Part shown: positions 1 through 64,000 of the stretch, piece after piece
How the letters are laid out: each line of letters opens with the position of its first letter
Position numbering within the stretch: position 1 is the first letter of the stretch
Sequence record: NC_054913.1
DNA from: Escherichia phage F2
Strand: one strand, 5' to 3'
DNA length: 64,000 bases
The notes under the pieces: model-generated
What the model saw: only the letters and a program-made list of their open reading frames with translations
Database searches by the model: none
What the model was told of the DNA's origin: nothing
Translations under genes and position numbers: made by a program

Positions 1-2
1 GT

Positions 3-470
3 ATTCGTCGTATGCTTCAAGAAGGTGAAGAATCATTACAAGAATATTTTAAAGAGTTTGAAAAAGAATTCCGTCAATTGAATTATATTAGCATCGCGTC
101 GGTATCTTCTGCGAATAACATTGCTAAATATGATGTAGGTGGATTCCCTGGTCCCAAATGTCCATTCCATATTCGTGGAATTCTGACGTATAACCGGGCT
201 ATCAAAGGTAATATCGATGCACCGCAAGTTGTAGAAGGTGAAAAAGTATATGTTCTGCCTTTACGTGAAGGAAACCCATTCGGTGATAAATGTATCGCAT
301 GGCCTTCTGGTACTGAAATCACAGATTTAATTAAAGACGACGTACTTCATTGGATGGACTACACTGTTCTCCTTGAGAAGACATTTATTAAACCACTTGA
401 AGGATTCACATCAGCAGCGAAACTCGATTATGAGAAGAAAGCATCTCTGTTCGATATGTTCGATTTTTGA
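3..470 (+). CDS. 43: DNA polymerase gp43, C-terminal fragment (5' end lies outside window)
   Basis: Translation ends ...KYDVGGFPGPKCPFHIRGILTYNRAIKG...KASLFDMFDF, matching the remembered T4 gp43 C-terminus including the clamp-binding tail; no upstream start within window. Confidence 0.85.
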   Translation: MRRMLQEGEESLQEYFKEFEKEFRQLNYISIASVSSANNIAKYDVGGFPGPKCPFHIRGILTYNRAIKGNIDAPQVVEGEKVYVLPLREGNPFGDKCIAWPSGTEITDLIKDDVLHWMDYTVLLEKTFIKPLEGFTSAAKLDYEKKASLFDMFDF

Positions 471-510
471 TATAATGTCATGGACGGTAAACTAATTAAA
501 TGAGAGAAAT

Positions 511-1146
511 ATGAAAACTACTCCTATTACTATCGCTATTGACGCAATCATAAAACAAGCTTCTTCTTTGGCCGCTATGGCCAAAGTAATTAGTCAAAAC
601 CCTGCTCGTTATAATGCTATTCTAGAAACTCTTCGACGCCCAGGACTTAGTAATTATGAAAGCCGAGTAATTATTACAGGTGTTGGTAAGAATGCTAATA
701 TTGCAACTAAAGCTTCTGAGACATTTGCTTCACTCGGTATCCCGAGTATGTACTTGAACACTGGACATTATTCTCACGGTGATGCAGGATTCATTGCGCC
801 TAATGATGTGTTGATTCATATTAGTCGTTCTGGTAAAACTGAAGAAATGATAGGCGTGGCTAAGCATCTTAAAATGATTCGTCCGAACGTCAAACAGATT
901 CTGTTGCATTGTAACCCGGACATTCCACAAGAATACGAAGCTCTTTTTGATTATACGTTCTGTACAGGCATCGCAGTAGAGGTTGATGAGAATTCTCTGG
1001 CTCCGACCATGTCCACTACATTGTTGTTAGCGCTTATCGATACGTTTGCTATCAACCTTTCGTCTGAACGTGGATTTACCTCTAATGACTTCCTTAAGTT
1101 CCACCCTGGCGGTGCACTAGGTGCCATGTTACGAGGCGAACAATGA
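511..1146 (+). CDS. SIS-domain sugar-phosphate isomerase, KdsD/GutQ-like (arabinose-5-phosphate isomerase type, no CBS domains)
   Basis: ITGVGKNANIATKASETFASLGIPSMYLNTGHYSHGDAGF...HISRSGKTEEM...LAPTMSTTLLLALIDTF...FHPGGALG aligns motif-for-motif with the KdsD SIS domain (GMGKSG..FASTGTPS..HGDLG..ISNSGES..LAPTSSTT..SHPGGALG). Confidence 0.8.
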   Translation: MKTTPITIAIDAIIKQASSLAAMAKVISQNPARYNAILETLRRPGLSNYESRVIITGVGKNANIATKASETFASLGIPSMYLNTGHYSHGDAGFIAPNDVLIHISRSGKTEEMIGVAKHLKMIRPNVKQILLHCNPDIPQEYEALFDYTFCTGIAVEVDENSLAPTMSTTLLLALIDTFAINLSSERGFTSNDFLKFHPGGALGAMLRGEQ

Positions 1147-1286
1147 AAGCAATAACAATAGGACTTTTACTATTGATGCTTGTCATGACTATCTACTGGA
1201 GCTTAACGGCTCCAGTAATGATTCCGACTCTTATAATCGGATGGATTATGATTGGACTACAAGCAAAGTATGAATGCTTTAACTAG
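1143..1286 (+). CDS. small hydrophobic membrane peptide (47 aa), below ORF-track cutoff
   Basis: ATG overlaps stop of upstream gene (ATGA); translation MKAITIGLLLLMLVMTIYWSLTAPVMIPTLIIGWIMIGLQAKYECFN predicts two TM helices; T4 has small membrane proteins (imm) near gene 43. Confidence 0.3.
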   Translation: MKAITIGLLLLMLVMTIYWSLTAPVMIPTLIIGWIMIGLQAKYECFN

Positions 1287-1327
1287 AATAGTGTACAATA
1301 CTCCTACTTACCAATGAGGACCACAAC

Positions 1328-3013
1328 ATGAAAAAAGCTGTTATTCTTGGTGCTGGACTGGCAACTCGTTTGTATCCAATAACGCATCATATTCCTAAGG
1401 TGCTTGTTAACTATAAACAAGACACTATTCTGAGCAATTTGTATACAATTTATTCTGACCTTGGCGCAGATGAAATTATTGTAGTAGTTCATTCAAAATT
1501 TGCTGAAACTGTTCGAGCTTATTGTGAGCAAGAAGGGTTCAATGTGACTATTCGTACAGTTGATGAAGCGTATGGTTCTGCTTATGCTCTTGCTAAATTG
1601 CACAAAGATTTAGACGGCCATAATGTAATTGTTAACTGGTGTGATATTATTCCTGATTTTGGTTCATGGTCTTGGAATGTTAACGCAATCTATGTTAAGG
1701 GTGACGAATGTCGATATAATTTCGACGGTGAAAATATCACTAATGTAGGTTCAACAGGTGGTAATGTTGTAGGAATTTATCAGTTCAAAGACTGGGAATT
1801 CTATATGGGTTCTACTGATGAGGAAATTCATGAATACTGCAAAGGACGTGATTTCGTAGAATTCCTTTACGGCAGCGCATTCAATAAATCAGAGCTTATG
1901 AATCTAATTGATTTAGGTGATATGCCTAAACTTGAAAAAGCTCATGAAGTTCGTGAACTTAATCGTAGTTTTAATGCAGTTGAAATTGGTGAAGAAACTG
2001 TAACTAAATTCGCATTAACCGAACAGGGCCGAGCTCTTCAGAAAGATGAGATTTCATGGTATCTTAAAGTGAAATCAGATTCAGTTCCTCAGTTAGTTTC
2101 TGTTAATGAAAATAACTTTGAAATGGAACGCATTAAAGGTAAGCCGGCATTTGAATATATTAAATCCAAATCAAGTCTTGCTCGTCCACAAATTGTTGAT
2201 GCAATTTTAGATGCACTGAAATTCAGCACAGACACTTATTTTGTAAGTCCTGAAACTGTTCGTCGTGATTTCACTAAAGAATTCTATACTAAAGTTATTG
2301 ATCGTTGTGAAAGTATTCAACCATTGATTGATTCATTTGGTAAAATCACACATGTGAACTACACTAAGATCGGACGTCTGAAGCCAATGTTGAAACAAGC
2401 TTTAGAACACCTTATTCGTTATCATAACCGTTCTCAGGGACAGTACTCTGTTATTCATGGTGACCCGAACTTCAGTAATACTATGATTACTGATAACGGC
2501 GAAGTCAAGTTTATCGACCCTCGTGGATATTTTGGTGAAACCAAGATTTACGGGCCAAAATTGTATGATGAAGCTAAAGTGCTTTACGCTGTTTCAGGTT
2601 ATGATGAATTCAACGCTAATCCGACTTGGGGACAGTTTACTATTGATGAAACAACTTGTAATGTGACTATTAACATCAATCCATTAGTTTACAAATATGG
2701 AAAGATGAGTTCGTTTAACGAGTATCATCATTTGGCAGTGGCAATTATCTGGATTGCATTAGGTGGTTATTTCAAGAATAATCCACTTAAAGCGGTAGCC
2801 GCATATTATAAAGGTATGGAACTTCTGACTAAGCAATTACGTAATATGGGCCGTGTACTTCAAGACGGCTCTATTAGTTATGACGTAGCAGAACCTGTAA
2901 CGGCTACTCTGATTACAAAAAATCCTGGTAAATGGGTACTAACTGATAAAGAAACTGGTGTTTCCTATCGTCCAATCGGTGGCGATATCACTCATCAATG
3001 GGAACGAATCTAA
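1328..3013 (+). CDS. bifunctional sugar-1-phosphate nucleotidyltransferase (N-term) / APH-type sugar kinase (C-term)
   Basis: N-terminus ILGAGLATRL is the GxGTRL signature of RmlA/GlmU-type NDP-sugar pyrophosphorylases; C-terminal region has Brenner motif VIHGDPNFSN and IDPRG typical of aminoglycoside/choline-kinase fold. Confidence 0.7.
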   Translation: MKKAVILGAGLATRLYPITHHIPKVLVNYKQDTILSNLYTIYSDLGADEIIVVVHSKFAETVRAYCEQEGFNVTIRTVDEAYGSAYALAKLHKDLDGHNVIVNWCDIIPDFGSWSWNVNAIYVKGDECRYNFDGENITNVGSTGGNVVGIYQFKDWEFYMGSTDEEIHEYCKGRDFVEFLYGSAFNKSELMNLIDLGDMPKLEKAHEVRELNRSFNAVEIGEETVTKFALTEQGRALQKDEISWYLKVKSDSVPQLVSVNENNFEMERIKGKPAFEYIKSKSSLARPQIVDAILDALKFSTDTYFVSPETVRRDFTKEFYTKVIDRCESIQPLIDSFGKITHVNYTKIGRLKPMLKQALEHLIRYHNRSQGQYSVIHGDPNFSNTMITDNGEVKFIDPRGYFGETKIYGPKLYDEAKVLYAVSGYDEFNANPTWGQFTIDETTCNVTININPLVYKYGKMSSFNEYHHLAVAIIWIALGGYFKNNPLKAVAAYYKGMELLTKQLRNMGRVLQDGSISYDVAEPVTATLITKNPGKWVLTDKETGVSYRPIGGDITHQWERI

Positions 3014-3399
3014 TGCACCGTGTAGAAAACATGCTTAATCTTTGTTTTGATGTCGACGATTGTATAACAGAGTGGAATAACAATCGTGATTACGTGAACT
3101 TCAAGCCAGACGTCGAAATGGTGACTGCCATTAATGCCCTGTATGATGCAGGGCATACCATAACGCTTTACACTGCTCGCGGTATGAAGTCAGTCGGTCC
3201 TGGTCGTATAGCAATTGACATTCTCCCAAGTCTGATTCAGAACTTGGCAAACATTGGATTGAAGTACCATAATTTGCTAACACATAAACCAGTATATGAT
3301 TGGATTATCGACGACAAAGCTATGCGTCCTGACGAATTCAAAGCTCTTATGAATAAAGGCGAATTCGAAACATTTAAATCATATAAACCGAATCTATAA
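3013..3399 (+). CDS. HAD-superfamily phosphatase (small, GmhB/KdsC-like)
   Basis: HAD motif I LCFDVDDCIT, motif II LYTAR, motif IV WIIDDK; start chosen at ATG overlapping upstream stop (TAATG). Confidence 0.6.
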   Translation: MHRVENMLNLCFDVDDCITEWNNNRDYVNFKPDVEMVTAINALYDAGHTITLYTARGMKSVGPGRIAIDILPSLIQNLANIGLKYHNLLTHKPVYDWIIDDKAMRPDEFKALMNKGEFETFKSYKPNL

Positions 3400-3446
3400 T
3401 AATTTAAGTAAGACCTGCAAAAACCATCGCATCAATTAACGGCGAG

Positions 3447-4616
3447 ATGCAAAAAATGAATACCTTTAAAATCGGAACGAATTTTGATTTAGCTCTTCTT
3501 GATAAAATCGTAGAGCTCAATAAAACTTATCCTAATAGCTTGATAAACGAAGTATACGGCTCTACAAGAGAAATGGCTTTTGTAGCAGCCAGACCTGATT
3601 TTAGGCTTCCTGACGTTGACAAAAAGATGTTAGAAGATTACGTTAAACGTTGTAACGAATTAGGTATTTGCTTTAACTATACACTCAACACGATAAATCC
3701 TGGTTCAAAAAGAGAACTAGTTGAGTGGAAGAAGAAAGCTATTCAGGACTATGTTCAGTATCTTTGGTCAATAGGCGTATGGCGTATTACTATCGCTAAC
3801 CCTGTTGTTATGGAAATTGTTCGTGAAGTCAATAAAGACATTGAGATTGAAGTTTCAACAATTCTACATGTCGATGCTGTAACTCAAATCAAATACTTGC
3901 ATGACCAATATAATATCAAAAAGGTCTGCTGTGGAATTCATAAGAACCGTTCAGTTTCTTTCCTGAAGCGTGCAGCAGAGTTTTGTAATAAGAACAATAT
4001 AATATTTGAAGTTCTTGTAAATGAGTTCTGTTCTAATGCTGGTAAAGGGTATACAACACATTGTAGCTATCGTGACTCTTGCTATATTTTCCATAGCACC
4101 GATGTTACAGTAGATGATGCCAAATCCTTAAATGGATATCCAATGCAGCACTGTATTAAAGCTCGTGATACAGACCCATTTAACTGGTTGAGAACTCGTT
4201 TTGTTCGTCCTCAAGATTTGAAACTTTATAATGATATTGGTATCACTCAATTCAAAGTTTCAGGACGTACAGGTAGCACCGACTACATTTTGAAAGTTCT
4301 TGAAGCTTACGCTTCTGAAAAGTTTGAAGGTAATTTGTTGGAATTGTGGAAGCCTTTAGAGACCATTTTCACTCTTGAAAATGAGACTGAGTTTTCACAT
4401 ACGGTAAATATTGAAACCTCTTTGTTAGATGGCTTTTTAGAAAAAAGGTGGTTCAAACATCCAGATTTCGATTGTGCTAATGAAATCTGCGGGACGACGT
4501 GTACATATTGTGAAAGATATTATAAACGTCAGTTATCTAAAAATGGGTTATCAGAAAACTCTATATCTATTATTGATATAACTAACTCTGATGACGCTTT
4601 GAGGTACCCAGAATGA
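3447..4616 (+). CDS. Cys-rich protein of unknown function (possible metal/Fe-S enzyme) in sugar module
   Basis: 389 aa ORF, consistent coding frame; cysteine clusters EFCSNAGKGYTTHCSYRDSCY and C-terminal CANEICGTTCTYC; weak resemblance to U32-type TIM-barrel enzymes, not confirmable by eye. Confidence 0.55.
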   Translation: MQKMNTFKIGTNFDLALLDKIVELNKTYPNSLINEVYGSTREMAFVAARPDFRLPDVDKKMLEDYVKRCNELGICFNYTLNTINPGSKRELVEWKKKAIQDYVQYLWSIGVWRITIANPVVMEIVREVNKDIEIEVSTILHVDAVTQIKYLHDQYNIKKVCCGIHKNRSVSFLKRAAEFCNKNNIIFEVLVNEFCSNAGKGYTTHCSYRDSCYIFHSTDVTVDDAKSLNGYPMQHCIKARDTDPFNWLRTRFVRPQDLKLYNDIGITQFKVSGRTGSTDYILKVLEAYASEKFEGNLLELWKPLETIFTLENETEFSHTVNIETSLLDGFLEKRWFKHPDFDCANEICGTTCTYCERYYKRQLSKNGLSENSISIIDITNSDDALRYPE

Positions 4617-4894
4617 TTTCTAGAAAAACTTTTAACCACCAACTTAACGAAGAGATTTTGACTATTAAAATTAACAGCAACGAACAAATTCTTAAAAAGG
4701 CCCTTATGGGCCTGTTTGAAACTAAAGCGGCTAAAGTGATTAAAGAACCTGTTCAATTGTAATACTACGCTGATGCATTTCTTCATAGTGTTCTTGGAAG
4801 TATCGATGCTGAAGCTTTACGTTATATCAACATCGCTAAGAAATTCAAATAAGCTTTATGAATTGAGTATATAATAAATTGTATTGAGGTAAAC

Positions 4895-5611
4895 ATGGGA
4901 AAACATAACACAATGAAATATATTAAAGCCGCAGATTTTCAATCCGCATTTAAAGCTGTCAATCGTGAAATTTTAGAAAACCCGGAATTCGTTACTGATT
5001 CTCGTATTGGACGTTGTAATGAAATTGGGTCTATGACAGTAGTTGTTGATACCCCTTCATCATTCAAAATGACAGACCCACGTATTAATCGCATCTCTTA
5101 TGAATATGCTGAAGATTTCTGGAAATTTATGATTTCTGGTGGTACTGATGCAGAAGAAGCATTTAAGGCATATCCTAACGTTGCTAAATTTATTTCTAAA
5201 CCTAAATCAGATGCTTTGCCTGCAAACTTCAACACTTTCTACGGTCCACGAATTGCGGCCCAGTTACCAACTCTTCTAAAAGAACTTAAAGAAAAACCTA
5301 ACTCTCGAAGAGTTGTGTTCCAAATTCTAGAAAGTTCTGATCAGGCTTTGCTTGATTCAGACGAAACACTTGAATATCCATGTACTGACTCAGTGACTTA
5401 TTATATTCGTGATGGTAAGCTTTATACCCACTGTCATATGCGTTCTCAGAACTGTGCTGTTGTTATGCAGTTGGATTTTTATCTCCAAGGAAAATTACTT
5501 CATTATATCGCTAACGAATGTGGTGTAGAAGTTGGTGATTATACTCATACCATGGTAAGTGCCCATGTGTTTGAACGTGATTTTGATTATGTTAAAGGAT
5601 TCCTTGTCTAA
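4895..5611 (+). CDS. 42: dCMP hydroxymethylase (thymidylate-synthase superfamily)
   Basis: NSRRVVFQI...YPCTDSVTYYIRDGKLYTHCHMRSQNCAVVMQLDF parallels TS catalytic region (DSRRII...PCHxxxQFYVxDGKL...RSxD) but is distinct from td at 53514; syntenic with T4 gene 42; SD GAGGT upstream. Confidence 0.75.
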   Translation: MGKHNTMKYIKAADFQSAFKAVNREILENPEFVTDSRIGRCNEIGSMTVVVDTPSSFKMTDPRINRISYEYAEDFWKFMISGGTDAEEAFKAYPNVAKFISKPKSDALPANFNTFYGPRIAAQLPTLLKELKEKPNSRRVVFQILESSDQALLDSDETLEYPCTDSVTYYIRDGKLYTHCHMRSQNCAVVMQLDFYLQGKLLHYIANECGVEVGDYTHTMVSAHVFERDFDYVKGFLV

Positions 5612-6510
5612 TGGCTATTTTCCGCGTACCTATCTTGAGTATGCGGTCTTATGAAACTGGACAGTATGCTATCCTTAAGGATGGCAACTTCCAACTTCAT
5701 TTGCACCGTGCTAATCCGGGTGATGTGATTACATATCCACGTAATGCATCTGATATTAAAGAATGCGAACGTCTTTTCCCAGAATTTAAGTTTGTTCCAT
5801 TATGGTATAAAGATAACGCATATAACACTCGTAAATATTTCTGGTCTGAAAATGAATTTGTGGTTGATTCATTAATTGATTATTATGATTGTGATTTTCT
5901 AATCACAGATATCACTGGATATGACGGCAATTTTGACGTAGAATTCAATTTCAATATCACTGCAGACCCTAATAAACCACGTTTTTATATTGACGAATTC
6001 TTAAAAACCGACATGTTGTCTGTTAATCGTTCACTTCAAACTACTGTGTTGAATGAACGTCAAAAAGAAGTGCTGGTTAACGCAGGTGCAGATGGTAATA
6101 AGATTATCGTAACGCAGAAAGTTATACGTCCTTCCATCATGCAGCGTCTTGTAGGTGATTTGGCTCCTATTCATCTAGATGGTATTTTTCATCCATTTCG
6201 AATTAGTGACCCGTGCTATCGTTTTGAACAAGTGGTTGAATGTGCAATTCAATTAGGTCAACCGCTTTATATAACCGATCCAAATAATAGCTTCGACAGA
6301 AATAAGTATCCTGAAGAAGCGCTGATTCGAATTTTTAAACCAACTAAAACTGAGTACTATCAAATTCTTAAAGGACGTCCGAAGATTCAATACTTCGAAA
6401 ATCCTGAAGAAGTATTCCATCCAGGTCTTGGCGAGTTCATCTACTTTAATGCTTTAATTTCTTCGCCGTATAATATACCTAAATATGAAGATGTCGTAAT
6501 CGAGGAATAA
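5611..6510 (+). CDS. hypothetical protein occupying the T4 beta-glucosyltransferase position
   Basis: 299 aa ORF, start overlaps stop of gene 42 (TAATG); no motif I recognise; not similar to remembered T4 beta-gt. Confidence 0.5.
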   Translation: MAIFRVPILSMRSYETGQYAILKDGNFQLHLHRANPGDVITYPRNASDIKECERLFPEFKFVPLWYKDNAYNTRKYFWSENEFVVDSLIDYYDCDFLITDITGYDGNFDVEFNFNITADPNKPRFYIDEFLKTDMLSVNRSLQTTVLNERQKEVLVNAGADGNKIIVTQKVIRPSIMQRLVGDLAPIHLDGIFHPFRISDPCYRFEQVVECAIQLGQPLYITDPNNSFDRNKYPEEALIRIFKPTKTEYYQILKGRPKIQYFENPEEVFHPGLGEFIYFNALISSPYNIPKYEDVVIEE

Positions 6511-6511
6511 A

Positions 6512-7060
6512 ATGGCTAAAATTATTTTAGTAGATGGCCCGGATAATGCTGGTAAAACAACTTTCATTAATGACATAATGGAAATTAGTGAAAGATATGT
6601 AAAGATTGATTTCCCTAAACGAACAGTTGATGGACGTTTCGATGTTAAGTCTCGAAATGAAGTTGGCTGTTTCGAAACGATGTTGAATTATTTAGACCCT
6701 ACTAAGATTTATCTGTTAGACCGTGGATATATTAGTAACTGGGTTTATGGACGTATTCGACAAGATGCGGACTCGGTTCTTGACGTTTATGAACAGGATT
6801 ATGTTCGTCTTTGCCAAAACCATGATGTGTTCACAATTATTTTAACACGTAACGAAATGACTGAAAGTTTTGAAGACGACCTTATTACTTTGTCTTCATT
6901 CAGGTTTAATACAGTCATTTCGTATTTTGAAGAGTTTGCAATTCATAACGAAATCCAAACGTATCAATTACTTAATCATGATGGTGCTAACAAAGTTATA
7001 GGATTTAATGCAAGCGAACGTAATAATTTGATTACAGAAATTATCAAATGGGCTCGTTAA
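6512..7060 (+). CDS. P-loop nucleoside/nucleotide kinase-like protein (thymidylate-kinase fold)
   Basis: Walker A ILVDGPDNAGKTT at N-terminus, DRGY lid-like segment; resembles dTMP kinase/dNK family layout. Confidence 0.55.
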   Translation: MAKIILVDGPDNAGKTTFINDIMEISERYVKIDFPKRTVDGRFDVKSRNEVGCFETMLNYLDPTKIYLLDRGYISNWVYGRIRQDADSVLDVYEQDYVRLCQNHDVFTIILTRNEMTESFEDDLITLSSFRFNTVISYFEEFAIHNEIQTYQLLNHDGANKVIGFNASERNNLITEIIKWAR

Positions 7061-7078
7061 GAGCCTGTTTAAAGTTTT

Positions 7079-7106
7079 AAATGCTGTATAACCCTTAGTA
7101 TATAAT
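7079..7106 (+). promoter_or_regulatory. candidate MotA-dependent middle promoter upstream of uvsX (MotA box AAATGCTGTA + TATAAT)
   Basis: aaatgctgta 12 nt upstream of tataat, about 55 nt before uvsX start; matches T4 middle promoter architecture. Confidence 0.4.
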
Positions 7107-7159
7107 CGTCTTATCTTTTAAACATGAGTAAAATATAATGATGCCTATGGAAAAATACA

Positions 7160-8332
7160 ATGTCTGATTTAAAATCTCGTCTGATTAAAGCTTCTACTTC
7201 TAAAATGACTGCAGACTTGACTAAGTCTAAGCTGTTTAATAATCGTGATGAAGTCCCTACTCGTATTCCGATGTTGAATATTGCATTAGGTGGTGCACTG
7301 AATGCTGGGTTGCAATCAGGCTTAACTATTTTTGCTGCTCCTTCTAAACACTTTAAAACGTTGTTTGGACTGACCATGGTTGCAGCATATATGAAGAAAT
7401 ATAAAGATGCAATTTGTTTGTTCTATGATTCGGAATTTGGTGCTTCAGAATCTTATTTTCGTTCAATGGGTGTTGATTTAGACCGTGTAGTTCATACTCC
7501 GATTCAATCTGTCGAACAACTTAAAGTTGATATGACTAATCAGCTTGACGCGATTGAACGCGGTGATAAAGTTATTATCTTTATCGATTCAATCGGTAAT
7601 ACTGCATCTAAGAAAGAAACTGAAGATGCATTGAACGAGAAAGTTGTAGGTGATATGTCTCGTGCTAAGGCACTTAAATCTCTGTTCCGCATTGTGACTC
7701 CTTATCTGACTATTAAAGATATTCCATGTGTTGCAATCAACCATACAGCAATGGAAATCGGTGGATTGTATCCTAAAGAGATTATGGGTGGTGGTACAGG
7801 TATTCTTTACTCTGCTAACACTGTATTCTTTATCTCTAAACGTCAGGTTAAAGAAGGTACAGAATTGACCGGTTATGACTTCACGTTGAAAGCAGAAAAA
7901 TCTCGCACCGTTAAAGAAAAATCTACTTTCCCAATCACGGTTAATTTCGATGGTGGTATTGACCCATTCAGTGGCTTGTTAGAAATGGCAACTGAAATCG
8001 GTTTTGTAGTTAAGCCTAAAGCCGGGTGGTATGCTCGAGAATTCCTTGACGAAGAAACAGGCGAAATGATTCGTGAAGAGAAATCATGGCGTGCTAAAGC
8101 TACTGATTGTGTAGAATTCTGGGGACCGTTGTTTAAACACAAACCTTTCCGAGATGCAATTGAAACTAAATATAAACTAGGTGCTATCTCTTCTATTAAA
8201 GAAGTTGATGATGCTGTTAACGACCTTATTAATTGCAAAGCAACAACTAAAGTTCCGGTTAAAACTTCTGATGCTCCTTCTGCAGCAGATATAGAAAACG
8301 ACCTTGACGAAATGGAAGATTTCGATGAATAA
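7160..8332 (+). CDS. uvsX: UvsX recombinase (RecA-like)
   Basis: 390 aa; sequence MSDLKSRLIKAS...IPMLNIALGG...DSEFGAS... matches T4 UvsX throughout. Confidence 0.95.
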   Translation: MSDLKSRLIKASTSKMTADLTKSKLFNNRDEVPTRIPMLNIALGGALNAGLQSGLTIFAAPSKHFKTLFGLTMVAAYMKKYKDAICLFYDSEFGASESYFRSMGVDLDRVVHTPIQSVEQLKVDMTNQLDAIERGDKVIIFIDSIGNTASKKETEDALNEKVVGDMSRAKALKSLFRIVTPYLTIKDIPCVAINHTAMEIGGLYPKEIMGGGTGILYSANTVFFISKRQVKEGTELTGYDFTLKAEKSRTVKEKSTFPITVNFDGGIDPFSGLLEMATEIGFVVKPKAGWYAREFLDEETGEMIREEKSWRAKATDCVEFWGPLFKHKPFRDAIETKYKLGAISSIKEVDDAVNDLINCKATTKVPVKTSDAPSAADIENDLDEMEDFDE

Positions 8333-8666
8333 TCTCGATGATTTAAATCTAGAAATCGTTGATGAATCCCCTTCTTCGGAAGGGGAAGACATTCGCAAAG
8401 AACGAGTGTTTAATGAATCTCTTAAAATTATCCGTTCAGCAATGGAAAATGTCATTCAAGAGATTCTGATTACACTTGAAGATGGTTCTCATCATATAGT
8501 CTATATTACAAAACTAGACTGGGTTGATGGTAAAATCGTAATGGACTTTGCAGTTCTTGACCAAGACAGAAAAGCAGAACTTGCACCACATGTTGAAAAA
8601 TGTGTTACAATGCAAGTACAACAAGCTTTTAATGAACGGACCAAGAAAAAATTTAAATTCTTTTAA
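8325..8666 (+). CDS. 40: gp40 head vertex assembly chaperone (by position/size)
   Basis: Small ORF between uvsX and 41 as in T4; start ATG overlaps uvsX stop. Confidence 0.55.
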   Translation: MNNLDDLNLEIVDESPSSEGEDIRKERVFNESLKIIRSAMENVIQEILITLEDGSHHIVYITKLDWVDGKIVMDFAVLDQDRKAELAPHVEKCVTMQVQQAFNERTKKKFKFF

Positions 8667-8675
8667 GGAGTTATC

Positions 8676-10118
8676 GTGGTAGAAATTATTTTGTCTCATC
8701 TAGTATACGACCAGGCTTATTTTTCTAAGGTCTGGCCTTATATGGATTCTGAGTATTTTGAGCGTGGACCGGCAAAAAATGTCTTTAAAATTATAAAGAG
8801 CCACGTTAACGAATATAATGCAATGCCGTCTATCAATGCATTAAAGGTGGCTTTAGATAACAGTTCTTTAACTGAAGCCGAATATAAAGGAACTTCAGAC
8901 CTAATTGAAAAATTGGCTGATACTCCTGAAGACCACGAATGGTTGGTTAAAGAAACTGAGAAATATGTCCAGCAAAAAGCGATGTATAATGCTACATCCA
9001 AAATCATTGAGATTCAGTCTAATGCTGAACTACCTCCAGAACAACGTAACAAGAAAATGCCTGACGTAGGAGCTATTCCTGATATTATGCGTCAAGCACT
9101 TTCAATTTCGTTTGATAGTTATGTTGGACATGACTGGATGGAAGACTATGAAACCCGCTGGCTTTCTTATCTGAACAAAGCACGTAAGGTCCCGTTCAAA
9201 TTAAACATTTTGAATAAAATCACTAAAGGTGGTGCAGAAACAGGTACACTGAATGTTTTAATGGCCGGTGTTAACGTTGGTAAATCTTTAGGCCTTTGTT
9301 CACTTGCTGCAGATTATCTTCAAACAGGTCATAATGTTCTTTATATTTCTATGGAAATGGCTGAAGAAGTTTGTGCTAAGCGTATAGATGCAAACATGCT
9401 TGACGTATCGCTCGATGATATCGATGATGGTAACGTATCTTATGCTGAATATAAAGCCAAGATGGAAAAATGGCGTTCAAAAACAACATTAGGACGTTTA
9501 GTAGTTAAACAGTATCCTACTGGTGGAGCTAATGCTAATACATTCCGTGCATTGCTTAATGAATTGAAACTCAAGAAGAACTTTGTGCCATCTGTAATCA
9601 TGGTTGATTACTTAGGTATTTGTGGGTCTTGTCGTATCAGAGTTTACACTGAAAATAGTTACACATTAGTTAAAGCTATCGCAGAAGAACTTCGTGCATT
9701 AGCAGTAGAATCTGAAACAGTTCTATGGACTGCAGCTCAAGTAGGACGTGCAGCATGGGATGCGTCGGATATGAACATGAGTGATATTGCAGAATCAGCA
9801 GGTTTACCAGCAACGGCAGATTTCATGTTGGCTGTAATTGAAACCGAAGAACTTGCACAAGCTGAACAACAACTTATCAAACAAATCAAATCACGATATG
9901 GTGATAAGAATAAGTGGAATAAATTCCTGATGGGTGTACGTAAAGGCAACCAGAAATGGATTGAGATTGAGCAAGAAGGCATGAACACACCTAACACAGT
10001 AAATGAAAACGCAGGTGCTCAGATGCGTCAGGCAGAGGTGAATCGTACGGAACGCGTAGGTAAAGCCAAAGCAACACGTGCTGACCTAGATAGCTTAGCC
10101 AATGAGTTAAAATTTTAA
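8676..10118 (+). CDS. 41: replicative DNA helicase gp41 (DnaB family)
   Basis: GTG start after AAGGAG; MVEIILSHLVYDQAYFSKVWPYMDSEYFE... matches T4 gp41; Walker A GVNVGKS. Confidence 0.95.
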   Translation: MVEIILSHLVYDQAYFSKVWPYMDSEYFERGPAKNVFKIIKSHVNEYNAMPSINALKVALDNSSLTEAEYKGTSDLIEKLADTPEDHEWLVKETEKYVQQKAMYNATSKIIEIQSNAELPPEQRNKKMPDVGAIPDIMRQALSISFDSYVGHDWMEDYETRWLSYLNKARKVPFKLNILNKITKGGAETGTLNVLMAGVNVGKSLGLCSLAADYLQTGHNVLYISMEMAEEVCAKRIDANMLDVSLDDIDDGNVSYAEYKAKMEKWRSKTTLGRLVVKQYPTGGANANTFRALLNELKLKKNFVPSVIMVDYLGICGSCRIRVYTENSYTLVKAIAEELRALAVESETVLWTAAQVGRAAWDASDMNMSDIAESAGLPATADFMLAVIETEELAQAEQQLIKQIKSRYGDKNKWNKFLMGVRKGNQKWIEIEQEGMNTPNTVNENAGAQMRQAEVNRTERVGKAKATRADLDSLANELKF

Positions 10119-10123
10119 TAAAA

Positions 10124-10150
10124 GGAGACTTCGGTCTCCTTTCGGGGTTT
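10124..10150 (+). terminator. rho-independent terminator hairpin (UUCG loop) after gene 41
   Basis: ggagacttcggtctcc stem-loop followed by tttcggggttt. Confidence 0.5.
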
Positions 10151-10205
10151 ACATCTTCCTCTAGGCATGATATGATGTACTTACACAAACCAAGAGGAAA
10201 ACACT

Positions 10206-10580
10206 ATGAATATGTCTCAAGCAATTTTTACTGCAATCACCGAAAACACAACTGTTGAAGTAGCTTCTCCGCTGGCAACCTACGTTATTCTTGCTCCTAA
10301 AACCATTGTATCTCGTATGGAAAACATGGGCAAACGTATCGTACAAATTGTTGGAGCCGGAAATCAAAAACTTGATTATCTGCGAACCATCAAAGCTTAT
10401 GAACATTTCCAACTCGAAAAAGGTTCTCCTATCCAGGTAGAACTCGTAAATGGTGATATCGTTCGAGCAATGTTCCATCATTTCTATGCATTGAATGACC
10501 CATCTAAAGCGGTTCGTTTAATTGCATACGACGCAAACCAAAACGAAATCAACGCAGATGTATCTAAATTACGTTTTTAA
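10206..10580 (+). CDS. hypothetical protein
   Basis: 124 aa ORF with SD AGAGGA; no recognised motif. Confidence 0.5.
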   Translation: MNMSQAIFTAITENTTVEVASPLATYVILAPKTIVSRMENMGKRIVQIVGAGNQKLDYLRTIKAYEHFQLEKGSPIQVELVNGDIVRAMFHHFYALNDPSKAVRLIAYDANQNEINADVSKLRF

Positions 10581-10610
10581 GTTTACTTCTCCAGCAGTTG
10601 TGTTATTATA
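10581..10610 (+). promoter_or_regulatory. T4-type early promoter module (GTTTAC -35, TATTAT -10, conserved ctatcaa downstream)
   Basis: gtttac-N17-tattatagacctatcaa; member of repeated promoter family. Confidence 0.45.
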
Positions 10611-10635
10611 GACCTATCAACTACTGGAGAACAAA

Positions 10636-10953
10636 ATGAAAACCATTGATTGTAAAGCAGAATTTAAGATTTTTTATCACGGTTCAAGCAGTTCAGCTAA
10701 CATTGAAAACATGCTTTGTCCTCCTGAGGAAACAGGAGTTCTGTCTGAAACTGGACGTAAGAAAAACTTGGACCGTGTATTCTTTACCGAAGATATCGGT
10801 TTAGCAAAGATTTATGCAGGACGAGCAGCACGCTCTTATGGAGGTGAACCACGTCTCTATCGAGTAATTTCTCCGGTAGACGTAGTTCAAATGAATAATA
10901 CTAAAGGTGCTACAGTTTATCACGCTGAATGGGCATTTTGCGAGGAAATATGA
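10636..10953 (+). CDS. hypothetical protein
   Basis: 105 aa ORF following promoter module; stop overlaps dmd start. Confidence 0.5.
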   Translation: MKTIDCKAEFKIFYHGSSSSANIENMLCPPEETGVLSETGRKKNLDRVFFTEDIGLAKIYAGRAARSYGGEPRLYRVISPVDVVQMNNTKGATVYHAEWAFCEEI

Positions 10954-11141
10954 GCAAATTAACTAAAGTTACTTTTATTGGTTGGTTTAAAAGCGGTGAG
11001 ATGTTCACTAAAGATATCATGTTATCAGGTGATCGCGAAGAAATCGAGTGGGTTGCTGTACAACTTGCTGAAGTGAACAACGCATTAGTTAAAGCATTTG
11101 TTAATGACGAGAAAGTTTTTGAAGCTGATTTCAGAGGATAA
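10950..11141 (+). CDS. dmd: Dmd-like antitoxin (discriminator of mRNA degradation)
   Basis: MSKLTKVTFIGWFKSGEMFTKDIML...AEVNNALVKAFVNDEKVFEADFRG closely resembles remembered T4 Dmd (..VFMGWFKNESMFTKEI..AEVNKALVKAFIDDKKV..); located between 41 and 61 as in T4. Confidence 0.7.
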   Translation: MSKLTKVTFIGWFKSGEMFTKDIMLSGDREEIEWVAVQLAEVNNALVKAFVNDEKVFEADFRG

Positions 11142-11142
11142 T

Positions 11143-11355
11143 ATGTATTCAACTGTGTTTAAACCATCAACATACGAATTTGCATCAACTACACAATGGA
11201 AAGCTCTTATTCTGGAAGGATGGGAACTAATGATGGACTGTGAAGCATCTGAAAAGTTTCCACACGGCAAAGTGGACTTCGTTAAATTTGCTGTACGTCC
11301 GACTAAACGACAGATTCGTCAAGAAAAACGCAAATTTCGCAAAAGTTTAAAATAA
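11143..11355 (+). CDS. hypothetical protein
   Basis: ATG 2 nt after dmd stop with SD AGAGGA. Confidence 0.45.
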   Translation: MYSTVFKPSTYEFASTTQWKALILEGWELMMDCEASEKFPHGKVDFVKFAVRPTKRQIRQEKRKFRKSLK

Positions 11356-11357
11356 CT

Positions 11358-11387
11358 GTTTACAAGCACCACATACTGTGTTACTAT
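11358..11387 (+). promoter_or_regulatory. T4-type early promoter module
   Basis: gtttac ... tactat with about 18 nt spacing upstream of lipoprotein gene. Confidence 0.4.
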
Positions 11388-11415
11388 CTTTTTATCAACT
11401 ACAGAGGAAATTGAA

Positions 11416-11784
11416 ATGAAAAAATTAATCGCTTTAGCAATGGTATTTGGATTAACCGGATGTGGTGCCCATGGCTTTATCCCTAATAACGTTGGCCAAC
11501 TGATTTACAATCCTAATGTTAAACAGTATGACCAACCTAAAGTTGAAGTGGAAGACCCGGTTACTGTAGGTAATCGAATGATTCAAGCTGATGCCCATGC
11601 TCAACGTTATCGTGACTCTGATACTGTAGCATTGTCAAAAGAACAACGCGTTAAAGAACATTGTCTACAGGCTACTGAAATCGCATTCATTCGCTATGTT
11701 GAAACAACTGGTAAAGAGCCTTCCAAGAAACAAATCGCGAATAACTACGTCCAGTGTATTGAACGTTTAAACAAATTTAATTAA
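11416..11784 (+). CDS. putative lipoprotein
   Basis: Signal peptide with lipobox MKKLIALAMVFGLTGC. Confidence 0.6.
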   Translation: MKKLIALAMVFGLTGCGAHGFIPNNVGQLIYNPNVKQYDQPKVEVEDPVTVGNRMIQADAHAQRYRDSDTVALSKEQRVKEHCLQATEIAFIRYVETTGKEPSKKQIANNYVQCIERLNKFN

Positions 11785-11844
11785 TTGGTTACACCAAAGT
11801 TAAAATAAGATACTATAAACATAACAAATCAAGAGGAAATTAAC

Positions 11845-12093
11845 ATGGAATTATTCGTAGCTAGTTCAGTAGCAGTTTTAATCGCAGGTATTGGTTCAAT
11901 CATCATTTACATGTTGCCTTGGGTAATCGCACTTATTCGTGGCACAAAAAGCACAACAGCAATCTTCTTTGTATCTTTACTCTTTAACTGGACGATGATT
12001 GGTTGGATTGGAACTTTAATTTGGTCTATCGTTGCCGAAAAGAAATCTGCTCAGCAGCCTCAACAAGTAATTATTATTCGCGAAAAAGAATAA
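11845..12093 (+). CDS. small integral membrane protein (2 TM)
   Basis: Two hydrophobic helices (VAVLIAGIGSIIIYMLPWVIALI; IFFVSLLFNWTMIGWIGTLIWSIV). Confidence 0.5.
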   Translation: MELFVASSVAVLIAGIGSIIIYMLPWVIALIRGTKSTTAIFFVSLLFNWTMIGWIGTLIWSIVAEKKSAQQPQQVIIIREKE

Positions 12094-12097
12094 AGTT

Positions 12098-12127
12098 GTT
12101 TACATTATAGATGGACTATGGTATAGT
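12098..12127 (+). promoter_or_regulatory. T4-type early promoter module
   Basis: gtttac ... tatagtagtcctatcaa upstream of 12157. Confidence 0.45.
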
Positions 12128-12156
12128 AGTCCTATCAAATCAACTAAGGAGTTAAA

Positions 12157-12450
12157 ATGAAAAAGTTATCATTGGCAGCAATCTTACTTGCGGTATCATG
12201 TGCACCAGCTCCAGTTACAGCAGGTTATGATAAAGACCTCTGTGAGTGGTCAATGACTGCAAATCAAGAAGATGTTGAACAACAAATCTTCTCTGATATC
12301 ATGAACATCACTAAACGAGACCGTCCTAATATGGTTAATAAAGTTGTTGAACAACTTAAGTCTGGTGGTATTATGCAGTACAATTATGTTTTGTATTGTG
12401 ACCCTAATTTCGATAACAAAGATATCGTAACCGAAATCACAGGTGAATAA
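12157..12450 (+). CDS. sp: secreted periplasmic protein, spackle-like (superinfection exclusion/lysozyme inhibitor) by size and position
   Basis: 97 aa with cleavable signal peptide MKKLSLAAILLAVSCAPAPVTA; T4 sp is a 97-aa periplasmic protein in the 41-61 interval. Confidence 0.5.
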   Translation: MKKLSLAAILLAVSCAPAPVTAGYDKDLCEWSMTANQEDVEQQIFSDIMNITKRDRPNMVNKVVEQLKSGGIMQYNYVLYCDPNFDNKDIVTEITGE

Positions 12451-12451
12451 T

Positions 12452-13102
12452 ATGATTTATTACATGCACAAAAACGCACCATTTAAATATGGTAAATTTC
12501 CTAATGCACAATGTTATAATATAACGCCGAATGAAAATAATAACGGATACCGTATTGGTGTAATTTTTGTAATTGTTAAAGATAACGAAATCGTTGCCTG
12601 GGCAGATTTTAAAGGTACAACATATGATGTTAATCCTGTGCCTTTCACATATTACAATATAATGGATTTGGCATATGATTATAATTGGTTTACTCATGAC
12701 ACGTTGGCTCATATTGAAGGTGTAGGATTTGACATCTCTTATTCTAGCTATTCATTATGTCCTATGAGCCGAGCTCACGGTAAAGATGTATCATATCTTT
12801 CAATTCGGAAACGTGTAAACTTCAAACGTAGTACAGAGTATGTTGGTGGACTCTTTGTTAAAGATAATAAAATAACCCGTATTAGTTATCCTTTAAGTGT
12901 AGGTCAAAAAGATGTTGATGTTGATTTAGACTTAACTGAAAGTAACATTAATCGTATTGCTTCTGTATATTTTGATATCGATGAAAAAATTGTAGTGTGT
13001 GGATACGAATTACCACCTGAAGAAAAGGCTGAAACAATTGAAGTCGAATTAGAAATTTCTGTTGATGACCAAATATTTAACGCATTTATGAATCGAGGTT
13101 AA
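12452..13102 (+). CDS. hypothetical protein
   Basis: ORF with SD AGGTGA; no recognised motif. Confidence 0.5.
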   Translation: MIYYMHKNAPFKYGKFPNAQCYNITPNENNNGYRIGVIFVIVKDNEIVAWADFKGTTYDVNPVPFTYYNIMDLAYDYNWFTHDTLAHIEGVGFDISYSSYSLCPMSRAHGKDVSYLSIRKRVNFKRSTEYVGGLFVKDNKITRISYPLSVGQKDVDVDLDLTESNINRIASVYFDIDEKIVVCGYELPPEEKAETIEVELEISVDDQIFNAFMNRG

Positions 13103-13103
13103 A

Positions 13104-13301
13104 ATGACTACTGCAATTTGCACTGGTTCTAAAATTAGTGTTTTTACAAGTTTTGAAGATTATGGAGTTGTTTCAAAACACCAATGCCATATTAGCGTAA
13201 AAGCTAATGGTGGTGTAATTTGGAATATTCCGCACTATGAAGACACTACATATGAAGTCACAGATGCGAACGGTGATAAAGCGATCTTTGTGATTGATTA
13301 A
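13104..13301 (+). CDS. hypothetical protein
   Basis: 65 aa ORF tightly packed between neighbours. Confidence 0.45.
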   Translation: MTTAICTGSKISVFTSFEDYGVVSKHQCHISVKANGGVIWNIPHYEDTTYEVTDANGDKAIFVID

Positions 13302-13320
13302 ATATACTCAGGAGGTACCT

Positions 13321-13788
13321 ATGGGTATTATTAACACTGCAATAGATTCTGTTTACGCATATAAGTTTATTCGACTAATGCAAAAACCTTTTACCGAATG
13401 GAAAGCATACGAAGCCAAAATCATCGATGAACGTGGAAGTGTTCTTAAACGTCCTTCTACTCCCGAAGAAAAAGCGGCTTATACACCTTTTCATGCTTCA
13501 GTTCGTTCAATGAAGCGAATGATGAGCACTGTTCCAGGTCTTAATGGAATGGCCTCAATGATGTCTGCCTGGAGTGCTGTAGCTTCACGCTATAACATTA
13601 CGGAAGAACAACAGAAAGAAATATTTAAAGAACTCCCTTTATTTGAGGATATGGTTGCTGGTGATTCAGGCGGTAGTCCTCAAGCTATTGCATCAGGAAC
13701 AACTACAGGTGCAGTCGTAAATAAAGGTCCAGAACAAATTCCTTCCAAGAAAAGAAAGCGAATTAAAGTAAATATTAATAAGTTGTGA
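13321..13788 (+). CDS. hypothetical protein
   Basis: SD CAGGAGG 8 nt upstream of ATG. Confidence 0.5.
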   Translation: MGIINTAIDSVYAYKFIRLMQKPFTEWKAYEAKIIDERGSVLKRPSTPEEKAAYTPFHASVRSMKRMMSTVPGLNGMASMMSAWSAVASRYNITEEQQKEIFKELPLFEDMVAGDSGGSPQAIASGTTTGAVVNKGPEQIPSKKRKRIKVNINKL

Positions 13789-13827
13789 TATGATGGCCTT
13801 ATTAATTTAAGGCCTCTGGAGAATACT

Positions 13828-14850
13828 ATGGCTGAATGGATAGATAATGAATTTGCTTATCGTGCGTTTTCTCACCTACCTCGTTTTAGACAAATCAATA
13901 ATTCAAGTACATTTAAATTAACATTTCGATGTCCAGTTTGTGGCGACTCCCAGACAGATGCAATGAAAGCTCGTGGATGGTATTATGGCGGTACTCCTGG
14001 TAATGTACATTGCTATAATTGTCAATACCACAATACAATTTCCGGATACTTAAAAGAGTATGATGAAGAGCTTTACCGCGAATATCTAATGGAAGTTCGT
14101 AAAGAAAAAGCTAGAATGGAACCAAAGATTGAAAAGGTTCCTGAACATAAACCAGAACCGGAGAAAAAGACTATAAATTCTTTGCCGTCTTGTTCTCGTC
14201 TGGACAAGCTGCCTGAAGAGCATCCTATTGTGAAATATGTTAAGTCTCGATGCATTCCTAAAGAATCATGGAACAGATTATGGTTCACATTAGAATGGCC
14301 TAAATTGGTCAACAAGATTCAACCAGGCACATATAAGAAAGAGATTCCAGAACCACGTTTAGTGATTCCTATTTTTAATAAAGACGGGAAGGCTGAGTCA
14401 TTCCAAGGACGTGCACTTCGTAAAGATGCTCCTCAGAAATATATCACTATTAAAGCGTTTGAGTCCGCAACAAAAATTTATGGTGTTGAACGTGTTAAGG
14501 AAGGGGACGTCTGGGTAATGGAAGGCCCTATTGATAGTTTATTCATACCCAATGCAATCGCTATTACAGGCGGCTCAATAGATTTAGATGTGGTACCATT
14601 TAAAGAACGTCGGGTATGGGTAATGGATAATGAACCTAGGCATCCAGATACTATAGCTCGCATGAAGCGATTAGTTGATGCAGGCGAACGTGTCATGTTC
14701 TGGGACCGAGCTCCGTGGAGATCAAAGGATGTGAATGATATGGTAATGAAAGAAAATGCAACACCACAAGAAATTTTAGAATATATGAAACAGAATATTT
14801 CAAGTGGGTTGCATGCTAAAATGAGATTATCTCGTTATTCGAAGATTTAA
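13828..14850 (+). CDS. 61: DNA primase gp61
   Basis: 340 aa, N-terminal zinc ribbon CPVCGDS...CYNCQYH and Toprim-like core; size and position match T4 gp61. Confidence 0.9.
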   Translation: MAEWIDNEFAYRAFSHLPRFRQINNSSTFKLTFRCPVCGDSQTDAMKARGWYYGGTPGNVHCYNCQYHNTISGYLKEYDEELYREYLMEVRKEKARMEPKIEKVPEHKPEPEKKTINSLPSCSRLDKLPEEHPIVKYVKSRCIPKESWNRLWFTLEWPKLVNKIQPGTYKKEIPEPRLVIPIFNKDGKAESFQGRALRKDAPQKYITIKAFESATKIYGVERVKEGDVWVMEGPIDSLFIPNAIAITGGSIDLDVVPFKERRVWVMDNEPRHPDTIARMKRLVDAGERVMFWDRAPWRSKDVNDMVMKENATPQEILEYMKQNISSGLHAKMRLSRYSKI

Positions 14851-15044
14851 ACAAGCCCTATAATAGCAAAGGCCAAATCAACTACAGTATCCAATGGAAC
14901 AGAAGGAACTATAATACCATGGGCAACTAACAATGGTGCAATCCAGAAGTTCCATGAAATAATGCCACCTACAACTATTGCAGCGATAGCAGTTTTCTTT
15001 TTATTGCCTTTAATAGCGTTGATTAACGATGGAAGTTTAAACAT
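14847..15044 (-). CDS. hypothetical small membrane protein (reverse strand)
   Basis: 65 aa hydrophobic ORF filling the 61-56 gap on the opposite strand; no other support. Confidence 0.3.
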   Translation of the reverse strand: MFKLPSLINAIKGNKKKTAIAAIVVGGIISWNFWIAPLLVAHGIIVPSVPLDTVVDLAFAIIGLV

Positions 15045-15133
15045 AATATCTCCTTAGTTACCTTATTATTTATTATGCTTTATAAAATTAATGTTAGAAT
15101 TAACTCTCTTATACTGAATTGAAAGGAAAAATA

Positions 15134-15655
15134 ATGGCACACTTTAACGAATGTTCACAACTTATTTCTGGTGTTGATAAAGCAGAAGAAGCTTATTTTA
15201 ATGCCCTGATTCACGAAGATAAAGACCCGCTGCAGGTAATGCTTGATATGCAGAAATCTTTACAGGTTCGTCTGGCAAATGACAAGCCTGAACATAACAA
15301 ACATCCTGATGAATTGGCTACTGCTGGTGATGTTGTTGATTGGCTGCGTAATCAGAAAGATTATATTGATGATGAATTCCGTGAACTGCTGACTTCACTT
15401 GGTGGTATGAGCAATGGTGAAAAGGCCGCTAGCTCTGTATGGAAGCCGTGGAAGGCCCAGCATGCTGAATATCGAAATCGTCGTATCGATGAACTGTCTC
15501 CTGAAGACCAGCTTGAAATTAAATTCGAGATGATTGATATTCTGCATTTCGTTCTAAATATGTTCCAAGGTCTAGGACTTTCTGCTGAAGAAATCTTCAA
15601 ACTGTATTACCTGAAAAACCAACACAACTTTGAACGCCAGGATAATGGTTACTAA
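15134..15655 (+). CDS. 56: dCTPase/dUTPase gp56 (MazG-like NTP pyrophosphatase)
   Basis: MAHFNECSQLISGVDKAEE...DPLQVMLDMQ...ETAGDVVDWLRNQKDYIDDEFRELLTSLG... matches T4 gp56; SD AAAGGA. Confidence 0.85.
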   Translation: MAHFNECSQLISGVDKAEEAYFNALIHEDKDPLQVMLDMQKSLQVRLANDKPEHNKHPDELATAGDVVDWLRNQKDYIDDEFRELLTSLGGMSNGEKAASSVWKPWKAQHAEYRNRRIDELSPEDQLEIKFEMIDILHFVLNMFQGLGLSAEEIFKLYYLKNQHNFERQDNGY

Positions 15656-15661
15656 TTAAGT

Positions 15662-15669
15662 TATAAATA
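15662..15669 (+). promoter_or_regulatory. late promoter TATAAATA upstream of soc
   Basis: Exact TATAAATA 32 nt upstream of soc start. Confidence 0.5.
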
Positions 15670-15700
15670 CACCTGTAATTAAACAACAAAGGAGTTAATT

Positions 15701-15937
15701 ATGGGTGGTTATGTAAACATCAAAACCTTTACGCATCCTGCAGGTGAAGGCAAAGAAGTTAAAGGTATGGAAGTTTCTGTACCGTTTGAGATTTATTCAA
15801 ACGAACATCGGATTGCAGATTCTCATTATCAGACTTTCCCGTCTGAAAAAGCTGCTTATACAACGGTAGTAACTGATGCTGCTGACTGGAAGACCAAGAA
15901 CGCAGCAATGTTCACGCCTACACCAGTAAGCGGTTAA
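15701..15937 (+). CDS. soc: small outer capsid protein Soc
   Basis: GYVNIKTF...HYQTFPSEKAAYTTV matches T4 Soc. Confidence 0.8.
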   Translation: MGGYVNIKTFTHPAGEGKEVKGMEVSVPFEIYSNEHRIADSHYQTFPSEKAAYTTVVTDAADWKTKNAAMFTPTPVSG

Positions 15938-15946
15938 ATAATTTAA

Positions 15947-15973
15947 GGAATCCTTCGGGATTCCTTTTTTGTT
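15947..15973 (+). terminator. rho-independent terminator after soc
   Basis: ggaatccttcgggattcc hairpin followed by tttttt. Confidence 0.7.
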
Positions 15974-15979
15974 TCTACA

Positions 15980-16010
15980 GTTTACAACCACTAAAAACTG
16001 TGTTAAGATA
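15980..16010 (+). promoter_or_regulatory. T4-type early promoter module
   Basis: gtttac then taagat about 19 nt downstream. Confidence 0.4.
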
Positions 16011-16037
16011 TTCTTACTTACTCAAGAGGAGAACAAT

Positions 16038-16265
16038 ATGTTAAATCGTTGGATTAAACCTAATAACACATTAGGTGCTTTGATTGCTCAAGAAGTTTCG
16101 TTGAAATACGGCCTTGGATATTATGATGATGTAGTCGTACACTCGTTCATGATGGATGGTGAAGACGTCAAATTTAATGCCGAAATCCGTTGGGATGACG
16201 GTGGTGTTCGTTTTGTTCGAGGAACAATTAATGCTTACGATGCTGAAGAAGTTGTTTGCTGTTAA
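16038..16265 (+). CDS. hypothetical protein
   Basis: Start at internal ATG with SD AAGAGGAG. Confidence 0.5.
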   Translation: MLNRWIKPNNTLGALIAQEVSLKYGLGYYDDVVVHSFMMDGEDVKFNAEIRWDDGGVRFVRGTINAYDAEEVVCC

Positions 16266-16278
16266 ACCAGGCGAAGGT

Positions 16279-16479
16279 ATGATGCCGATTCCTGATACAC
16301 ACGAAAAAAGTTGGGAATATATCGGCGACGGAATGATGGAAGAAGTTGTTCGTCCAAAAACAAAACAGGTTAATGCTTCAAGCTCTTCCGATTATAATCA
16401 TTCATACGTATCGTCTTGGCCTGGTGATTCCGGGTCAAGTTATTCTGATTGTGGTTCAAGCTCAGGGAGCTGCGAATGA
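16279..16479 (+). CDS. hypothetical protein with Ser-rich C-terminal tail
   Basis: ATGATG start after SD GAAGGT; tail SSSSDYNHSYVSSWPGDSGSSYSDCGSSSGSCE. Confidence 0.4.
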   Translation: MMPIPDTHEKSWEYIGDGMMEEVVRPKTKQVNASSSSDYNHSYVSSWPGDSGSSYSDCGSSSGSCE

Positions 16480-16655
16480 ACAAGATAGTTAAATGGTTTA
16501 AAAGCTGGGACGATGGTGTCGGTCCAGAAGATTGGCTGGATGTTCTTGAAGAGAATATGGCTAAAGAATTCCAGAAACATGAAGAGAAGCTCGTCGAAGA
16601 TGAAGGCGAACGTATTGTAAAACTTTATATGGGTGAACCATCGAGGAAATTATAA
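16476..16655 (+). CDS. hypothetical protein
   Basis: ATGA overlap with upstream stop. Confidence 0.4.
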   Translation: MNKIVKWFKSWDDGVGPEDWLDVLEENMAKEFQKHEEKLVEDEGERIVKLYMGEPSRKL

Positions 16656-17119
16656 TGGATGCTATGCTATTTAAAATGTATTTGCTTGAAGCCAAGTCAT
16701 TTAAACATATACCAGTGGAAGATAAGACTCCACTAGAAATAGCTATTCTCATTAACAAAAGTCTAAATAATCCGCAATATATCGTAGAAGAATTCTGCAA
16801 ATTGCAGATTCCTAAAGGTTACAAAATTCGTGTAGAGCGAGTTGGAGCTATTACTCGTTCTAAAAATTCTCCGTTTAGTCTTGAAGAAGGCATAAAGGAC
16901 TTAGGTTATGAATCTACGGAAAATGCCGTTTATGTGAATCCTGAAAAGCGTTTAGACTTGTTTGAAAAGCGAGATCACAAGTATTTTGCCAAAAAATACT
17001 TTATTACATCATTAGCAGATTTAATCCACTTGCAACGGGCTATTTGGAAATTTTTTAAGACAAAAGGCGTAGCACTAGAAACATTCTCTGAACCTGCTAG
17101 TTTTTATCTCGGTGAATAA
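16655..17119 (+). CDS. hypothetical protein
   Basis: 154 aa ORF, TAATG overlap with upstream gene. Confidence 0.5.
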   Translation: MDAMLFKMYLLEAKSFKHIPVEDKTPLEIAILINKSLNNPQYIVEEFCKLQIPKGYKIRVERVGAITRSKNSPFSLEEGIKDLGYESTENAVYVNPEKRLDLFEKRDHKYFAKKYFITSLADLIHLQRAIWKFFKTKGVALETFSEPASFYLGE

Positions 17120-17300
17120 TATGGACCTGATGAGTATGTTTGATGAGCCCGAAGTTGAGGCTCCTAAAGTGCATCGTAGTGAACTTGTTGATGAACTAGA
17201 TAGTATTATACAACGTCACGGCTTTAGTTTACCTGTCGAAGCCCTGAAAGACCTTGCATCTTATTATGACGACCCTCCACCATGGAGTCCTTGGAAATGA
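17112..17300 (+). CDS. hypothetical protein
   Basis: 62 aa acidic ORF. Confidence 0.45.
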   Translation: MNNMDLMSMFDEPEVEAPKVHRSELVDELDSIIQRHGFSLPVEALKDLASYYDDPPPWSPWK

Positions 17301-17461
17301 AAGAGAAATTTAAAGAGAAATTCTTACTAGAAATCAAGGAAAAAGACTTTGAGATATGGTATCGAATGGTGAAAGGGTTGACATTGCTTTTTAAAGCATC
17401 CTTATTCATGTTAGAACAACCTGGCCCTGATGGGCCTTTAGTAGGAAAGCTTAAAAAGTAG
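17297..17461 (+). CDS. hypothetical small protein (54 aa), below ORF-track cutoff
   Basis: ATGA overlap with upstream stop; translation MKEKFKEKFLLEIKEKDFEIWYRMVKG... Confidence 0.3.
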   Translation: MKEKFKEKFLLEIKEKDFEIWYRMVKGLTLLFKASLFMLEQPGPDGPLVGKLKK

Positions 17462-17489
17462 TTTACATTCCCTCCTCTCGTGTTATGAT
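17461..17489 (+). promoter_or_regulatory. T4-type early promoter module
   Basis: gtttac-N17-tatgat. Confidence 0.35.
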
Positions 17490-17647
17490 AGGCTTATCTT
17501 TAAATGGAGGTCTATCATGACATGTCAATCTGAACTTCAAGAACGCGAATACCTAACAAAATCATTCATTTAAAAATGTTGAATTTTTAGTGTACAAACT
17601 CTTCCGATGATGATACTATACCTTTATCAACCACAGGAGAAACCTAA

Positions 17648-18256
17648 ATGTTTATGCCGTATAACGAGTGTGAAATTGAAGAAATGGTTCGTCGTGCTCA
17701 AAACCCAGAATATCAAGATGTATTGCAGTATGAAATTGATAGTCAATTCAGCGACATTGAACAAAGTGTACTGTGGCAGTGTATGGAAAACAAGCCAGAC
17801 TGTATTCAACAGGAGTTAAGTTCAATCGTTCGTAGAAATTGGACGTCTTCTGTTCCTGAGACAATGTATCGTGGAATCTCTAAGAAAACTATGGCCACAC
17901 TCGATGATAAAGGCATTGGTAGTATTATTAAATTTGACAGAGTAATGAGCTTCAGTCCGGTGTTTGGTGTAGCACGTAACTTCGCTTCATATAATTTTTA
18001 TGGAACATTTAATATGTTCTGCATCAAAGATGCACCATTTGCTTTCAACTTCCGTGAACATATGCTTAATATGATTCTGGCTGCACCATCTTGTGAGTTC
18101 AATGGAGCTTTCCCTGAAGCGACAAGACGGTCTAATGCTAGACTTATATCTGACGAATGTGAATTTATGCTCCCTATAGGGACTACACTGCGTGTAGATT
18201 CTATTATTCAAGATGGACGTTATACAATCTGGAATCTGTCTATTGTTGGTTACTGA
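17648..18256 (+). CDS. mono-ADP-ribosyltransferase, ModA/ModB-like
   Basis: 202 aa; candidate R (YRGI), S-x-S (FSP) and E-x-E (DECEF) ART motifs; position between 56 and dda as T4 modA/modB. Confidence 0.55.
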   Translation: MFMPYNECEIEEMVRRAQNPEYQDVLQYEIDSQFSDIEQSVLWQCMENKPDCIQQELSSIVRRNWTSSVPETMYRGISKKTMATLDDKGIGSIIKFDRVMSFSPVFGVARNFASYNFYGTFNMFCIKDAPFAFNFREHMLNMILAAPSCEFNGAFPEATRRSNARLISDECEFMLPIGTTLRVDSIIQDGRYTIWNLSIVGY

Positions 18257-18330
18257 CTGGATTGGAATAACCGGATGGAACTCAGAACCATTATAACACA
18301 TAAAAAATTAAAGCATTTTATGAAAAAGAG

Positions 18331-18358
18331 TGTACACTACCTGAGGGCATGATATTAT
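18331..18358 (+). promoter_or_regulatory. early promoter-like module (TGTACA -35 variant, TATTAT -10, ctatca)
   Basis: tgtacac ... gatattatagacctatcagc. Confidence 0.35.
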
Positions 18359-18407
18359 AGACCTATCAGCTAAATGACCTAACGTCCGTAAGACAGAGGA
18401 AAATATT

Positions 18408-19154
18408 ATGTTATCAAATAATAAAATTAACAAAATCAATCGTCGTCTTGACCACACCAGAGCTTCTGCGAAGAGACGCTCTAAGGATTTTAACTTAGAC
18501 TTTAATTACCTTAAAAACATTCTTGATCAAAAGGTCTGCGCTTACTCAGGTGAATCTTTCAATAACTCTGTTGAAGGTGAGAAATTATCCTTAGAACGTT
18601 TTAATAACGATATAGGCTACATTAAAGGTAATGTTATCCCAGTTAAGAAAAAATATAACACGGCTCGTTCTGATTTAACATTAGAAGAACTTATTGAAAA
18701 ACGTGATGCCATTGCAAGACGTATCGCTAATCCTTCTGCCCGTAAAGTAGAGAAACTTAATCTCGACGAGAAGAAATGGGCCCAAATTAAAAAGGTTTAT
18801 GGTACTATTTTAAAAATCCGAGCAAAACGTGAAAATCGTGTTAAGCATATGGCGAACATGATGAAAAATCAACCTTTATCTAACGAATCTAAACTTAGAA
18901 TTGTTGCTTTGAAAGCACGCATTAATGGCTCACATCAAGCAGAAGGCCATGAACTTACTAAACTCAACGTTCTTCTTAAAGGCTCTGACTGGAAAACTAA
19001 AACTAAATTAACTGACGCTGAATCGCTTTTCGATACATATGATAAAGTTATCCAAGGTCTGCAACGTTTTGAAAAGATTGGTTTCATTGGTAAATTAAAA
19101 TTGAAACGTGGCTTACCACTTAGCGCATCATTATTCCAACTGATTAAAGGTTAA
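18408..19154 (+). CDS. hypothetical basic protein (T4 srd position)
   Basis: 248 aa lysine/arginine-rich ORF immediately upstream of dda region; identity not verifiable by eye. Confidence 0.5.
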   Translation: MLSNNKINKINRRLDHTRASAKRRSKDFNLDFNYLKNILDQKVCAYSGESFNNSVEGEKLSLERFNNDIGYIKGNVIPVKKKYNTARSDLTLEELIEKRDAIARRIANPSARKVEKLNLDEKKWAQIKKVYGTILKIRAKRENRVKHMANMMKNQPLSNESKLRIVALKARINGSHQAEGHELTKLNVLLKGSDWKTKTKLTDAESLFDTYDKVIQGLQRFEKIGFIGKLKLKRGLPLSASLFQLIKG

Positions 19155-19156
19155 TT

Positions 19157-19468
19157 ATGGTTTATGTATATGCAATAGTTTATCGAGATATGGAAGGATT
19201 TACTGTCCCGGTTCCACTTGATGAGCATCGTCCTGCAGTATTTTTTAGAAAGGATATTGCAGATAAAGTTTTTGATACTTTGAAAACACAGTATAAAACA
19301 GATTTAAAAATGGGAGTTCTAAGAATGGTCGAAACTCCGCGTAAGTTCTGGTTTAATAAGCTTGAAATGAAACACGTTAAACTAGATGCGGAGACGCAAA
19401 AATTGTATCAACGAATCCTGGACACAGGCCGTATTGTTAGTATTCCAATTGCAGGGACTTTACGATGA
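19157..19468 (+). CDS. hypothetical protein (dda.1 position)
   Basis: 103 aa ORF whose stop overlaps dda start. Confidence 0.5.
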   Translation: MVYVYAIVYRDMEGFTVPVPLDEHRPAVFFRKDIADKVFDTLKTQYKTDLKMGVLRMVETPRKFWFNKLEMKHVKLDAETQKLYQRILDTGRIVSIPIAGTLR

Positions 19469-20778
19469 CATTTGATGATTTGACTGAAGGTCAGAAAAAC
19501 GCCTTCAACGTTGTTATGAACGCTATTAAAGAAAAGAAACATCACGTAACTATTAATGGGCCTGCCGGTACAGGTAAAACAACCCTTACTAGATTCATCG
19601 TTGAAGCCCTTATTTCTTCTGGAGAATCAGGTATTATTTTAGCAGCCCCTACACATGCTGCTAAAAAGGTTCTAAGCAAACTCGCTGGTCAAGAAGCATC
19701 GACTATTCATAGCATTCTTAAAATCAACCCAACTACATACGAAGAAAACGTATTGTTTGAACAGAAAAAGGTCCCAGACTTAGCCTTGTGTCGTGTACTG
19801 TTATTTGATGAAGCGTCAATGTGCGACCGTTCTCTGTTTAAAATAATGTTAGCTAGTATCCCTAAATGGTGTACAGTAATTGGAATCGGCGACCGTTGCC
19901 AGATTCGTCCGGTAGACCCAGGCGAATCAACTGCGTATCTAAGTCCTTTCTTCACTCACAAAGACTTCGTGCAATGCAACCTTACAGAAGTTAAACGTAG
20001 CAATGCACCAATTATTGATGTTGCGACTGATATTCGTAATGGGAAATGGATTTACGATAAAGTAGTTGATGGACATGGTGTTCACGGATATACCGACCTT
20101 AAATCGTATATGATGAACTATTTTAACGTCGTTAAAACTCCTGAAGACCTTTTCGAAAATCGAATGATGGCATTCACAAATAAGTCGGTGGACAAGTTAA
20201 ATTCAATTATTCGCCGAAAACTTCTTGAAACAGAAAAACCATTTATTAAAGACGAAGTCATTGTTCTACAAGAGCCGTTTACTAAGACATATAAGCTAGA
20301 TGGTAAAAATATGACCGAAATGCTTTTCAATAACGGCCAATTCGTTCGTATTCGAGATGCTGTAGAAACGTCTACATTCGTTAAAGCACGTGGTGTTTCA
20401 GGCGAATATATGATACGATACTGGAATCTTACAGTAGAAACATACGGGGATGATGAAGAATACATCCGCGAAGATATAAAGGTTATTTCTTCTGAAGAAG
20501 AGCTTTATAAATTCAATTTGTTTTTGGCTAAGACCGCAGAAACATACAAATTTTGGAATAAAGGTGGTAAAGCTCCATGGAGCGAATTCTGGGATGCTAA
20601 ACGTATGTTCACTAAGGTGAAGGCACTACCAGTATCGACCTTCCATAAGGCCCAGGGTATGTCTGTTGACACGGCCTTTGTTTATACACCGTGTATCCAT
20701 TATGCTGATTCAGAATTAGCTAAACAGTTATTGTATGTTGGCACAACTCGTGGTCGGTTTGACGTCCATTTTATTTGA
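19465..20778 (+). CDS. dda: Dda DNA helicase (SF1B)
   Basis: 437 aa; Walker A GPAGTGKTT, Walker B LLFDEASM; matches T4 Dda. Confidence 0.9.
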   Translation: MTFDDLTEGQKNAFNVVMNAIKEKKHHVTINGPAGTGKTTLTRFIVEALISSGESGIILAAPTHAAKKVLSKLAGQEASTIHSILKINPTTYEENVLFEQKKVPDLALCRVLLFDEASMCDRSLFKIMLASIPKWCTVIGIGDRCQIRPVDPGESTAYLSPFFTHKDFVQCNLTEVKRSNAPIIDVATDIRNGKWIYDKVVDGHGVHGYTDLKSYMMNYFNVVKTPEDLFENRMMAFTNKSVDKLNSIIRRKLLETEKPFIKDEVIVLQEPFTKTYKLDGKNMTEMLFNNGQFVRIRDAVETSTFVKARGVSGEYMIRYWNLTVETYGDDEEYIREDIKVISSEEELYKFNLFLAKTAETYKFWNKGGKAPWSEFWDAKRMFTKVKALPVSTFHKAQGMSVDTAFVYTPCIHYADSELAKQLLYVGTTRGRFDVHFI

Positions 20779-20787
20779 GAGAAAATT

Positions 20788-21465
20788 ATGAGCACTGATG
20801 TTATTATAGATTTTGAAACATTCGGCAATACATCAAAAGCGGCTGTTATTGACCTTGCGGTTATTGCATATGATTCCGACCCTGAAGTTGTTGAATCATT
20901 TGAAGAACTTGTTCAACGAGGTAAGCGAATTAAATTTAATTTAGCTTCTCAGAAAGGGAAGCGAGTTTTCGCTAAATCCACTATGAAATGGTGGAAAGAA
21001 CAATCGGCCGAAGCACGTAAAAACTTGGCTCCGTCTGAAGACGATGTCACTACGCTTGAAGGCATTAAAATCTTTTTAGATTATTGCCGAGCTAATAAAG
21101 TTGACCAATGGAAATCACAGATGTGGTGCCGTGGTATGAGCTTTGACTTCCCGATCTTGGTCGATTTGATTCGTGACCTCTATCGTGATGAAGGTGTTCT
21201 TGAACCAGATATTGATACTGATAAATTAGAACCGGTTAAATTCTGGGCTCAACGCGATATTCGTACTGCAATCGAAGCTTACTCGTTGACACGAGGATTA
21301 AGTATGTGTCCATTACCGATGGGTACGCTAAAAGGATTCGTTGCCCATGATAGTATTCATGATTGTGCTAAAGATATTTTGATGTTAAAATATGCTCAGC
21401 GTTATGCGCTTGGTCTTGAAGATGTCCCTGAGAATCCTGACCCGTTAAGTGTAAAACAGCGATAA
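20788..21465 (+). CDS. dexA: exonuclease A (DexA, DEDD 3'-5' exonuclease)
   Basis: IIDFETFG...WCRGMSFDFPILVDLIRD...GFVAHDSIHDCAKDILM matches T4 DexA. Confidence 0.85.
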   Translation: MSTDVIIDFETFGNTSKAAVIDLAVIAYDSDPEVVESFEELVQRGKRIKFNLASQKGKRVFAKSTMKWWKEQSAEARKNLAPSEDDVTTLEGIKIFLDYCRANKVDQWKSQMWCRGMSFDFPILVDLIRDLYRDEGVLEPDIDTDKLEPVKFWAQRDIRTAIEAYSLTRGLSMCPLPMGTLKGFVAHDSIHDCAKDILMLKYAQRYALGLEDVPENPDPLSVKQR

Positions 21466-21470
21466 AACCA

Positions 21471-21500
21471 GTTTACAACCAAGGACGGTTGGAGTATAAT
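21471..21500 (+). promoter_or_regulatory. T4-type early promoter module
   Basis: gtttac-N18-tataat. Confidence 0.45.
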
Positions 21501-21531
21501 CTTTCTATCTTAACCAAACAGGAAAAACATT

Positions 21532-22026
21532 ATGAATATCAATACTACGGCTACTTACATCCTGAAAGACGAAAAACAAATCAACTGGTACGGTGCTTCA
21601 GTGCGAGCTTACGAAAAGTTTTGTGAAATTTTAGGTGCCACTCAAGGTAATAGTTTCACTATTGTTAACTTTATCAAACAAGCTGAAGGCCCTTGGTTAT
21701 TCTTAGAAATTAAAAATTCATACGGTACAATTTCTACTACCGCCATTCCAAGCACCGACTTTGAACTGTTGATTGAAGAAGCACCTGTTAAAGATGGTCT
21801 CCACTTTGATATGGATATCGCTTGTATGTACGGTACTCTGATTAAGCCTATTGAGCCTACTGATTTGTTGTGTAAAGCTGTTTCAATTCGACGACCATTC
21901 GCTGGACCGGTAAGTGGCTGGGTAACTGACCAGTGGATTGAAGATGGGGTTGAACTTCTGAACGTTGTTCATGCCGGTGATTTTAGTGTGGTTCCACGTA
22001 GTGCTGTGGTTAATATCCTTAATTAA
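21532..22026 (+). CDS. hypothetical protein, paralog family member 1
   Basis: C-terminal block GWVTDQWIEDGVELLNVVHAGDFSVVP shared with the next two ORFs. Confidence 0.5.
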   Translation: MNINTTATYILKDEKQINWYGASVRAYEKFCEILGATQGNSFTIVNFIKQAEGPWLFLEIKNSYGTISTTAIPSTDFELLIEEAPVKDGLHFDMDIACMYGTLIKPIEPTDLLCKAVSIRRPFAGPVSGWVTDQWIEDGVELLNVVHAGDFSVVPRSAVVNILN

Positions 22027-22027
22027 T

Positions 22028-22058
22028 GTTGTACATCCAAGGATGGATGGAGTATAAT
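22028..22058 (+). promoter_or_regulatory. early promoter-like module (TTGTAC -35 variant, TATAAT -10)
   Basis: gttgtacatccaaggatggatggagtataat. Confidence 0.4.
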
Positions 22059-22088
22059 GAATTCAACTTAAACAAAGAGAGAAAAAAT

Positions 22089-22586
22089 ATGATTACTATT
22101 GGTGAAATCCTTCGTGTATCTCCTGCTTCTCGTTCTAAAGCTGCAGGTCGTCTGGTTGAAGTAGCAGGGCTTCGTACTAACGGCATGGGACGTGTTAAAG
22201 AAGTTAAAGTTCGAATCATGCCCAGTTTTGGCGGACAAGATGCCCAGTATGCTTACGTAAGTCCTAAATTCCTGGAAAAACATATACGAGTCCAATTTGC
22301 TTCAAGCGAAGAAGTTGCACCTGCACACTTTGCTTCAAGCGATATCGTTGAGCCTAATGTACAGTTCAAATGGGCCTTGTGTAAAGGCGTTGAATTTATA
22401 ACCGATAAAGAATTCGATTACATCGACGAATACGGTTATCCAAGCACAACCGATACCATGTGTGGCTTCATTAGTGACCAATGGGTAGAAGATGGCGAAA
22501 AGTTATACAATATCGTATTCTTAGGTGACTTCCGAGTTGTTAAAGAATCTGAAATCACTCGCTATGTGTCTCCTCGTAAAGCTTAA
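22089..22586 (+). CDS. hypothetical protein, paralog family member 2
   Basis: VSPASRSKAAGRLVEV... and GFISDQWVEDGEKLYNIVFLGDFRVV shared with neighbours. Confidence 0.5.
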   Translation: MITIGEILRVSPASRSKAAGRLVEVAGLRTNGMGRVKEVKVRIMPSFGGQDAQYAYVSPKFLEKHIRVQFASSEEVAPAHFASSDIVEPNVQFKWALCKGVEFITDKEFDYIDEYGYPSTTDTMCGFISDQWVEDGEKLYNIVFLGDFRVVKESEITRYVSPRKA

Positions 22587-22595
22587 GGAATTATT

Positions 22596-23015
22596 ATGAA
22601 TATTGTAAATCTCTCTACAGGTGATTACGTATATGTATCTGTTGCTTCTCGCTCTAAAGTTGCCGGGAAGTTGGTTGAAGTTCTTTCTGTGAGTGATCCG
22701 GTTTTTGGACGTAACGAAGTTAAAGTTCGTGACGCTGATGGTAACATTGGTTATGTTAAAAGCCAATTCATTGAGCCAGAAGAACGTGTGTTCAAATGGA
22801 AACTGTGCAGGTCTGTTTTAGTTGTAAAAGACCGTGAATTCACTATTGCTGCGGCAACCGATGGAACGCCGTGGAAAACTAAGCAAATCGCCGGATTTAT
22901 TAGCGACCGTTGGGTAGAAGATGGTGTTAAGCTTTATAACATCGTTTTCGCCGGACAGTTCATGGTAGTTCCTGAGTTCCAAATCAAAAAATATTGTCCA
23001 GCATCTTTTGCATAA
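22596..23015 (+). CDS. hypothetical protein, paralog family member 3
   Basis: VSVASRSKVAGKLVEV... and GFISDRWVEDGVKLYNIVFAGQFMVV. Confidence 0.5.
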   Translation: MNIVNLSTGDYVYVSVASRSKVAGKLVEVLSVSDPVFGRNEVKVRDADGNIGYVKSQFIEPEERVFKWKLCRSVLVVKDREFTIAAATDGTPWKTKQIAGFISDRWVEDGVKLYNIVFAGQFMVVPEFQIKKYCPASFA

Positions 23016-23037
23016 AGTAGTTTACTTCTCCTCTAGA
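23009..23037 (+). promoter_or_regulatory. T4-type early promoter module
   Basis: gtttac-N17-tactatagacctatcaa. Confidence 0.45.
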
Positions 23038-23076
23038 TGTGTTACTATAGACCTATCAAAACAAGAGGAGAATATT

Positions 23077-23304
23077 ATGAAACGTCAAATCATTAAAAAC
23101 GTAACTACTGATTCAAACATCGATGAGTTTGAAGATGTTCTGTTTAATCCTGATTTAGTTGTTGTACAGAAAAACTGGACCGAATTTTTATGCTACACCG
23201 AAGTGGTTTACGTTTACGAAAAACTCGGTGATGAAATGCCTATCTATGGCATCTTCCGTGAAATCACTGAAAACGGTACAACTTATTGGAAGGAAACTTA
23301 CTAA
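23077..23304 (+). CDS. hypothetical protein
   Basis: SD AAGAGGAG before ATG. Confidence 0.45.
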
Positions 23305-23714
23305 TGGCTAATAAATTCCGCGTTAACTCATGGTACCAATTTATAGATAAACGTGCCCAAGAAGAGTTTATTAAAGACCACACTGATAATGGGATTTATG
23401 CACGACGTCTTGGCATGGAACCATTTAAAGTATTAGATGTTGACCATCTTGGTCGTCCTACTAAAATTTTAACATCTACTGGCACGGTTGGATACGCAAC
23501 AGGCGGTGATATCCTTGATGAAAACTTTATCTGGCTCTCCACGAATGAAGCAGAGTTCTTTGACGAAGTTGAAAATCCATATCAAGCGTCTGAAGAGCAA
23601 GATTCTGGTGAACTTGGTGAATTGTCTGAATTTCCTGTGATGACGATTACTATCGAAAATAATGACCAGGCATGGTCTTTGTATCAAATGTTGAAAGCAC
23701 ATTTTAAGGAATAA
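23304..23714 (+). CDS. hypothetical acidic protein
   Basis: TAATG overlap with upstream stop. Confidence 0.45.
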
Positions 23715-23716
23715 TA

Positions 23717-23896
23717 ATGCCATTATACGACTATAAATGTCAATCTGAAGATTGTGGCCATGAATATGAAAAAATTAAAAGAATTTCTGAACGAGAAAAC
23801 GATGTTTGCCCTGAATGTCATCGTCTGTCTACTCGTCGGGTTTCTGCTCCTAAACATGTGAACGGTGGTTTTTACGACTTACTTAAGAAGGGTTAA
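23717..23896 (+). CDS. FmdB-like zinc-ribbon protein (59 aa), missing from ORF track
   Basis: MPLYDYKCQSEDCGHEYEKIKRISERENDVCPECHRLSTRRV...: CxxC...CPxC zinc ribbon; read directly from sequence. Confidence 0.5.
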   Translation: MPLYDYKCQSEDCGHEYEKIKRISERENDVCPECHRLSTRRVSAPKHVNGGFYDLLKKG

Positions 23897-23898
23897 TT

Positions 23899-24324
23899 AT
23901 GGCTTTTAAAGGTTTTGAAGTTGGTAAGAAATATCGTATTATCAAAGGACAGGAAGATAATTTCTTGAGAATTCTTAATACGACTGGTAAACGTCTTAAT
24001 ACTAATCTGCATACTACTTTATTGTCCAAAGATTTTATTGTAGAAGAGATGATTGGTTACGGTGTTTCGGTTATTGCCGTAGAAGCCGTAGGCGATTATG
24101 GCCGAACTATTCATAGTATGCAAGGTGATATTCTGCTTTATGGTGCAGAATTTAAATTCTTTGAAGAAGTTCCGGAACCAGATACAGCTGTCGATTTCAA
24201 AAAAGGCTCTGTAGAATTTGTTGATGGTTCGGTGATCGTATCAGGTGATGTGGTCATTACAGTTAAAAGTGAACAAGGGCGTTTGGCTGCAATTGATGCA
24301 CTTCAGAAAATTAAATTTAAATAA
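23899..24324 (+). CDS. hypothetical protein
   Basis: 141 aa ORF followed by terminator. Confidence 0.5.
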   Translation: MAFKGFEVGKKYRIIKGQEDNFLRILNTTGKRLNTNLHTTLLSKDFIVEEMIGYGVSVIAVEAVGDYGRTIHSMQGDILLYGAEFKFFEEVPEPDTAVDFKKGSVEFVDGSVIVSGDVVITVKSEQGRLAAIDALQKIKFK

Positions 24325-24346
24325 GGGCTTCGGCCCTTTTTGCTTT
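24323..24346 (+). terminator. rho-independent terminator
   Basis: aagggcttcggccctt + ttttgcttt. Confidence 0.7.
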
Positions 24347-24387
24347 AGATTTCGGATGATAGAATACCTTCATAACGAGGAGACAAC

Positions 24388-26205
24388 ATGATTAAAAATG
24401 AAATTAAGGTATTGTCAGATGTAGAACATATTAAGAAACGAAGTGGCATGTATATTGGTTCTTCGGCCAAAGAAGCCCACGAGCGTTTTTTGTTTGGTAA
24501 ATATCAACAAGTTGAATATGTTCCTGGTCTGGTTAAATTAATCGATGAGATTATTGACAACTCGGTTGATGAAGCTATTCGTACATCATTTAAGTTTGCA
24601 AATAAAATTGATGTGCAAATTAAAAATAATCAAGTCTCAGTAGAAGATAACGGACGTGGTATTCCTCAAGGTTTAGTTACCGACCAAACAGGTGAACAAA
24701 TTCCTGGGCCTGTAGCAGCCTGGACTATTCCAAAGGCCGGCGGTAACTTTGGTGATGACTCTGAACGTAAGACCGGTGGTATGAACGGCGTCGGGAGTAG
24801 TTTAACTAATATCTTCTCTACGTTGTTTACAGGCATCACGTCAGATGGCGAAAATGAAATCACTGTTAACTGTTCAAACGGAATGGAAAACAAATCATGG
24901 TCTTCTAAGAAATCTAAAGGTAAAGGCACTAAAGTAATCTTCACTCCCGATTTCTCTTCATTTGAAGAGCATAATTTATCTCAAATTTATTTAGATATTA
25001 CTTTAGACCGACTTCAAACATTGGCAGTCGTTTATCCTGATATCAAGTTCACATTTAATGGTAAAAAGGTTGATGGTAATTTTAAACGATTTGCTAAACA
25101 ATTTGGTGAAGATAACATCATTCAAGAAAATGATAAAGTCTCTATAGCATTCACAACATCACCAGACGGCTTCCGTCATTTAACTTATGTGAATAACATT
25201 CATACTAAAAATGGTGGTCATCATGTTGAATGTGTAATGGATGATATCTGCGAACATCTTTTGCCCGGCATTAAAAAGAAATATAAGGGTATTGAAGTCA
25301 CTAAAGCTCGTGTTAAAGAATGTCTCACAATGTTGATGTTTATTAGAGACATGAGCAACATGCGTTTTGATTCTCAGACTAAAGAACGTTTAACGTCAAC
25401 GTATGGTGATATTCGTAATCATATCCAATTAGATGCTAAGAAAATTGCTCAGGCACTTCTTAAAAATGAAGCTTTGATTATGCCTATTGTTGAAGCAGCA
25501 TTAGCTCGTAAATTGGCAGCAGAAAAGGCTGCAGAAACTAAAGCAGCTAAAAAGGCAACTAAAGCTAAGGTTCATAAGCATATTAAAGCTAACCAATGTG
25601 GTAAAGATGCGGATACGACATTGTTTTTAACAGAAGGTGATTCGGCAATTGGTTATCTCATTGATGTTCGTGACCGTGAACTACACGGCGGATTCCCATT
25701 ACGTGGTAAGGTGATGAATAGCTGGGGTATGTCATATGCTGATATGATGAAGAACAAAGAGCTCTTTGATATCTGTGCTATCACAGGTCTTATTCTTGGT
25801 GAAAAGGCAGAGAATACAAACTATCGTAATATTGCAATTATGACTGATGCCGATCATGATGGTCTTGGAAGTATTTATCCGGCTTTGCTTGCTTTCTTTA
25901 GTAATTGGCCTGAATTGTTTGAACAAGGACGTATTCGCTTTGTTAAAACGCCTGTAATTATTGCACAAATTGGCAAAACACAAAAATGGTTTTATACTGT
26001 AGCTGAGTATGAAGAAGCTAAAGATACACTTCCTAAGCATAGTATTCGATACATCAAGGGATTGGGCTCCCTTGAAAAGTCAGAATATCGTGAAATGATT
26101 CAGAACCCTGTGTACGACGTAGTTAAACTTCCTGAAAATTGGAAAGAACTCTTTGAAATGTTGTTGGGTGATGATTCAGAACTTCGTAAAGAATGGATGT
26201 CCTAA
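24388..26205 (+). CDS. 39: type II DNA topoisomerase large (ATPase) subunit, gp39 with gp60-equivalent C-terminus fused
   Basis: GHKL ATPase motifs (LIDEIIDNSVDEA, GxxGxG region) and Toprim region; 605 aa, about the sum of T4 gp39 + gp60. Confidence 0.9.
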   Translation: MIKNEIKVLSDVEHIKKRSGMYIGSSAKEAHERFLFGKYQQVEYVPGLVKLIDEIIDNSVDEAIRTSFKFANKIDVQIKNNQVSVEDNGRGIPQGLVTDQTGEQIPGPVAAWTIPKAGGNFGDDSERKTGGMNGVGSSLTNIFSTLFTGITSDGENEITVNCSNGMENKSWSSKKSKGKGTKVIFTPDFSSFEEHNLSQIYLDITLDRLQTLAVVYPDIKFTFNGKKVDGNFKRFAKQFGEDNIIQENDKVSIAFTTSPDGFRHLTYVNNIHTKNGGHHVECVMDDICEHLLPGIKKKYKGIEVTKARVKECLTMLMFIRDMSNMRFDSQTKERLTSTYGDIRNHIQLDAKKIAQALLKNEALIMPIVEAALARKLAAEKAAETKAAKKATKAKVHKHIKANQCGKDADTTLFLTEGDSAIGYLIDVRDRELHGGFPLRGKVMNSWGMSYADMMKNKELFDICAITGLILGEKAENTNYRNIAIMTDADHDGLGSIYPALLAFFSNWPELFEQGRIRFVKTPVIIAQIGKTQKWFYTVAEYEEAKDTLPKHSIRYIKGLGSLEKSEYREMIQNPVYDVVKLPENWKELFEMLLGDDSELRKEWMS

Positions 26206-26230
26206 GCTCCTTCGGGAGCTTCATTTTAAT
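26204..26230 (+). terminator. rho-independent terminator after gene 39
   Basis: aagctccttcgggagctt + cattttaatttt. Confidence 0.6.
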
Positions 26231-26247
26231 TTTAATAAGGCTTAATT

Positions 26248-27348
26248 ATGAAAGTTATGTTTATCCCATCTCGTGCAGTCCCGTTTAATCCTGACCGTGT
26301 ACAAGGTGGCCTTGAAGCAGTACATTTAAATGTGTTGAAATATCTTGTGTCCATCGGCGCTGATATTGATTATATCGGCTTTGATAATGACACGTTTGGT
26401 GATTGGAAAGTTACACACCATCCTGTTGGTCATCTGACTAAATTCAGTCTAGGTATGAGTTATACTATGGCTCGTAAGATTGTTGAACTAGCCGGCATCC
26501 ATGAATACGATTTTGTTGTTACTATGGAACCGACTAAACTAACCGTTCAGGCAATTAAAGACGCAGGTCTCTCTAAAGTTCATAAGAATTTTATGGCAAC
26601 ACCATTTGAACCGGTATCTCGTGGCATTGTTCAAATTTGGGACCAGACTATTCAAATTCATAAGAATGGTGGTAAGAGTTATGCTCCTACTAAAGCCTTC
26701 CGTGAATTTGAACGCAAATATTGTTATATGACTTCAGGTCTGACTGACAAAATTGATTATGATTATTGGCGAGCAAATCCGTTGTTTGAAGCCGAAGATT
26801 ATCCGGTTATTTGTTTGAATGAGAAACCTGAAGTTCTTCCGGCGACTGATCTGATTATTAGTGCACAACGTTATGACACTAAAATGCGTCGCACTGATGT
26901 TGCTCTTGAAGCAATTAAAGCACTAGGCGAAAATGGTGTAGGATACTGTCCAAGCAAATGGGCACCACCAGCTAAATATCCTGTTATTATTGATGCTCCA
27001 CACAGTGAAATCATGGAACGTCTTAAAACAGCTAAAGCACTTATTAATACTTGTCCTGACACAGGTACAGTAGAGAATAGTTCTATTGAAGCCATCTCTA
27101 AAGGTGTCCCTGTAATCCAGTTAGTTTTTAAGGATTATCCTCATGCGACATTTGAATACGACCCAGATACTGTGCGTGTAGAAATTGATTCCTCTACTCC
27201 TAAGAAAGAAGTAGTTGCGCTTTACACAAAAGCTGTATTAGAATTCACTGATACATACGAAGCTCGAGTTAAACGTGCTGAAGCAGTATGGAAGAAGTAT
27301 AACCGAGATGCAGTTGTTGCGATGTGGGATAAAATCTTCACAGCGTAA
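26248..27348 (+). CDS. GT-B-like glycosyltransferase candidate (possible DNA sugar transferase)
   Basis: N-terminal VQGGLEAVHLNVLKYLVSIGADI and C-terminal TGTVENSSIEAISKGVPVIQ resemble GT4-family GG motif and E-x7-E donor-binding motif; located between 39 and rIIA. Confidence 0.55.
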   Translation: MKVMFIPSRAVPFNPDRVQGGLEAVHLNVLKYLVSIGADIDYIGFDNDTFGDWKVTHHPVGHLTKFSLGMSYTMARKIVELAGIHEYDFVVTMEPTKLTVQAIKDAGLSKVHKNFMATPFEPVSRGIVQIWDQTIQIHKNGGKSYAPTKAFREFERKYCYMTSGLTDKIDYDYWRANPLFEAEDYPVICLNEKPEVLPATDLIISAQRYDTKMRRTDVALEAIKALGENGVGYCPSKWAPPAKYPVIIDAPHSEIMERLKTAKALINTCPDTGTVENSSIEAISKGVPVIQLVFKDYPHATFEYDPDTVRVEIDSSTPKKEVVALYTKAVLEFTDTYEARVKRAEAVWKKYNRDAVVAMWDKIFTA

Positions 27349-27440
27349 ATCCTGAATAGCCTGAGGCACTATTACACATAAGATGATAGATTATATGGTC
27401 TTTAGTAATAGTGCCCTAGGAATCTACTGAAGAGAATATT

Positions 27441-27641
27441 ATGAGAACATATAACGTGGACTTGGAACTTTTTGATAAAGCTGTGCTCCGGGAATTCCGG
27501 CTTATCCAAAGATTTTTTGATATCGAATCAGCTGAAGCCTTTAAAGAACGCTTTAAGGAAATTCGATATAAAATACAAACCGATACAGCTACTAAAGAAG
27601 AACTTCTTGAAGTAGCAGAAATTTTTAAACGTAACTTGTGA
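27441..27641 (+). CDS. hypothetical protein (rIIA.1 position)
   Basis: 66 aa ORF upstream of rIIA. Confidence 0.45.
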   Translation: MRTYNVDLELFDKAVLREFRLIQRFFDIESAEAFKERFKEIRYKIQTDTATKEELLEVAEIFKRNL

Positions 27642-27653
27642 TGAGAGAAAAAT

Positions 27654-29867
27654 ATGATTATTGAAACGGCTAAAGAAACGATTATTGGTTCAGGTGGTAA
27701 GAGCACAGCATTTACTATTCAAGGCAATAGCAAAGTTTATAAGATTTTGTCTAATGACCTTTATACAAACAAAGAATTGGCTTGTGTACGTGAATTAATC
27801 ACAAACTGTATCGATGGTCAAATTCTTAATGGTTGCACTGATAAGTTTATTGTTCAGGCTCCAGGTCGTTTAGACCCACGTTTTGTAGTTCGAGACTTTG
27901 GTCCTGGTATGAGTGATTTCACCATTCGAGGTAATGACGAAGAGCCAGGAATCTATAACTCATATTTCGCTTCAACTAAAACATCGAGTAACGATTTCAT
28001 TGGTGGATTCGGACTCGGCTCTAAAGCTCCACTAGCGTATACCGATACGTTTAACCTTACGTCTTATCACAACGGTGAAGTTCGTGGTTATGTAATTTAT
28101 CAAGATGACAGTGGTCCACAGATTAAGCCGACCTTCGTAGATAAGATGGGCCCTGATGACCGGACCGGCGTTGAAGTAGTTGTGCCTGTTAACCCAGAAG
28201 ATTTTGAAAAGTTCGCATCCGAAATTGCTTATGTTATGCGTCCTCTCGGCGATATTGCAGAAGTTCGTGGTGTTAAAGATATCAAATACTTCCCGGAATT
28301 CGATGATGTATATTTGGCCAAGGAAGCTCCATGGGGTGAACGTGGTAATATCATGGCTGTTTATGGTGGTATTGTATATCCAATCGGAAGTGTTATTAAA
28401 GAACAAACATGGATGATGACGCGATGCACTACAGCTTATATTAAATTCCCTATGGGTGAACTAGATGTAGCCCCGTCTCGTGAAGCATTGTCATTTGATA
28501 AACGTACAGTAGCAAATATCCATAAACGTGTTGCAGAAATCGATGCAAAATTATTTGCTGAAGACTCTAAGAAATGGATTGATTGTGAATATCCACGTCA
28601 TGTATTCCGTGAAATCGATTCTCTTGGTTACTCTGCTCGTAGATACATGGAAAAAGCCGGTTCTAATATTGAATCACTGAAATATTCTAAAGAACAGCTA
28701 ACTTATTCTGAGTTGTACAAACGTTTTAAAATGGGTCCTGAATGGTGCAACCTTGGTGTTGTATACGATATCGTTTCAGATCCACGACTTCGTCGTATTC
28801 GTGAAAGCGGAAGCTCGTCTTCAACTATTTCAATTAATAGCCTGCTAGGTATTAGTCGTAAGCATATTGATATTGTTATTGACGATGTGAAAGGCCGCGT
28901 ACCAATGATGCGTGCTCTGAACGATGCTTTGACTTCCACCGATGCATCAACACTCGTTGATAAGGTTCCTTCCGGATGGGGTAGTAGCGTATTATTCGTT
29001 AATCCGGAAGATGAAGTTGCAATGAAACTTCTAGAACGATTAAAGGTTATTTTCGCTGGTGATAGCCTTAAATTTTATAAGACCTCTGAAATTCTTGCAT
29101 TAGTTAAACCGTGGATTGAAGTTAAAGAACGTTCATCACAGCCTCGTCCTAAATCACCGAGTGCTCATCGGTTCTTTAAGAATGAAAACGATGTTTGGGT
29201 ATCAGAAGATCTCTTTATTCCGGCCGGTAAAGCTGATGAGATTCAAGGTTATGTTGTAATTCGTAATCGTTCTAACGCTGAATGTCTTGACGCAGATAAA
29301 GGTTGGTTGAACTATGATTCTAGTTTCTTGACTCGTATTGCCGATTTATCAGGTATTAAAGAGTTCACTGTAGTCCGTCCACAGATTGCTAAGAAAGTTC
29401 GTAAACTTGGTGAAGTAGAATGCTTGTTCGAAAAATCAATTAATGACTATATTACGCTAATTGATAAAGTGGATTATGATGAGTATGTATCGCCAAGTCG
29501 TAGAGCACAGCCTTATTTGAATCATATTACTCGTAATGAAGAGCTTAACTTCCTTAGTAAGTATTTTAGCTCTAAGAACAAAGAAATCAGTAAAGATTTT
29601 GCAAAACTTTCAACAGTAAATAATCGTTGGGGATGGAATCGATTCGCAGGTGCTGATAATAGAGACCTGAACAGGAAGTTAGAATTGTGTGCTAAAATTT
29701 TCGATAAGCTTAAAGATAATGCTTACGATAATGATGATAAAATGGTTATTGAATTTGAAACCAATTATCATATTGTGTCAGAATACATGGGACGACGTGG
29801 TACTCTTTCTAAAGAACAGGTCGCTCAAATCGTTAAATTCATGAAGGCCGTGGAAGCGGCCAAATAA
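27654..29867 (+). CDS. rIIA: rIIA protein
   Basis: MIIETAKETIIGSGGKSTAF...LYTNKE...RELITNCID...GRLDPRFVVRDFGPGMSDF...IGGFGLGSKAP matches T4 rIIA. Confidence 0.9.
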   Translation: MIIETAKETIIGSGGKSTAFTIQGNSKVYKILSNDLYTNKELACVRELITNCIDGQILNGCTDKFIVQAPGRLDPRFVVRDFGPGMSDFTIRGNDEEPGIYNSYFASTKTSSNDFIGGFGLGSKAPLAYTDTFNLTSYHNGEVRGYVIYQDDSGPQIKPTFVDKMGPDDRTGVEVVVPVNPEDFEKFASEIAYVMRPLGDIAEVRGVKDIKYFPEFDDVYLAKEAPWGERGNIMAVYGGIVYPIGSVIKEQTWMMTRCTTAYIKFPMGELDVAPSREALSFDKRTVANIHKRVAEIDAKLFAEDSKKWIDCEYPRHVFREIDSLGYSARRYMEKAGSNIESLKYSKEQLTYSELYKRFKMGPEWCNLGVVYDIVSDPRLRRIRESGSSSSTISINSLLGISRKHIDIVIDDVKGRVPMMRALNDALTSTDASTLVDKVPSGWGSSVLFVNPEDEVAMKLLERLKVIFAGDSLKFYKTSEILALVKPWIEVKERSSQPRPKSPSAHRFFKNENDVWVSEDLFIPAGKADEIQGYVVIRNRSNAECLDADKGWLNYDSSFLTRIADLSGIKEFTVVRPQIAKKVRKLGEVECLFEKSINDYITLIDKVDYDEYVSPSRRAQPYLNHITRNEELNFLSKYFSSKNKEISKDFAKLSTVNNRWGWNRFAGADNRDLNRKLELCAKIFDKLKDNAYDNDDKMVIEFETNYHIVSEYMGRRGTLSKEQVAQIVKFMKAVEAAK

Positions 29868-29876
29868 GGAAACATT

Positions 29877-30812
29877 ATGTACAATATCAAATGCTTGTCC
29901 CAAGAAGAACAGTTAGAAGCTTACGACCTGGTCAAATCAGGCAAATGGACCCGTAAAGAAATTGCCGATTACTTTGACATTTCAACAGATACTCTTCGTA
30001 AGATTGTTAAGAATTTTAAAGCTGAAGAGAAAGCAGCTGAATTTGAAGACGAAGAACAGGTCCCAGAAAATAATGAACCTATTATTACAGGTCATCGTCC
30101 AGAAATCGTATGGAACGCGTCATCTAAATTTATTTCAATCATTGAAGGACGCGTAGCATACAATGCGACCCCATCAAGTCATGCAAATTTTGAAGAAATT
30201 AAAGCCAATTTGGTCGCAGGAAACCTTAGTAAAGCTGTCGAACTTATTAACATCAAGAAAGCTATTACTAAGTTTGTTGACGGTAATGTTACTATTGAAG
30301 GTGGTAGTTTATTTTATCAAGGTATAGAGATTCGTTCAGGGCTGGTTAACCGTATTATTGATTCCATGGAAAAAGGCGAAGACTTTAAATTCTATCTGCC
30401 GTTCCTTGAAAACCTGTTAGAAAACCCAAGCGAAAAAGCTGTACAACGTTTATTCGACTTCTTGGTTGCAAACGATATTGAAATCACTGAAGACGGACAT
30501 TTCTATGCGTGGAAAGTAGTTCGTAAAGACTATTTAGATTGCTATAGCGGCACATTTGATAACTCGCCTGGTAAAGTTGTTTCAATGCCTCGTACTCGTG
30601 TTAACGATGATGATACTCAAACCTGCTCTCGTGGTCTACATGTTTGTGCTAAATCATATATTCGTTACTTTGGTTCTAGCTCAGATAAAGTTGTTAAGGT
30701 TAAAGTTCATCCACGTGATGTTGTGTCCATCCCAGTTGACTATGGCGATGCTAAGATGCGTACTTGTCGTTATGAAGTAATTTCAGACGTTACTGAATTA
30801 TTTGCAGAATAA
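29877..30812 (+). CDS. rIIB: rIIB protein
   Basis: MYNIKCLSQEEQ... with long C-terminal identity block (GGSLFYQGIEIRSGLVNRIIDSMEKGEDFKFYLPFLENLLENPSEKAV...) to T4 rIIB. Confidence 0.9.
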   Translation: MYNIKCLSQEEQLEAYDLVKSGKWTRKEIADYFDISTDTLRKIVKNFKAEEKAAEFEDEEQVPENNEPIITGHRPEIVWNASSKFISIIEGRVAYNATPSSHANFEEIKANLVAGNLSKAVELINIKKAITKFVDGNVTIEGGSLFYQGIEIRSGLVNRIIDSMEKGEDFKFYLPFLENLLENPSEKAVQRLFDFLVANDIEITEDGHFYAWKVVRKDYLDCYSGTFDNSPGKVVSMPRTRVNDDDTQTCSRGLHVCAKSYIRYFGSSSDKVVKVKVHPRDVVSIPVDYGDAKMRTCRYEVISDVTELFAE

Positions 30813-30816
30813 TAAT

Positions 30817-30840
30817 TGGGGACTTCGGTCCCCTTTTTTC
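30817..30840 (+). terminator. rho-independent terminator after rIIB
   Basis: ggggacttcggtcccc + ttttttc. Confidence 0.8.
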
Positions 30841-30853
30841 TTTAGGGGTAATT

Positions 30854-31141
30854 ATGATTCATCCATTTGACGTATCAGAATCCAAAATTGCTAATCTTCG
30901 TGGTCATCATAAGTGTAAATCAGTTTATTGTGCTAAATTGGTAAAACATCCTGGCGATGCACACTATGGTTGGTTAGAATGCGACGAAGTTGTTATTGAA
31001 ATCCCACCGGTAGATGCAGAATATCTTGAAGAAGGTGACCGCATTTATTTTGGCGAACTACACATCAGAGGTATCTATGGTAAAGACGAACTTGGGACTG
31101 TTGAGACTGAAGAATCTTCCGACATTTATCCTGTCGAATGA
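30854..31141 (+). CDS. hypothetical protein
   Basis: 95 aa ORF with Cys/His pairs (HHKCKSVYC..HYGWLEC). Confidence 0.45.
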   Translation: MIHPFDVSESKIANLRGHHKCKSVYCAKLVKHPGDAHYGWLECDEVVIEIPPVDAEYLEEGDRIYFGELHIRGIYGKDELGTVETEESSDIYPVE

Positions 31142-31157
31142 GTTTTTGACTAGTGAA

Positions 31158-31634
31158 ATGAAGGTGAAGATTGCTGACACTGCTCGGTACTCGTTGAAAC
31201 AAGATCCAGGCCAAAACAAAGAAGATGTAGTTCGACGTTGTAAGGTTGCGGTCTTTGCAGAGTATGTAGTAGCAAATTGGTTAGACGGATATGTTAATAA
31301 AGGTATTGAAGACGTAGAAGACCCGTACACGTATGCATGGGACGTGTTAGCCCATCCCAAGTATTGTGGAATTCGTGTAGAAGTCAAGACACACCAGATA
31401 GATTCTAAATGGATTTCGGTTACCACAGGATACAGTGGTGATTATCCGGGTGGTAATGGAATCAATATAGGGCCCTTCTTGAACCATCGAGTCGCAGATT
31501 GCATTATTATATTAGATGTCAAAGAAACCTCACCTGACGTCTTCTCCTATTCTATAAAGTTCGTGGGAGACCATGAAGACCTAAAGAAAATCGTCCGCAA
31601 GAGCAACTACAACGGGTGGTATCTTCATCTTTAA
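31158..31634 (+). CDS. hypothetical protein (T4 denB position; identity unverified)
   Basis: Start taken at first ATG after upstream stop rather than overlapping out-of-frame 31014 start. Confidence 0.4.
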   Translation: MKVKIADTARYSLKQDPGQNKEDVVRRCKVAVFAEYVVANWLDGYVNKGIEDVEDPYTYAWDVLAHPKYCGIRVEVKTHQIDSKWISVTTGYSGDYPGGNGINIGPFLNHRVADCIIILDVKETSPDVFSYSIKFVGDHEDLKKIVRKSNYNGWYLHL

Positions 31635-31646
31635 TTTCATAAAAGT

Positions 31647-31676
31647 GTTTACAACTAAGTAGGACTATGATATAGT
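31647..31676 (+). promoter_or_regulatory. T4-type early promoter module
   Basis: gtttac ... tatagtagtcttatc. Confidence 0.45.
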
Positions 31677-31702
31677 AGTCTTATCTAAAAGAGGATAACA
31701 TC

Positions 31703-31966
31703 ATGAAATTTAAATTTTTCTACGCAAAACATAAAGTAACAGGCGAATTTGTTTCAATGTACAACACTGCAGATGACGAAGGGATGATTTATACCCATTT
31801 AGGACTATCTCATTGGGACTCAGACGTGCCTTATATGTCATCTGAAGCAGAAATAACTCGTTTAGTTAATGGACATATGAATGACCATTTTAGTGTTATT
31901 CTTTCTAAAGACCTTAAAGATGTTATCAACAAAGGATATATGGAACTCGCGGAAGTTGAGATATGA
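31703..31966 (+). CDS. hypothetical protein
   Basis: 87 aa ORF after promoter module, SD AGAGGA. Confidence 0.45.
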   Translation: MKFKFFYAKHKVTGEFVSMYNTADDEGMIYTHLGLSHWDSDVPYMSSEAEITRLVNGHMNDHFSVILSKDLKDVINKGYMELAEVEI

Positions 31967-32159
31967 GCTCTAAAATGTGGATCGGAATATGGTTGCTTAG
32001 TATCCCTATGATTTGTATAATATTTTCAATTGCATTGAGATACTTATGAAAAAATGCACTTCTTGTTATACTAAGAACAATTTGTGATACGGGTTTTTAC
32101 ATCGCATGTTCGTTCACTGGAACATGGTTGGCTTTAACATATTTTAATGTAATTTAATT

Positions 32160-32189
32160 GTTTACATCAAGGTAGGATTATGGTATAGT
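32160..32189 (+). promoter_or_regulatory. T4-type early promoter module
   Basis: gtttac ... tatagtagtcctatcaa. Confidence 0.45.
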
Positions 32190-32217
32190 AGTCCTATCAA
32201 AATATGAGGAACACAAA

Positions 32218-32418
32218 ATGGCTAAGCTTTTTAAAGATGTTGAAATTGGTGAAAAATTTGTTCTGAATAATGGTCAGCAGCTTATTCGTGTAGCTTCTAT
32301 CGCCGGACAAACTCATAACTGTATCGCCCCAACGTGTTGGACTCGATTCTTTATTGAAGATGACACTGAATGTTTAACTATTGAAGAGCTTTTTGAACGT
32401 TCTGATATAGCCGAATAA
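32218..32418 (+). CDS. hypothetical protein
   Basis: 66 aa ORF after promoter module. Confidence 0.45.
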   Translation: MAKLFKDVEIGEKFVLNNGQQLIRVASIAGQTHNCIAPTCWTRFFIEDDTECLTIEELFERSDIAE

Positions 32419-32420
32419 AA

Positions 32421-32450
32421 TTGTACAAACTCTTGAGAGCAGAGTATAAT
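32421..32450 (+). promoter_or_regulatory. early promoter-like module (TTGTAC, TATAAT) with palindrome gagagcagagtataatgctctc
   Basis: Near-identical copy of module at 62095. Confidence 0.45.
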
Positions 32451-32494
32451 GCTCTCATGGATTACAAAAACATTAATCAATTGAGGAAATTAGC

Positions 32495-32941
32495 ATGTCC
32501 AAATATTTAACTCGTAAAGACCTTCTGGCAGTTGGCGGTGAAGTTGTTGCAGTAGTTCGTAATGGCGAATACGGTTCTGAAGTTTCTAAAGAGTTTCGTT
32601 CTCGTGAAGGTTTTTACTTCTTTGTTAAAGGTTCATCTGACTGGCGTCAAGTTGCAGCACGATTCTTTGTAGGACGTCAACGTTCTAAACAAGGGTTGGA
32701 TGCAATTCTTTCTCACATTCGTCAAGGCCGTTCGCAACTAGCCCGTACTATGGGCACTAACAATATTGAATATGATGTAATCTTTGTTGCAGCTAAGAAC
32801 ATGAAACCCCTGACTACTGGTTATGGTAAAGGACAATTGGCTCTGGCATTCACTCGCAATCATACATCAGAATATCAAACACTCACTGAAATGAACCGTC
32901 TTCTGGCTGATAATTTCAAATTCATTCTGCAGAGTTACTAA
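32495..32941 (+). CDS. hypothetical basic protein (T4 ndd position; identity unverified)
   Basis: 148 aa, similar size to T4 Ndd (about 151 aa), between rIIB and 52. Confidence 0.45.
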
Positions 32942-32993
32942 TTTATACAGGCCTAGCTTAATAGGCCTTTAATTTATTTTTGAGGTAATTAAA

Positions 32994-33137
32994 ATGGTAA
33001 CATGGATTGCATTGTTGTGTTGGTCGTTTTTATTCATTAACACTTTAGTTACAGGCGAAACAACAGTATTTCAACAGGCGGTATCACAAGGTACATTAGC
33101 GGTCTTAGCTCTTTTTAACGTATTAAAAGGCGAGTAA
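32994..33137 (+). CDS. small hydrophobic membrane peptide (47 aa)
   Basis: MVTWIALLCWSFLFINTLVTGETTVFQQAVSQGTLAVLALFNVLKGE; SD GAGGTAA; T4 encodes small peptides (ac, stp) in this interval. Confidence 0.35.
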   Translation: MVTWIALLCWSFLFINTLVTGETTVFQQAVSQGTLAVLALFNVLKGE

Positions 33138-33277
33138 TGATTAAGAAAATCTTAGCAGGAGCCTTCGGGCTCTTGTTGTTGCTTACTGTTCTGTACTACG
33201 GTGTGATGTTTGGGCTAATCCAAGTAGTGCTTTTCATTTCGGATGTTATAATGGTTATTCGTTCATTAGTATGGTGA
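33137..33277 (+). CDS. small hydrophobic membrane peptide (46 aa)
   Basis: MIKKILAGAFGLLLLLTVLYYGVMFGLIQVVLFISDVIMVIRSLVW; TAATG coupling to previous peptide. Confidence 0.35.
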   Translation: MIKKILAGAFGLLLLLTVLYYGVMFGLIQVVLFISDVIMVIRSLVW

Positions 33278-33281
33278 AAAT

Positions 33282-34607
33282 ATGCAATTGAATTCTCGTA
33301 ATCTAAAAAGTATTATTGATAACGAAGCCTTAGCATATGCGATGTATACCGTTGAAAACCGTGCAATCCCAAACATGATTGATGGATTTAAGCCGGTTCA
33401 ACGTTTTGTGGTTCATCGTGCGTTAGATTTGGCTCGTGGTAATAAAGAAAAATTTCATAAACTTGCGTCAATTGCAGGCGGTGTTGCAGATTTAGGTTAT
33501 CACCATGGTGAAATCTCTGCGCAAGACGCGGGGGCTTTGATGGCTAACACATGGAATAATAACTTTCCTCTGTTAGACGGTCAAGGAAACTTTGGTTCTC
33601 GAACAGTCCAAAAAGCAGCGGCAAGTCGTTATATTTTTGCTCGTGTAAGTAAAAATTTCTATAACGTATATAAAGATACTGAATATGCTCCAGCTCATGA
33701 AGATAAAGAACACATTCCACCAAAATTCTATCTTCCTATTATTCCGACAGTTCTTTTGAATGGTGTCTCTGGTATTGCAACCGGTTACGCAACAAATATT
33801 CTGCCTCATAGTTTTAAATCAGTCAAAAAGGCCGTATTACAAGCTCTTCAAGGTAAAAATGTCACTAAGCCAAAAGTTGAATTCCCGGAATTCCGTGGTG
33901 AAGTACATGAAGTTGATGGGCGTTATGAGATTCACGGAACATATAAGTTCACATCTCGCACTCAAATGCAGATAACTGAAATCCCATATAAATTCGACCG
34001 TGAAACGTATGTGAGTAAGGTTCTTGACCTATTGGAAGACAAAGGTCTAATCTCATGGGAAGATGATTGCGGTGAACACGGCTTTGGGTTTAAGGTGAAG
34101 TTCCGTAAAGAGTACTCGCTTCCTGATGATGAAGAGCTACGTCATGAAAAAATCATGAAAGATTTTAGTCTCATCGAACGTCGTTCACAAAACATCACAG
34201 TGATTAATGAAAAGGGTAAATTAGCAGTCTACGATAACGTAGTGGACTTAATCAAAGATTTTGTTGAAGTCCGTAAGACTTACGTTCAGAAACGTATTGA
34301 CAACAAAATCCTTGAATCTGAAAAAGCGTTTAAACTTGCTTTTGCTAAGGCACACTTCATCAAAAAAGTTATTACAGGTGAAATTGTGATTCAGGGCAAG
34401 ACTCGTAAAGCTTTGACTGAAGAGCTAGCACAAATCGAAATGTATAAAGAACATGTCGATAAACTGGTAGGTCTTAACATCTTCCATATCACTTCCGACG
34501 AAGCACGTAAACTAGCAGAAGAAGCTAAAGCTAAGAAAGAAGAAAATGAGTATTGGAAGTCTACCGATGTTGTGACAGAGTACACTAAAGACTTGGAGGC
34601 ACTTTGA
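33282..34607 (+). CDS. 52: type II DNA topoisomerase medium subunit gp52 (GyrA-like cleavage-religation)
   Basis: 441 aa; GyrA-like N-terminus with candidate active-site Tyr context AASRYIFARV; size matches T4 gp52. Confidence 0.9.
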   Translation: MQLNSRNLKSIIDNEALAYAMYTVENRAIPNMIDGFKPVQRFVVHRALDLARGNKEKFHKLASIAGGVADLGYHHGEISAQDAGALMANTWNNNFPLLDGQGNFGSRTVQKAAASRYIFARVSKNFYNVYKDTEYAPAHEDKEHIPPKFYLPIIPTVLLNGVSGIATGYATNILPHSFKSVKKAVLQALQGKNVTKPKVEFPEFRGEVHEVDGRYEIHGTYKFTSRTQMQITEIPYKFDRETYVSKVLDLLEDKGLISWEDDCGEHGFGFKVKFRKEYSLPDDEELRHEKIMKDFSLIERRSQNITVINEKGKLAVYDNVVDLIKDFVEVRKTYVQKRIDNKILESEKAFKLAFAKAHFIKKVITGEIVIQGKTRKALTEELAQIEMYKEHVDKLVGLNIFHITSDEARKLAEEAKAKKEENEYWKSTDVVTEYTKDLEAL

Positions 34608-34683
34608 GTGCCATAGCCTTAGGATTTCTCGGTGCAATAGCTGCACTAGTGATTTGGCTGTATTGGTTGGACAAACATGATTA

Positions 34684-34706
34684 GGGAGCTTCGGCTCCCT
34701 TTTGTG
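34684..34706 (+). terminator. rho-independent terminator downstream of gene 52
   Basis: gggagcttcggctccc + tttt. Confidence 0.7.
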
Positions 34707-34725
34707 CATTTTTCTCACAAAAACA

Positions 34726-34754
34726 GTTTACTTTTGCTTCAAACATGATATTAT
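34726..34754 (+). promoter_or_regulatory. T4-type early promoter module upstream of motA
   Basis: gtttacttttgcttc-...-tattatagacctatcaa. Confidence 0.5.
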
Positions 34755-34793
34755 AGACCTATCAAAACAAAACAACCAAATTGGAGAAATAAA

Positions 34794-35426
34794 ATGTCTA
34801 AAGTTACTTACATCATCAAAGCTTCTGAAAACGCTCTGAATGAAAAAACTGCCGCAATAATGGTTTATATCATTAAGAACAACTTCACCACTGCTGCCAA
34901 TGTCCGTGAAGCTCTAGAAGCGGAATACAATGCATCGGTTGTTAACTCTAACATTGGCGTATTGATTAAGAAAGGTTTAGTCGAAAAATCCGGTGATGGA
35001 CTTATAGCAACAGGCGAAGCAATGGATATTATCCAAAAAGCTGCAGACCTCTTTGCCCAAGAAAATGCTCCAGAACTTCTTCAGAAACGTAACACTAGAA
35101 AAGCACGTGGAGTTACTCCTGAAATGCATGAATTAGCAAACTTTGTTTTTGAAAATATTAAAGATAAAGTTGAAGTTAAAGAAATTGGTGAAAACCGTAG
35201 TAACTTGGAAGTTCGATTTGCAAAACGAGTTCTAGGTATTCGTCAGATCGAAATTCGTCGAAATGGTTCTCTTAGAATCTTTGCATACAACATGTCAGAA
35301 ACCGAATCAAAGCTGTTTACTTCTCTTGAAAATGATGTTAAGATTAAGATCGGTGGTAAATATACTTACATTGACTTCCCTAATGTGTCCAAAGAAATCA
35401 TTACCCTTGTAACTAACGTACTGTGA
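34794..35426 (+). CDS. motA: MotA middle-transcription activator
   Basis: MSKVTYIIKASENALNEKTAAIM...NSNIGVLIKKGLVEKSGDGLI...QENAPELL matches T4 MotA. Confidence 0.9.
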   Translation: MSKVTYIIKASENALNEKTAAIMVYIIKNNFTTAANVREALEAEYNASVVNSNIGVLIKKGLVEKSGDGLIATGEAMDIIQKAADLFAQENAPELLQKRNTRKARGVTPEMHELANFVFENIKDKVEVKEIGENRSNLEVRFAKRVLGIRQIEIRRNGSLRIFAYNMSETESKLFTSLENDVKIKIGGKYTYIDFPNVSKEIITLVTNVL

Positions 35427-35436
35427 GGAATACATA

Positions 35437-35793
35437 ATGAATAAGCTGAATATTATTAACGAACTTCGTAAATGTGCAGAACCTACTCAGGAAGGATGGG
35501 ATATTTGGTACCACGGGGCTTATCTTGGAACTATAGTTAAAGTTAAAGCTGGGTTATATTTAATTATTCGCGAAAATTCTGAATTCCCTAATGGAGTAGC
35601 TCCTGGCGGTATACGTAAAAACTTTATGGCAGCGATCAGTTCATTTGTTGATGCCGCTTACGAAATCTATAAAGAAGATTATAAAGAAGATTATAAAGAA
35701 TATCAGCAGTCACAACCGGTTATTCGTTCGATTGGTGTAAATAAACAAGCACAAAAATCTATTTGGCAACGTATTAAGGAATGGTTTAAATGA
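35437..35793 (+). CDS. hypothetical protein
   Basis: 118 aa ORF. Confidence 0.45.
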
Positions 35794-36251
35794 AATCATT
35801 TAAAGAACGTTTAGAGCTATTAGATTTGGCCTTGTCTCGTGAGACTCCTGAAAGTCTAGCAGAAAAATTACAGTCCTACGGTTATAATTATTCTGCTGAT
35901 GATGTAATGAATGAAGTTCCTGAAATCTGTTGGCAAACGTGCTATTGGAATAATGACCAAAAAGTTCAACGTGTTATAGTATGTGCAGCTAATAGGTTTA
36001 AATTGAAGAGTGGTGGAACTCTGGTTATTCCTGGAGTTCGTCATTACTCTAAAGATATGGCTGAAGTACTTGATATAGTTGGTCCTCAATTAGTCTCGCA
36101 ACAAGTTTGTGGTGACGATCAAGGCTTTATCGACCAATACTCTAATTACTGGACTCGTGAAGAAGCAATGATTATTGCAACGTATGCTGGACAGGTACGT
36201 ATTGAACGTGGCGGAAGTGAGAAAGAACTTTATTCAGAGGACCTTTATTAA
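35790..36251 (+). CDS. hypothetical protein
   Basis: 153 aa ORF, ATGA overlap. Confidence 0.45.
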
Positions 36252-36532
36252 TGAATATTAAACAACTCCAGAAAGATGCTATTGAATCACGCATCCAAGA
36301 TATCAAACGTCTTAATCATATGATGGAAGAAAACTATGGTATGTATGCTAATCAGCCTGGTTGGGACGCTTTAGACCATCCTTATTTGGTTAATTTATGT
36401 AAAGGTGATACGTTAGCAATTATTCGTGATGGGTTAAAACCTTTCTTACGCGACATGTATATTAAAATGAACGAAGAAATTATTAGCTCGTTGCAATATC
36501 AATTAAGGAAATTAGATGATGAGAATAATTGA
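36251..36532 (+). CDS. hypothetical protein
   Basis: 93 aa ORF, TAATG overlap. Confidence 0.45.
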   Translation: MNIKQLQKDAIESRIQDIKRLNHMMEENYGMYANQPGWDALDHPYLVNLCKGDTLAIIRDGLKPFLRDMYIKMNEEIISSLQYQLRKLDDENN

Positions 36533-36743
36533 TTCTAAAGCAGATTATTTTAATTCTGTTAATGATAAGAATAAAGCTTTAATTCGCCACTTTATTACTG
36601 AGATGGGATACACTGACTCTAAAGATTTGAAAGAGCACATTATCGAATGTTCTGTGGCTAAAAAGTTTTCTTTTACCGATAAATGTTTAAACGAGGTTAT
36701 AAAGCATTATGAACAATCTTGTAGCAAAACACGATTTCAATAA
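36516..36743 (+). CDS. hypothetical protein
   Basis: 75 aa ORF. Confidence 0.4.
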   Translation: MMRIIDSKADYFNSVNDKNKALIRHFITEMGYTDSKDLKEHIIECSVAKKFSFTDKCLNEVIKHYEQSCSKTRFQ

Positions 36744-36817
36744 GGCTTCTGTTCATAAGGACAAGAAGAAATCAGAACTTCAATCTAAACGTAAACAAAA
36801 ACATAAGGGTAAAGACT

Positions 36818-37117
36818 ATGCTTACTAAAATCAAAGAAAATCCTTCAACTGAACTTGTTATTCGATGCGAAGAACTTGCAGAGCTTTATCAGGTTAACCG
36901 AGAAGTATATCGTAGTGTTGTTGCAGATATGGCAGACGAAGTATGTTCTCGTATTCCTTTTAGTGTTGATTTCAATCACATGAAGCCTGGTGAAATCACT
37001 ATCGTCTTTGGTTCTGACTATACTGAAGAACGGGCTCTTAATGCCCTAGAATATGAAATGTCGTTCTTCGACATACAGGACTATATTGATAGTTATAAGG
37101 AACGATATGAGTCATAA
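36818..37117 (+). CDS. hypothetical acidic protein
   Basis: 99 aa ORF with SD AAGGGTAAAG. Confidence 0.45.
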   Translation: MLTKIKENPSTELVIRCEELAELYQVNREVYRSVVADMADEVCSRIPFSVDFNHMKPGEITIVFGSDYTEERALNALEYEMSFFDIQDYIDSYKERYES

Positions 37118-37268
37118 TCTTCAGAACGTAGTAGAGGCCGAACGTGAGCGTGAGGCTTTAGTCTATAATGAACTATTAGTTCCGTTCTTGGCCTTACACT
37201 CGTACGAACAGGAAGACTACACCAATTACGTTAAAAGCGTAGAAAAAGCCATTTACAATCAACACTGA
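37107..37268 (+). CDS. hypothetical small protein (53 aa)
   Basis: ATG overlapping upstream gene end; low support. Confidence 0.3.
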   Translation: MSHNLQNVVEAEREREALVYNELLVPFLALHSYEQEDYTNYVKSVEKAIYNQH

Positions 37269-37314
37269 TAATGGTACTATACTCTTATCAATTAAGTGGA
37301 ATGAATAAAACGTT

Positions 37315-37587
37315 ATGAATAAAGACATTGAAATCGTACGTGAAATTATTACTATTGCTTCTATTTTGATTAAATTCTCTAGGGAAGATATTGTTGAAGA
37401 CCGAGCAAGTTTCATCGGATTCTTGAATGAGATTGGAATTAAAAAAGATGGTCGGCAGCTAAATCAGAATTCGTTCAGAAAACTAATTACAAATTTAACT
37501 GCCGAAGAAAAGAAAACACTGATTAGTGAATTCAACGAAGGTTTTGAAAATATTTATCGTCATTTAGCGATGTATTCTAACAACTAA
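37315..37587 (+). CDS. asiA: anti-sigma-70 protein AsiA
   Basis: MNKDIEIVREIITIASILIKFSREDIVEDRASFIGFLNEIG... matches T4 AsiA (90 aa). Confidence 0.9.
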   Translation: MNKDIEIVREIITIASILIKFSREDIVEDRASFIGFLNEIGIKKDGRQLNQNSFRKLITNLTAEEKKTLISEFNEGFENIYRHLAMYSNN

Positions 37588-38247
37588 TTATTTGGCCCTT
37601 CCTAGTATTCGGACCGCTTGGTTGCATATAGCCGCTAAGCGATCCTCCTCAAGTATATTACTCCCCTTATACCAATACATCGTCACAGTTCCGGCATAGA
37701 TGTTATCCAAATTAAAGTATGGACAACTATACATATAAGAAAGTTCGGCAGTCTTAGATTTTGTAGGCAAAAATGCAAATTCTGATTTAGATGAGAAATG
37801 ACGGCCACTTAAATGAATTATATATTCATTGGCCGTTTTATCCACCGGGAATCCGCCAAGGGACTTTTCAGAAATTGTGCTAGGTAGTTTGCCTTCATAA
37901 GCTATAAGGTCGACAAAATAATTTAAGTTTTTAGGTCTGAAAGAATACACAGCACTAAAATCTGCACCAGATGAGATATGAACTATTTGCAGTTGTTCTA
38001 GAGCCGCAGATTCAAAACGTAAAGCTCGTTCTTTTTGGATTATTTCAGTATAAGTATCATACTTAGCTCTTACGTAATAATCCAGCAAAATACTTCCTTT
38101 GTACCATATTAGTGCCATTAGGAACAAAAGAATAATTACCGCTACTCGGGACATTAAAACCTTTCCAGTAGCGTTATCTTTGAAAATACGATCTAGCAAC
38201 CCAAATAGAATATCACTAAGTGAAAATGATACTTTTGGTGTTGCCAT
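37588..38247 (-). CDS. t: holin T
   Basis: MATPKVSFSLSDILFGLLDRIFKDNATGKVL...YMYSCPYFNLDNIYAG matches T4 holin; single N-terminal TM. Confidence 0.9.
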   Translation of the reverse strand: MATPKVSFSLSDILFGLLDRIFKDNATGKVLMSRVAVIILLFLMALIWYKGSILLDYYVRAKYDTYTEIIQKERALRFESAALEQLQIVHISSGADFSAVYSFRPKNLNYFVDLIAYEGKLPSTISEKSLGGFPVDKTANEYIIHLSGRHFSSKSEFAFLPTKSKTAELSYMYSCPYFNLDNIYAGTVTMYWYKGSNILEEDRLAAICNQAVRILGRAK

Positions 38248-38256
38248 AATACCTCC

Positions 38257-38808
38257 TTACTTAAAGATATTTATAATCGCTTTGATAATAGATTTGTTTT
38301 CAAGGTCAGGGAATTTAGGGAATTCACCGCCAAGATGTTCATGTTTTTCTAAAAGGGCAAAGAATTTTTTGAGCTCTTTAAATTTTCGTTTTTCTTCTCT
38401 ATTAGCAACCTCTGCGTCAATAAGAGAACTTAAAACACTGAATAATTTATAGAGTTCATGAATTTTCTTATCACGTTGAACTACGCGTTTATATGCTTCA
38501 TCTTCCTTCCACCCGTCGTCGGTCCAAATGTCAAATTCACCAGGTTCTTCTGTAGTAACATTTTGAAGAGCACCTGGGGTGTCAATAACAATTTTTTGCT
38601 TATCATAAGTCCATACTGTTTTTCCACGATGGTCTTCAACATATACCCATTCTTGTTCGCGTTCATCAAATACAACAGCATAGCCTTCTTTAGGGTCTAA
38701 AGGTTTTTTAATTGTTGAATGAGCGGGAAGACCAAGACCTTTAACCGGTTTGTAATTTTCTTCTTTGTAAAATTCTTTAGTGTCAAAATAATAATGATAT
38801 ATTTTCAT
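38257..38808 (-). CDS. 38: gp38 long tail fibre assembly chaperone (T4 type)
   Basis: MKIYHYYFDTKEFYKEENYKPVKGLGLPAHSTIKKPLDPKEGYAVVFDE... matches T4 gp38. Confidence 0.85.
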   Translation of the reverse strand: MKIYHYYFDTKEFYKEENYKPVKGLGLPAHSTIKKPLDPKEGYAVVFDEREQEWVYVEDHRGKTVWTYDKQKIVIDTPGALQNVTTEEPGEFDIWTDDGWKEDEAYKRVVQRDKKIHELYKLFSVLSSLIDAEVANREEKRKFKELKKFFALLEKHEHLGGEFPKFPDLENKSIIKAIINIFK

Positions 38809-38815
38809 ATTTAGA

Positions 38816-38831
38816 AGGGGCCGAAGCCCCT
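38816..38831 (-). promoter_or_regulatory. mRNA hairpin between Shine-Dalgarno and AUG of gene 38
   Basis: On - strand: ...taaGGAGaggggcttcggccccttctaaatATG; the only SD-like GGAG is 22 nt from the ATG with a 6-bp GC stem/UUCG loop in between. Confidence 0.45.
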
Positions 38832-38835
38832 CTCC

Positions 38836-41800
38836 TTATGCTAAACGAACGATATAGTTAAAAGCAATGTTTTTAACCGTGTTTTCTGTATTACCTGTAC
38901 TATTTACAGTTATTGTATGTCCATGTGAACCAATTGCTACTGAATGGGTGTGAGCACCAATACCAACTGTATGGGTATGAGCACCAATACCAACAGTATG
39001 TGCGTGAGCGCCTGCGCTTGCAGCAGTACCAGATATAGAGTGCGAATGTGCCCCAGAAGAAGAAGAAGTTCCAAGCGTATTACCACCACCGGCGGATCCT
39101 CTTATAGAACCAGTACCAGGAGAGTTGTTACTTCCCGCATAAAGAGCGCTTGTGTGGCTGTGCGCACCGGCGGTGTTTGTGGAACCGCTCAAACTATGCG
39201 TATGAGCACCAGTATTATTACTGGTCTTAGTACCATAGTCGAAACTACTTGTCGTCTTAGTACCATAGTCAAAGCTTGATGTGGTTTTAGTACCTAAATC
39301 TGTGCTTGATGCACTTGCACTATGACTATGAGCCTTAACACCATCTGCCTCAGCGCTCAAAACAGCACGACCACTTGGTTTACCCTTGATAGTTTGTCCA
39401 CGCATATCAGGAATAGTACCTGTAGGATATGCGATAGCGAGCTTAGGATATGCAGACTTATCAAAAGTCTGACCTTCCATTAAAGCAAATCCAGCAGGAA
39501 CTGAATCACTTGGCCACGGAATCGGAGCACCGACTGGATAAGGTATTTGAGCATCAGAATACATCATATACACTTGACCAACAAGGTGACCAGCGGGTAA
39601 TTCTGCGACTGGGGTTTGGGGGCCTTCGTTAATTCCAACAACTGTCACGGCAGAGTTAGACGAACATTCATATTCAACTATTAACGAGTTTGAGAACGTT
39701 CCAACATATACATAAACATCGTAGGTGTCACCTGAAGTATTCATTGTAGCAATATTGGCGAAACCATTGCTGGTTCTAGCCCACATAGTGGCGTTAATAC
39801 CTTTAGGATTATTGTTGCCAGTACGAAGAACTATTTCGGTAATAGTGGCTTGTTCCGGTGAATTAGCATTAAATCCATTACCGCCAATTATTTTAAAGCT
39901 TGCTGTTCCTACAGCTTGTGGAATAGTTACTGTTGCAAATTTATACCATCCGGCGGTTGCTCCACCCTGCCAGCCGCCAGTATTAACTTTACGGTCTAAA
40001 GTAGTGTTTAAGTTAGCAAAGTTACCAGAGCCACCGGTGATATTACCGTCAGTTCCTAAAGTTGCGGCACCTGCAATAATTTTACCAGGTACGCGGAAGT
40101 CACCGGTACGACGGAATTCCCAACTTAAATCAGTTCCGGTAGTACTATTGCCCTGGTGATAATGGACGCGGAAGTCTCCTTGAGAAATTAAGGTGCCAAT
40201 AGAATAAGTGCTATCACCATTTACATACCGTTGTTTAACAATAGGAATGTATTCAGAAGTAGCAGTACGCTCTATATTCATATAAATTGGAGCCCTGACA
40301 TCTGCGTAATTCTGAGATGCAAACGAACCAGCTCCTGCTGGGCGTACCGTATCAGTACATTCGGCCTCAATATATGCAGCCTGACCTAATTGCATACGGT
40401 AATTAGGAGAAATGCGGCTATGACTAGTAACAACAACAATTTTGCTGTCATTGTCCACGGTAATCATATTGCCACCTCTGCCATCATCGCCTAACGTGAC
40501 AGAATGGCGCATTTGAACCATACCATTATTAAGGCCGATACTTAATGGGCGAAGATTACTTATTCCACCGAACCGCCCGGCATCTTTAGGAGTCGGAATA
40601 ATATGCAATGCGGCTTCTGAACGACGGAAAATAGCACCGTATTCAGCATTCCAAATTCTTAATGCATCAGCTGTTCCACCGAATTTAGCTTGACCGTTTA
40701 CAGATAATCCGCTATTAGCAACTAAACTTGATTCAGTAGCAATAGAGCCGGAAGCAGTAATACCACCGGAAGCTAATAATGCTCCAGCAATTCTAAATTG
40801 AATTGGTCCTACAGTTGAACCTGCTGCAGGAGCCGTACGTTGTGCATAAAAATAATAACCTTGGCCGTCAGCAACTTCAAACACAGTTTCACGAGATTTA
40901 TCACCAGACGTATTATTAGCAGTGCCCCATGCTTTAACAGTTACATAACTCTTATTCTGACCTGAACGAGTACCACCTTCCCACACGATTTGCTTAGTGC
41001 CGTCAATACCTGAAGCTGCTTTAAAAACTAGAGAAGCGTTGGTTCCATCACCATTAAAATATAATCCATTATTAAGCTTTAATGTTTGAACAGAAGCAAT
41101 AGTGCCATCGGCACGTAAATTTAATGAATTTGAACCAGTTTTAATATCTAAAATACCAGGCTCAATAAGAAGACCATCGCCCATACTAACAGACATGCGT
41201 CCTTGGCCACGGAAATAGTGATACATTTTAGCGTTAGAACTATAACCGATATGAGTCTGACCATCACCGTTATTATTACCATCAACATCAGTACGCGCAG
41301 TAAACATTGCCTGATTGCTATTAGGAAAATCCCATGTAGTACCAGAATCACGGCTATAACCGACCATCAATTTTTTAGTACTGTTAATACCATTGCTGTT
41401 TATTGTACCCGCAGAAATACCATTCGCAACTAAATCGATAACCCCGTCACGAACCCATTTAATACCAGTATCATTGTCACCAATTGCAATACCTTTACCA
41501 AACGAAACCAATGGATAACGTCCTTGGTCACCAACATCAGCAAGACCTATACCTATCGAATTAGCAACAGACATACGCCCATCTGTGGTATAAGACCATT
41601 GATAAACTTCAGCATTACGTCCCGTCCAATACGAAATATTCTGTGGTTTACCTGAACGAGCATCAGCAACTTCATGGAAAATAGCAGAAGAAACATGTCC
41701 GCGGAATTTACGAAGGTAGTTTATACCATTAGTATCCAAATCCGTTTCGGTTGGAGTATACTGCCAAGTAGGTAATGAAACTAAATCATATGCAGTATCA

Positions 41801-42450
41801 ATATTAGTGTCCCAAGATTTAGTGCTCACATTGATATTTTTGGTAATAACTTTAGGACCAATTAAAGAACCAGCTTTAGTTTCAATATTACTTTGAGTAA
41901 CTAAATATCCATTAGATACTAATAAACTTCCGGAATCAACTTGAAAATTACCGTTTCGATTAAAAGTCCAGTATTTTGAAGTCCCGGTTTCATCAATATA
42001 ATGGAATTTAAAACTACCTTCGTTTACTAATGTACCAGCAGAAAAAGTTCCATCTTTATAGCGTTGTTTAATCAGCGGATGGTATTCTGAAACAGAAGTA
42101 GTTGAACTTAAATCTGTAAAGATAGGGGCTTTATTCAAATGTTGGTTGGCCCAAGCACCATTTCCAGCGGTTTTAGGTAAAAATTCAATATACTTACCGG
42201 CGTAAACGAACATATTACCATTGAGGTTAAATGTGCCGTTTTGTAAATAATCACCATTTTGAGTTACATTACCGTTAATATCCCCGCCCTTAGCAAAGCC
42301 TAGGCTAATAATATTACCGAGGTCATCTTTAGTAAAAAGAGTTCGATCTTTTAAGTTTATCGCTAATTCGCCTTCGGCTAATTGTGCTGCAGTAGGATTA
42401 ACTCCTGCCACTTTGCTTCTTTTAAATTGTATCTGTTTTAATGTAGCCAT
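38836..42450 (-). CDS. 37: gp37 long tail fibre distal subunit (receptor-binding)
   Basis: 1204 aa; C-terminal His-rich [27 protein letters not shown]...[11 protein letters not shown] as in T4 gp37; order 34-35-36-37-38-t. Confidence 0.9.
39226..39300 (-). repeat. imperfect 30-nt tandem repeat (2.5 copies) inside gene 37
   Basis: cttagtaccatagtcgaaactacttgtcgt / cttagtaccatagtcaaagcttgatgtggt / tttagtacctaaatc; encodes repeated ...[10 protein letters not shown]... peptide. Confidence 0.6.
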
Positions 42451-42458
42451 AAGTCCTC

Positions 42459-43124
42459 TTAATAATAGCCGAAATCTTGAACAGAATCTTTAATTACAAT
42501 CTGGTCGAAACGAGGAACATGATTAGCCTCGGATGCCGGATTCTGTGAGAAAAAGTTTGGTGCTGTTAAAGTACCGGTCATGGTATCGCCAGAACGCAAT
42601 ACACGGGAATTTGCGTTATCCGTAACAATATTTATTCGTCCATCAACATAATCTTTTCTTGTGAGATCATTTGCTGCAACTGGAGCGGTAACGTTAGAAC
42701 GGACGGGTCCATTTGCATAAATACCACCCTTATTGCTGATATCACCAGTACGAGTGTCAACAACAACAGTTCTACCTGCAGATCCTTGCGATGATTTAAA
42801 ACCAATGCCATACCATGAAACAATATCAATATTTGTTCTATCAAAAGTAGCAGCATCACCATTGCCAGGATAAATACCGCTTTGGTTTGTATTGTTTACA
42901 GCATATGGTACTTGAACACCAGCATTAAATGTTACCTTTGACGCAAAAGTACCACCATTAGCTTTAGAAACAAAATCGTTATCAGCTGCCTGTGGTTTAT
43001 TATATTCTGAATAGAGTTTAAACGTTTTATACAGGACGTCATCACCTGCTGGCATTAAAGGGAAATTACCTTGATGCCATATAACGGCACCGCCAGTTGT
43101 ACTACCAGCTTTTAAATCGGCCAT
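42459..43124 (-). CDS. 36: gp36 long tail fibre hinge subunit
   Basis: 221 aa, same size as T4 gp36, syntenic. Confidence 0.85.
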
Positions 43125-43149
43125 AGTTGTCTCCTTATATGTATACCAT

Positions 43150-43157
43150 ATTTATAC
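43150..43157 (-). promoter_or_regulatory. late promoter TATAAATA for genes 36-37-38-t
   Basis: Reverse complement of tatttata; followed by SD AAGGAGA and gene 36 ATG. Confidence 0.5.
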
Positions 43158-43182
43158 AAAAATGGGAGCCCGAAGGCTCCCT
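43158..43182 (-). terminator. terminator hairpin after gene 35 (- strand)
   Basis: - strand gggagccttcgggctccc followed by atttttg. Confidence 0.55.
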
Positions 43183-43186
43183 AAAT

Positions 43187-44314
43187 TTATTCTGACGCTT
43201 CTTTAAATTCTTGTCCAAATACCTTACCAGTATCAGTTGAAGATTGAGTAGGTAATGTCATTATGTCTGGGGCACTTAAAGATTCTGAAACATAATTTAC
43301 ACGAATACCGTTTATACCAAACTCGGCAGGTTTTGAAACGCTTCCATTACATGATACTTCAGTGAATATAACGTTTCTTAATCCACCTTGCCCGACTGGA
43401 GCTGTACGATAACAATAAATCGTGAACCCGTCAGCACCGGCAGGAATTTCTATGTAGTCTTCATATATCTTCCATTCACCTGCACCCCCATCAAAGTTTA
43501 TATCCTTAAATGAAATAGGTGAAGTAGAAGGAGATTTAAAGAACCGAATAGAAAGTCGTGTCGTCCCTTGTGCTAACAAATCAGCATCGGCCATTAGTTG
43601 GAATTTCATATAAAGGAAATCTCCAGCCTTCAATTTATACCCAGCGAGAGGTGTAATAAGGGACGTTGTAGGCATCCTTTTAATTTCATTATTAGTACCT
43701 CCAACAGCGGATAAAAATGTGTCTGTCGATTCGTACGTACGACTAGGGAAGCCGGTAGCACCAATATCATTAATCGTGTCGTACACAACATCAAGTGGTG
43801 TACTATAGTCGGTTGAAGTTTTCTTATTACTATACTTAATATGCTCTAGTGCTATAGCATTCTTACCAGAAATATAAAATGCCGAATAAGAAATGTCCAC
43901 TATATTTAAAACTTGTTGAGCTAATGGAATAGCAGAACTCCCAACTTTAGTAAACCAGGCAAGAACTTCTGGCGGAAAGTTTGTTTTAGCGTTAGTAACA
44001 AGAGCAAATATAAAATTAGAAGCGTATGTGTCCATGAAAGTAACAAATGCACTTGACGTGGCGTCGTTTTCAGTAGAGAAATTATATGACTTAGATTCAA
44101 CTACTGCACCTGTTGTAGGATTTATTACACGAACGTTTAATCCAACGGAAAAAACCTGGGACCCAAGTGGATTATCTTGGAACTTAATATAAGCAGGAGA
44201 TGTTGATAGCGGGCAAGAGCCCGCTATGCTTAATTTAAATCGTACTGAATTGCTTTCCGATAAAAATGGCGTTTGGACGTATCCTTGTCCAAACTTAGCC
44301 ATAAATTTTTCCAT
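43187..44314 (-). CDS. 35: gp35 long tail fibre hinge/connector
   Basis: 375 aa (T4 gp35 about 372), syntenic. Confidence 0.85.
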   Translation of the reverse strand: MEKFMAKFGQGYVQTPFLSESNSVRFKLSIAGSCPLSTSPAYIKFQDNPLGSQVFSVGLNVRVINPTTGAVVESKSYNFSTENDATSSAFVTFMDTYASNFIFALVTNAKTNFPPEVLAWFTKVGSSAIPLAQQVLNIVDISYSAFYISGKNAIALEHIKYSNKKTSTDYSTPLDVVYDTINDIGATGFPSRTYESTDTFLSAVGGTNNEIKRMPTTSLITPLAGYKLKAGDFLYMKFQLMADADLLAQGTTRLSIRFFKSPSTSPISFKDINFDGGAGEWKIYEDYIEIPAGADGFTIYCYRTAPVGQGGLRNVIFTEVSCNGSVSKPAEFGINGIRVNYVSESLSAPDIMTLPTQSSTDTGKVFGQEFKEASE

Positions 44315-44322
44315 AATACCTC

Positions 44323-47300
44323 TTATTCAATCCACTCGAATTTAACAGATTTATTCACAGGGTCTGGAATAATGCGAACATTACCAATCCTTAAGAAATC
44401 CCTTATTGTCAAGTTTCCGATTGTTGCATTATCAGAAGGTAAAGCGCCAATATCAGAAGGTTGAGGAGGGTTTCCACCATCAAATACCTGAACAAAACTC
44501 GACCAAGAATTTTTAGTTTTCTGCCATGTACGTGTCCAACGGGTTGTACGTGCTTCTGGAGTTGTTGGATAAGTAATCCAATCTTGGTAAAGCGAATCAA
44601 GTGTGTTACCAAACTGAGTCAGTGTACCAGGAGATTTAACTTCTTCGCCACGTTCTAAGTATGGAAGTCCAGTCACTTCATTAGTTTTTTCAACCATTTT
44701 AAAATAACCCGGGAACTGGTTATAAGTGGCTGAATCGTTAATATCGATTGACCAGAATCCGACTGTATCAGCAGTAGGAGCACGAGTGTATAAATCAGCA
44801 GTTTTAGAACCATGAGAACGAATTCTCGAGTTAACAGTTAAACCACCTGAATTTATAGTAGCACCTTTGGCAATGATTAAGCCTTCACCAATCGTTACTT
44901 GGCCGGATGCATTATTAATAGCTAAAGGACGTAATCCATTAAATCCGCCAGTCTGATCACCTGATGCAGTAAGCATAAAATAGGTATTAACAGCATCATT
45001 ACGAATAAAGAATCCGTAATCACCACTAATTGCTCTGAAAGCATTTGCAGACTTACTAATGAATTCGCCATTAGCAGTAACTGAACGACCGAATGTTGCA
45101 ACGCCATTCACATTCATCAAACCGGAAGCATTAATGTTTATTGGCATTACAGTACCATTAATGCTAAACGCTATATTCCCATCTTTATTACGTTGAGAAT
45201 AAAAATGATTAGACGTTTCATCACCAACTTCAAATACAGTAGAACGTGTTGTATCTGATCCGCCACCAAACTGATTTCCCCAAACTCTGATAGACATCGT
45301 CTGTGCTGGGTTGGTTCCAGTTTGAGGTCCTTTCTCAAAAATAAGACGAGTTGCCGTTCCAGTATTAGAAATAGTTAATGTACTATTTGCCGAAACTGAA
45401 CCACCAAACGTAGCAGTACTAGATGATACAAGAGGGGCACTCAGATTCGTTTGTTGGGTTAAGGTTAGTGAACCATTAACCGTCTGTGCAATGTCCCTAC
45501 GAATGAACTGAGATGAATCTAGACCATCTAATAAATTTGCGTCAGCAGCTTTTGCTTTTAATGGCAAGTAATTTGCTAATACACGGTTTAATTCATACGG
45601 TGATACTGCATAGCTATTTTTCTCGTATAGCTCTAAGTTTTGTGTAGAACCGACTGTATCATTACCAACGAATGTAATAGAACCGGATGAAGTTTTAACG
45701 AATCCGCGAATTGCTGTAGTAGCAGCCCATGTTGGTTCGTTCTGGACAATCCATTTTAAATTCTTAGGAGATACAGCAGTATTCGCTGACGTTCCTGTTA
45801 CAGTTTCAGCCTGAGTAGCAACCTTAATTACGCCTTCAGACGTTTCAGTGGACTTAGTCCCTAAAAGCTTTTTAGGAGTAATAAGAACATCATCTAAAGT
45901 TCCTGCATTAGATTCTGCCTGGGTCGCTACGCGAAGTGTACCACGTTGTGTTTCATTTGCTTTAGAAATATCAAGAGTATAATGGTTCCACAAGGTTCCT
46001 TCTTCAATAAGTCCGGAATCAGAATTAACACTGGTACGGTCAGAAGAATCAAAATGAGTTTTAATTTTCAGTGGAGTCGAGATACGAGTATCATCAGTTC
46101 CAGTATCAAATTCAACTTGCGTAGCAATTTCGGCTATGCCGGATAATCCTTCCGTAGCTTTCCTATCATTTAACGTCTTAGGCGTTACTGCACGTGTATA
46201 ATCAGTCCCAGCATTAGTTTCTGCTTGCGTAGCAATTTCAATTAAACCAATACGTCCATCAGTAGAAGTTTTCTTATGTAGTGTTTCAGGAGTTACTACA
46301 GCGTGAGAGTATCCAGACTGAGATTGACCAGCAATTACTTCACTATCAATAGCTAAAATTACTGCACCTTGTTGAGTATATGTTGCTTTATATTGGTCAA
46401 GGGCTTTAGGAGAAATAGTTAAATTATTTACAGTTTTATTATAAACGTTAGTGCCTGCGGCACCACGAGTTTCAGCAGGAGTAGCAGAAGTAGTCGATAC
46501 ATATTTAACTATACCCGATAGTGTTTCGGAACCCTGACGTGCCTGTAATTTCTTAGGCGTAATAATCGTTGTGTCATCAAGACCAGCATCGGTTTCAGCC
46601 TGAGTAGCAATTTCAGCAAGACCTCGACGAGTTTCAGTTGCTGTACGCTCATTTAGTTTTTTAGGCGTAACAATAGTATCGTCCACAAATGATGCTGTGG
46701 AATTCTGGTTAACTTGTGCTGTTGTAGCAATTTTAGCGATACCACGTCGAGCTTCAGTTGCTGTACGATTTGCCAACGTTTCAGGAGTAATAGCAACTTC
46801 TTTAGCTGGAGTATTCTCTAAATCAACATTTGCTTGCGCTTGAGTAGCAAGAGCAATAACACCTAAACGAGCTCGTGTAGCATCAGTTCCAGCATCAACA
46901 CGTTCTATCGTAGGGACATTCTGTTGCACAACCCAATAACGTGTACCAGCAACGGTGTCTTCGATATACGATAATTCTAATACAGGAACATATGAAGTAG
47001 TGCCATTGAATTCTAGTTCAGTAACAGAGACCCATTGAGCATCAGGTGGATATTCAGAACGTTTAGGGAACTGAAGCAACGCAACAGAAGAAGCAATTGT
47101 ATCACCTTCGGCAGCTTTAATTTTTACTGTTTGGCCTTTACGCATGTAGTTCATTGAAATTTTAACAGTGTCACCACTCAAAATTCCGGTAGGCAGCGTA
47201 AGATTAATAGTTCCGGTTGCAGCGTTATTTGTGCCAAAAATAAGAACTTCTTCATTTGGACGAATATTTGAATCCGCACGGATAATACGAAGACGCGATT

Positions 47301-48198
47301 TCTGGTCGCCTTCCCATATACGCCATAAACTATTCGCAGCATCAAAAACAAAAAACGCGTCAGAGTCATTTCTGCCTTCGGCAATATGAGTCCCGACTTC
47401 ACCAATAGACGTTGTATCATCAAATGTTTTAACAATTGTATGATACAACGGGTTTAATTTATCTAAATCGACTAGGCTGATTATATCACCATTGTTAGCA
47501 TTACGTGGAAGTGTAATGTTGATTGGTGCTGCACTAGTAAAACGACGAACGATAAAATCATTTGCTTGTGCTTGATATGGTGCCGCAGGTGTAACAGTGA
47601 TTGATTCTTTACCGTAATCAATGATATACATCTGCCACAAACGATTACTAAACACAAACACTAGTTGTGAACGTGGTCGCGTCATTAAAACTGAACGAAC
47701 TTGTTCACCTCTAAAGTTTAAAATACTCTGCACAGACGCGTTAATCTGTACTTTAACTGTCCCGGTTCTTCCACCAATATCAGCCAAAACAACAGTATCA
47801 CCATCAACCGGCGCATTTGGCAACGTGAAAACCATATCATTGCCGGCGCCAGTGTTAACCGAAATCGATTCGCCTGAAGAAAGTTGATAAGTCCCAGAAG
47901 CGACAGTTATCCATTGTGCATCGGTACGAACTGCACGCCATTGTAAAAGGTTAAATGCCCCGGAAGGAGACACGATATCATTTATTGCTTGATATAAACG
48001 GTTGTCATAAAGAACAACAAATCCTTTGTTATATCCACGCGTAGAATCATATACTTGAACGGTGTTTTCTTGTACCAGGAAGTCAACGTTTACGCCATCA
48101 GTACCTACTGTACGGTCGGCTAATGCTACGTTAACAATCTTGTCGCCACCGGCGTCCAGACCGTCTTCGGCTCTGAACTTACGTTTGATGTCGGCCAT
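44323..48198 (-). CDS. 34: gp34 long tail fibre proximal subunit
   Basis: 1291 aa (T4 gp34 about 1289); N-terminus MADIKRKFRAEDGLDAGGDKIVNVALADR. Confidence 0.9.
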   Translation of the reverse strand: MADIKRKFRAEDGLDAGGDKIVNVALADRTVGTDGVNVDFLVQENTVQVYDSTRGYNKGFVVLYDNRLYQAINDIVSPSGAFNLLQWRAVRTDAQWITVASGTYQLSSGESISVNTGAGNDMVFTLPNAPVDGDTVVLADIGGRTGTVKVQINASVQSILNFRGEQVRSVLMTRPRSQLVFVFSNRLWQMYIIDYGKESITVTPAAPYQAQANDFIVRRFTSAAPINITLPRNANNGDIISLVDLDKLNPLYHTIVKTFDDTTSIGEVGTHIAEGRNDSDAFFVFDAANSLWRIWEGDQKSRLRIIRADSNIRPNEEVLIFGTNNAATGTINLTLPTGILSGDTVKISMNYMRKGQTVKIKAAEGDTIASSVALLQFPKRSEYPPDAQWVSVTELEFNGTTSYVPVLELSYIEDTVAGTRYWVVQQNVPTIERVDAGTDATRARLGVIALATQAQANVDLENTPAKEVAITPETLANRTATEARRGIAKIATTAQVNQNSTASFVDDTIVTPKKLNERTATETRRGLAEIATQAETDAGLDDTTIITPKKLQARQGSETLSGIVKYVSTTSATPAETRGAAGTNVYNKTVNNLTISPKALDQYKATYTQQGAVILAIDSEVIAGQSQSGYSHAVVTPETLHKKTSTDGRIGLIEIATQAETNAGTDYTRAVTPKTLNDRKATEGLSGIAEIATQVEFDTGTDDTRISTPLKIKTHFDSSDRTSVNSDSGLIEEGTLWNHYTLDISKANETQRGTLRVATQAESNAGTLDDVLITPKKLLGTKSTETSEGVIKVATQAETVTGTSANTAVSPKNLKWIVQNEPTWAATTAIRGFVKTSSGSITFVGNDTVGSTQNLELYEKNSYAVSPYELNRVLANYLPLKAKAADANLLDGLDSSQFIRRDIAQTVNGSLTLTQQTNLSAPLVSSSTATFGGSVSANSTLTISNTGTATRLIFEKGPQTGTNPAQTMSIRVWGNQFGGGSDTTRSTVFEVGDETSNHFYSQRNKDGNIAFSINGTVMPININASGLMNVNGVATFGRSVTANGEFISKSANAFRAISGDYGFFIRNDAVNTYFMLTASGDQTGGFNGLRPLAINNASGQVTIGEGLIIAKGATINSGGLTVNSRIRSHGSKTADLYTRAPTADTVGFWSIDINDSATYNQFPGYFKMVEKTNEVTGLPYLERGEEVKSPGTLTQFGNTLDSLYQDWITYPTTPEARTTRWTRTWQKTKNSWSSFVQVFDGGNPPQPSDIGALPSDNATIGNLTIRDFLRIGNVRIIPDPVNKSVKFEWIE

Positions 48199-48228
48199 TC
48201 GTTTTTCCTTTATTGTTTCAATAATACT

Positions 48229-48236
48229 TATTTATA
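48229..48236 (-). promoter_or_regulatory. late promoter TATAAATA for gene 34
   Basis: Reverse complement of tatttata about 30 nt upstream of gene 34 start. Confidence 0.5.
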
Positions 48237-48239
48237 CCA

Positions 48240-48270
48240 GTTTACGCTTTCAAATGAGTATGTTACTATA
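48240..48270 (+). promoter_or_regulatory. T4-type early promoter module upstream of rnh
   Basis: gtttac ... tactatagtcaa. Confidence 0.45.
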
Positions 48271-48301
48271 GTCAAGTTGACTAACTGAACAAGAGGTTCA
48301 T

Positions 48302-49219
48302 ATGGATTTAGAAATGATGTTGGATGAAGATTACAAAGAAGGTATTGCACTTGCCGACTTTAGTAACATTGCATTGGCAGCCGCATTAAACAACTTTGAA
48401 GACGGCGATAAAATTACTGTTCCGATGGTTCGCCATGTAATCTTGAATTCAATTCGTAAAAACGTGGTGATGTTCCGTAAGCAAGGCTATACAAAATTTG
48501 TATTGTGTATGGATAATGCTACTTCAGGTTATTGGCGTCGTGACTTTGCTTACTACTACAAGAAAAATCGTAAAACCGATCGTGAAGCTTCAAAGTGGGA
48601 TTGGGAAGGATATTTTACTGCGCTCCGTCAAGTTGTTGATGAGATTAAGAAATACATGCCATACGTTGTAATGGATATTGACAAATATGAAGCGGATGAC
48701 CATATCGGTGTATTAACTAAATATTTGTCATTAGCTGGACATAAGGTATGTATTGTTGCATCAGATGGTGACTTTACACAATTACACAAATATCCTAACG
48801 TTAAACAGTGGTCGCCACCACAGAAAAAATGGGTTAAAATTAAGAACGGTTCTGCTGAAATTGATTGCATGACTAAAATTCTTAAAGGTGACCGTAAAGA
48901 CGGCGTTGCATCTGTTCGAGTTCGTGGCGACTTCTGGTTTACCAGAGTTGATGGTGAACGAACTCCGAGCATGAAAACAACGATTATTGAAGCAATTGCC
49001 AATGACCGTTCTCAAGCTGAAGTATTATTAAGTGCAGAAGAATATAAACGGTACCAAGAAAATTTGGTTCTCATTGATTTTGATTATATCCCTGATAATA
49101 TTGCTTCAACCATTATAGAGTATTATAACTCATATAAACCACAACCTAAAGGCAAGATTTATTCATACTTTGTAAAATCTGGTCTTTCTAAATTAACAAG
49201 TGTAATTAATGAATTCTGA
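48302..49219 (+). CDS. rnh: RNase H (5'-3' exonuclease/flap endonuclease)
   Basis: 305 aa, same as T4 RNase H; acidic clusters (DFSNIA, MDID, VASDGDF) typical of FEN-family; syntenic next to gene 34. Confidence 0.85.
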   Translation: MDLEMMLDEDYKEGIALADFSNIALAAALNNFEDGDKITVPMVRHVILNSIRKNVVMFRKQGYTKFVLCMDNATSGYWRRDFAYYYKKNRKTDREASKWDWEGYFTALRQVVDEIKKYMPYVVMDIDKYEADDHIGVLTKYLSLAGHKVCIVASDGDFTQLHKYPNVKQWSPPQKKWVKIKNGSAEIDCMTKILKGDRKDGVASVRVRGDFWFTRVDGERTPSMKTTIIEAIANDRSQAEVLLSAEEYKRYQENLVLIDFDYIPDNIASTIIEYYNSYKPQPKGKIYSYFVKSGLSKLTSVINEF

Positions 49220-49226
49220 GGTAAAC

Positions 49227-49496
49227 ATGGCTAAGAAAGAAGCAGTTGAATTTAATCAAGATGTGCATGGTGAAGAACTGGCTAAACTAGTCAAGGAAGC
49301 TTCCGATAACAAACTTAAAATTTCTGGTTATAATGAACTGATTAAAGACATTCGTACTCGTGCTAAAGAAGAGCTTGGCGTCGATGGAAAAATGTTTAAT
49401 CGTTTGTTAGCTCTTTATCATAAAGACGCTCGTGACCAATTTGAAGCTGAAAACGAAGAGGTAGTCGAGCTTTATGACACAGTTTTCACTAAGTGA
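49227..49496 (+). CDS. dsbA: dsDNA-binding protein DsbA (late transcription enhancer)
   Basis: MAKKEAVEFNQDVHGEELAKLVKEASDNKLKISGYNELIKDIR... matches T4 DsbA (89 aa). Confidence 0.85.
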   Translation: MAKKEAVEFNQDVHGEELAKLVKEASDNKLKISGYNELIKDIRTRAKEELGVDGKMFNRLLALYHKDARDQFEAENEEVVELYDTVFTK

Positions 49497-49812
49497 TATT
49501 AAACCGGTTGATGAGGCCGGTTTATCTGAACAAGAATTAGCAGTAAAACACGATAAAGATGATATCGCTAAATTGCTTGACAGACAAGAAAACGGATTCA
49601 TTATCGAATCCATGGTTGAACAATTTGGTATGTCTTATTTAGAAGCAACAACTGCTTTCTTGGAAGAAAATTCTATTCCAGAAACACAATTTGCTAAATT
49701 TATTCCTACAGGAATTGTTGAAAAAATTACAAGCGAAGCAATTGACGAAAACATGCTTCGCCCATCAGTTGCTCGTGGCGAAAAAACTAATACGTTAGAT
49801 TTCTTATTATGA
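49474..49812 (+). CDS. 33: gp33 late transcription co-activator
   Basis: MTQFSLSDIKPVDEAGLSEQEL...EENSIPETQFAKFIP...KTNTLDFLL matches T4 gp33 (112 aa). Confidence 0.9.
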   Translation: MTQFSLSDIKPVDEAGLSEQELAVKHDKDDIAKLLDRQENGFIIESMVEQFGMSYLEATTAFLEENSIPETQFAKFIPTGIVEKITSEAIDENMLRPSVARGEKTNTLDFLL

Positions 49813-50462
49813 TTAAAATACGCATGCCTCCTGATGGAGAACGTTATATTAATGGAAAATCGGTATATAAACTATACTTGATGTGCAAAAACCATTTTGG
49901 TGGTCGGTATGACGTAATCAAATATAACTGGTGCATGCGTGTTTCTGATAATGCGTATCAAAAACGCCGAGATAAATATTTCTTTGAAAAACTATCAGAG
50001 AAATATAAATTGAAGGAACTCACCTTGATATTCATAAGCAACTTAGTTGCTAACCAAGACGCATGGATTGGTGAGATATCAGACGCTGATGCATTAGTTT
50101 TCTATAGGGAATATATTGGACGTCTCAAACAAGCTAAAGAGACGTTTGCTGAAGATGTACGTAACATCTACTATTTCAGTAAGAAAGTTGAAGTTAGTGC
50201 GCTTCAAGAGATATTTGATTATAATAACAACGTTCAGTCGAGCTACATATTCAAATTGCTACAAAGCAATATAATTTCATTTGAGACTTTCTTATTGTTG
50301 GACTCATTTTTGAATATTATAGATAAGCACGACGAACTCACCGATAACTTAGTCTGGCAAAATTATTCTACCAGATTAAAGGCATATCGAAAAATACTTC
50401 AAATCGATGGAAATGCTGCTAAGAAATTGTTCATAGAAACAATCAAATCATGTAAGTATTAA
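49809..50462 (+). CDS. 59: gp59 helicase loader
   Basis: 217 aa, MIKIRMPPDGERYINGKSVYKLYLM...; size and position match T4 gp59. Confidence 0.85.
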   Translation: MIKIRMPPDGERYINGKSVYKLYLMCKNHFGGRYDVIKYNWCMRVSDNAYQKRRDKYFFEKLSEKYKLKELTLIFISNLVANQDAWIGEISDADALVFYREYIGRLKQAKETFAEDVRNIYYFSKKVEVSALQEIFDYNNNVQSSYIFKLLQSNIISFETFLLLDSFLNIIDKHDELTDNLVWQNYSTRLKAYRKILQIDGNAAKKLFIETIKSCKY

Positions 50463-50490
50463 GCTTTATTTCTTGTGTGTTAAATTACTT

Positions 50491-50498
50491 TATAAATA
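50491..50498 (+). promoter_or_regulatory. late promoter TATAAATA upstream of gene 32
   Basis: Exact TATAAATA about 78 nt upstream of gene 32 ATG. Confidence 0.5.
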
Positions 50499-50534
50499 AA
50501 TCATACCAGCTACGAGGTATAAGTGTCGTAGCAA

Positions 50535-50575
50535 CCAACTGTAAAATTTAATTAATCTAAATAAAGGCAAATAAA
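50535..50575 (+). promoter_or_regulatory. gene 32 translational operator (A/U-rich autoregulatory leader)
   Basis: aaaatttaattaatctaaataaaggcaaataaa immediately 5' of gene 32 ATG, resembling the T4 UUAAA-repeat operator bound by gp32. Confidence 0.45.
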
Positions 50576-51475
50576 ATGTTTAAACGTAAAAGTACCGCAG
50601 ACCTCGCAGCTCAGATGGCTAAACTGAATGGTAACAAAGGTTTCTCTTCAGAAGATAAAGGTGAATGGAAGCTGAAACTCGATGCGTCCGGTAATGGTCA
50701 AGCGGTAATTCGTTTCCTGCCGGCAAAAACAGATGACGCACTTCCGTTTGCAATTCTTGTTAACCACGGGTTCAAGAAAAATGGTAAATGGTATATTGAA
50801 ACCTGTTCATCTACACACGGCGATTACGACTCTTGTCCGGTATGTCAGTACATTAGTAAAAATGACCTGTACAATACAAACAAAACAGAATATTCTCAAC
50901 TGAAACGTAAAACTTCTTATTGGGCTAATATCCTGGTTGTTAAAGACCCACAAGCTCCAGATAATGAAGGTAAAGTATTCAAATATCGTTTCGGTAAAAA
51001 GATTTGGGACAAAATCAATGCAATGATTGCAGTCGATACTGAAATGGGTGAAACTCCTGTTGATGTAACTTGCCCATGGGAAGGTGCTAACTTTGTGCTG
51101 AAAGTTAAACAGGTTTCTGGTTTCAGTAACTACGACGAATCTAAATTCCTGAATCAATCTGCGATTCCAAACATTGATGATGAATCTTTCCAGAAAGAAT
51201 TGTTCGAACAAATGGTTGACCTTTCTGAAATGACTTCTAAAGATAAGTTCAAATCGTTTGAAGAATTGAATACTAAATTTACTCAAGTTCTTGGTACTGC
51301 CGCTCTTGGTGGTGCAGCAGCTGCCGCAGCTTCTGTTGCAGATAAAGTTGCTTCTGACCTCGACGATTTTGATAAAGACATGGAAGCCTTTAGTTCTGCA
51401 AAAACTGAAGATGACTTCATGAGTTCCTCGTCTTCTGACGATGGCGACCTCGATGACCTGTTAGCTGGTCTATAA
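50576..51475 (+). CDS. 32: ssDNA-binding protein gp32
   Basis: [36 protein letters not shown]... with near-identity to T4 gp32 through the acidic C-terminus. Confidence 0.95.
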
Positions 51476-51481
51476 TAAATT

Positions 51482-51504
51482 GGGAGACTTCGGTCTCCCT
51501 TTTG
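51482..51504 (+). terminator. rho-independent terminator after gene 32
   Basis: gggagacttcggtctccc + tttt. Confidence 0.75.
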
Positions 51505-51533
51505 AGTATCTGTAAATTGCCAAAAAAAAAGTT

Positions 51534-51562
51534 GTTTACTTCTTCCCTAGATGTGATATTAT
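51534..51562 (+). promoter_or_regulatory. T4-type early promoter module
   Basis: gtttac-N17-tattatagttctatcaa. Confidence 0.45.
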
Positions 51563-51591
51563 AGTTCTATCAACAACATGAGGAAATCAAA

Positions 51592-51984
51592 ATGGAAATC
51601 GGAAAATCTTATATCATTAACCCTTTATTTAAAGACGACTTTGTTCAAGAAGCACCACACAATAACGCTAAGATGTTAAAATTGATTGAACTCCACGGGC
51701 CTAGTTTTGTTGTAAACGGAATGGAACCTGATTATGATAGCGATACGTCAAACGTAGTAAGTGTAACTATGGAAGATGGTACTGTATGTTCTGCCGGTGG
51801 TGGAATTGAAACTTATTTTGAGATTTATCCTGACGAGTTCAAATACTTTATTGAGGTAGATTTAGTAAAGCCTCAACCTACTAACGAAGGTATAACTTTA
51901 GGTGTAACAAAAATCCATTGTATCGTAGACGAAACCAACGTCGACGAAATCATCAAACTTTTGCAAAAAACTTTTAAAAAGTAG
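51592..51984 (+). CDS. hypothetical protein
   Basis: 130 aa ORF. Confidence 0.45.
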   Translation: MEIGKSYIINPLFKDDFVQEAPHNNAKMLKLIELHGPSFVVNGMEPDYDSDTSNVVSVTMEDGTVCSAGGGIETYFEIYPDEFKYFIEVDLVKPQPTNEGITLGVTKIHCIVDETNVDEIIKLLQKTFKK

Positions 51985-52013
51985 TTTATAACAAGATAGG
52001 GCTATGTTATAGT
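51984..52013 (+). promoter_or_regulatory. early promoter-like module (GTTTAT, TATAGT)
   Basis: gtttat ... tatagtagccctatcaa. Confidence 0.4.
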
Positions 52014-52045
52014 AGCCCTATCAAATAAAAGTGAAGGAGAATAAA

Positions 52046-52288
52046 ATGAGATTGCAACGCCAGAGCATCAAAGATTCTGAAGTTAGAGGTAAATGGTACT
52101 TCAACATCGTCGGTAAAGACGCTGAACTTGTTGAAAAAGCTGAACATCTTTTACGCGATATGGGTTGGGAAGATGAATGCGATGGATGTCCACTCTATGA
52201 AGATGGTGAAAGTGCAGGATTCTGGATTTACCACTCTGACATTGAATCGTTTAAAGCTGATTGGAAAATTGTGAAAAAGTCTGTTTGA
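52046..52288 (+). CDS. hypothetical protein
   Basis: SD AAGGAGA before ATG at 52046. Confidence 0.45.
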   Translation: MRLQRQSIKDSEVRGKWYFNIVGKDAELVEKAEHLLRDMGWEDECDGCPLYEDGESAGFWIYHSDIESFKADWKIVKKSV

Positions 52289-52299
52289 GGAAAAATAAT

Positions 52300-52542
52300 A
52301 TGATTTTTGTATTTGAATTTATGAATGACGAATTCGATTATGCAATTTTTAACGCATTGCATAATCCCGATTTAAGTGAATTTAATGAAATGTTTTCTGA
52401 CGCTTTGAGTATGTCAGAAGAATACTGCGGAGAATGTCAACGTGTTTGTGTGACAGTTTTTGAAAACAAAGAAAAGACATATGAAGAGTTATTCTTTGAC
52501 GCTAATAAAGCCACTGAATGGTTTATTGAAAAGGGGTTTTGA
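52300..52542 (+). CDS. hypothetical protein
   Basis: SD GAGGA before ATG. Confidence 0.45.
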   Translation: MIFVFEFMNDEFDYAIFNALHNPDLSEFNEMFSDALSMSEEYCGECQRVCVTVFENKEKTYEELFFDANKATEWFIEKGF

Positions 52543-53500
<958 letters not shown>

Positions 53501-53513
53501 TTATAGGTGCTAA

Positions 53514-54374
53514 ATGAAACAATATCAAGATTTAATTAAAAATATCCTTGAAAACGGCTATGAAACAGACGACCGTACAGGCACAGGAACAATTGCCCTG
53601 TTCGGAACTAAATTACGTTGGGACCTGACTAAAGGATTCCCTGCAGTAACAACTAAGAAATTAGCATGGAAAGCTTGTATTGCCGAACTACTGTGGTTCA
53701 TGTCCGGTTCTACTAATGTTAACGAATTACGTCTTCGTACCCATGGTAGTCTAATTGAAGGTAAAACTATTTGGGACGATAATTACGAAAATCAGGCAAA
53801 AGACCTTGGGTACCATAGCGGTGAACTTGGTCCTATATATGGTAAACAATGGCGTGATTTCGGCGGTGTAGACCAATTAGTTGAAACAATCGACCGTATT
53901 AAAAAATTACCAACTGATCGTCGTCAAATTGTTTCTGCCTGGAATCCAGCTGAAATAAATCAAATGGCACTTCCTCCTTGCCATATGTTCTACCAGTTCA
54001 ATGTGCGTAATGGTCATCTTGATTTACAATGGTATCAACGCAGTGTAGATGTTTTCTTGGGCCTGCCGTTCAACATTGCCTCGTACGCTGCCTTGACGCA
54101 TATTGTAGCGAAGATGTGTAACCTTATCCCAGGTGATTTAGTGTTCTCAGGCGGCAACACGCATATCTACAGCAATCATGTAGAACAATGCAAAGAAGTT
54201 TTACGACGTGAGCCTAAAGAACTGTGTGAATTAGTTATTAACGGATTACCATACAAATTTAGACATCTATCAACCGAAGAACAAATCGAATATGTATTAA
54301 AACTTCGTCCTAAAGACTTTATTCTTAAAAATTACGAATCACATCCAGCTATCAAAGCTAAAATGGCGGTATAA
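53514..54374 (+). CDS. td: thymidylate synthase (uninterrupted, no intron)
   Basis: 286 aa continuous ORF with TS catalytic PCH and RSVDVFLGLPFNIASYA motifs. Confidence 0.95.
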   Translation: MKQYQDLIKNILENGYETDDRTGTGTIALFGTKLRWDLTKGFPAVTTKKLAWKACIAELLWFMSGSTNVNELRLRTHGSLIEGKTIWDDNYENQAKDLGYHSGELGPIYGKQWRDFGGVDQLVETIDRIKKLPTDRRQIVSAWNPAEINQMALPPCHMFYQFNVRNGHLDLQWYQRSVDVFLGLPFNIASYAALTHIVAKMCNLIPGDLVFSGGNTHIYSNHVEQCKEVLRREPKELCELVINGLPYKFRHLSTEEQIEYVLKLRPKDFILKNYESHPAIKAKMAV

Positions 54375-54375
54375 A

Positions 54376-54630
54376 ATGATTTTACGTTTTATTAATTCAT
54401 ACGGCACCACAATTTTTGAAATGAAAAATCCTACCGAACTAGATATCCCTTCACCAAATAGTGAAATCACAGTTAAAGGTGAACGATTCGTTTGTTATTC
54501 ACATGAACGAATTTATGAATATCGTGAATTTTGTGGTGGTTACGGTATGGAAAAAGAACCAGTGGTTTATTTCGATATCACGGTCTTGACTCCTAAAGAA
54601 TACAAAGAAATTATTGCTAAGAATAATTAA
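54376..54630 (+). CDS. hypothetical protein
   Basis: 84 aa ORF. Confidence 0.45.
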   Translation: MILRFINSYGTTIFEMKNPTELDIPSPNSEITVKGERFVCYSHERIYEYREFCGGYGMEKEPVVYFDITVLTPKEYKEIIAKNN

Positions 54631-54717
54631 CGCTTCAGTTTAAAAGTGTATAATAAATTAACGGGATAAATACTATCCCGTTTGGAGTAATGTCTATCAA
54701 CCTATACTGAGGAATAT

Positions 54718-56142
54718 ATGCAAGTAACTAAGAGCAGTGGGGTATCCCAAAATTTTGATGCACAGAAAATTATTCAAGTCTTAACTTGGCAATGTGAAGG
54801 AACACAAATTGACCCATATGAATTGTACGAAGAAATTAAGACCCATCTTGTTGACGGGATGAGCACCAAAGATATCCAGAAGATTTGTATTAAAGTTGCA
54901 GCTAACTCGATTTCTGTCGAAGAACCTGATTATCAGTATGTCGCCGCCAAAGGGCTAATGTTTGCACTTCGTAAAGATGTGTATGGGCAGTTTGAACCGC
55001 CTGCTTTTATCGACCATATTTCTTACTGTGTTAATGAAGGCAAATATGACCCTGAGCTGTTGTCTCAATATTCAGCAGAAGAAATCATTTATCTCGATTC
55101 ACAGATTAAACATGAACGAGACTTTGACCTGACTTATGCTGGTGCTATGCAGCTTAAAGAAAAATATCTAGTTAAAGATAAAACAACTGGAAAGATTTAT
55201 GAAACTCCTCAGTTTGCTATCATGGCTATTGGTATGGCCTTACACCAAGACGAAACCCATGACCGTTTGAAACATATTATTCGTTTTTATGATGCCGTTT
55301 CTACTCATCAAGTTTCATTGCCAACCCCAATTATGGCGGGTGCTCGTACTCCAACTCGCCAGTTCTCTAGTTGTGTAGTTATTGAAGCAGGTGATTCGTT
55401 AAAATCTATTAACAAAACTTCAGCATCAATTATTGAATATATTTCTAAACGAGCTGGTATCGGTATCAACGTTGGTATGCTTCGTGCAGAAGGTTCTAAG
55501 ATCGGTATGGGCGAAGTTCGACATACGGGTGTTATTCCGTTCTGGAAACATTTCCAAACTGCAGTAAAATCTTGTTCTCAAGGTGGTATTCGTGGTGGTG
55601 CTGCTACAGCGTATTATCCGATGTGGCACTTAGAAGTAGAGAACCTATTAGTTCTGAAAAATAACAAAGGCGTGGATGAAAACCGTATTCGACATATGGA
55701 CTACGGAATTCAGATTAATGACCTTATGATGGAACGCCTTGGTAAAAATGATTATATTACTTTATTTAGCCCTCACGAAATGTCAGGCGAACTATACTAC
55801 TCATTCTTTGAAGATCAAGATAAATTCCGTGAGCTTTATGAGAAAGCTGAAAAAGACCCGACAATCAGAAAGAAAAGAATCAAAGCACTAGAACTCTTTG
55901 AATTGTTCATGACTGAACGTTCTGGTACTGCTCGAATTTATCCTCAGTTCGTTGATAACACTAACAACTTCACACCATTTATTCGTGAAAAAGCTCCAAT
56001 TCGTCAGAGTAACTTATGTTGTGAAATCGCTATTCCAACTAATGATGTGAATAGTCAACAAACCCGTTTAATTAAAATTAAGAAGTCGGATGTAGCTAAG
56101 TTTTATGAAGCTAATCCTGGCGGTATAATTCAAAGCAAATAA
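54718..56142 (+). CDS. nrdA: ribonucleotide reductase large subunit, N-terminal piece (NrdA-a)
   Basis: Class Ia NrdA N-terminal and catalytic region ending with active-site SNLCCEIAIPT then 29 non-conserved residues and stop. Confidence 0.85.
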   Translation: MQVTKSSGVSQNFDAQKIIQVLTWQCEGTQIDPYELYEEIKTHLVDGMSTKDIQKICIKVAANSISVEEPDYQYVAAKGLMFALRKDVYGQFEPPAFIDHISYCVNEGKYDPELLSQYSAEEIIYLDSQIKHERDFDLTYAGAMQLKEKYLVKDKTTGKIYETPQFAIMAIGMALHQDETHDRLKHIIRFYDAVSTHQVSLPTPIMAGARTPTRQFSSCVVIEAGDSLKSINKTSASIIEYISKRAGIGINVGMLRAEGSKIGMGEVRHTGVIPFWKHFQTAVKSCSQGGIRGGAATAYYPMWHLEVENLLVLKNNKGVDENRIRHMDYGIQINDLMMERLGKNDYITLFSPHEMSGELYYSFFEDQDKFRELYEKAEKDPTIRKKRIKALELFELFMTERSGTARIYPQFVDNTNNFTPFIREKAPIRQSNLCCEIAIPTNDVNSQQTRLIKIKKSDVAKFYEANPGGIIQSK

Positions 56143-56187
56143 AGTACACAGACCGTTAATAAATAATCCATAACAAGAGGAAAAGTT

Positions 56188-56898
56188 ATGGATTATTCTA
56201 AAATTTACAATAACCTTATTTCTAAAGCTAAGAACAGAAAATTAGATTGCTATACCGAATCACATCATATTATACCTCTGTGTATTGGTGGTTCTGATAC
56301 AAAGGAAAACCTGGTAGATTTGACACCAGAAGAGCATTACATAGCTCATCAATTATTAGTAAAGATATATCCAGATAATCATAAATTGATATTTGCCGCT
56401 AATATGATGTGTGTTTATTCTGAAGATAATATTGAACGAAAGAACACCAATAAACGACATGGGTGGCTTAGAAGAAAATTGGCTATTTCTGTATCTGAAA
56501 ATAATAAAGGCAAACCGGCCTGGAACAAAGGTATTCCTATGTCTCCAGAAGTTAAATCTCGACTTCAAACAACTTGGGTATTTACTTTCCCGGACGGTCA
56601 TGAAGAAATCCATAAAGGCCTAAGAGAATTTTGCGAACTACATTCACTCAATGCTTCGGCAATGTCGGCCGTATGCAAAGGCAAAAGGTCTCAACATAAA
56701 GGCTTTAAGTGTCGAAAGCTTGATAATATCTCTGAAAACGATAATCAAGAATACGTCAGTAAACCTCATCCAAAGGGATTAAAACCTCATAACTTAATTG
56801 CTGTAAAAATAAACGGTATAGAATATCAATCAATACATCGAGCATCTAAAGCTTTAGGAATTACTAGAAAAAAGGTAGAAGAATTAAATGAATATTGA
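56188..56898 (+). CDS. HNH homing endonuclease (MobE-like) interrupting nrdA
   Basis: HNH motif ESHHIIPLCIGGSDTKENLVDLTPEEHYIAH; own SD AAGAGGAA; lies between the two nrdA pieces. Confidence 0.8.
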   Translation: MDYSKIYNNLISKAKNRKLDCYTESHHIIPLCIGGSDTKENLVDLTPEEHYIAHQLLVKIYPDNHKLIFAANMMCVYSEDNIERKNTNKRHGWLRRKLAISVSENNKGKPAWNKGIPMSPEVKSRLQTTWVFTFPDGHEEIHKGLREFCELHSLNASAMSAVCKGKRSQHKGFKCRKLDNISENDNQEYVSKPHPKGLKPHNLIAVKINGIEYQSIHRASKALGITRKKVEELNEY

Positions 56899-57877
56899 TT
56901 ATGAATTTGTAGATGAATTTTACGAAGATGATGAGTATACAACAATACAAGTTATTGAAAACAGGGGAGAAGTGGGGCTTTGTACCCTTAGCGCATTTGT
57001 GTTAGATAACTTCGATTGGCAAGACCAAGATAAAATTAATGAACTTGCTGAAGTACAAGTACGTGCACTTGATAACCTGTTAGACTATCAAGATTATCCG
57101 GTTCCAGAAGCTTTAAAAGCTAAAAAGCGTCGTAATCTGGGTGTTGGTGTTACGAACTATGCAGCTTGGTTAGCAAGCAACTTTGCTTCTTATGAAGACG
57201 CAAACGATTTAACTCATGAACTGTTTGAGAGATTACAATATGGGCTTATCCGAGCATCAATCAAGTTGGCCGAAGAAAAAGGACCTTGCGAGTATTATTC
57301 AGACACTAAATGGTCTCGAGGCGAATTACCTATCGACTGGTACAATAAAAAGATTGACCAAATCGCAGCTCCAAACTACGTTTGTGACTGGGAAGAACTT
57401 CGAGCTGAACTCAAAGAACATGGAATTCGTAACTCAACGTTGTCTGCACTCATGCCTTGTGAGTCAAGCAGTCAAGTATCGAACTCTACAAATGGGATTG
57501 AGCCCCCACGTGGTCCAGTAAGTATTAAAGAATCTAAAGAAGGCAACTTCCGTCAGGTTGTTCCTAATATCGAACATAACGTGGGTCTTTATGACTACGC
57601 GTGGAAACTTGCTAAGAAAGGTAATAAACCTTATTTGACCCAAGTTGCTATCATGTTGAAATGGGTGTGCCAATCTGCTTCTGCTAATACTTACTATGAC
57701 CCTGCGGTATTTGAGAAAGGTAAAGTGCCAATGTCGGTAATGCTTGACGATCTGCTTTACTTCTGGTACTTTGGTGGAAAAAACCTCTACTATCATAACA
57801 CTCGTGATGGGTCAGGTACAGATGACTATGAATTAGAAACACCTAAAGCTGAAGATTGTTCTGCTTGTAAGCTTTAA
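56888..57877 (+). CDS. nrdA: ribonucleotide reductase large subunit, C-terminal piece (NrdA-b)
   Basis: Continues conserved NrdA sequence (GEVGLCTLSAF...NSTLSALMPCESSSQVSNSTNGIEPP...) to the C-terminal Cys pair; start overlaps HNH gene end. Confidence 0.85.
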   Translation: MNIDYEFVDEFYEDDEYTTIQVIENRGEVGLCTLSAFVLDNFDWQDQDKINELAEVQVRALDNLLDYQDYPVPEALKAKKRRNLGVGVTNYAAWLASNFASYEDANDLTHELFERLQYGLIRASIKLAEEKGPCEYYSDTKWSRGELPIDWYNKKIDQIAAPNYVCDWEELRAELKEHGIRNSTLSALMPCESSSQVSNSTNGIEPPRGPVSIKESKEGNFRQVVPNIEHNVGLYDYAWKLAKKGNKPYLTQVAIMLKWVCQSASANTYYDPAVFEKGKVPMSVMLDDLLYFWYFGGKNLYYHNTRDGSGTDDYELETPKAEDCSACKL

Positions 57878-57930
57878 GACTTTTGATTATAATTTACTCA
57901 TGGATGAGTTAAACTAAGTGAGAAAATATA

Positions 57931-59070
57931 ATGAGTACAGTTTTTAACACACGACAAGTCGATGTTTTGAATGAACCGATGTTCTTTGGTTCTGGTCTTG
58001 GTATTGCGCGTTATGATATTCAACGCCATAAAGTTTTTGAAGATTTGACCGAAAAGCAATTATCGTTTTTTTGGCGCCCAGAAGAGGTAAACTTGATGTT
58101 GGACTCTGCGCAGTTCAATAAGCTTCCTCAGTTCCAACAGGACATCTTTACAAACAATCTTAAGTATCAATCATTATTAGATTCTATCCAAGGCAGGGCC
58201 CCATCTGCGGTACTTATGGCACTGATTTCCGACCCTTCATTAGATACGTGGGTTGCAACATGGACATTCAGTGAAACTATTCACTCTCGTTCGTATACTC
58301 ATATTATGCGAAATCTTTATACGGATCCATCTAAGGTATTTGATGAAATTGTATTAGACGAAGCAATCATGAAACGAGCTGGATCAATAGGTAAATATTA
58401 CGATGATGTTCTAGTCAAGACTCGCCTTTACCGGAATGCTTTAGAAGAATATCACGAGTTTAGCGAAGGCGTAAAACAGGCTAAATACGAACTAATGCGT
58501 TCTCTTTACCTCTGTCTGCACGTAATCAACGCTCTGGAAGCTATTCGTTTTTACGTATCATTTGCATGTACTTTCAACTTCCATAAAAATATGGAAATTA
58601 TGGAAGGTAATGCAAAGATTATGAAGTTCATTGCTCGTGACGAACAACTCCACCTCAAGGGTACTCAGTACATTATCCGTCAACTTCAATCTGGTACTGA
58701 TGGTGATGAGTGGGTTCAAATTGCTAAAGAATGTGAACAAGAAGCAGTTGACATTTTTATGGAAGTAAATAGACAAGAGAAGGAATGGGCTGCACACCTC
58801 TTTAAAGACGGTACATGCCCAGGTATCAATACGCAGAGTATGTGTGCTTTTGTTGATTACTTGACTGTGTCTCGTATGAAACAGTGTGGTTTGCCATGCC
58901 CAATCACTGATGCTCCGACCAAGCATCCGTATCCTTGGATTCGTGAATATCTGAACTCTGATTTAGTTCAAGCAGCTCCTCAGGAAGTTGAAATCAGTTC
59001 TTATCTTGTCGCACAAATTGATAATGATGTAGACCAAAATGTAATCAATTCATACAAAAAATATTTCTAA
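57931..59070 (+). CDS. nrdB: ribonucleotide reductase small subunit (uninterrupted)
   Basis: 379 aa; di-iron/tyrosyl radical protein motifs; syntenic. Confidence 0.9.
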   Translation: MSTVFNTRQVDVLNEPMFFGSGLGIARYDIQRHKVFEDLTEKQLSFFWRPEEVNLMLDSAQFNKLPQFQQDIFTNNLKYQSLLDSIQGRAPSAVLMALISDPSLDTWVATWTFSETIHSRSYTHIMRNLYTDPSKVFDEIVLDEAIMKRAGSIGKYYDDVLVKTRLYRNALEEYHEFSEGVKQAKYELMRSLYLCLHVINALEAIRFYVSFACTFNFHKNMEIMEGNAKIMKFIARDEQLHLKGTQYIIRQLQSGTDGDEWVQIAKECEQEAVDIFMEVNRQEKEWAAHLFKDGTCPGINTQSMCAFVDYLTVSRMKQCGLPCPITDAPTKHPYPWIREYLNSDLVQAAPQEVEISSYLVAQIDNDVDQNVINSYKKYF

Positions 59071-59074
59071 GGAC

Positions 59075-59096
59075 GGGACTTCGGTCCCACTTTATT
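59075..59096 (+). terminator. terminator-like hairpin after nrdB
   Basis: gggacttcggtccc + actttatt. Confidence 0.5.
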
Positions 59097-59507
59097 ATGA
59101 AAGATATTGCCGCCGAATATTCCTTTATTAAATATACAGAATTGGAGCTATTAGAAGATGCAACAATTAAAACAGTTGATGTCCCTAATAAGAAAAATGT
59201 CATATACGCTATTGCTATAGATGACGAACTTGTGTATATTGGTAAAACCAAGAATTTAAAGAAACGCATTAACTATTATCGAACAGCCATAAATCGAAAA
59301 GACCAGACTTCAGATTCAAGAAAATCACTTATGATTTTGGATGCCTTAATGCAAGGCAAAAAGGTTGAATTCTGGGCCCGCCAATGTTTTGACCTTTCAG
59401 TCACCAACGAACTTGGTTCAATGACCATCGCAACAATGGACCTTGAAGAACCGCTTTTTATCAAAAAGTTCAACCCGCCTTGGAATATCCAACATAAGAA
59501 AAAGTAG
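59097..59507 (+). CDS. denA: endonuclease II (GIY-YIG family)
   Basis: 136 aa; MKDIAAEYSFIKYTELEL...VIYAIAIDDELVYIGKTKNLKKRINYYRTAINRKD...FNPPWNIQHKKK matches T4 EndoII. Confidence 0.9.
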   Translation: MKDIAAEYSFIKYTELELLEDATIKTVDVPNKKNVIYAIAIDDELVYIGKTKNLKKRINYYRTAINRKDQTSDSRKSLMILDALMQGKKVEFWARQCFDLSVTNELGSMTIATMDLEEPLFIKKFNPPWNIQHKKK

Positions 59508-59536
59508 TTTACATGCCACAAGGATTGTGGTACAAT
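59507..59536 (+). promoter_or_regulatory. T4-type early promoter module upstream of rnlA
   Basis: gtttac ... tacaat. Confidence 0.4.
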
Positions 59537-59552
59537 TTAAAAAACTAACTGA

Positions 59553-60686
<1,134 letters not shown>

Positions 60687-60688
60687 TG

Positions 60689-60718
60689 GTTTACAAACAC
60701 CAAGGAAGGTGTTACTAT
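60689..60718 (+). promoter_or_regulatory. T4-type early promoter module upstream of alc
   Basis: gtttac ... tactat. Confidence 0.4.
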
Positions 60719-60748
60719 GGCTTTTATCAATAACACGAGGAGAAAATT

Positions 60749-61249
60749 ATGAATATGCAATTGATTACTAACGATATGGTTGTGGCAGCATTTGGTGATT
60801 CTACAGATGGAATCCGAGTCTTTAAGAAAGGACGTCCAGTTGGTTATCTTACTGACCTACGTGTTACTCTAGCGAAAAATGCTAAAAAGAAGTTAAAGCA
60901 AAAGGAATATTCAACACGTTACACCGAAGAGAAACGCGAAGCGATGCCGGAAGCAGTTAATGCCATGGTAGAATTTCTTCAAAACAATTTGTCTAAATAT
61001 GACGCTAACGTATTCATTAATATTAGTCAACCAAACGTACATATCTCAGGTATAAAATTCTACATTATTTGCGACCCTCTTACCGACAAATTCAACCGTC
61101 TCGGAATCTCAAGTCCGTATCATACAGCAGAAGAGTTGTGTGTATTGTTTGAATCGTACAAAATCCAGTGCGATGGTCCGAAAACCGTTCTTATCAATGG
61201 ATTATCCCGAGATGAAATCATTGAGATTATTAAAACATGCTTAAAGTAA
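60749..61249 (+). CDS. alc: Alc-like protein (by size/position)
   Basis: 166 aa ORF between rnlA and the spanin pair, as T4 alc (167 aa). Confidence 0.55.
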   Translation: MNMQLITNDMVVAAFGDSTDGIRVFKKGRPVGYLTDLRVTLAKNAKKKLKQKEYSTRYTEEKREAMPEAVNAMVEFLQNNLSKYDANVFINISQPNVHISGIKFYIICDPLTDKFNRLGISSPYHTAEELCVLFESYKIQCDGPKTVLINGLSRDEIIEIIKTCLK

Positions 61250-61593
61250 ATCCGATTTATGCTATAGTAGCAGCTTTTGCTCTAGTTTCTACGGTAACAA
61301 TAGTTGTCTTAAACAACAAAGTTGATTCGTTGAATACTGAATTAGCTTCTGTCAAAGAGACCGCTAAAAACAATGCTAAAGTATTAGACGACTTCAAGGT
61401 TCAATATCAGTCAATCGAAGAAATGACTTATAAGAACCGTGTTTTAGTTGACCAACTTAAGGCCGAAAATGAAAAGCTCCGTAAGGATTCGAAGAAGAAG
61501 AACGTGGTGGCAAGTAAACCAGGATTGGTCGAAAAACAAATCAACAAGTCCTTCGATTCCTTTGCAGAAGACCTCAGGAAGCTCTCAGAATGA
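61237..61593 (+). CDS. i-spanin (inner-membrane spanin, PseT.3-like)
   Basis: N-terminal TM anchor IYAIVAAFALVSTVTIVVL followed by coiled-coil-like charged region. Confidence 0.6.
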   Translation: MLKVNPIYAIVAAFALVSTVTIVVLNNKVDSLNTELASVKETAKNNAKVLDDFKVQYQSIEEMTYKNRVLVDQLKAENEKLRKDSKKKNVVASKPGLVEKQINKSFDSFAEDLRKLSE

Positions 61594-61880
61594 TTAAATT
61601 AACCGCAGTTGTATTATCTATTGGCATTTTGGCCGGATGTGCCCAGGATGTGCCCTTAAGCCCTAAAGAAACTTTACATCCGCCATGGCCTGAATCTATT
61701 GTTGAATATAACCAGAAATGGCAAGTAAAGGTTATTGATGGTAATCCGTGGGTTGGAATGCCGTTTGAAGACTCTCAAGAATTTCGTATCTGGTTAAACG
61801 ATGTAAAAAGATATGTACATGACCAGAAGACTATGTTATGTTATTATCGTAGTGGTTTAAAAGAGGAAAAATGCCAATGA
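61590..61880 (+). CDS. o-spanin (outer-membrane lipoprotein, PseT.2-like)
   Basis: Lipoprotein signal MIKLTAVVLSIGILAGC; overlaps i-spanin stop. Confidence 0.6.
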   Translation: MIKLTAVVLSIGILAGCAQDVPLSPKETLHPPWPESIVEYNQKWQVKVIDGNPWVGMPFEDSQEFRIWLNDVKRYVHDQKTMLCYYRSGLKEEKCQ

Positions 61881-62095
61881 CTAAAGAACAACATGAATAC
61901 ATTAAAGGGCTTATCTATGAATCTGAAATGGCGGCTATGATTTATGGGCGCCAGATTCAACGATTAGAATCTTTGCCTCCGACTAATGACCGATTGTTAG
62001 TTCAGTCTCGTGCTAATCTGAAAAATGAATATCAGAATAAGTGGGCAGTAGCGACTAAAGCTCTTCACGAGTATATTGAATCTTTAGTAAAATAG
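61871..62095 (+). CDS. hypothetical protein
   Basis: 74 aa ORF. Confidence 0.4.
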   Translation: MPMTKEQHEYIKGLIYESEMAAMIYGRQIQRLESLPPTNDRLLVQSRANLKNEYQNKWAVATKALHEYIESLVK

Positions 62096-62124
62096 TTTAC
62101 AAACTCTCAGGAGCAGAGTATAAT
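62095..62124 (+). promoter_or_regulatory. T4-type early promoter module (near-identical to copy at 32421)
   Basis: gtttacaaactctcaggagcagagtataatgctcc. Confidence 0.45.
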
Positions 62125-62152
62125 GCTCCTATGGATAATTGAGGAAATCTAA

Positions 62153-62451
62153 ATGAAAACATTACTAGAGAATTACATCAAACGGTCTGATGAGTATATT
62201 GATATCTGTCGTGGAATGTCACTCGGCAATTATGACAAAGATGCAGCAAAGGCACTAGATGAAGCAGGTAAAGCTCTTCGTAAAGCTGCTAAAGAAAAAG
62301 GGTTGGATTTGCAACAACTCAAAAGTCATATGATTAAATTTATTTCTTCAAACGTTAGAAGTACGTCAATTAATAAAAACGTTGCTGAAATTAATAAAGA
62401 CCGGCGCGAGCATAACATTCGTATTCTTGAAATTTTCTTAGGAATAAAATA

Positions 62452-62452
<1 letters not shown>
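62153..62452 (+). CDS. hypothetical protein
   Basis: 99 aa ORF. Confidence 0.45.
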
Positions 62453-63538
<1,086 letters not shown>

Positions 63539-63539
<1 letters not shown>

Positions 63540-63730
63540 TGAAACGATTATATGAAGTGATTGAGGCCATCGAACAGCATAAAGAATATTTGTTTGTAGT
63601 ATGGCCTTTAGTAAATGGACGGTTCGGTATTGATGTGCTGGACTATGAACATGAAGAATGGTTGGACGGCGGTATATTTGATAACGTCGACCAGGCAATT
63701 GAATGGTTAAATGAAAACTATGTACGATAA
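63539..63730 (+). CDS. hypothetical protein
   Basis: 63 aa ORF, TAATG overlap. Confidence 0.4.
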
Positions 63731-63935
63731 ACATCATGAAATCGAAGATGAAGCATACAAAATGCTTCGTAAACTAGTGGGACTTAATATGAGTCCTACA
63801 TTAATCAACAAACTCGCAGGAATTCGTAATGATCTGAATACTCGTTACAAAGGTGAATATCATGTAGAGTTTGTTCCTGTAGGTGAACCGACCGAGCGAT
63901 TTGTTGTTCGAGTTAAAGTAAATACTGTACACTGA
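63711..63935 (+). CDS. hypothetical protein
   Basis: 74 aa ORF. Confidence 0.4.
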   Translation: MKTMYDKHHEIEDEAYKMLRKLVGLNMSPTLINKLAGIRNDLNTRYKGEYHVEFVPVGEPTERFVVRVKVNTVH

Positions 63936-63942
63936 GGTAATT

Positions 63943-64000
63943 ATGTTCCCAACTTATTCTGAAATTGTAAAGGTAGTCTTCAGTCAGATTATTGCTAATA
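63943..64000 (+). CDS. start of downstream gene (3'-truncated by window edge)
   Basis: ATG after SD GAGGTAA; ORF runs off the window end. Confidence 0.35.
   Translation, partial: MFPTYSEIVKVVFSQIIAN

What the first reader, a model, noticed from the sequence alone, without database searches (positions are those of the whole stretch)
21532..23015. Tandem triplet of paralogous genes downstream of dexA
Three adjacent ORFs (164, 165, 139 aa) share an N-terminal V-S-x-A-S-R-S-K-x-A-G-[RK]-L-V-E-V block and a C-terminal GF[IV][ST]D[QR]W[VI]EDG-x-[KE]L-x-N-[IV]V-x-[AL]G-[DQ]F block, each with its own promoter-like element for two of them. Locally expanded early-gene families in T4-like phages are often host-takeover or anti-defence factors.
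Basis: seen in the sequence. Interest (0 to 1): 0.45.

Follow-up and report, generated by a model that had tools for sequence, protein, structure and literature searches.

The report
Known MotB gene cluster of T-even phage
The three adjacent genes are the already described motB.1, motB and second-motB early genes of an RB69-like T4-type phage, whose best-studied member coats DNA and disturbs the host's H-NS silencing protein, so the finding is real but ordinary.

Summary
The window is a Mosigvirus (RB69-like T-even phage) early region: dda, dexA, three ORFs, cef, goF, gene 39. The three ORFs exist at the stated coordinates and lengths. All three pass Pfam PF17613 (MotB). ORF2 (22089-22586) is the T4 MotB orthologue (45% identity). 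ORF3 (22596-23015) is a second full-length MotB copy (40% to ORF2, E 1e-30) with a shortened linker. ORF1 (21532-22026) is the T4 MotB.1 orthologue (39%, E 9e-28). It shares only the C-terminal domain of about 57 residues with the other two (profile-profile E 1e-27). The claimed N-terminal VSxASRSK block is absent from ORF1, where the best match is at chance level. Promoter-like sites precede ORF1 and ORF2; ORF3 follows ORF2 after a 9-nt gap. All three are under purifying selection (dN/dS 0.01-0.25). Patterson-West et al. 2021 already reported the shared C-terminal domain, and two motB plus one motB.1 in RB69. By homology, the likely mechanism is abundant early DNA-binding proteins that remodel H-NS-bound DNA; no anti-defence evidence was found. 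Side observations: the T4 reference motB.1 carries a one-base frameshift that truncates the conserved domain, and the C-terminal domain models as an SH3/Tudor-like barrel rather than the predicted OB fold. Verdict: already known, low interest.

The parts
21472..21500 (+). Early (sigma-70 type) promoter-like site upstream of ORF1: TTTACA, 17-nt spacer, TATAAT, preceded by G (GTTTACA)
   Evidence: 11 of 12 matches, the best site in 19300-24500. One search shows it is homologous to the site upstream of ORF2. This is a consensus match only; function was not tested.
21532..22026 (+). ORF1, 164 aa: orthologue of T4 motB.1 (MotB.1 subfamily), with an N-terminal non-KOW domain, a disordered linker and a MotB-type C-terminal domain
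   Evidence: 39% identity to T4 MotB.1, E 9e-28. phrog_2333 E 6e-82. Pfam PF17613 at 36.8 bits against a cut-off of 25, over residues 88-159 only. AF2 mean pLDDT 80.8. dN/dS 0.01-0.19.
21808..21849 (+). Conserved short motif DMDIACMYGTLIKP (ORF1 residues 93-106) inside the low-confidence linker
   Evidence: pLDDT is below 50 for residues 87-107. The motif D-x-D-[IV]-x-x-M-Y recurs in 90 of 119 proteins with a MotB.1-type C-terminal domain and in 0 of 102 with a MotB-type one.
21853..22023 (+). ORF1 C-terminal domain (residues 108-164), the module shared with ORF2 and ORF3
   Evidence: hhalign 99.8%, E 1.1e-27. BLASTP E 4e-10 and 6e-11. Alignment A6. The model has strands 116-119, 127-137, 140-147, 150-155, a short helical turn, then 159-163.
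22030..22058 (+). Early promoter-like site upstream of ORF2: TGTACA, 17-nt spacer, TATAAT
   Evidence: 10 of 12. It is positionally conserved upstream of motB in T4, RB27 and RB69. It lies inside the 21-aa N-terminal extension that some GenBank records annotate for this gene.
22089..22586 (+). ORF2, 165 aa: orthologue of T4 motB. KOW-like N-terminal domain (residues 1-65), disordered linker (66-92), C-terminal domain (93-165)
   Evidence: 45% identity to T4 MotB from residue 1, E 7e-41. Pfam PF17613 at 127.6 bits over residues 1-160. phrog_1671 E 7e-63. AF2 mean pLDDT 76.8. dN/dS 0.12-0.25.
22596..23015 (+). ORF3, 139 aa: second motB copy with the linker shortened by about 25-32 residues. KOW-like N-terminal domain (about residues 1-60), C-terminal domain (66-139). 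Probably co-transcribed with ORF2
   Evidence: 40% identity to ORF2 over the full length, E 1e-30, with a 24-residue gap plus smaller gaps (32 in all). 38.5% to T4 MotB. Pfam PF17613 at 78.4 bits. The 139-aa form is 86-92% conserved in Mosigviruses and 91% identical in the Tequatrovirus RB27. dN/dS 0.13-0.15. A 9-nt gap with AAGGA lies before the ATG.
20788..21465 (+). dexA (exonuclease A), upstream flank that fixes the synteny
   Evidence: annotated exonuclease/dexA in near-identical phages.
23077..23304 (+). cef, downstream flank. In most relatives a motB.2 gene sits between ORF3 and cef; it is absent here
   Evidence: Pfam T4_Cef E 3e-34. Alignment with AV111 and TH58. Annotations.

Best explanation
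The locus is the motB.1 - motB - motB' early-gene cluster of a Mosigvirus (RB69-like T-even phage).

Shown here:
- Each protein is two small beta-barrel domains joined by a flexible linker.
- All three carry the same C-terminal barrel, with the core motif G-[FW]-[IV]-[ST]-D-[QR]-W-[VI]-E-D-G-x-x-L-x-N-[IV]-V.
- ORF2 and ORF3 pair it with a KOW-like N-terminal barrel carrying V-S-x-A-S-R-S-K-x-A-G. ORF1 pairs it with the unrelated MotB.1-type N-terminal domain.
- All three genes are intact and under purifying selection.
- Two sigma-70-type promoter-like sites sit before ORF1 and ORF2.
- ORF3 looks like a tandem duplicate of the ORF2-type motB.

Inferred from homology to T4 MotB and from published experiments on it:
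- The genes are transcribed by host RNA polymerase within the first minute of infection.
- ORF2, and probably ORF3, accumulate to high levels and bind double-stranded DNA without sequence specificity.
- They reshape H-NS/StpA-DNA complexes, which de-represses H-NS-silenced genes and modestly raises phage yield.
- They would be toxic if expressed alone.

Speculative:
- ORF1 (MotB.1) is acidic in both domains, so it probably does not coat DNA itself.
- It may use the shared C-terminal barrel to contact the same partner as MotB, or MotB itself. Its function is unknown.
For: Identity:
- Pfam PF17613 is above its cut-off for all three.
- PHROG MotB-like families match.
- Identity to T4 MotB is 45% (ORF2) and 38.5% (ORF3); identity to T4 MotB.1 is 39% (ORF1).
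- The synteny dda-dexA-[...]-cef-goF-39.2-39 is the same as in T4, RB69 and RB27.
- 148 phage records cover at least 80% of the region at the DNA level, the nearest being Mosigviruses.

Shared domain:
-.

Structure:
- AF2 models have pLDDT 77-81, with two barrels and a disordered linker.

The genes are functional:
- dN/dS is 0.01-0.25 against four relatives.

Promoters:
-.

Duplication:
- A neighbour-joining tree puts ORF2-type and ORF3-type as sister clades.

Mechanism, from the literature:
- T4 MotB is toxic, binds modified and unmodified DNA non-specifically, copurifies with H-NS and StpA, and its presence doubles burst size (PMC6070864 abstract).
- MotB overrides the H-NS footprint at proV and up-regulates 75 host genes, about one third of them in the H-NS regulon. 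The same paper notes the shared C-terminal domain of MotB and MotB.1, and that RB69 has two motB, one motB.1 and a 29-aa peptide (PMC7827196).
Against: - No experiment exists for the Mosigvirus proteins. The mechanism rests on 38-45% identity to T4 MotB.
- Charge differs from T4 MotB (pI 9.2). ORF2 is pI 5.8 overall, with a basic N-terminal domain (+6) and an acidic C-terminal domain (-5). ORF3 is pI 8.9 with the opposite split (-1 and +5). ORF1 is pI 4.65. DNA coating may therefore not be equally strong in each paralogue.
- Even for T4 MotB the physiological target is unsettled. A knockdown barely changes the T4 transcriptome, and no DNA-independent MotB-H-NS contact was found.
- Deleting T4 motB.1 gives no phenotype.
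- The promoters are consensus matches only. The number of such matches in the region (17) is not above the shuffle expectation of 15.2.
Confidence: 0.8

Rival explanations
1. The proteins act on RNA rather than DNA. They would be post-transcriptional regulators or RNA chaperones that use KOW-, LSm- or Tudor-like barrels to bind mRNA or the translation and transcription-elongation machinery.
Confidence: 0.12
2. The cluster is a dedicated anti-defence module in which each paralogue neutralises a specific bacterial immune system.
For: The genes sit in a hyperplastic, non-essential early region. Copy number varies between phages from 1 to 3. Synonymous divergence in ORF1-3 (dS 0.10-0.39) is higher than in neighbouring dexA (0.04-0.07). 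H-NS itself can act as a defence against foreign DNA (discussion of PMC7827196).
Against: There were no hits to PADLOC models (these are defence rather than anti-defence models, so this is weak evidence). None of the five papers opened assigns an anti-defence role (PMC6070864 seen only as abstract and outline). The family is conserved with strong purifying selection rather than fast arms-race evolution (dN/dS at most 0.25).
Confidence: 0.06
3. The similarity is chance or low complexity, or the extra copies are decaying pseudogenes with no function.
For: None for chance. For decay: ORF3 lacks the linker, and the reference records of T4 and RB69 show frameshifted motB.1.
Against: E-values run from 1e-30 to 4e-10 pairwise and 1e-27 profile-profile. 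ORFs are intact and dN/dS is 0.01-0.25 in four independent relatives. The 139-aa form is conserved at 86-92% across many phages and in another genus. The T4 frameshift is confined to the old reference record.
Confidence: 0.02

Closest known systems
T4 MotB (gene motB, 162 aa; Pfam PF17613; PHROG 1671)
   Same: ORF2 is 45% and ORF3 38.5% identical over the full length. They have the same two-domain layout (KOW-like N-terminal domain with the VSxxSRSKAAG motif, then linker, then C-terminal domain with DQWVEDGVKLYN). They occupy the same position between dexA and cef and have the same upstream promoter position.
   Different: Overall charge is lower: pI 5.8 and 8.9 against 9.2, with the basic residues split between the N-terminal domain of ORF2 and the C-terminal domain of ORF3. 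ORF3 lacks most of the linker. There are two copies here instead of one.
T4 MotB.1 (gene motB.1; PHROG 2333)
   Same: ORF1 is 39% identical over 134 residues (E 9e-28). It has the same N-terminal domain, the same acidic character and the same position immediately upstream of motB.
   Different: ORF1 has about 21 extra linker residues carrying the DMDIACMYGTLIKP motif. It also has a complete C-terminal domain, whereas the T4 reference annotation (119 aa) stops inside that domain because of one extra G. Resequenced T4 encodes 143 aa.
RB69 motB region (RB69p010-p013), as described by Patterson-West et al. 2021
   Same: The gene set and order are the same: motB.1, motB, second MotB-like gene of 139 aa. 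That paper states that RB69 has two motB, one motB.1 and a 29-aa peptide.
   Different: In the RB69 reference record motB.1 is broken by two frameshifts into a 132-aa ORF plus the 29-aa peptide, whereas the window has one intact 164-aa gene. RB69 also has motB.2 between the second motB and cef; the window lacks it.
GoF / Frd.2 / MotB.1 'LSm-like fold' family (Kim et al. 2025)
   Same: ORF1's N-terminal domain is the MotB.1 member of this proposed family. The window also carries goF (23304-23714) and a second phrog_622 gene (23899-24324) nearby.
   Different: I could not confirm sequence homology between the ORF1 family and the window's GoF-like proteins: hhalign probability 9.6% and 0.4%. GoF and Frd.2 lack the MotB C-terminal domain.
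Other phage antagonists of H-NS (T7 gp5.5, T4 Arn)
   Same: The proposed outcome is the same: relief or alteration of H-NS silencing early in infection (discussion of PMC7827196).
   Different: Those proteins bind H-NS directly. [quoted passage not shown] They are not homologous to MotB.
Tudor, KOW and other SH3-like barrel domains (53BP1 tandem Tudor, PHF19, NusG and Spt5 KOW)
   Different: Sequence identity is 9-19% with no sequence-level relationship: the profile search of PDB sequences gives nothing below E 0.4. No aromatic-cage or other functional inference can be drawn. This is fold resemblance only.

Membership tests
MotB family (Pfam PF17613) | Match to the Pfam model above its gathering score (25 bits) | tested here: met
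   ORF1 36.8 bits (C-terminal part only), ORF2 127.6 bits (full length), ORF3 78.4 bits.
MotB family (Pfam PF17613) | Conserved C-terminal domain with the core D-Q-W-[VI]-E-D-G-x-x-L-x-N-x-V | tested here: met
   Present in all three. Family profiles align at 99.8% probability, E 1.1e-27.
MotB proper (T4 MotB orthologues, PHROG 1671; 'Category 1' of Patterson-West 2021) | N-terminal KOW-like domain with the V-S-x-x-S-R-S-K-x-A-G motif | tested here: met
   Met for ORF2 (residue 10) and ORF3 (residue 14). NOT met for ORF1, whose best match is 4 of 16 and at chance level. ORF1 is therefore filed under MotB.1, not MotB proper.
MotB proper | Position in the early region between dexA and cef/goF, read in the same direction | tested here: met
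MotB proper | Non-specific tight DNA binding, toxicity in E. coli, copurification with H-NS and StpA | not testable with these tools
   Known only for T4 MotB (PMC6070864, PMC7827196). The charge of ORF2 and ORF3 differs from T4 MotB.
MotB.1 subfamily (PHROG 2333; 'Category 2' of Patterson-West 2021) | Sequence homology of the N-terminal domain to T4 MotB.1, plus a MotB.1-type C-terminal domain (P-T-D-L-L-C-K-A-V ... G-W-V-T-D-Q-W-I-E-D-G-V-E-L-L-N-V-V-H) | tested here: met
   ORF1 vs T4 MotB.1: 39% identity, E 9e-28, residues 3-136. phrog_2333 E 6e-82. Invariant columns of A1.
MotB.1 subfamily | LSm-like five-stranded bent sheet in the N-terminal domain (Kim et al. 2025) | tested here: inconclusive
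OB-fold (cold-shock-like) assignment of the MotB C-terminal domain (HHpred prediction in Patterson-West 2021) | Five-stranded barrel with OB topology, usually with a helix between strands 3 and 4 | tested here: inconclusive
Known anti-phage defence proteins (PADLOC) | Match to any PADLOC model | tested here: not met
   No hits at E up to 1.

The most novel reading that the evidence does not exclude
The shared C-terminal SH3/Tudor-like barrel might be a common docking or oligomerisation module rather than the DNA-binding element, and the three proteins might work as a set.

- The two MotB copies have divided the basic surface of the single T4 MotB between them: ORF2 has a basic N-terminal and acidic C-terminal domain, and ORF3 the reverse.
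- They might act as a heteromer on DNA.
- The acidic MotB.1, with its conserved disordered DMDIACMYGTLIKP peptide, might use the same barrel to tune or antagonise MotB or a shared host partner such as H-NS/StpA.
- If so, published negative results for T4 MotB.1 may reflect use of the 119-aa form truncated by the reference-sequence frameshift.
Probability: 0.12. Interest if true: 0.4.

Novelty: already known. Interest (0 to 1): 0.15.

Why it matters
As a discovery it matters little. The family, its shared C-terminal domain and the extra copy in RB69-type phages are already published.

The check has practical value in three ways:
2. It shows that the T4 and RB69 reference records misrepresent motB.1. 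The true product carries a complete C-terminal domain, which bears on experiments done with a gene synthesised from the reference annotation.
3. It suggests that the family's conserved C-terminal module is an SH3/Tudor-like barrel, confined to T4-like phages and combined with at least three kinds of N-terminal region.

MotB remains one of the few phage proteins linked to H-NS remodelling. Knowing which domain binds DNA, and which is merely shared, would help explain how it works.

Tried and rejected
1. N-terminal block in ORF1: regex and shuffle tests show it is absent.
2. ORF start at 22026 (186 aa, as in some GenBank records): rejected. T4 MotB aligns from the ATG at 22089, and the extension contains the promoter-like site.
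3. The fourth 'transcriptional regulator' gene in AV111 as a fourth paralogue: rejected. It is the MotB.2 homologue (33% to T4 MotB.2, E 1e-13), is unrelated to MotB, and is absent from the window.
4. T4 dexA.1 and dexA.2 as relatives of ORF1: no similarity.
5. Homology of the ORF1 N-terminal domain to the window's GoF-like proteins: hhalign probabilities 9.6% and 0.4%, so not supported by sequence. There was only a weak PHROG cross-hit (E 0.0013).
6. Solved structures by sequence: nothing below E 0.4.
7. PADLOC: nothing.
8. Rfam on 20700-24500: only a sub-threshold Y_RNA match inside ORF1 (26.5 bits against 38), taken as chance.
9. Exhaustive profile search with the C-terminal domain against 1.84 billion representatives: 35 hits. 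About 27 are small T4-like phage proteins. The rest are long repetitive proteins matching short stretches, judged spurious from the one sequence inspected (P0242). No relatives of known function were found.
10. Programmed frameshifting in T4 motB.1: rejected in favour of an error or strain-specific mutation in the old record. All the other T4-labelled records listed, about a dozen entries (some possibly the same stock or variants), lack the extra G.
11. Minus-strand ORFs across the locus are at most 81 aa and received no support.
Full report
**What is there**

The window around the finding reads, on the + strand:
- dda helicase (19465-20778)
- dexA exonuclease (20788-21465)
- ORF1 (21532-22026, 164 aa)
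- ORF2 (mechanical ORF from 22026; real start 22089, ends 22586, 165 aa)
- ORF3 (22596-23015, 139 aa)
- cef (23077-23304)
- goF (23304-23714)
- gene 39.2 (23717-23896)
- a second GoF-like gene (23899-24324)
- the topoisomerase gene 39 (from 24388)

The 3.7 kb around the finding is 95-98% identical to many Mosigvirus genomes (RB69-like T-even phages: DCP548, TH58, ST0, HX01, AV111). 148 phage records cover at least 80% of it. The gene order is the T4 early region dda-dexA-motB.x-cef-goF-39.2-39, read here in the direction of transcription.

**Check of the observation**

- ORF2 and ORF3 are full-length paralogues: 40% identity, E 1e-30, with a 24-residue gap plus smaller ones (32 gapped positions in all) around the linker of ORF3.
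- ORF1 matches them only at its C-terminus: 44-55% identity over 29-36 residues, E 4e-10 and 6e-11.
- With family profiles the shared region grows to about 57 residues of ORF1 and about 73 of ORF2. The comparison is unambiguous (hhalign 99.8%, E 1.1e-27).
- The N-terminal VSxASRSKxAG[RK]LVEV pattern matches only ORF2 and ORF3. In ORF1 the best ungapped match is 4 of 16, reached by 89% of shuffles.
- The two promoter-like elements are real consensus matches: 21472-21500 at 11 of 12 and 22030-22058 at 10 of 12. They are homologous to each other. The second is positionally conserved upstream of motB in T4, RB27 and RB69.
- As a class, such matches are not enriched in the region: 17 found against 15.2 expected.
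- ORF3 starts 9 nt after ORF2 behind an AAGGA and has no promoter of its own.
- Verdict: partly confirmed.

**What the genes are**

All three pass the Pfam MotB model PF17613 (36.8, 127.6 and 78.4 bits against a cut-off of 25). ORF1 matches only over its C-terminal half. PHROGs places ORF2 and ORF3 in the MotB-like family 1671 and ORF1 in family 2333.

Direct comparison with T4 proteins:

| Window gene | T4 relative | Identity | E-value |
|---|---|---|---|
| ORF2 | MotB (aligned from residue 1) | 45% | 7e-41 |
| ORF3 | MotB | 38.5% | 2.6e-25 |
| ORF1 | MotB.1 | 39% | 9e-28 |

- The extra gene that many relatives carry between ORF3 and cef, which some records call a 'transcriptional regulator', is the MotB.2 homologue. 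It is unrelated to MotB and is missing from the window and from TH58.
- The same motB.1, motB, 139-aa gene triplet occurs in RB69. It also occurs in the Tequatrovirus RB27, whose 139-aa protein is 91% identical to ORF3.
- A neighbour-joining tree, without support values, places the ORF2-type and ORF3-type proteins as sister clades. They are joined by apparent recombinants (P0148, P0149, P0151) and are separate from T4-type MotB. ORF3 is therefore best read as a tandem duplicate of this motB type.
- All three genes are under purifying selection against four relatives. dN/dS is 0.01-0.19 for ORF1, 0.12-0.25 for ORF2 and 0.13-0.15 for ORF3.

**Structure**

- AlphaFold2 with family alignments gives mean pLDDT 80.8 for ORF1 and 76.8 for ORF2.
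- Each model has two confidently modelled small beta domains separated by a linker with pLDDT below 50: ORF1 residues 87-107 and ORF2 residues 66-92.
- The two proteins share only the C-terminal domain, so this domain is probably what is being matched.
- Its strand order, with a short helical turn between strands 4 and 5, fits an SH3-like barrel better than the OB fold proposed from HHpred in 2021. This rests on models and whole-chain searches, so I call it inconclusive.
- No solved structure is detectable by sequence.

**Distribution**

- A profile of the C-terminal domain, run against 1.84 billion representative proteins, finds only 35 hits. About 27 are small (100-250 aa) phage proteins; the rest are long repetitive proteins, judged spurious from the one I inspected.
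- tblastn finds the domain in 904 phage records. There are one to three copies per genome in Escherichia, Shigella, Yersinia, Klebsiella, Enterobacter and Edwardsiella T4-like phages.
- BFVD structural hits are likewise T4-like phage proteins.
- The domain is combined with a KOW-like N-terminal domain, with the MotB.1-type N-terminal domain, and with longer N-terminal regions in proteins of 177-252 aa.

**Mechanism**

Nothing has been tested for the Mosigvirus proteins. Published results for T4 MotB:
- It is highly toxic in E. coli.
- It binds unmodified and glucosyl-hydroxymethylcytosine DNA tightly and without sequence specificity.
- It copurifies with H-NS and StpA, and its presence doubles burst size (PMC6070864).
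- It overrides the H-NS footprint at proV.
- It up-regulates 75 host genes, about a third of them H-NS-repressed.
- It shows no DNA-independent contact with H-NS (PMC7827196).

By homology, ORF2 and probably ORF3 are abundant early DNA-coating proteins that remodel nucleoid-protein-DNA complexes.

Caveats come from the charge calculation:

| Protein | Overall pI | N-terminal domain net charge | C-terminal domain net charge |
|---|---|---|---|
| T4 MotB | 9.2 | +5 | +1 |
| ORF2 | 5.8 | +6 | -5 |
| ORF3 | 8.9 | -1 | +5 |
| ORF1 | 4.65 | -4 | -3 |

- Because the conserved C-terminal domain is acidic in ORF1 and ORF2, I doubt that it is the generic DNA-binding element. That is inference.
- T4 MotB.1 has no known function. 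Its deletion has no phenotype, and it had no effect in an mRNA-stability reporter (PMC12152347).

**Comparison with what is known, and novelty**

Patterson-West et al. 2021 already describe the following:
- MotB homologues fall into categories: those with a MotB-like N-terminal domain, and those sharing only the C-terminal domain.
- MotB.1 shares the MotB C-terminal domain and probably arose by duplication.
- Several phages carry extra copies. RB69 has two motB, one motB.1 and a 29-aa peptide.

The finding is therefore a rediscovery of a named and published family. No anti-defence evidence was found. I rate it already known, interest 0.15.

**Side observations**

1. The T4 reference sequence (NC_000866.4 = AF158101.6) has an extra G in motB.1 (GGATTGGAAGATGG against GGATT-GAAGATGG).
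   - This ends the annotated protein at 119 aa, inside the invariant motif WVTDQWI|EDGVELLNVVH.
   - The rest of the domain is readable in the +1 frame.
   - The other T4-labelled records listed, about a dozen entries, match over 511 rather than 512 nt. MT984581 annotates 143 aa.
   - The 143-aa protein P0011 is seen on 256 contigs.
   - Kim et al. 2025 had motB.1 synthesised and report a 13.8 kDa monomer, which is the mass of the 119-aa form. Their MotB.1 probably lacked the last 28 residues of the domain.
2. In the RB69 reference, motB.1 has two frameshifts. The 'Category 3' 29-aa peptide is the tail of motB.1, which is intact (164 aa) in the window and in other Mosigviruses.
3. The motB.2 presence/absence junction lies in repeated promoter and leader sequence. 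This is the kind of exchange attributed to promoter-early stem-loop cassettes in T4-type phages (PMC2839356, PMC4122927).
4. A conserved peptide D-x-D-[IV]-x-x-M-Y-G-T-L-[IV]-K-P sits in the disordered linker of ORF1. It accompanies MotB.1-type but never MotB-type C-terminal domains.

Noticed in passing
L004 (T4 NC_000866.4) 2760-2860 minus strand; compare window 21895-21995: The T4 reference record has one extra G in motB.1, which truncates the annotated protein to 119 aa inside the conserved C-terminal motif. About a dozen other T4-labelled records lack the G and encode 143 aa with a complete domain. The motB.1 gene synthesised for Kim et al. 2025 (13.8 kDa product) appears to be the truncated form.
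   Followed up: yes
L005 (RB69 NC_004928.1) 4877-5373 minus strand: RB69 reference motB.1 is split by two frameshifts into a 132-aa ORF and the 29-aa 'hypothetical protein' RB69p012. That peptide is the 'Category 3' peptide of Patterson-West 2021. The window and other Mosigviruses have one intact 164-aa gene.
   Followed up: yes
window 23016-23076; L001 (AV111) 2817-3412: Most relatives (AV111, 348Ecol098PP, RB69, ST0) carry a 525-nt motB.2 gene between ORF3 and cef. The window and TH58 lack it. The junction falls in repeated promoter and leader sequence (GTTTACTTCTCCTCT ... AGAGGAGAATATTATG). This fits the promoter-cassette-mediated gene shuffling described for T4-type phages. In T4 and RB27, motB.2 sits elsewhere, directly after dexA.
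   Followed up: partly
window 22026-22088: Several GenBank records annotate this motB gene with an extra 21-32 N-terminal residues, starting at the ATG that overlaps the ORF1 stop. That extension contains the promoter-like site and has no counterpart in T4 MotB, so it is probably a mis-annotated start.
   Followed up: partly
window 21808-21849 (ORF1 residues 93-106): A conserved peptide DMDIACMYGTLIKP lies in a linker predicted to be disordered. The D-x-D-[IV]-x-x-M-Y motif is found in 90 of 119 proteins with a MotB.1-type C-terminal domain, including ones with KOW-like or other N-termini. It is found in 0 of 102 with a MotB-type C-terminal domain, and it is absent from T4-type MotB.1. It is a candidate short linear interaction motif.
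   Followed up: partly
window 22089-23015: The two MotB copies have complementary charge. ORF2 has a basic N-terminal domain (+6) and an acidic C-terminal domain (-5). ORF3 has a near-neutral N-terminal domain (-1) and a basic C-terminal domain (+5). The single T4 MotB is +5 and +1. This may reflect subfunctionalisation; it was not tested.
   Followed up: no
window 23304-23714 and 23899-24324: A second local pair of related genes flanks 39.2. One is the GoF orthologue (74% identical to T4 GoF). The other is a 141-aa protein in the same PHROG (phrog_622, E 7e-22) that also cross-hits goF PHROGs. T4 has the unrelated 39.1 at that position.
   Followed up: partly
proteins P0148, P0149, P0151 (metagenome contigs): These are apparent recombinants between MotB types. 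For example, P0149 has a T4-type N-terminal domain and linker joined to an ORF3-type C-terminal domain, and P0151 has an ORF2-type front with an ORF3-type tail. This indicates exchange between paralogues and between genera.
   Followed up: no
window 21532-23015 compared with 20788-21465: Synonymous divergence from close relatives is several-fold higher in ORF1-ORF3 (dS 0.10-0.39) than in adjacent dexA (0.04-0.07). This suggests the motB block has a different, mosaic history from its flank.
   Followed up: no
window 21681-21774: A sub-threshold Rfam match to Y_RNA (26.5 bits against a gathering score of 38, E 0.023) lies inside the ORF1 coding sequence. I take it as chance.
   Followed up: no

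What the first reader, a model, noticed from the sequence alone, without database searches (positions are those of the whole stretch)
26248..27348. GT-B-like glycosyltransferase candidate between topoisomerase gene 39 and rIIA
366-aa ORF with GT4-like GG motif and E-x7-E-like donor-binding motif at a locus where T4 has only small ORFs/mobA. It is the most plausible transferase to place the activated sugar onto hmC, analogous in position to the arabinosyl-hmC transferase described in RB69-like phages.
Basis: partly seen in the sequence, partly recalled or inferred. Interest (0 to 1): 0.75.

Follow-up and report, generated by a model that had tools for sequence, protein, structure and literature searches.

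The report
Known phage DNA arabinosyltransferase (RB69 gp3)
The ORF is a real glycosyltransferase gene, but it is the already published and crystallised RB69 ORF003c/gp3-type enzyme of RB69-like phages, which most likely adds the second arabinose to arabinosyl-5-hydroxycytosine in phage DNA rather than the first sugar onto hmC.

Summary
The 366-aa ORF at 26248..27348 (+) is real and lies between the fused topoisomerase gene 39 and rIIA.1. It is 363/366 identical to RB69 ORF003c (gp3). It is also 363/366 identical to the phage HY126 glycosyltransferase, whose structures are in the PDB (9IQZ apo, 9IR0 with UDP, released 2025). The GT-B glycosyltransferase call is therefore correct, but not new.

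The functional reading needs correcting in two ways.
- **The base:** RB69-type phages make 5-hydroxycytosine, not hmC. The window encodes the matching thymidylate-synthase-like hydroxylase.
- **The step:** a second, unrelated GT at 5611..6510 (RB69 gp46:47) sits inside the arabinose cluster. It occurs in 347 phage records across many genera. The ORF003c family occurs in only 210.

Copy number of the family tracks sugar number:
- none in mono-pentosylated Thanatos;
- one in di-arabinosylated Mosigvirus;
- two in tri-arabinosylated Acinetobacter phage DLP3, whose two copies together add a third arabinose to RB69 DNA in vitro.

The ORF is therefore most likely the chain-extending β-arabinofuranosyltransferase, as already proposed in 2026 papers. 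The finding is ordinary and already known.

The parts
26248..27348 (+). The ORF in question: a 366-aa GT-B glycosyltransferase, ortholog of RB69 ORF003c/gp3 and of the HY126 GT (PDB 9IQZ/9IR0). Proposed second (beta) DNA arabinofuranosyltransferase.
   Evidence: Conserved residues are G20, G21, E94, R125, G142, R208, R214, E276 and E281.
26204..26221 (+). GC-rich hairpin with a UUCG loop (AAGCTCCTTCGGGAGCTT), followed by a T-rich tail. It lies right after the topoisomerase stop codon and is terminator-like. The ORF is probably reached by read-through.
   Evidence: pattern match only; function inferred.
26237..26240 (+). AAGG Shine-Dalgarno-like element, 7 nt upstream of the ATG.
   Evidence: Read directly from the sequence.
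5611..6510 (+). The other GT of the pathway: a 299-aa ORF, unsplit ortholog of RB69 gp46:47. Proposed first (alpha) arabinosyltransferase acting on 5-hydroxycytosine. It has no sequence similarity to the ORF in question.
   Evidence: PMC13326640.
4895..5611 (+). Thymidylate-synthase homologue, the dCMP to 5-hydroxy-dCMP synthase (RB69 gp48 ortholog). It carries RSQN where E. coli ThyA has RSCD.
   Evidence: PMC13326640.
1328..3013 (+). Bifunctional NTP-transferase plus kinase (RB69 gp52:53, AfhE-like). It makes the UDP-arabinofuranose donor.
   Evidence: PMC13326640 section 27.
2998..3399 (+). RB69 gp51 ortholog, a HAD-like sugar phosphatase (AfhF-like).
   Evidence: Position and size match RB69 gp51. 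The function comes from PMC13326640. There is no Pfam hit.
511..1146 (+). SIS-domain arabinose-5-phosphate isomerase (RB69 gp55 ortholog).
6512..7060 (+). RB69 gp45 ortholog, a putative nucleotide kinase for the modified dCMP.
   Evidence: PMC13326640 Table 1. There is no Pfam hit.

Best explanation
The ORF encodes the Mosigvirus accessory DNA arabinosyltransferase, known as RB69 ORF003c/gp3 and solved as the HY126 glycosyltransferase.

It is a two-domain GT-B enzyme. Its C-terminal domain binds a UDP-sugar, taken to be the UDP-arabinofuranose made by the phage cluster at about 511-7060 in this window.

After replication, the in-cluster GT (5611..6510) attaches an alpha-D-arabinofuranose to 5-hydroxycytosine. 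This enzyme then adds a second arabinofuranose, beta-1,3-linked, to that first sugar. The result is the di-arabinosylated fraction of cytosines found in RB69-type DNA. The thicker sugar coat helps the DNA escape nucleases and other defences.

- **Shown:** the fold, UDP binding by a 99%-identical protein, orthology, the phyletic pattern, and arabinose-on-arabinose transfer by the two Acinetobacter-phage paralogs acting together.
- **Inferred:** that this particular protein performs step 2, its linkage, and its stereochemical mechanism.
For: **Identity**
- 363/366 identical to RB69 gp3, in the same locus.
- 363/366 identical to PDB 9IQZ/9IR0, 'phage HY126 glycosyltransferase' with and without UDP.

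**Fold**
- My AF2 model matches 9IQZ at TM 0.72. The next matches are BshA, PimA and MshA. 268 PDB chains score E<=1e-3, essentially all GT-B.
- Viral GT-B enzymes are also matched.

**Conservation**
- The donor-domain residues R208, R214, E276 and E281, and the G286-P288 block, are conserved across the family.

**Chemistry**
- RB69 DNA holds mono-arabinosylated 5hodC and beta-D-Araf-(1-3)-alpha-D-Araf-5hodC (PMC13326640).
- Mosigvirus NP, Bas46 and Bas47 are also di-arabinosylated.

**Phyletic pattern**
- The cluster GT is in 347 phage records across Escherichia, Klebsiella, Serratia, Enterobacter, Proteus, Yersinia, Shewanella, Pseudomonas and Acinetobacter phages.
- The ORF003c family is in 210 records, essentially all Mosigvirus-type or Acinetobacter phages.
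- It is absent from the Thanatos cluster, which gives a mono-pentose, and from the JS98, TG1 and T4 topoisomerase loci.

**Copy number tracks sugar number**
- 0 copies gives one sugar and 1 copy gives two.
- DLP3, with 2 copies, has three sugars. Maestro also carries 2 copies.

**Linkage to the cluster**
- In Maestro and DLP3 both paralogs lie directly downstream of the arabinose cluster.

**Biochemistry**
- DLP3 gp76 and gp77 together, with UDP-Araf, add a third arabinose to RB69 DNA in vitro (PMC13326640).

**Published assignments**
- Two 2026 papers give this gene the second step.
Against: - No held paper reports an assay or a knockout of RB69 gp3 or its Mosigvirus orthologs. The two papers most likely to contain one could not be read. 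They are He et al. 2026, Nat Chem Biol, and Mahler et al. 2025, Cell Host Microbe.
- DLP3 gp76 and gp77 showed no activity alone, so a stand-alone step-2 activity for a single family member has not been shown.
- The Mosigvirus gene is an outgroup to the gp76/gp77 duplication. Function cannot be transferred from one particular paralog.
- The Thanatos ortholog of the cluster GT was reported as a UDP-xylose pyrophosphorylase in vitro. This clouds the assignment of step 1.
- The nearest structural neighbours are retaining GT4 enzymes, while the product linkage is beta. That is consistent only if the donor is the beta-anomer, which I could not check.
Confidence: 0.8

Rival explanations
1. It is the primary transferase that attaches the first arabinose to the modified cytosine. 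This is the 2018 proposal of Thomas et al. and the first reader's reading.
For: - Thomas et al. 2018 picked ORF003c as the only GT-like RB69 protein by HMM/HHpred (PMC6024577).
- At that time gp46/47 was split by a sequencing error in the RB69 record and was overlooked.
- The Thanatos paper reports the gp46:47 ortholog TH1_063 as a UDP-xylose pyrophosphorylase rather than a transferase.
Against: - About 137 phage records carry the arabinose cluster without any ORF003c-family gene.
- These include Thanatos, whose DNA is still pentosylated on hydroxycytosine.
- They also include Serratia phages. Lee et al. list two of these, LC53 and 92A1, as containing arabinosylated 5hodC.
- The first sugar therefore does not need this family.
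- The window keeps an intact cluster GT, 46-72% identical to those of such phages.
- The base is 5hoC, not hmC.
Confidence: 0.1
2. It is partly redundant or dual-specificity. It can glycosylate both the bare 5-hydroxycytosine and the first arabinose, backing up the cluster GT.
For: [quoted passage not shown]
- No single-enzyme assay that I could read separates the two steps.
Against: - The first linkage is alpha and the second beta. One active site using one donor would not normally give both.
- The two GTs share no sequence similarity.
Confidence: 0.05
3. It glycosylates something other than DNA, such as a host envelope glycan, a protein or a small molecule, and is unrelated to DNA modification.
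For: - The nearest solved folds act on lipids and small molecules: PimA, BshA, MshA.
- In Mosigvirus the gene lies about 20 kb from the arabinose cluster.
Against: - In Acinetobacter phages both family members sit directly downstream of the arabinose cluster, on the same strand.
- Those two members act on DNA in vitro.
- The family is found essentially only in arabinosylating phages.
Confidence: 0.03

Closest known systems
RB69 ORF003c / gp3 (NP_861693) and phage HY126 glycosyltransferase (PDB 9IQZ, 9IR0)
   Same: 363/366 identical to each. Same length. Same locus between gene 39 and rIIA.1. Same phage genus, Mosigvirus.
   Different: Three substitutions relative to each. Nothing functional is expected to differ.
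Acinetobacter phage DLP3 gp77 and gp76 (Maestro 078 and 077)
   Same: Same family, at 41-43% identity over the full length, with the same conserved residues. Together they transfer arabinofuranose from UDP-Araf onto already arabinosylated DNA.
   Different: - There are two tandem copies inside the arabinose cluster, against one copy 20 kb away.
- The duplication is specific to the Acinetobacter-phage lineage.
- Those phages reach three sugars. Mosigvirus stops at two.
T2/T6 beta-glucosyl-HMC-alpha-glucosyltransferase, which makes gentiobiosyl-hmC
   Same: It works alike. It is a second, accessory phage GT that extends a sugar already attached to modified cytosine in DNA, so that only part of the cytosines become disaccharide-modified (general knowledge; mentioned).
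   Different: The sugar is glucose, the base is hmC, and the sequence family is unrelated. Homology was not tested here.
T4 alpha- and beta-glucosyltransferases (AGT, BGT)
   Same: GT-B fold, UDP-sugar donor, post-replicative action on phage DNA.
   Different: - They act directly on the base hydroxyl of hmC.
- They do not appear among the 50 best-scoring rows shown by either fold search, PDB or viral.
- HHpred-level similarity only was reported in 2018.
Bacterial GT4 enzymes BshA, PimA and MshA
   Same: They are the closest non-phage folds. They share the Gly-rich loop after beta-1 (GGLE) and the C-terminal E...EA..G.PV helix.
   Different: - About 12-14% identity.
- No Pfam or NCBIfam hit.
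- The glutamate spacing is x4, not x7.
- Their acceptors are lipids or small molecules.

Membership tests
GT-B fold glycosyltransferases | Two Rossmann-like domains with an inter-domain cleft | tested here: met
   The AF2 model, though low-confidence (pLDDT 58.7), has alternating beta/alpha elements in two halves. It matches the solved 99%-identical structure 9IQZ at TM 0.72, followed by hundreds of GT-B chains.
GT-B fold glycosyltransferases | Nucleotide-sugar binding by the C-terminal domain | tested here: met
   PDB 9IR0 is the 99%-identical protein 'with UDP'. R208, R214, E276, E281 and the G286-P288 block are invariant or nearly so, and 256-315 is the most conserved stretch.
CAZy GT4 / Pfam Glycos_transf_1 plus Glyco_trans_4 | Match to the family profile above threshold | tested here: not met
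   No Pfam hit at E<=1 and no NCBIfam hit at E<=0.1. Only distant family members give sub-threshold hits, to GT4-conflict and Glycos_transf_1.
CAZy GT4 / Pfam Glycos_transf_1 plus Glyco_trans_4 | E-x7-E motif in the C-terminal domain | tested here: not met
   At that position the motif is E276-x4-E281. The only literal E-x7-E (86-94) is in the N-terminal domain.
CAZy GT4 / Pfam Glycos_transf_1 plus Glyco_trans_4 | Closest solved folds are GT4 enzymes | tested here: met
   BshA 3mbo, PimA 4nc9/2gej and MshA 3c4q rank directly after the self-hits. The depositors name the chain 'Glycosyltransferase subfamily 4-like N-terminal domain-containing protein'.
RB69 ORF003c/gp3 family (PHROG 8302), phage DNA arabinosyl-extending transferases | Full-length sequence membership | tested here: met
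   PHROG 8302 at 1e-222 over positions 1-366. 99% identity to RB69 gp3. 41-43% identity to DLP3 gp77 and gp76.
RB69 ORF003c/gp3 family (PHROG 8302), phage DNA arabinosyl-extending transferases | Co-occurrence with the 5hoC-arabinose cluster (5hodCMP synthase, UDP-Araf synthesis genes, cluster GT) | tested here: met
   The whole cluster is present in the window at 511-7060. The genera carrying the family are a subset of those carrying the cluster GT.
RB69 ORF003c/gp3 family (PHROG 8302), phage DNA arabinosyl-extending transferases | Transfer of arabinofuranose from UDP-Araf onto arabinosylated DNA | not testable with these tools
   Shown in vitro only for DLP3 gp76 and gp77 together (PMC13326640). 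Assays of the HY126 or RB69 protein may exist in papers that are not held.
T4-type hmC DNA glucosyltransferases (AGT/BGT) | Acceptor is 5-hydroxymethylcytosine in DNA | tested here: not met
   The phage's ThyA homologue is the 5hodCMP synthase type, 235/237 identical to RB69 gp48 and carrying RSQN. RB69 DNA contains 5hoC derivatives, not hmC.

The most novel reading that the evidence does not exclude
The enzyme may be an inverting beta-arabinofuranosyltransferase built on a GT4-like scaffold, which is normally retaining. It would use an invariant N-domain acidic residue such as E94 as its catalytic base. Alternatively, the phage donor could be the 1,2-cis UDP-beta-D-Araf and the enzyme retaining. 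Either way, the family would be a small, phage-restricted GT-B lineage specialised to recognise a sugar displayed on duplex DNA. It has only 11 representatives among 1.84 billion protein clusters. The solved HY126 structures and the accompanying 2026 paper have probably settled this already.
Probability: 0.25. Interest if true: 0.35.

Novelty: already known. Interest (0 to 1): 0.12.

Why it matters
Sugar-coated cytosines let T-even-like phages evade restriction enzymes, CRISPR nucleases and DNA glycosylases. The number of sugars changes which defences work. Which gene adds which sugar therefore matters for phage therapy and phage engineering.

For this window, though, the gene is an almost exact copy of one that has been:
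- flagged in 2018;
- crystallised by 2025;
- placed in the pathway by 2025-2026 papers.

The value of this check is in correcting the annotation: 5-hydroxycytosine rather than hmC, and the second sugar rather than the first. It is not a discovery.

Tried and rejected
- **Profile libraries:** Pfam and NCBIfam scans of the ORF gave nothing. A profile search of PDB sequences found only the self-match.
- **Structure prediction:** the AF2 model built from a 6-sequence alignment was poor, at pLDDT 58.7. I used it only for fold-level matching.
- **Deeper alignment:** the profile search of 1.84 billion representatives returned only 11 proteins. That was too few to reach bacterial GT4 families or improve the model.
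- **Papers not held:** Mahler et al. 2025 (Cell Host Microbe) and He et al. 2026 (Nat Chem Biol) could not be read. Searches for their nomenclature (5ara-hC, Afh, 9IQZ) found nothing more.
- **Thanatos TH1_065:** this 378-aa gene sits after the kinase, so I suspected a hidden family member. It is rejected: hhalign probability is 0.1% and it is a Peptidase_U32 protein.
- **JS98 gap:** I checked whether the 588-bp gap between 39 and rIIA.1 in JS98 hides a remnant of the gene. It does not.
- **Ortholog assignment:** I tried to tie the ORF to one DLP3 paralog. It is rejected: the gp76/gp77 duplication is lineage-specific.
- **Foreign origin:** composition gives no sign of recent foreign origin. 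GC is 0.395 and GC3 0.264, like the neighbouring genes.

Full report
**1. Observation**

- Upstream is a 605-aa topoisomerase II large subunit at 24388..26205. It has DNA_gyraseB, HATPase_c and Toprim hits, and is the fused gp39+gp60 form.
- Downstream are rIIA.1 at 27441..27641 (Pfam T4_RIIA1, 3.7e-30), rIIA at 27654..29867, and a 311-aa ORF at 29877..30812, presumably rIIB.
- A UUCG hairpin with a T-rich tail follows the topoisomerase stop codon at 26204..26221. An AAGG lies 7 nt before the ATG.

The ORF is a real, conserved gene. It hits PHROG 8302 at 1e-222 over its full length. tblastn finds it in 210 phage records: about 154 at 95% identity or more and 56 below 60%.

The motif claims hold only in part.
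- G20-G21 is conserved across the family.
- The only literal E-x7-E is E86..E94 in the N-terminal domain.
- At the place where GT4 enzymes carry E-x7-E, the sequence is TGTVENSSIEAISKGVPV, that is E276-x4-E281. Both glutamates are invariant.

T4 has mobA, 60.1, gene 60 and rIIA.1 between 39 and rIIA, so the locus comparison is broadly right.

**2. What it is**

The window comes from a Mosigvirus (RB69-like) phage.
- The ORF is 363/366 identical to RB69 ORF003c (RB69p003, NP_861693) and sits in the same place.
- It is also 363/366 identical to a chain of PDB entries 9IQZ and 9IR0. The structure library titles these 'phage HY126 glycosyltransferase' and 'phage HY126 glycosyltransferase with UDP', released 2025-07-16.

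My own AF2 model was of low confidence (pLDDT 58.7). Even so it matched 9IQZ at TM 0.72, then the GT4 enzymes BshA, PimA and MshA, and many other GT-B chains. 268 matches scored E<=1e-3. The viral structure library gave the same picture. The GT-B fold and UDP-sugar binding are therefore established experimentally for an essentially identical protein.

By sequence the family is isolated.
- There is no Pfam or NCBIfam hit.
- Only 5 clusters appear in the 5.8-billion-protein search.
- Only 11 of 1.84 billion representatives match at E<=1e-3.
- Conservation is highest in residues 256-315 of the donor-binding domain. Invariant residues include R208, R214, E276 and E281, plus E94, R125 and G142 in the N-terminal domain.

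**3. Surroundings and pathway**

The same window carries the whole RB69-type arabinosylation cluster:

| Coordinates | Product |
|---|---|
| 511..1146 | SIS-domain arabinose-5-phosphate isomerase |
| 1328..3013 | Bifunctional NTP-transferase/kinase |
| 2998..3399 | gp51-type phosphatase |
| 3447..4616 | U32-peptidase-like protein |
| 4895..5611 | Thymidylate-synthase homologue |
| 5611..6510 | 299-aa protein, the unsplit ortholog of RB69 gp46:47 |
| 6512..7060 | gp45-type kinase |

The thymidylate-synthase homologue is 235/237 identical to RB69 gp48. It reads RSQN where, as I recall the sequence, E. coli ThyA reads RSCD. Lee et al. 2026 showed that gp48 makes 5-hydroxy-dCMP, and they give the Asp169-to-Asn change as the signature of this activity (PMC13326640).

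The same paper determined the RB69 nucleosides by MS/MS and NMR. They are mono-arabinosylated 5hodC and beta-D-Araf-(1-3)-alpha-D-Araf-5-hydroxy-2'-deoxycytidine. The earlier 'arabinosyl-hmC' assignment is now described as erroneous (PMC13390438). The base in this phage is therefore 5-hydroxycytosine, not hmC.

**4. Which step**

Thomas et al. 2018 proposed ORF003c as the arabinosyltransferase (PMC6024577). At that time gp46 and gp47 were split in the RB69 record.

Lee et al. 2026 propose instead that gp46:47 adds the first, alpha-linked sugar and gp3 the second, beta-linked one. Their Table 1 labels gp3 'beta-arabinosyltransferase 2'. [quoted passage not shown]

These are hypotheses, so I tested them by distribution.
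- **The cluster GT is widespread.** It occurs in 347 phage records from Escherichia, Klebsiella, Serratia, Enterobacter, Proteus, Yersinia, Pectobacterium, Edwardsiella, Shewanella, Pseudomonas and Acinetobacter phages.
- **The ORF003c family is restricted.** It occurs only in Mosigvirus-type records and Acinetobacter phages, plus one unexplained record named 'Tegunavirus'.
- **It is absent elsewhere.** I found no trace in the Thanatos cluster, or at the topoisomerase loci of JS98, TG1 and T4. Thanatos DNA nevertheless carries a pentose on hydroxycytosine. Serratia phages LC53 and 92A1 are listed as containing arabinosylated 5hodC. The first sugar therefore does not need this family.
- **Copy number follows sugar number.**
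  - Thanatos has none and carries one pentose.
  - Mosigvirus has one. RB69, NP, Bas46 and Bas47 are di-arabinosylated.
  - Maestro and DLP3 have two, and DLP3 is tri-arabinosylated.
- **In Acinetobacter phages the paralogs join the cluster.** Both lie directly after the cluster's kinase gene.
- **There is direct biochemistry for the family.** DLP3 gp76 and gp77 together, with UDP-Araf, add a third arabinose to RB69 DNA in vitro.

gp76 and gp77 are 56% identical to each other and 41-43% identical to the window protein. A neighbour-joining tree places their duplication inside the Acinetobacter-phage lineage. The Mosigvirus gene is thus co-orthologous to both. The two GTs in the window share no sequence similarity.

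**5. Mechanism**

The most likely mechanism is as follows.
- The phage makes 5hodCTP and incorporates it during replication.
- The cluster enzymes make UDP-arabinofuranose.
- The cluster GT puts alpha-Araf on the 5-hydroxyl.
- This enzyme then binds UDP-Araf in its C-terminal domain, using R208/R214 for the diphosphate and E281 for the ribose, by analogy with GT4 enzymes.
- It transfers a second Araf to O3 of the first sugar on part of the cytosines.

Shown: the fold, UDP binding, orthology, the distribution, and the activity of the paralog pair. Inferred: step 2 for this protein, the residue roles, and whether the chemistry is retaining or inverting. The last point depends on the unknown anomer of the donor.

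A held paper notes that deleting 'the arabinosyltransferase Aat' in the Mosigvirus Bas46 made it sensitive to a plasmid-borne defence (PMC13216743). From memory, unverified here, Aat in Mahler et al. denotes the arabinose-extending transferases. I could not confirm that Aat is this gene.

**6. Rivals**

- **Primary transferase onto the base.** Contradicted by the distribution data. Confidence about 0.1.
- **Dual specificity.** Unlikely, given the alpha and beta linkages. Confidence about 0.05.
- **A non-DNA acceptor.** Contradicted by cluster linkage and the in vitro data for the paralogs. Confidence about 0.03.

One loose end remains. The Thanatos ortholog of the cluster GT was reported to form UDP-xylose from UTP and xylose-1-phosphate. 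That sits awkwardly with its role as the first transferase.

**7. Novelty and verdict**

The gene was named as a candidate in 2018, its structure was deposited in 2025, and it was placed in the pathway in 2025-2026.

The fold-level interpretation is right. The acceptor (hmC) and the step (first sugar) are most likely wrong. The 'analogous' RB69 gene is in fact the same gene.

This finding is already known, and its interest is low.

Noticed in passing
window 26205-26248; L002 3161-3958; L010 3309-4106: The short spacer between the topoisomerase gene and the GT is an insertion hotspot. Several Mosigviruses (NRG-P0074, p000v, phiC120, AV116, BEU50) carry a roughly 800-bp homing-endonuclease gene there. 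The Tequatrovirus vB_EcoM_F1 has an annotated homing-endonuclease gene of the same length at the same junction but no GT. This window has neither insertion.
   Followed up: partly
window 27365-27375 and 27405-27415: A perfect 11-bp inverted repeat (GGCACTATTAC / GTAATAGTGCC) with a 29-nt AT-rich loop. It lies between the GT stop codon and the rIIA.1 start, and could be a regulatory or terminator element.
   Followed up: no
window 5611-6510 and 1328-3013, against RB69 gp46/gp47 and gp52/gp53: Both genes are single intact ORFs here (299 aa and 561 aa) but are split in the RB69 reference record. This agrees with the published view that the RB69 splits are sequencing errors.
   Followed up: partly
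L006 3995-4897 (Thanatos TH1_063, ortholog of window 5611-6510): The Thanatos paper reports this protein as a UDP-xylose pyrophosphorylase in vitro. Other papers treat the orthologs as the first DNA arabinosyltransferase. The two claims are unreconciled.
   Followed up: no
phage collection: One record whose organism name begins 'Tegunavirus' holds an ORF003c-family match. Yersinia phage TG1, the type Tegunavirus, has none in the first 6.5 kb of its record, which includes its topoisomerase locus. It may be a mislabelled Mosigvirus or a third lineage.
   Followed up: no
P0007-P0010, P0012: These family members, 35-39% identical to the window ORF, come from metagenomes. P0008, the one I searched with, has no close counterpart among the 50,697 isolate phage records. 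Other, uncultured phage lineages probably carry arabinose-extending transferases.
   Followed up: partly
window 21532-23015: Three consecutive ORFs (164, 186 and 139 aa) share a C-terminal block (..ISDQWVEDG.KLYNIVF.G.F.VV). They are tandem paralogs corresponding to the MotB-like and motB.2 genes of RB69.
   Followed up: no

What the first reader, a model, noticed from the sequence alone, without database searches (positions are those of the whole stretch)
38809..38835. Hairpin separating Shine-Dalgarno from start codon of gene 38
The only SD-like sequence (GGAG) before gene 38 lies 22 nt upstream of the ATG, with a 6-bp GC-rich UUCG-loop hairpin in between. Folding would bring SD and AUG to a functional spacing, a structure-dependent translational coupling device described for T4 late genes. 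It also sits directly after the gene 37 stop codon.
Basis: partly seen in the sequence, partly recalled or inferred. Interest (0 to 1): 0.4.

Follow-up and report, generated by a model that had tools for sequence, protein, structure and literature searches.

The report
Known T4 gene 38 split ribosome-binding site
This is the T4 gene 37/38 junction described in the literature, where a very stable small RNA hairpin sits between the ribosome-binding sequence and the start codon of gene 38 and is thought to bring them close enough to work; it is real and conserved, but already known.

Summary
On the minus strand, the 27 nt between the gene 37 stop and the gene 38 start (38835..38809) read GGAG-AGGGGC-UUCG-GCCCCU-UCUAAAU. 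That is a Shine-Dalgarno (SD) sequence touching the stop codon, a 6-bp hairpin closed as C(UUCG)G, and a 7-nt spacer.

The gap between GGAG and AUG is 23 nt here, not 22. The 22 fits the old T4 reference sequence, which has one C fewer.

A 91-nt query across the junction (38870..38780) is 100% identical to several T4 isolates. Two papers name T4 genes 38 and 25 as the cases of a "split" ribosome-binding site, so the finding is already known.

New supporting evidence:
- Twelve distinct junction variants keep the stem 100% paired, and one position shows GC/AU/CG/GU.
- The SD always abuts the stem, and the spacer stays at 6-8 nt.
- Gene 38 has no other in-frame start and no conventional SD.

Complication: the same hairpin follows gp37-like genes as a textbook terminator in Yersinia phages, and it lies upstream of a normal SD in phage Moon. 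It probably also serves, or began, as a 3'-end element of the fibre gene.

In passing, nrdB/denA (59068..59099, plus strand) has the same design across six genera. I did not find it described.

The parts
38836..42450 (-). Gene 37 (distal long tail fibre subunit, 1204 aa); its stop codon UAA is 38838..38836
   Evidence: ORF list and translation. Pfam Collar and Phage_fiber domains. GenBank relatives annotate the match as the long tail fibre distal subunit.
38832..38838 (-). Shine-Dalgarno sequence UAAGGAG (core GGAG 38835..38832). It overlaps the gene 37 stop codon and touches the hairpin.
   Evidence: A 7-nt match to the anti-SD complement, 23 nt before the AUG. It is the longest SD match among 88 ORFs in the window. 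It is invariant in all 12 distinct junction variants aligned.
38816..38831 (-). C(UUCG)G tetraloop hairpin: 5' arm AGGGGC 38831..38826, loop UUCG 38825..38822, 3' arm GCCCCU 38821..38816. A G.U pair 38832-38815 may extend the stem.
   Evidence: Centroid structure -13.2 kcal/mol. Core pair probabilities 0.99-1.0. 100% of cells paired in 12 variants, with GC/AU/CG/GU at one position. RNAalifold gives the same stem.
38809..38815 (-). Spacer UCUAAAU, 7 nt between the stem and the AUG. This is the effective SD-AUG distance once the hairpin is looped out.
   Evidence: Sequence. The spacer is 6-8 nt in all variants. It is U-poor (3 U in the 8 nt after the stem), so the terminator scan does not call this site.
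38257..38808 (-). Gene 38 (T4-type tail fibre assembly chaperone, 183 aa); start AUG 38808..38806
   Evidence: Translation. About 70% identity to T4 gp38 over residues 1-179, 100% to phage JQD51. Pfam Caudo_TAP. No other in-frame ATG/GTG/TTG in the ORF. All relatives start at the aligned ATGAAA.
43149..43156 (-). T4 late-promoter motif TATAAATA, about 700 nt upstream of the gene 37 start. It is the nearest upstream late promoter, so gene 38 is read from a polycistronic late mRNA running through gene 37.
   Evidence: Pattern search. There is no TATAAATA on the minus strand between 43149 and the gene 38 start; the next one (38275..38268) lies at the 3' end of gene 38, before t. Inferred: no transcript mapping was done.
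38690..38930 (-). Island of about 95-100% DNA identity to T4 spanning the gene 37 3' end, the junction and the gene 38 5' end. Sequence on both sides is only 45-65% identical.
   Evidence: Sliding identity against T4T.

Best explanation
This is the orthologue of the T4 gene 37/38 junction, and it is sequence-identical to T4 there. It carries the known 'split' (noncontiguous) translation initiation region of gene 38.

Gene 38 has no promoter of its own between the late promoter upstream of gene 37 (near 43150) and its start, so it is translated from a polycistronic late mRNA. Its only Shine-Dalgarno sequence, UAAGGAG, overlaps the gene 37 stop codon and lies 23 nt before the AUG, too far to work on a linear RNA.

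The 16 nt directly after the SD fold at once into a very stable C(UUCG)G hairpin. With these looped out, SD and AUG are separated by a 7-nt single-stranded spacer plus the width of the helix base. The 30S subunit can then pair with the SD and place the AUG in the P site.

Shown here: sequence, fold stability, compensatory conservation, absence of any alternative SD or start, and identity to T4.
Taken from the literature: the bridging role, which for gene 38 itself is described as 'suggested'.
Inferred: the same hairpin also acts, or once acted, as a 3'-end element (weak terminator or exonuclease barrier) for the fibre gene, and the ribosome-binding site was accommodated around it.
For: Identity:
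- A 91-nt query across the junction (38870..38780) is 100% identical to several T4 isolates.
- T4T annotates genes 37, 38 and t in the same order.

Literature:
- PMC3014915 names genes 38 and 25 as structure-bridged sites; for gene 38, 22 nt is reduced to 5.
- PMC7297116 says the same, citing Gold 1988.

Structure:
- Centroid hairpin -13.2 kcal/mol; core pairs P = 0.99-1.0.

Comparison across relatives:
- 12 distinct junctions, 7 pairs, 100% of cells paired, with GC, AU, CG and GU at one pair; 0 of 500 shuffles reach the covariation score.
- The loop can change (UUCG, UUCU, UUAU, GUUA) while the stem is kept.
- GGAG abuts the stem in every T-even-type variant, and the stem-to-AUG spacer stays at 6-8 nt although total length varies from 26 to 31 nt.
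- Phage Moon keeps the hairpin, lacks the upstream GGAG, and has GAGG 5 nt before its AUG. This either/or pattern suggests the upstream SD is the one used in the T-even type.

No alternative:
- No SD-like sequence within 19 nt of the AUG and no other in-frame start.
- 61 of 88 ORFs have their SD at 3-11 nt; gene 38 is one of two at 23 nt.
- No late promoter lies between the gene 37 region and gene 38.
Against: - No experiment on this sequence was available to me. PMC7297116 says the gene 38 role 'was suggested'.
- Covariation is thin: one pair with double changes, from perhaps 2-3 independent events, and many junctions lie in a recombining, near-identical island.
- The thermodynamic model lets the SD pair weakly with the UCU after the stem (P(unpaired) 0.2-0.6; RNAalifold extends the stem into the SD). 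The structure could therefore also dampen initiation.
- The identical GGGGCUUCGGCCCC hairpin works in a clearly different context in Yersinia phages (a terminator with a U-run; next gene 117 nt downstream with its own SD) and in Moon. The hairpin's existence therefore does not depend on bridging.
Confidence: 0.75

Rival explanations
1. The hairpin is mainly a 3'-end element of the fibre gene: a weak intrinsic terminator and/or a barrier to 3'->5' exonucleases that stabilises gene 37 mRNA and sets a low gp38:gp37 ratio. It travels with the conserved gp37 C-terminal module. Its position between SD and AUG is an accommodation, not its purpose. This can coexist with the best explanation; the confidence given is for it being the main or only function.
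For: - Yersinia phages X1 and YenM_22 have a gp37-like C-terminus (...NYIVRLA*) followed by AAAGGGGCUUCGGCCCCUUUAUUUUUUU, a textbook terminator. The next gene is 117 nt downstream with its own promoter-like sequence and SD.
- Moon has the same hairpin upstream of a normal SD.
- Mosigvirus-type variants have GUCCCUUUUUAUAAU, a good U-run, and two GenBank submitters annotate the site as 'terminator'.
- Most of the other UUCG hairpins in the window are followed by T-runs.
- A T4 hairpin with a short U-tract was measured as a 30-50% terminator (PMC2790892).
Against: - In this window the tail is UCUAAAUA (3 U in 8), and the terminator scan does not call it.
- Gene 38 has no promoter of its own, so most polymerases must read through.
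- This reading does not explain why GGAG always touches the stem, why the spacer stays at 6-8 nt, or why no downstream SD exists.
Confidence: 0.15
2. Termination-reinitiation coupling. Ribosomes finishing gene 37 at UAA stay on the mRNA, are held by the SD that overlaps the stop codon, and restart at the AUG 27 nt downstream. The hairpin, which the terminating ribosome melts and which then refolds, only shortens the path. Gene 38 translation would then depend on gene 37 translation.
For: - The SD overlaps the stop codon (UAAGGAG), and so does the denA SD (UAAGGA), a common layout in coupled genes.
- A ribosome at the stop codon would cover and unwind the 5' arm (inference from the known ribosome footprint size).
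- Gene 38 lies on a polycistronic mRNA.
Against: - A 27-nt gap is long for classical coupling.
- No data bear on whether gene 38 depends on gene 37 translation.
- The literature describes the device as SD-AUG bridging.
Confidence: 0.07
3. Negative control. An extended helix sequesters the SD (GGA with UCU) and the AUG (CAUA of the gene 37 end with UAUG) to keep the chaperone gp38 at low levels.
For: - The partition function gives the outer CAUA/UAUG helix P about 0.57 and SD bases P(unpaired) 0.2-0.6.
- RNAalifold extends the stem into the SD with G.U and A-U pairs.
Against: - The outer helix is broken without compensation where the gene 37 last codon changes (ESCO47 GCU, L025 GCC).
- The extension pairs are weak and broken in 2 of 12 variants.
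- 30S binding would displace them easily.
Confidence: 0.03

Closest known systems
T4 gene 38 translation initiation region (split or noncontiguous ribosome-binding site; attributed to Gold 1988 in PMC7297116, reviewed in PMC3014915)
   Same: It is the same element. A 91-nt query across the junction is 100% identical to T4 isolates, with the same SD, hairpin, spacer and start.
   Different: Nothing functional. The host phage is a different Tequatrovirus: its gp38 is only about 70% identical to T4's and its gp37 is 1204 aa. The spacing is 23 nt rather than the published 22, because NC_000866.4 has one C fewer in the 3' arm.
T4 gene 25 split initiation region at the 26-25 junction (Nivinskas et al. 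1999; Malys and Nivinskas 2009, as summarised in PMC3014915)
   Same: A hairpin between SD and AUG brings them to a working distance (27 to 11 nt). It is conserved in close T-even phages, absent in distant ones, and was described as an 'accommodated' ribosome-binding site.
   Different: It is a different locus and a different hairpin, not in this window. Gene 25 has reporter and DMS-probing data; for gene 38 I found only the statement that the role was suggested.
C(UUCG)G tetraloop hairpins of T4 mRNA (Tuerk et al. 1988 from my own knowledge; the T4 origin is recorded in PMC4371310)
   Same: UUCG loop closed by a C-G pair, with a G+C-rich stem in an A+T-rich genome. There are 14 such hairpins in this window against 0.7 expected.
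   Different: Most of the others are followed by T-runs and look like terminators. This one and the denA one sit between an SD and a start codon.
Intrinsic (Rho-independent) terminators, including weak T4 ones (PMC2790892)
   Same: A G+C-rich stem-loop right after a stop codon. The identical hairpin with a long U-run follows gp37-like genes in Yersinia phages.
   Different: The U-tract in this window is poor (UCUAAAUA) and the consensus scan does not call it. The downstream gene depends on read-through.

Membership tests
Split (structure-bridged) SD-AUG initiation region, T4 gene 38 type | An SD complementary to the 16S rRNA 3' end lies too far upstream of the start codon to act linearly (more than about 13 nt) | tested here: met
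   UAAGGAG ends 23 nt before the AUG. 61 of 88 ORFs in the window have their SD at 3-11 nt.
Split (structure-bridged) SD-AUG initiation region, T4 gene 38 type | A stable hairpin fills the gap, so the remaining single-stranded spacing falls in the working range | tested here: met
   16-nt hairpin, -13.2 kcal/mol, core P = 0.99-1.0. The residual spacer is 7 nt here and 6-8 nt in 12 variants.
Split (structure-bridged) SD-AUG initiation region, T4 gene 38 type | No conventional SD and no alternative start codon | tested here: met
   Nothing SD-like within 19 nt of the AUG, and no other in-frame ATG/GTG/TTG in the whole ORF.
Split (structure-bridged) SD-AUG initiation region, T4 gene 38 type | The stem is kept in relatives through compensatory changes | tested here: met
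   100% of 84 cells paired; one pair shows GC/AU/CG/GU. The support is modest: one covarying pair.
Split (structure-bridged) SD-AUG initiation region, T4 gene 38 type | Orthology to the T4 37/38 junction | tested here: met
   100% identity over a 91-nt query to several T4 isolates; same gene order 37-38-t.
Split (structure-bridged) SD-AUG initiation region, T4 gene 38 type | Stem disruption lowers translation and compensatory changes restore it | not testable with these tools
   Needs reporter fusions or toeprinting. The review reports this for the class; PMC7297116 calls the gene 38 role 'suggested'.
Intrinsic terminator | A G+C-rich stem-loop downstream of a gene | tested here: met
   6-bp stem, 5 G-C/C-G pairs, starting 4 nt after the stop codon.
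Intrinsic terminator | A U-tract directly after the stem (at least 5 U in 8 nt in the scan used) | tested here: not met
   The tail is UCUAAAUA, and the site is not listed by the scan. The feature is met in Mosigvirus-type and Yersinia-phage versions.
Intrinsic terminator | RNA 3' ends map to the U-tract | not testable with these tools
   Needs Term-seq or 3' RACE.
C(UUCG)G tetraloop hairpin class of T4 mRNAs | UUCG loop closed by a C-G pair on a Watson-Crick stem | tested here: met
   C38826-G38821 closes UUCG. The class is 20-fold over-represented in the window.
Classical translational coupling (termination-reinitiation) | Stop and start codons overlap or lie within a few nt of each other | tested here: not met
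   They are 27 nt apart. Only the SD overlaps the stop codon.

The most novel reading that the evidence does not exclude
'Stop codon-SD-stable tetraloop hairpin-6 to 8 nt-AUG' may be a reusable junction module in Tevenvirinae rather than a curiosity of genes 38 and 25. One hairpin would serve as a 3'-end/attenuator element for the upstream gene and also as the bridge that lets the downstream gene use an SD overlapping the upstream stop codon.

The window holds a second instance at nrdB/denA (59068..59099, plus strand), with the same 23-nt SD-AUG distance. It is kept across six genera with different stems and loops (GGGAC/UUCG, UGGGCC/GCAA, AGGGCC/UUCG, AGGGGC/UUCG, AGGGC/UUCG). I did not find it described; two papers name only genes 38 and 25.
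Probability: 0.3. Interest if true: 0.4.

Novelty: already known. Interest (0 to 1): 0.15.

Why it matters
The finding itself adds nothing to biology: it rediscovers the cited example of a split ribosome-binding site. It does show that a sequence-only reader can pick the element out correctly.

Three modest points are worth keeping:
1. Comparative support for the gene 38 hairpin (compensatory stem variants, constant spacer). I did not find this documented for gene 38.
2. The same hairpin is a terminator in Yersinia phages and lies upstream of a normal SD in Moon. This supports an 'accommodated' origin and a probable dual role.
3. The nrdB/denA junction has the same design across six genera. 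It affects annotation: T4 RefSeq starts denA at a GTG inside the hairpin. If confirmed, it would make the device a general module of T4-type phages.

Tried and rejected
Searches that added little:
- IMG/VR and metagenome scans for gp38 relatives gave only 2 and 6 loci. They added two junction variants (loop UUCU in L001; L025) but little depth; most variants came from GenBank phages.
- Rfam has no family at gathering score anywhere in the window.
- Literature look-ups failed for Malys and Nivinskas 2009 and the T4 genome review, so I could not read the primary gene 38 or gene 25 data. No paper mentioning a denA split site turned up.

Ideas tested and dropped:
- Local-shuffle z-scores are weak (-1.8 and -2.0) and are not a good test for a 16-nt G+C-rich hairpin. 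I replaced them with window-wide censuses.
- An outer helix pairing the end of gene 37 (CAUA) with UAUG of the start has P about 0.57. I rejected it because it is broken without compensation in ESCO47 and L025.
- Stop-codon readthrough fusing gp37 to gp38: the genes are in frame here, 27 nt apart. Rejected because intergenic length varies from 26 to 31 nt in relatives.
- A strong terminator: not called by the scan.
- An alternative start: none exists.
- RegB cleavage at GGAG: the review says all late transcripts are resistant and that strong sites need an A-rich 3' context, so this is not relevant to gene 38.

Full report
**What is there.** The genes lie on the minus strand. The 1204-aa ORF 38836..42450 is a gp37-type distal tail fibre subunit (Pfam Collar and Phage_fiber). 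The 183-aa ORF 38257..38808 is a T4-type gp38 assembly chaperone (Pfam Caudo_TAP). It is 100% identical to that of phage JQD51 and about 70% identical to T4 gp38 over residues 1-179. The window is a Tequatrovirus; its best DNA match is phage AV117 at 98%.

Between the two genes the minus strand reads UAA-GGAG-AGGGGC-UUCG-GCCCCU-UCUAAAU-AUG. The finding's coordinates 38809..38835 are exactly this 27-nt intergenic region. The figure 22 matches the old T4 reference NC_000866.4, whose 3' arm has one C fewer. T4T and most other T4 records have the window's sequence.

**Is it more than chance?** RNAfold gives the hairpin as the centroid structure (-13.2 kcal/mol), and the five G-C/C-G pairs form with probability 0.99-1.0 in a 141-nt context. 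Z-scores against local shuffles are only -1.8 to -2.0. That test is weak here, because any order of 12 G/C bases folds well. Window-wide tests are clearer:
- Perfect UUCG-loop hairpins with stems of at least 5 bp: 14 observed, 0.7 expected, maximum 3 in 200 shuffles.
- CTTCGG: 31 observed, 15.7 expected; 0 of 100 shuffles reach 31.
- Of 88 non-overlapping ORFs, 61 have an SD-like match 3-11 nt before the start. Only two have it at 23 nt, and those two carry the longest SD matches, UAAGGAG and UAAGGA.
- A direct search for SD-hairpin-(3 to 12 nt)-ATG finds the same two genes.

**It is the known T4 element.** A 91-nt query across the junction is 100% identical to several T4 isolates and related phages. 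A review of T4 post-transcriptional control states that genes 38 and 25 have a suboptimal SD-AUG spacing brought to a working distance by an intervening RNA structure. For gene 38 the spacing goes from 22 nt to 5 (PMC3014915). A 2020 paper says the same, credits gene 38 to Gold 1988 and gene 25 to Nivinskas et al. 1999, calls such sites 'noncontiguous or split', and words the function as 'suggested' (PMC7297116). The UUCG tetraloop itself was found in T4 mRNA (PMC4371310).

**Comparative evidence gathered here.** I collected junctions from GenBank phages, IMG/VR and metagenomes and found 14 distinct versions. Twelve were aligned. NC_000866.4 (one C fewer) and the unverified TH57 record (one extra G) were left out.
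- Stems: AGGGGC/GCCCCU (T4, the window, Gaprivervirus); AAGGGAC/GUCCCUU (Mosigvirus type); AAGGGGC/GUCCCUU with a G.U intermediate (phage Mizar); AGGGCC/GGCCCU (ESCO47).
- Loops: UUCG, UUCU, UUAU and GUUA.
- All 84 pair cells form standard pairs. One pair shows GC, AU, CG and GU. None of 500 shuffles reaches the observed covariation score, and sliding the partners lowers pairing to 32-81%. RNAalifold recovers the stem.
- GGAG touches the stem in every T-even-type version. The stem-to-AUG spacer stays at 6-8 nt although the intergenic length varies from 26 to 31 nt.
- Gene 38 has no other in-frame ATG, GTG or TTG in the whole ORF, and nothing SD-like within 19 nt of the AUG.
- On the minus strand the late-promoter motif TATAAATA occurs at 43156..43149 and at 38275..38268 (before t), but not in between. 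Gene 38 must therefore be read from a polycistronic late mRNA.

This support is real but thin. There is one covarying pair, and the junction sits in a 240-nt island of 95-100% identity to T4 flanked by 45-65% identity. Many of the copies are therefore not independent.

**A complication.** The same hairpin occurs in other settings.
- In Citrobacter phage Moon the junction is UAAUAGAUU-GGGGCUUCGGCCCC-UCUGAGGAAACU-AUG. The hairpin is kept, there is no GGAG before it, and a normal GAGG lies 5 nt before the AUG.
- In the 50-kb Yersinia phages X1 and YenM_22, a gp37-like gene ending ...NYIVRLA* is followed by AAAGGGGCUUCGGCCCCUUUAUUUUUUU, a textbook intrinsic terminator. The next gene is 117 nt downstream with its own SD.
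- Mosigvirus-type junctions have a U-run after the stem, and two GenBank submitters annotate the site as a terminator.
- A T4 hairpin with a short U-tract was measured as a 30-50% terminator (PMC2790892).

The hairpin thus travels with the 3' end of the fibre gene and does not need the split arrangement to exist. In this window the tail is UCUAAAUA and the terminator scan does not call it.

My reading is that the hairpin is, or began as, a 3'-end element of gene 37, and that the gene 38 ribosome-binding site was accommodated around it. Bridging would then be the function that keeps the SD position and spacer length fixed. The either/or pattern (SD abutting upstream in T-even types, SD downstream in Moon) supports actual use of the upstream SD.

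**Mechanism and its status.**
- Shown: the sequence, the fold, its conservation, the lack of alternatives, and identity to T4.
- From the literature: that the structure brings SD and AUG to a working distance.
- Inferred: the geometry (a 7-nt spacer plus the width of the helix base falls within the usual SD-AUG range), the dual 3'-end role, and possible interplay with ribosomes terminating on the UAA that overlaps the SD.

The thermodynamic model also allows weak pairing of the SD with the UCU after the stem, and of CAUA (end of gene 37) with UAUG. The second helix is broken without compensation in two variants, so I reject it.

**Seen in passing: a second instance.** nrdB (57931..59070, plus strand) ends UAA, followed by GGAC-GGGAC-UUCG-GUCCC-ACUUUAUU-AUG of denA (endonuclease II; 136 aa, GIY-YIG). 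The SD (UAAGGA) again overlaps the stop codon and again ends 23 nt before the AUG. Counting the window's own genus, the design recurs in six genera:
- T4 and HY01 (Tequatrovirus): UAA-GGAG-UGGGCC-GCAA-GGCCCA-UUUUAUU-AUG
- KaAlpha (Karamvirus): GGAG-AGGGCC-UUCG-GGCCCU-UCUGUU-AUG
- KP179 (Jiaodavirus): GGAA-AGGGGC-UUCG-GCCCCU-CUUUAUU-AUG
- PSTRCR_127 (Gualtarvirus): UAG-GAG-AGGGC-UUCG-GCCCU-UUUUAUU-AUG
- JS10 (Dhakavirus): the same layout
- S16 (Gelderlandvirus): a less clean version

Three of six pairs show compensatory changes. This hairpin is terminator-like by the scan, so the dual-role reading applies even more strongly. T4 RefSeq starts denA at a GTG inside the 5' arm (144 aa), whereas other records use the AUG after the hairpin (136 aa). 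I found no description of this junction in the papers I could search, and the two papers above name only genes 38 and 25. I cannot exclude a description in a subscription journal.

**Verdict.** Interest is low. The only open lead is whether the stop-SD-hairpin-AUG junction is a general module of T4-type phages, with denA as an unreported member.

Noticed in passing
window 59068..59099 (+ strand); loci L027-L034: The nrdB/denA junction has the same design as 37/38: UAA-GGAC-GGGAC-UUCG-GUCCC-ACUUUAUU-AUG. The SD overlaps the stop codon and ends 23 nt before the AUG. The design is kept across six Tevenvirinae genera with different stems and loops; 3 of 6 pairs show compensatory changes. It is also terminator-like. 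I did not find it described.
   Followed up: partly
L034 2452 (NC_000866.4 137951), compared with window 59097: T4 RefSeq annotates denA from a GTG inside the 5' arm of the hairpin (144 aa), and JS10 from an ATG just before the hairpin. Other records use the AUG after the hairpin (136 aa). The start is probably mis-annotated in those two records.
   Followed up: partly
whole window; e.g. 10121..10142, 15945..15966, 24323..24338, 30818..30833, 34683..34700, 51482..51499 (+); 43181..43164 (-): The window has 14 perfect UUCG-loop hairpins with stems of at least 5 bp, against 0.7 expected. Most are followed by T-runs and look like terminators. The one at 43181..43164 (-) sits directly before the late-promoter motif TATAAATA at 43156..43149.
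   Followed up: partly
window 38690..38930: An island of 95-100% DNA identity to T4 spans the gene 37 3' end, the junction and the gene 38 5' end, flanked by 45-65% identity on both sides. It looks like a conserved linker where fibre-tip and chaperone modules are exchanged by recombination.
   Followed up: partly
L008 (NC_000866.4) compared with L003 (T4T) and the window: The T4 reference sequence has GCCCU where T4T, other T4 isolates and the window have GCCCCU in the 3' arm. This is probably an old sequencing compression in a G+C hairpin, and it is the likely source of the published '22 nt'.
   Followed up: yes
L019, L020 (Yersinia phages vB_Yen_X1, vB_YenM_22), 601..700: These 50-kb Yersinia phages carry a gp37-like C-terminus (...[17 protein letters not shown]) followed by the identical GGGGCUUCGGCCCC hairpin with a long U-run, a classic terminator. 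The fibre end and its hairpin appear to have moved together between unrelated phage types.
   Followed up: partly
L007 (Citrobacter phage Moon), 368..403: The same hairpin follows gene 37, but the gene 38 SD (GAGG) lies after it at normal spacing and there is no GGAG before it.
   Followed up: yes
L009 (Salmonella phage Lv5cm), 185..300: The hairpin, spacer and first 19 codons of gene 38 are duplicated in tandem. The first copy ends in a stop codon, and the second hairpin copy has no GGAG before it. This is either an assembly artefact or a natural test of the SD requirement.
   Followed up: no
window 38806..38838: Genes 37 and 38 are in the same reading frame, 27 nt apart with no intervening stop codon, so readthrough of UAA would fuse them. 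The frame is not kept in relatives, where the gap is 26-31 nt, so this is probably meaningless.
   Followed up: yes
window 38836..39300 (gene 37 3' end): This gp37 is 1204 aa against 1026 aa in T4 (the T4 length is from my own knowledge). Its C-terminal part carries many His-x-His and GAHxH-type repeats plus duplicated 'SSFDYGTKT' segments, the variable receptor-binding region.
   Followed up: no

Follow-up and report, generated by a model that had tools for sequence, protein, structure and literature searches.

Among described fibre proteins, the closest to the one analyzed here is gp37 of phage T4. Its needle comprises a stem (residues 882–931 and 960–1009, 50 aa per strand), a tip (932–959) and a final segment (1010–1026) leading back to the collar, and its HxH motifs bind iron in the solved tip structure (Islam 2019, PMC6957217). 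Both the identity of the metal as iron and the iron-bound intertwined trimer are established for T4 alone. All published T4 receptor-specificity residues, from G938 to A955, fall in the tip loop.

The C-termini of Stf proteins from lambdoid and other enterobacterial prophages belong to the T4/lambda receptor-binding-protein family of Magaziner and Salmond 2022. A cryo-EM report on Bas63, a Felixounavirus (PMC12609058), describes long and short fibre tips in which the chain reverses direction at the head and the needle is six-stranded, with HxH motifs along its length. The counts are six and seven, and the authors suggest that HxH number may follow the length of the needle; the passages considered here give no rule for the pairing of individual units in Bas63. 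The adhesin of T2/T6/S16-type fibres is a gp38 of ~260 aa with glycine-rich motifs and hypervariable segments, according to PMC3157838. Tandem duplications linked to adhesin function are reported from the C-terminal region of T4 gene 37 (Tetart et al. 1996, J Mol Biol 258:726).

We analyzed the corresponding locus of Escherichia phage F2 (NC_054913.1) in a window of 64,000 nucleotides. The phage carries a needle of an already known and well-understood kind, one rung longer than that of T4. With high confidence, we regard the region as coding for the needle, stem and tip, of a trimeric gp37 of T4 type, whose tandem repeats form paired structural rungs and not a slippage site. The features are listed in Table 1.

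Table 1. Features of the gp37–gp38 locus; positions refer to the window.
Feature	Position	Strand	Basis
gp37 (1204 aa), distal subunit of the long tail fibre	38836..42450	minus	ORF call
142-aa inserted domain, residues ~821–962, without T4 gp37 counterpart	39565..39990	minus	Global alignment to T4
Collar domain, residues 974–1021	39388..39531	minus	Pfam PF07484, E 1.9e-11; aligned to 2XGF
Outgoing (descending) stem strand, residues 1040–1099	39154..39333	minus	2XGF alignment; T4 stem 882–931
HxH of the outgoing strand	#1 39322–39330; #2 39196–39204; #3 39154–39162	minus	
Three 10-aa units (30-nt repeat), the first with STDLGTKT; T4 has two	39223..39312	minus	Tandem Repeats Finder, codon view, 10-aa gap vs T4
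Tip (head) subdomain, residues 1100–1128, 29 aa	39067..39153	minus	Equivalent to T4 932–959
(TCT)4 serine run, tip/stem junction	39055..39066	minus	Relatives' alignment, codon view
Return (ascending) stem strand, residues 1129–1187	38890..39066	minus	2XGF alignment, T4 boundaries
HxH of the return strand	#4 39040–39048; #5 38998–39006; #6; #7; #8 38917–38925	minus	
Three 9-aa HxH units, HAHTVGIGA / HTHTVGIGA / HTHSVAIGS (27-nt repeat); T4 has two	38926..39006	minus	Tandem Repeats Finder, codon view, 9-aa gap vs T4
C-terminal 17 aa, back to collar (T4 1010–1026)	38839..38889	minus	Boundaries from Islam 2019
g37–g38 intergenic region, GGGGC-UUCG-GCCCC hairpin and g38 ribosome-binding region, identical to T4	38811..38835	minus	Comparison with T4
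gp38, T4-type fibre assembly chaperone, 183 aa	38257..38808	minus	Pfam Caudo_TAP; 126/183 identical to T4 gp38 (69%)

Gene Organization and Fibre Type

The preliminary description of this DNA, made from the letters alone, correctly named the gene as the gp37 of a T4-type phage, and its estimate of about 180 aa beyond T4 gp37 is close to the actual difference (1204 vs 1026 aa, +178). The product begins with the same 13-residue N-terminus as T4 gp37 and contains the Pfam domains Collar and Phage_fiber; the PF07484 collar (44.2 bits, cut-off 24) precedes the needle. Most of the additional length is supplied by a 142-aa domain situated upstream of the collar. This domain matches phrog_3299, phrog_21552 and phrog_6722 and was recovered by tblastn in fibres of T2, IME08, ESCO10, Felixounavirus and ST64B. 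The needle holds about 20 of the 178 extra residues (+10, +9 and a net +1 in the tip). Assignment of the entire excess to the tip is ruled out, because 142 aa of it belong to this distinct insertion. The gene combines T4-type with T2-type segments in a mosaic; in the whole-gene DNA comparison, the best match spans only 87% of it, at 90% identity.

A Tfa-type chaperone gene lies directly downstream of gp37, as expected for a T4-type fibre. A T2/T6/S16-type fibre end, in which gp37 bears a separate gp38 adhesin as a cap, does not fit, since this gene encodes the 183-aa T4-type chaperone and not an adhesin. The T4-type gp38 and the shared hairpin between the two genes add to the likeness to T4, and the final 50 nt of the gp37 gene are identical to those of T4. 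An antisense ORF of 111 aa (38944..39279, plus strand) was taken as a by-product of the repeats opposite a well-supported gene.

Needle Topology and HxH Motifs

The C-terminal 245 aa of gp37 align to PDB 2XGF with E 3e-90 (phmmer E 3.1e-90; query 43–287 vs chain 18–242). This entry is the T4 gp37 receptor-binding tip of Bartual et al. 2010, which Islam et al. 2019 divide into domains D10/D11. The order of elements is the same in both proteins (collar, outgoing stem, tip, return stem, C-terminal return), the HxH motifs occupy the same aligned positions and the last 17 aa are identical. Domain boundaries and contacts of the T4 tip were taken from Islam 2019. Projected onto F2, they suggest that the chain leaves the collar, descends the needle via residues 1040–1099, builds a small distal tip from residues 1100–1128 and climbs back up through residues 1129–1187, so that the C-terminus would end in the collar.

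The preliminary description had called the C-terminal end of gp37 the receptor-binding tip. This stands for the region as a whole, which is a receptor-binding module; it does not stand for the C-terminus, which sits in the collar, the tip being residues 1100–1128 by homology to 2XGF. The 29-aa loop is probably the receptor-contacting part. Amino-acid differences from close relatives concentrate in it, and its sequence is unrelated to the 28-aa loop of T4; host specificity would reside mainly there. Annotation, host-range comparison and engineering should aim at this loop and not at the C-terminus or the tandem repeat. An AlphaFold2 monomer model (50-sequence alignment) reached pLDDT 56.3 and pTM 0.23, as poor a result as one would expect of an intertwined trimer with bound metal.

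Eight HxH motifs are present in the C-terminal 165 aa, with first histidines at residues 1041, 1083, 1097, 1135, 1149, 1158, 1167 and 1176. The spacings are 42,14,38,14,9,9,9; three motifs lie on the outgoing strand and five on the returning one, flanking a His-free tip loop. All 16 histidines of this stretch belong to HxH pairs. Shuffling the residues 10,000 times gave 1.45 HxH on average and never more than 6, which puts the observed number well outside chance. An earlier count of six or more such motifs within 38836–39310 agrees with this, as seven are inside that interval and the eighth (39322..39330) falls just outside.

Also sound was the accompanying remark that the motifs bind metal in T4: the boxes correspond to the motifs that bind iron in the T4 tip structure (2XGF; PMC6957217). 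At each HxH level, a single metal ion on the axis of the fibre would be held by six histidines drawn from the three chains, and eight metal sites are predicted for the F2 needle vs seven in T4. A literature search found no use of "GXHXH" as a name for the motif.

Tandem Repeats and Proposed Pairing of the Stem Strands

The 30-nt repeat had been described as a 2.5-copy tandem array, and Tandem Repeats Finder returned nearly the same (39222..39294, period 30, 2.4 copies, 81% matches, score 97). Its 10-aa units are His-free, follow the pattern (S/T)xFDYGTKx and lie within the outgoing stem strand, adjoining the collar. A second repeat, missing from the preliminary description, has a period of 27 (38944..39009, 2.1–2.4 copies, 87–93% matches, score 97–100) and encodes HxHTVGIGA units (VGIGAHxHx). 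When the gene was shuffled 200 times with dinucleotides preserved, no tandem repeat scored above 56; these controls rule out that the repeats arise from chance or low complexity.

Pairwise identities among the 30-nt units are 21, 24 and 18 of 30. The two units with identical peptides are separated by 6 substitutions in 30 nt, every one of them synonymous and including a switch between serine codons (TCA-AGC vs AGT-AGT), which indicates that the duplication of the 10-aa unit is old. A recent in situ origin of the third unit is ruled out by these synonymous differences together with the same three units in eight relatives.

Alignment against 2XGF has its two largest gaps on opposite strands, +10 aa on the outgoing and +9 aa on the return strand; two more, of 3–4 aa, lie in the tip. 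Both insertions relative to T4 were confirmed by whole-gene and DNA-level alignment. They correspond to a rule that extends over the family: to within one residue, HxH#1 and HxH#2 are spaced by 12+10n, n being the count of 9-residue spacings at the C-terminal end and ranging from 1 to 6. It is obeyed by 193 of 197 unique C-terminal domains, in which the numbers of 14-aa units are also equal on both strands; three of the exceptions are due to a single histidine lost or gained. A held-out set, retrieved later, obeyed the rule in all 61 complete sequences, among them 21 with a spacing of 52 (n=4), three with 62 (n=5) and two with 72 (n=6).

Thus 10-aa units and 9-residue HxH spacings are equal in number (1 to 6) in about 250 of the ~2,400 homologues, with one true exception. 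The latter is a T4-like metagenomic contig (IMGVR_UViG_3300030021_000020), with gp38 and holin genes downstream, which combines a spacing of 42 with only two 9-residue spacings; either the mismatch is tolerated or the assembly is wrong.

Two inter-subunit contacts published for T4, G921–F970 and G964–H929 (Islam 2019), imply an antiparallel register with i+j of about 1891–1893. This register would set the 10-aa units of T4 (residues 886–914) next to the HxH motifs that its return strand carries at 980, 989 and 998. Nearest the collar, HxH motifs occur on the return strand only, one per 9 residues; by this arithmetic, combined with the T4 domain boundaries, we infer that the 10-aa units of the outgoing strand are set alongside. 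One 10-aa and one 9-aa unit would thereby constitute one needle rung, giving three rungs in F2 and two in T4; toward the tip, the 14-aa units of both strands would pair likewise.

The rule is consistent with selection against mismatched strands. It could partly reflect, in place of active selection, a few inherited ancestral scaffolds combined with double-crossover head exchange. Needle length may affect adsorption or host range. We also considered, as a speculation that we rate as rather improbable, that rung number, and with it needle length, is an adaptive setting that lets the tip get to receptors through surface layers of differing thickness, changing only by concerted gain or loss of a 10-aa and a 9-aa unit, via cassette exchange or two matched duplications. 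If true, the pairing rule would be a simple and apparently unstated recipe for engineering longer or shorter needles. For fibre engineering in general, the rule indicates which insertions and deletions leave the two strands in register.

Conservation, Mosaicism and Alternative Explanations

Homologues share a mean pairwise identity of 0.33 in the head, about 0.83 in either repeat and 0.90 in the C-terminal tail. Eight fetched T4-like relatives share the spacing pattern 42,14,x,14,9,9,9 and carry three head types. Compared with T4, identity is ~89–94% between the conserved collar core, which starts near 39530, and the end of unit 2, drops to ~55–65% from unit 3 to HxH#5 and rises to 87–100% over the VGIGAH units and all that follows up to the stop codon. 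In comparisons with JQD51, S1P5QW, GiZh, PNJ-9 and ECO07P2, the breakpoints coincide with unit edges. Nine head families were found in at least two rung classes each.

These data bear on the model of the preliminary description, in which the 30-nt repeat sits at the tip of the fibre as a contingency site prone to slippage, and changes in its copy number shift host range. We consider this model very unlikely. Unit number does differ between phages (two in T4, three in F2, one to six in other family members), a 17-nt perfect match between units 2 and 3 could permit rare slippage, and duplications in T4 gene 37 are reported to widen host range (Tetart 1996, as cited by later papers). However, the repeat lies in the stem adjoining the collar and not in the tip (2XGF alignment, Islam 2019), and the known T4 specificity mutations map to the tip, at 938–955.

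The comparison of relatives that the description had itself suggested gave three units in all eight, despite differing heads and various isolation hosts, with no copy-number polymorphism among these close relatives. Such invariance is what the description had named as a refutation, seen here across isolation hosts. Nor are the copies near-perfect at the DNA level, as expected of a contingency repeat: identities are 18–24 of 30, the finder's matches 81%, and even the units with identical peptides have diverged synonymously. Far from being hypervariable, the repeat ranks among the most conserved segments (~0.83 vs ~0.33 for the tip). Changes in unit number are nearly always mirrored on the return strand, and because of this pairing one-sided slippage would mismatch the needle strands and not retune the tip. 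Among these relatives, the 30-nt repeat does not behave as a slippage hot-spot.

Another possibility, compatible with the paired-rung explanation, is that the repeats serve chiefly as DNA linkers for homologous recombination of the tip cassette, strand pairing being secondary. The block divergent from T4 (unit 3 to HxH#5) is bracketed by near-identical repeat DNA, its boundaries relative to the five relatives lie at unit edges, and one head family can occur in different rung classes. Recombination between conserved motifs has moreover been described in T-even fibre genes (Tetart 1998, as cited in PMC3157838). On the other hand, conservation at the protein level despite synonymous divergence points to selection on the peptide and not on DNA only, and recombination alone leaves the near-absence of mismatched strand counts unexplained. 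We hold this possibility tentatively, as the weaker candidate for the principal role of the repeats.

The HxH array has also been interpreted in print, for T4 gp37, as carrying iron that baits siderophore receptors (the "Ferrojan horse", PMC11705849). More motifs would then mean more bait, and the F2 needle does have one site more than that of T4. Against this, structural papers put the histidines toward the fibre axis and treat the iron as structural, T4 uses its tip to bind LPS and OmpC as receptors, and no iron-uptake link was found anywhere in the window; we give this idea almost no credence. Under the paired-rung explanation, which we prefer, the repeats would act as a conserved scaffold, and their DNA would also flank a variable cassette swapped by recombination.

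Comparison with Related Fibres

Relative to T4 gp37, the F2 protein has one additional 10-aa and one additional 9-aa unit and carries the T2-type 142-aa domain before the collar. Six Tevenvirinae phages (AV117, ECO07P2, GiZh, JQD51, PNJ-9 and S1P5QW) share the eight-site needle and the head family, with 91–97.5% nucleotide identity over the last 565 nt. They differ in collar and shaft segments and in gp37 length (1038–1160 aa), and AV117 and ECO07P2 also have tip-loop substitutions; in GiZh, JQD51, S1P5QW and PNJ-9 the loop is identical or almost so.

Prophage Stf C-termini have the same collar–needle–head module with HxH motifs, a Tfa-type chaperone and the same pairing rule. Unlike F2 gp37, they are joined to unrelated shafts, and most have a T4-like 32/9,9 layout or lack 14-aa units. 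The needles of Bas63 differ from that of F2, with its eight HxH, in the number of motifs. As for the T4 gene 37 duplications, the F2 repeat differs from them in lying outside the tip, with a copy number fixed among relatives. The segment duplicated in T4 reportedly holds the specificity-determining (tip) region with the G938V change.

The sole length difference between F2 and the six relatives with the same head is one serine codon at the junction of tip and stem, where F2 has (TCT)4 and all six have (TCT)3. In the GiZh record, the TCT run is labelled as a repeat_region.

Placement of the Receptor-Binding Loop

The last 245 residues of gp37, the distal subunit of the long tail fibre, match the solved T4 gp37 tip chain 2XGF with an E-value of 3e-90. 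T4 gp37 comprises a collar (residues 811–881 plus 1010–1026), a stem (882–931 plus 960–1009) and a tip (932–959) (Islam et al. 2019, PMC6957217); therefore, the chain runs out and back and its C-terminus is proximal. The Bas63 cryo-EM paper (PMC12609058) likewise describes an out-and-back chain. The published T4 specificity residues (G938, T939, V941, G943, Y949, Y953 and A955) all lie within the T4 tip. Needle boundaries were transferred to the window protein by alignment to 2XGF. They place the tip in an internal loop and not, as the preliminary description had assumed, at the C-terminal end; its observations held, while its interpretation is only partly supported. Right placement of the receptor-binding loop is, together with the pairing rule described below, the main use of this finding.

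Features of gene 37 and its surroundings (window coordinates)
Feature	Coordinates	Strand	Basis or remark
Gene 37 ORF, 1204 aa	38836..42450	minus	ORF call; repeats at ORF 3′ end
Inserted domain, 142 aa, residues ~821–962	39565..39990	minus	Upstream of collar; alignment to T4
Outgoing stem, residues 1040–1099	39154..39333	minus	Transferred from T4
Tip, residues 1100–1128	39067..39153	minus	Transferred from T4
(TCT)4 serine run	39055..39066	minus	Tip/stem junction
Return stem, residues 1129–1187	38890..39066	minus	Transferred from T4
Return to collar, residues 1188–1204	38839..38889	minus	Transferred from T4
g37–g38 spacer	38811..38835	minus	GGGGC-UUCG-GCCCC hairpin; sequence identical to T4
Caudo_TAP protein, 183 aa	38257..38808	minus	Pfam; after gene 37

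Paired Repeats in the Needle Stem

Eight HxH motifs (HxH#1–#8; first histidines at 1041, 1083, 1097, 1135, 1149, 1158, 1167 and 1176) account for all 16 histidines of the last 165 residues, exceeding residue shuffles (mean 1.45, maximum 6); seven fall within 38836–39310, where six or more had been reported. Tandem Repeats Finder recovered the 30-nt repeat described earlier as 2.5 copies (39222..39294; 2.4 copies, 81% matches, score 97) and, in addition, an overlooked 27-nt repeat (38944..39009, minus strand, score 97–100) encoding HxHTVGIGA units; dinucleotide shuffles of gene 37 scored at most 56. The 27-nt repeat is the counterpart, on the return strand, of the 30-nt repeat, whose 10-aa units sit between HxH#1 and HxH#2. 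This is the collar end of the outgoing stem and not the distal tip, where changes in repeat number had been proposed to act. An antisense ORF of 111 aa (38944..39279, plus strand) lies within the repeat region, most likely as a side effect of the repeats.

Compared with the window protein, T4 has two large needle gaps, of 10 and 9 aa, corresponding to the third 10-aa unit and the third, return-strand HxH-VGIGA unit; the T4 stem has 50 residues per strand, whereas the outgoing and return strands of the window protein have 60 and 59, respectively. Taken together, the stem boundaries of T4 and a pair of inter-subunit contacts from the literature (G921–F970 and G964–H929) imply an antiparallel register with i+j near 1891–1893, in which the 10-aa units face the HxH motifs of the return strand. 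We infer both this register and metal binding for the window protein. One 10-aa plus one 9-aa unit would thus form an additional metal-site rung, giving eight sites versus seven in T4.

HxH spacings were measured downstream of the collar in collected homologues of the C-terminal domain. In a plain count over 197 unique domains, 193 obey one rule: with n terminal spacings of 9 residues, the first spacing is 12+10n to within one residue (spacing/n classes 22/1, 32/2, 42/3, 52/4, 62/5 and 73/6), and 14-aa units are equally numerous on both strands (0, 1 or 2). Three exceptions reflect a single histidine lost or gained. The only true one, with three 10-aa units and two 9-residue spacings, comes from the T4-like metagenomic contig IMGVR_UViG_3300030021_000020 (L031; gene 37 at 127..2253, gp38 and holin genes downstream), and reflects either misassembly or a mismatch that the needle tolerates. 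A second set, retrieved afterwards with an n=5 protein as query, conformed in 61 of 61 complete new sequences (21 with 52/4, three with 62/5, two with 72/6). The rule offers a guide to engineering.

Shared ancestry together with double-crossover head exchange could produce much of this pattern. Nine head (tip loop) families each span at least two rung classes. DNA identity to T4 varies along the region: the stretch that begins at the conserved collar core (about 39530) and includes unit 2 stands at about 89–94%, the next, comprising unit 3, the head and the part up to HxH#5, at about 55–65%, and the last, which starts with the VGIGAH units and ends at the stop codon, at 87–100%. Identity blocks against other relatives likewise end at unit edges, and repeat DNA therefore flanks a variable cassette. 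Swapping such a cassette by homologous recombination would carry an outgoing and a return unit together, and this joint transfer would be a simple path to matched changes. Cassette exchange fits recombination between conserved motifs in T-even fibre genes, described earlier (Tetart 1998, as cited in PMC3157838). In JQD51 and S1P5QW, units 2 and 3 (39223..39282) share 73–77% DNA identity with the window, versus 96–100% over the adjacent 200 nt, with almost unchanged peptides, a pattern suggestive of recombination or conversion over very short tracts at the units.

The His boxes, seven iron sites, out-and-back needle and variable tip of T4 are already established (PMC6957217; PMC11705849; PMC12609058), and the same module was described in lambdoid Stf proteins (Magaziner and Salmond 2022). 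The Bas63 authors (PMC12609058) suggest that needle length and HxH number are related. The papers covered, which did not include the primary T4 structure paper, yielded no statement of the unit-by-unit pairing rule. Genomes already deposited carry the eight-site needle with the window's head; nucleotide identity reaches 97.5% in AV117.

Stability of the 30-nt Repeat

The 30-nt repeat, proposed as a hypervariable host-range site, is not hypervariable. In pairwise comparisons of sequences that share a layout, the head averages 0.33 identity, against 0.83 for both the 10-aa segment and the 9-aa units and 0.90 for the C-terminal tail. Comparison with related phages, a check suggested earlier, found the HxH layout 42,14,x,14,9,9,9 in all eight T4-like relatives; six of these have the window's head, whereas the head of another is different though similar in length and that of the last is much longer. 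The coding sequences of the two identical 10-aa peptides differ at 6 of 30 nt, all synonymously and including one serine codon-family switch, which indicates that the duplication is old and has been maintained by selection at the peptide level.

At the (TCT)4 run the six same-head relatives have (TCT)3, and this one serine codon is all that separates them from the window in length; the GiZh record marks the same run as a repeat_region. Slippage is more plausible here than in the 30-nt repeat. Amino-acid differences of AV117 and ECO07P2 from the window protein are concentrated in the tip loop.

Gene 37 and Its Neighbourhood

Gene 37 is a T2/T4 mosaic. Its surroundings are about 97% identical to Tequatrovirus genomes; no deposited phage matched the gene over its full length (best match 87% coverage, 90% identity). 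It exceeds T4 gene 37 by 178 aa, close to the 180 aa estimated previously, and 142 of these residues form a single inserted domain that is absent from T4 gp37, carried by T2, IME08 and ESCO10 gp37 (best identity 73%) and also present in Felixounavirus and ST64B fibres. The T holin gene follows the Caudo_TAP gene, so that the order of genes 37, 38 and t is that of T4, whose gp38 is 69% identical to the 183-aa protein. The spacer has a folding energy of −15.6 kcal/mol (z = −2.6).

Elsewhere in the window, a perfect 12-nt tandem repeat, TATAAAGAAGAT (35668..35700, plus strand, 2.8 copies, 100% matches), lies in a small ORF (35437..35793), where it encodes 11 residues.
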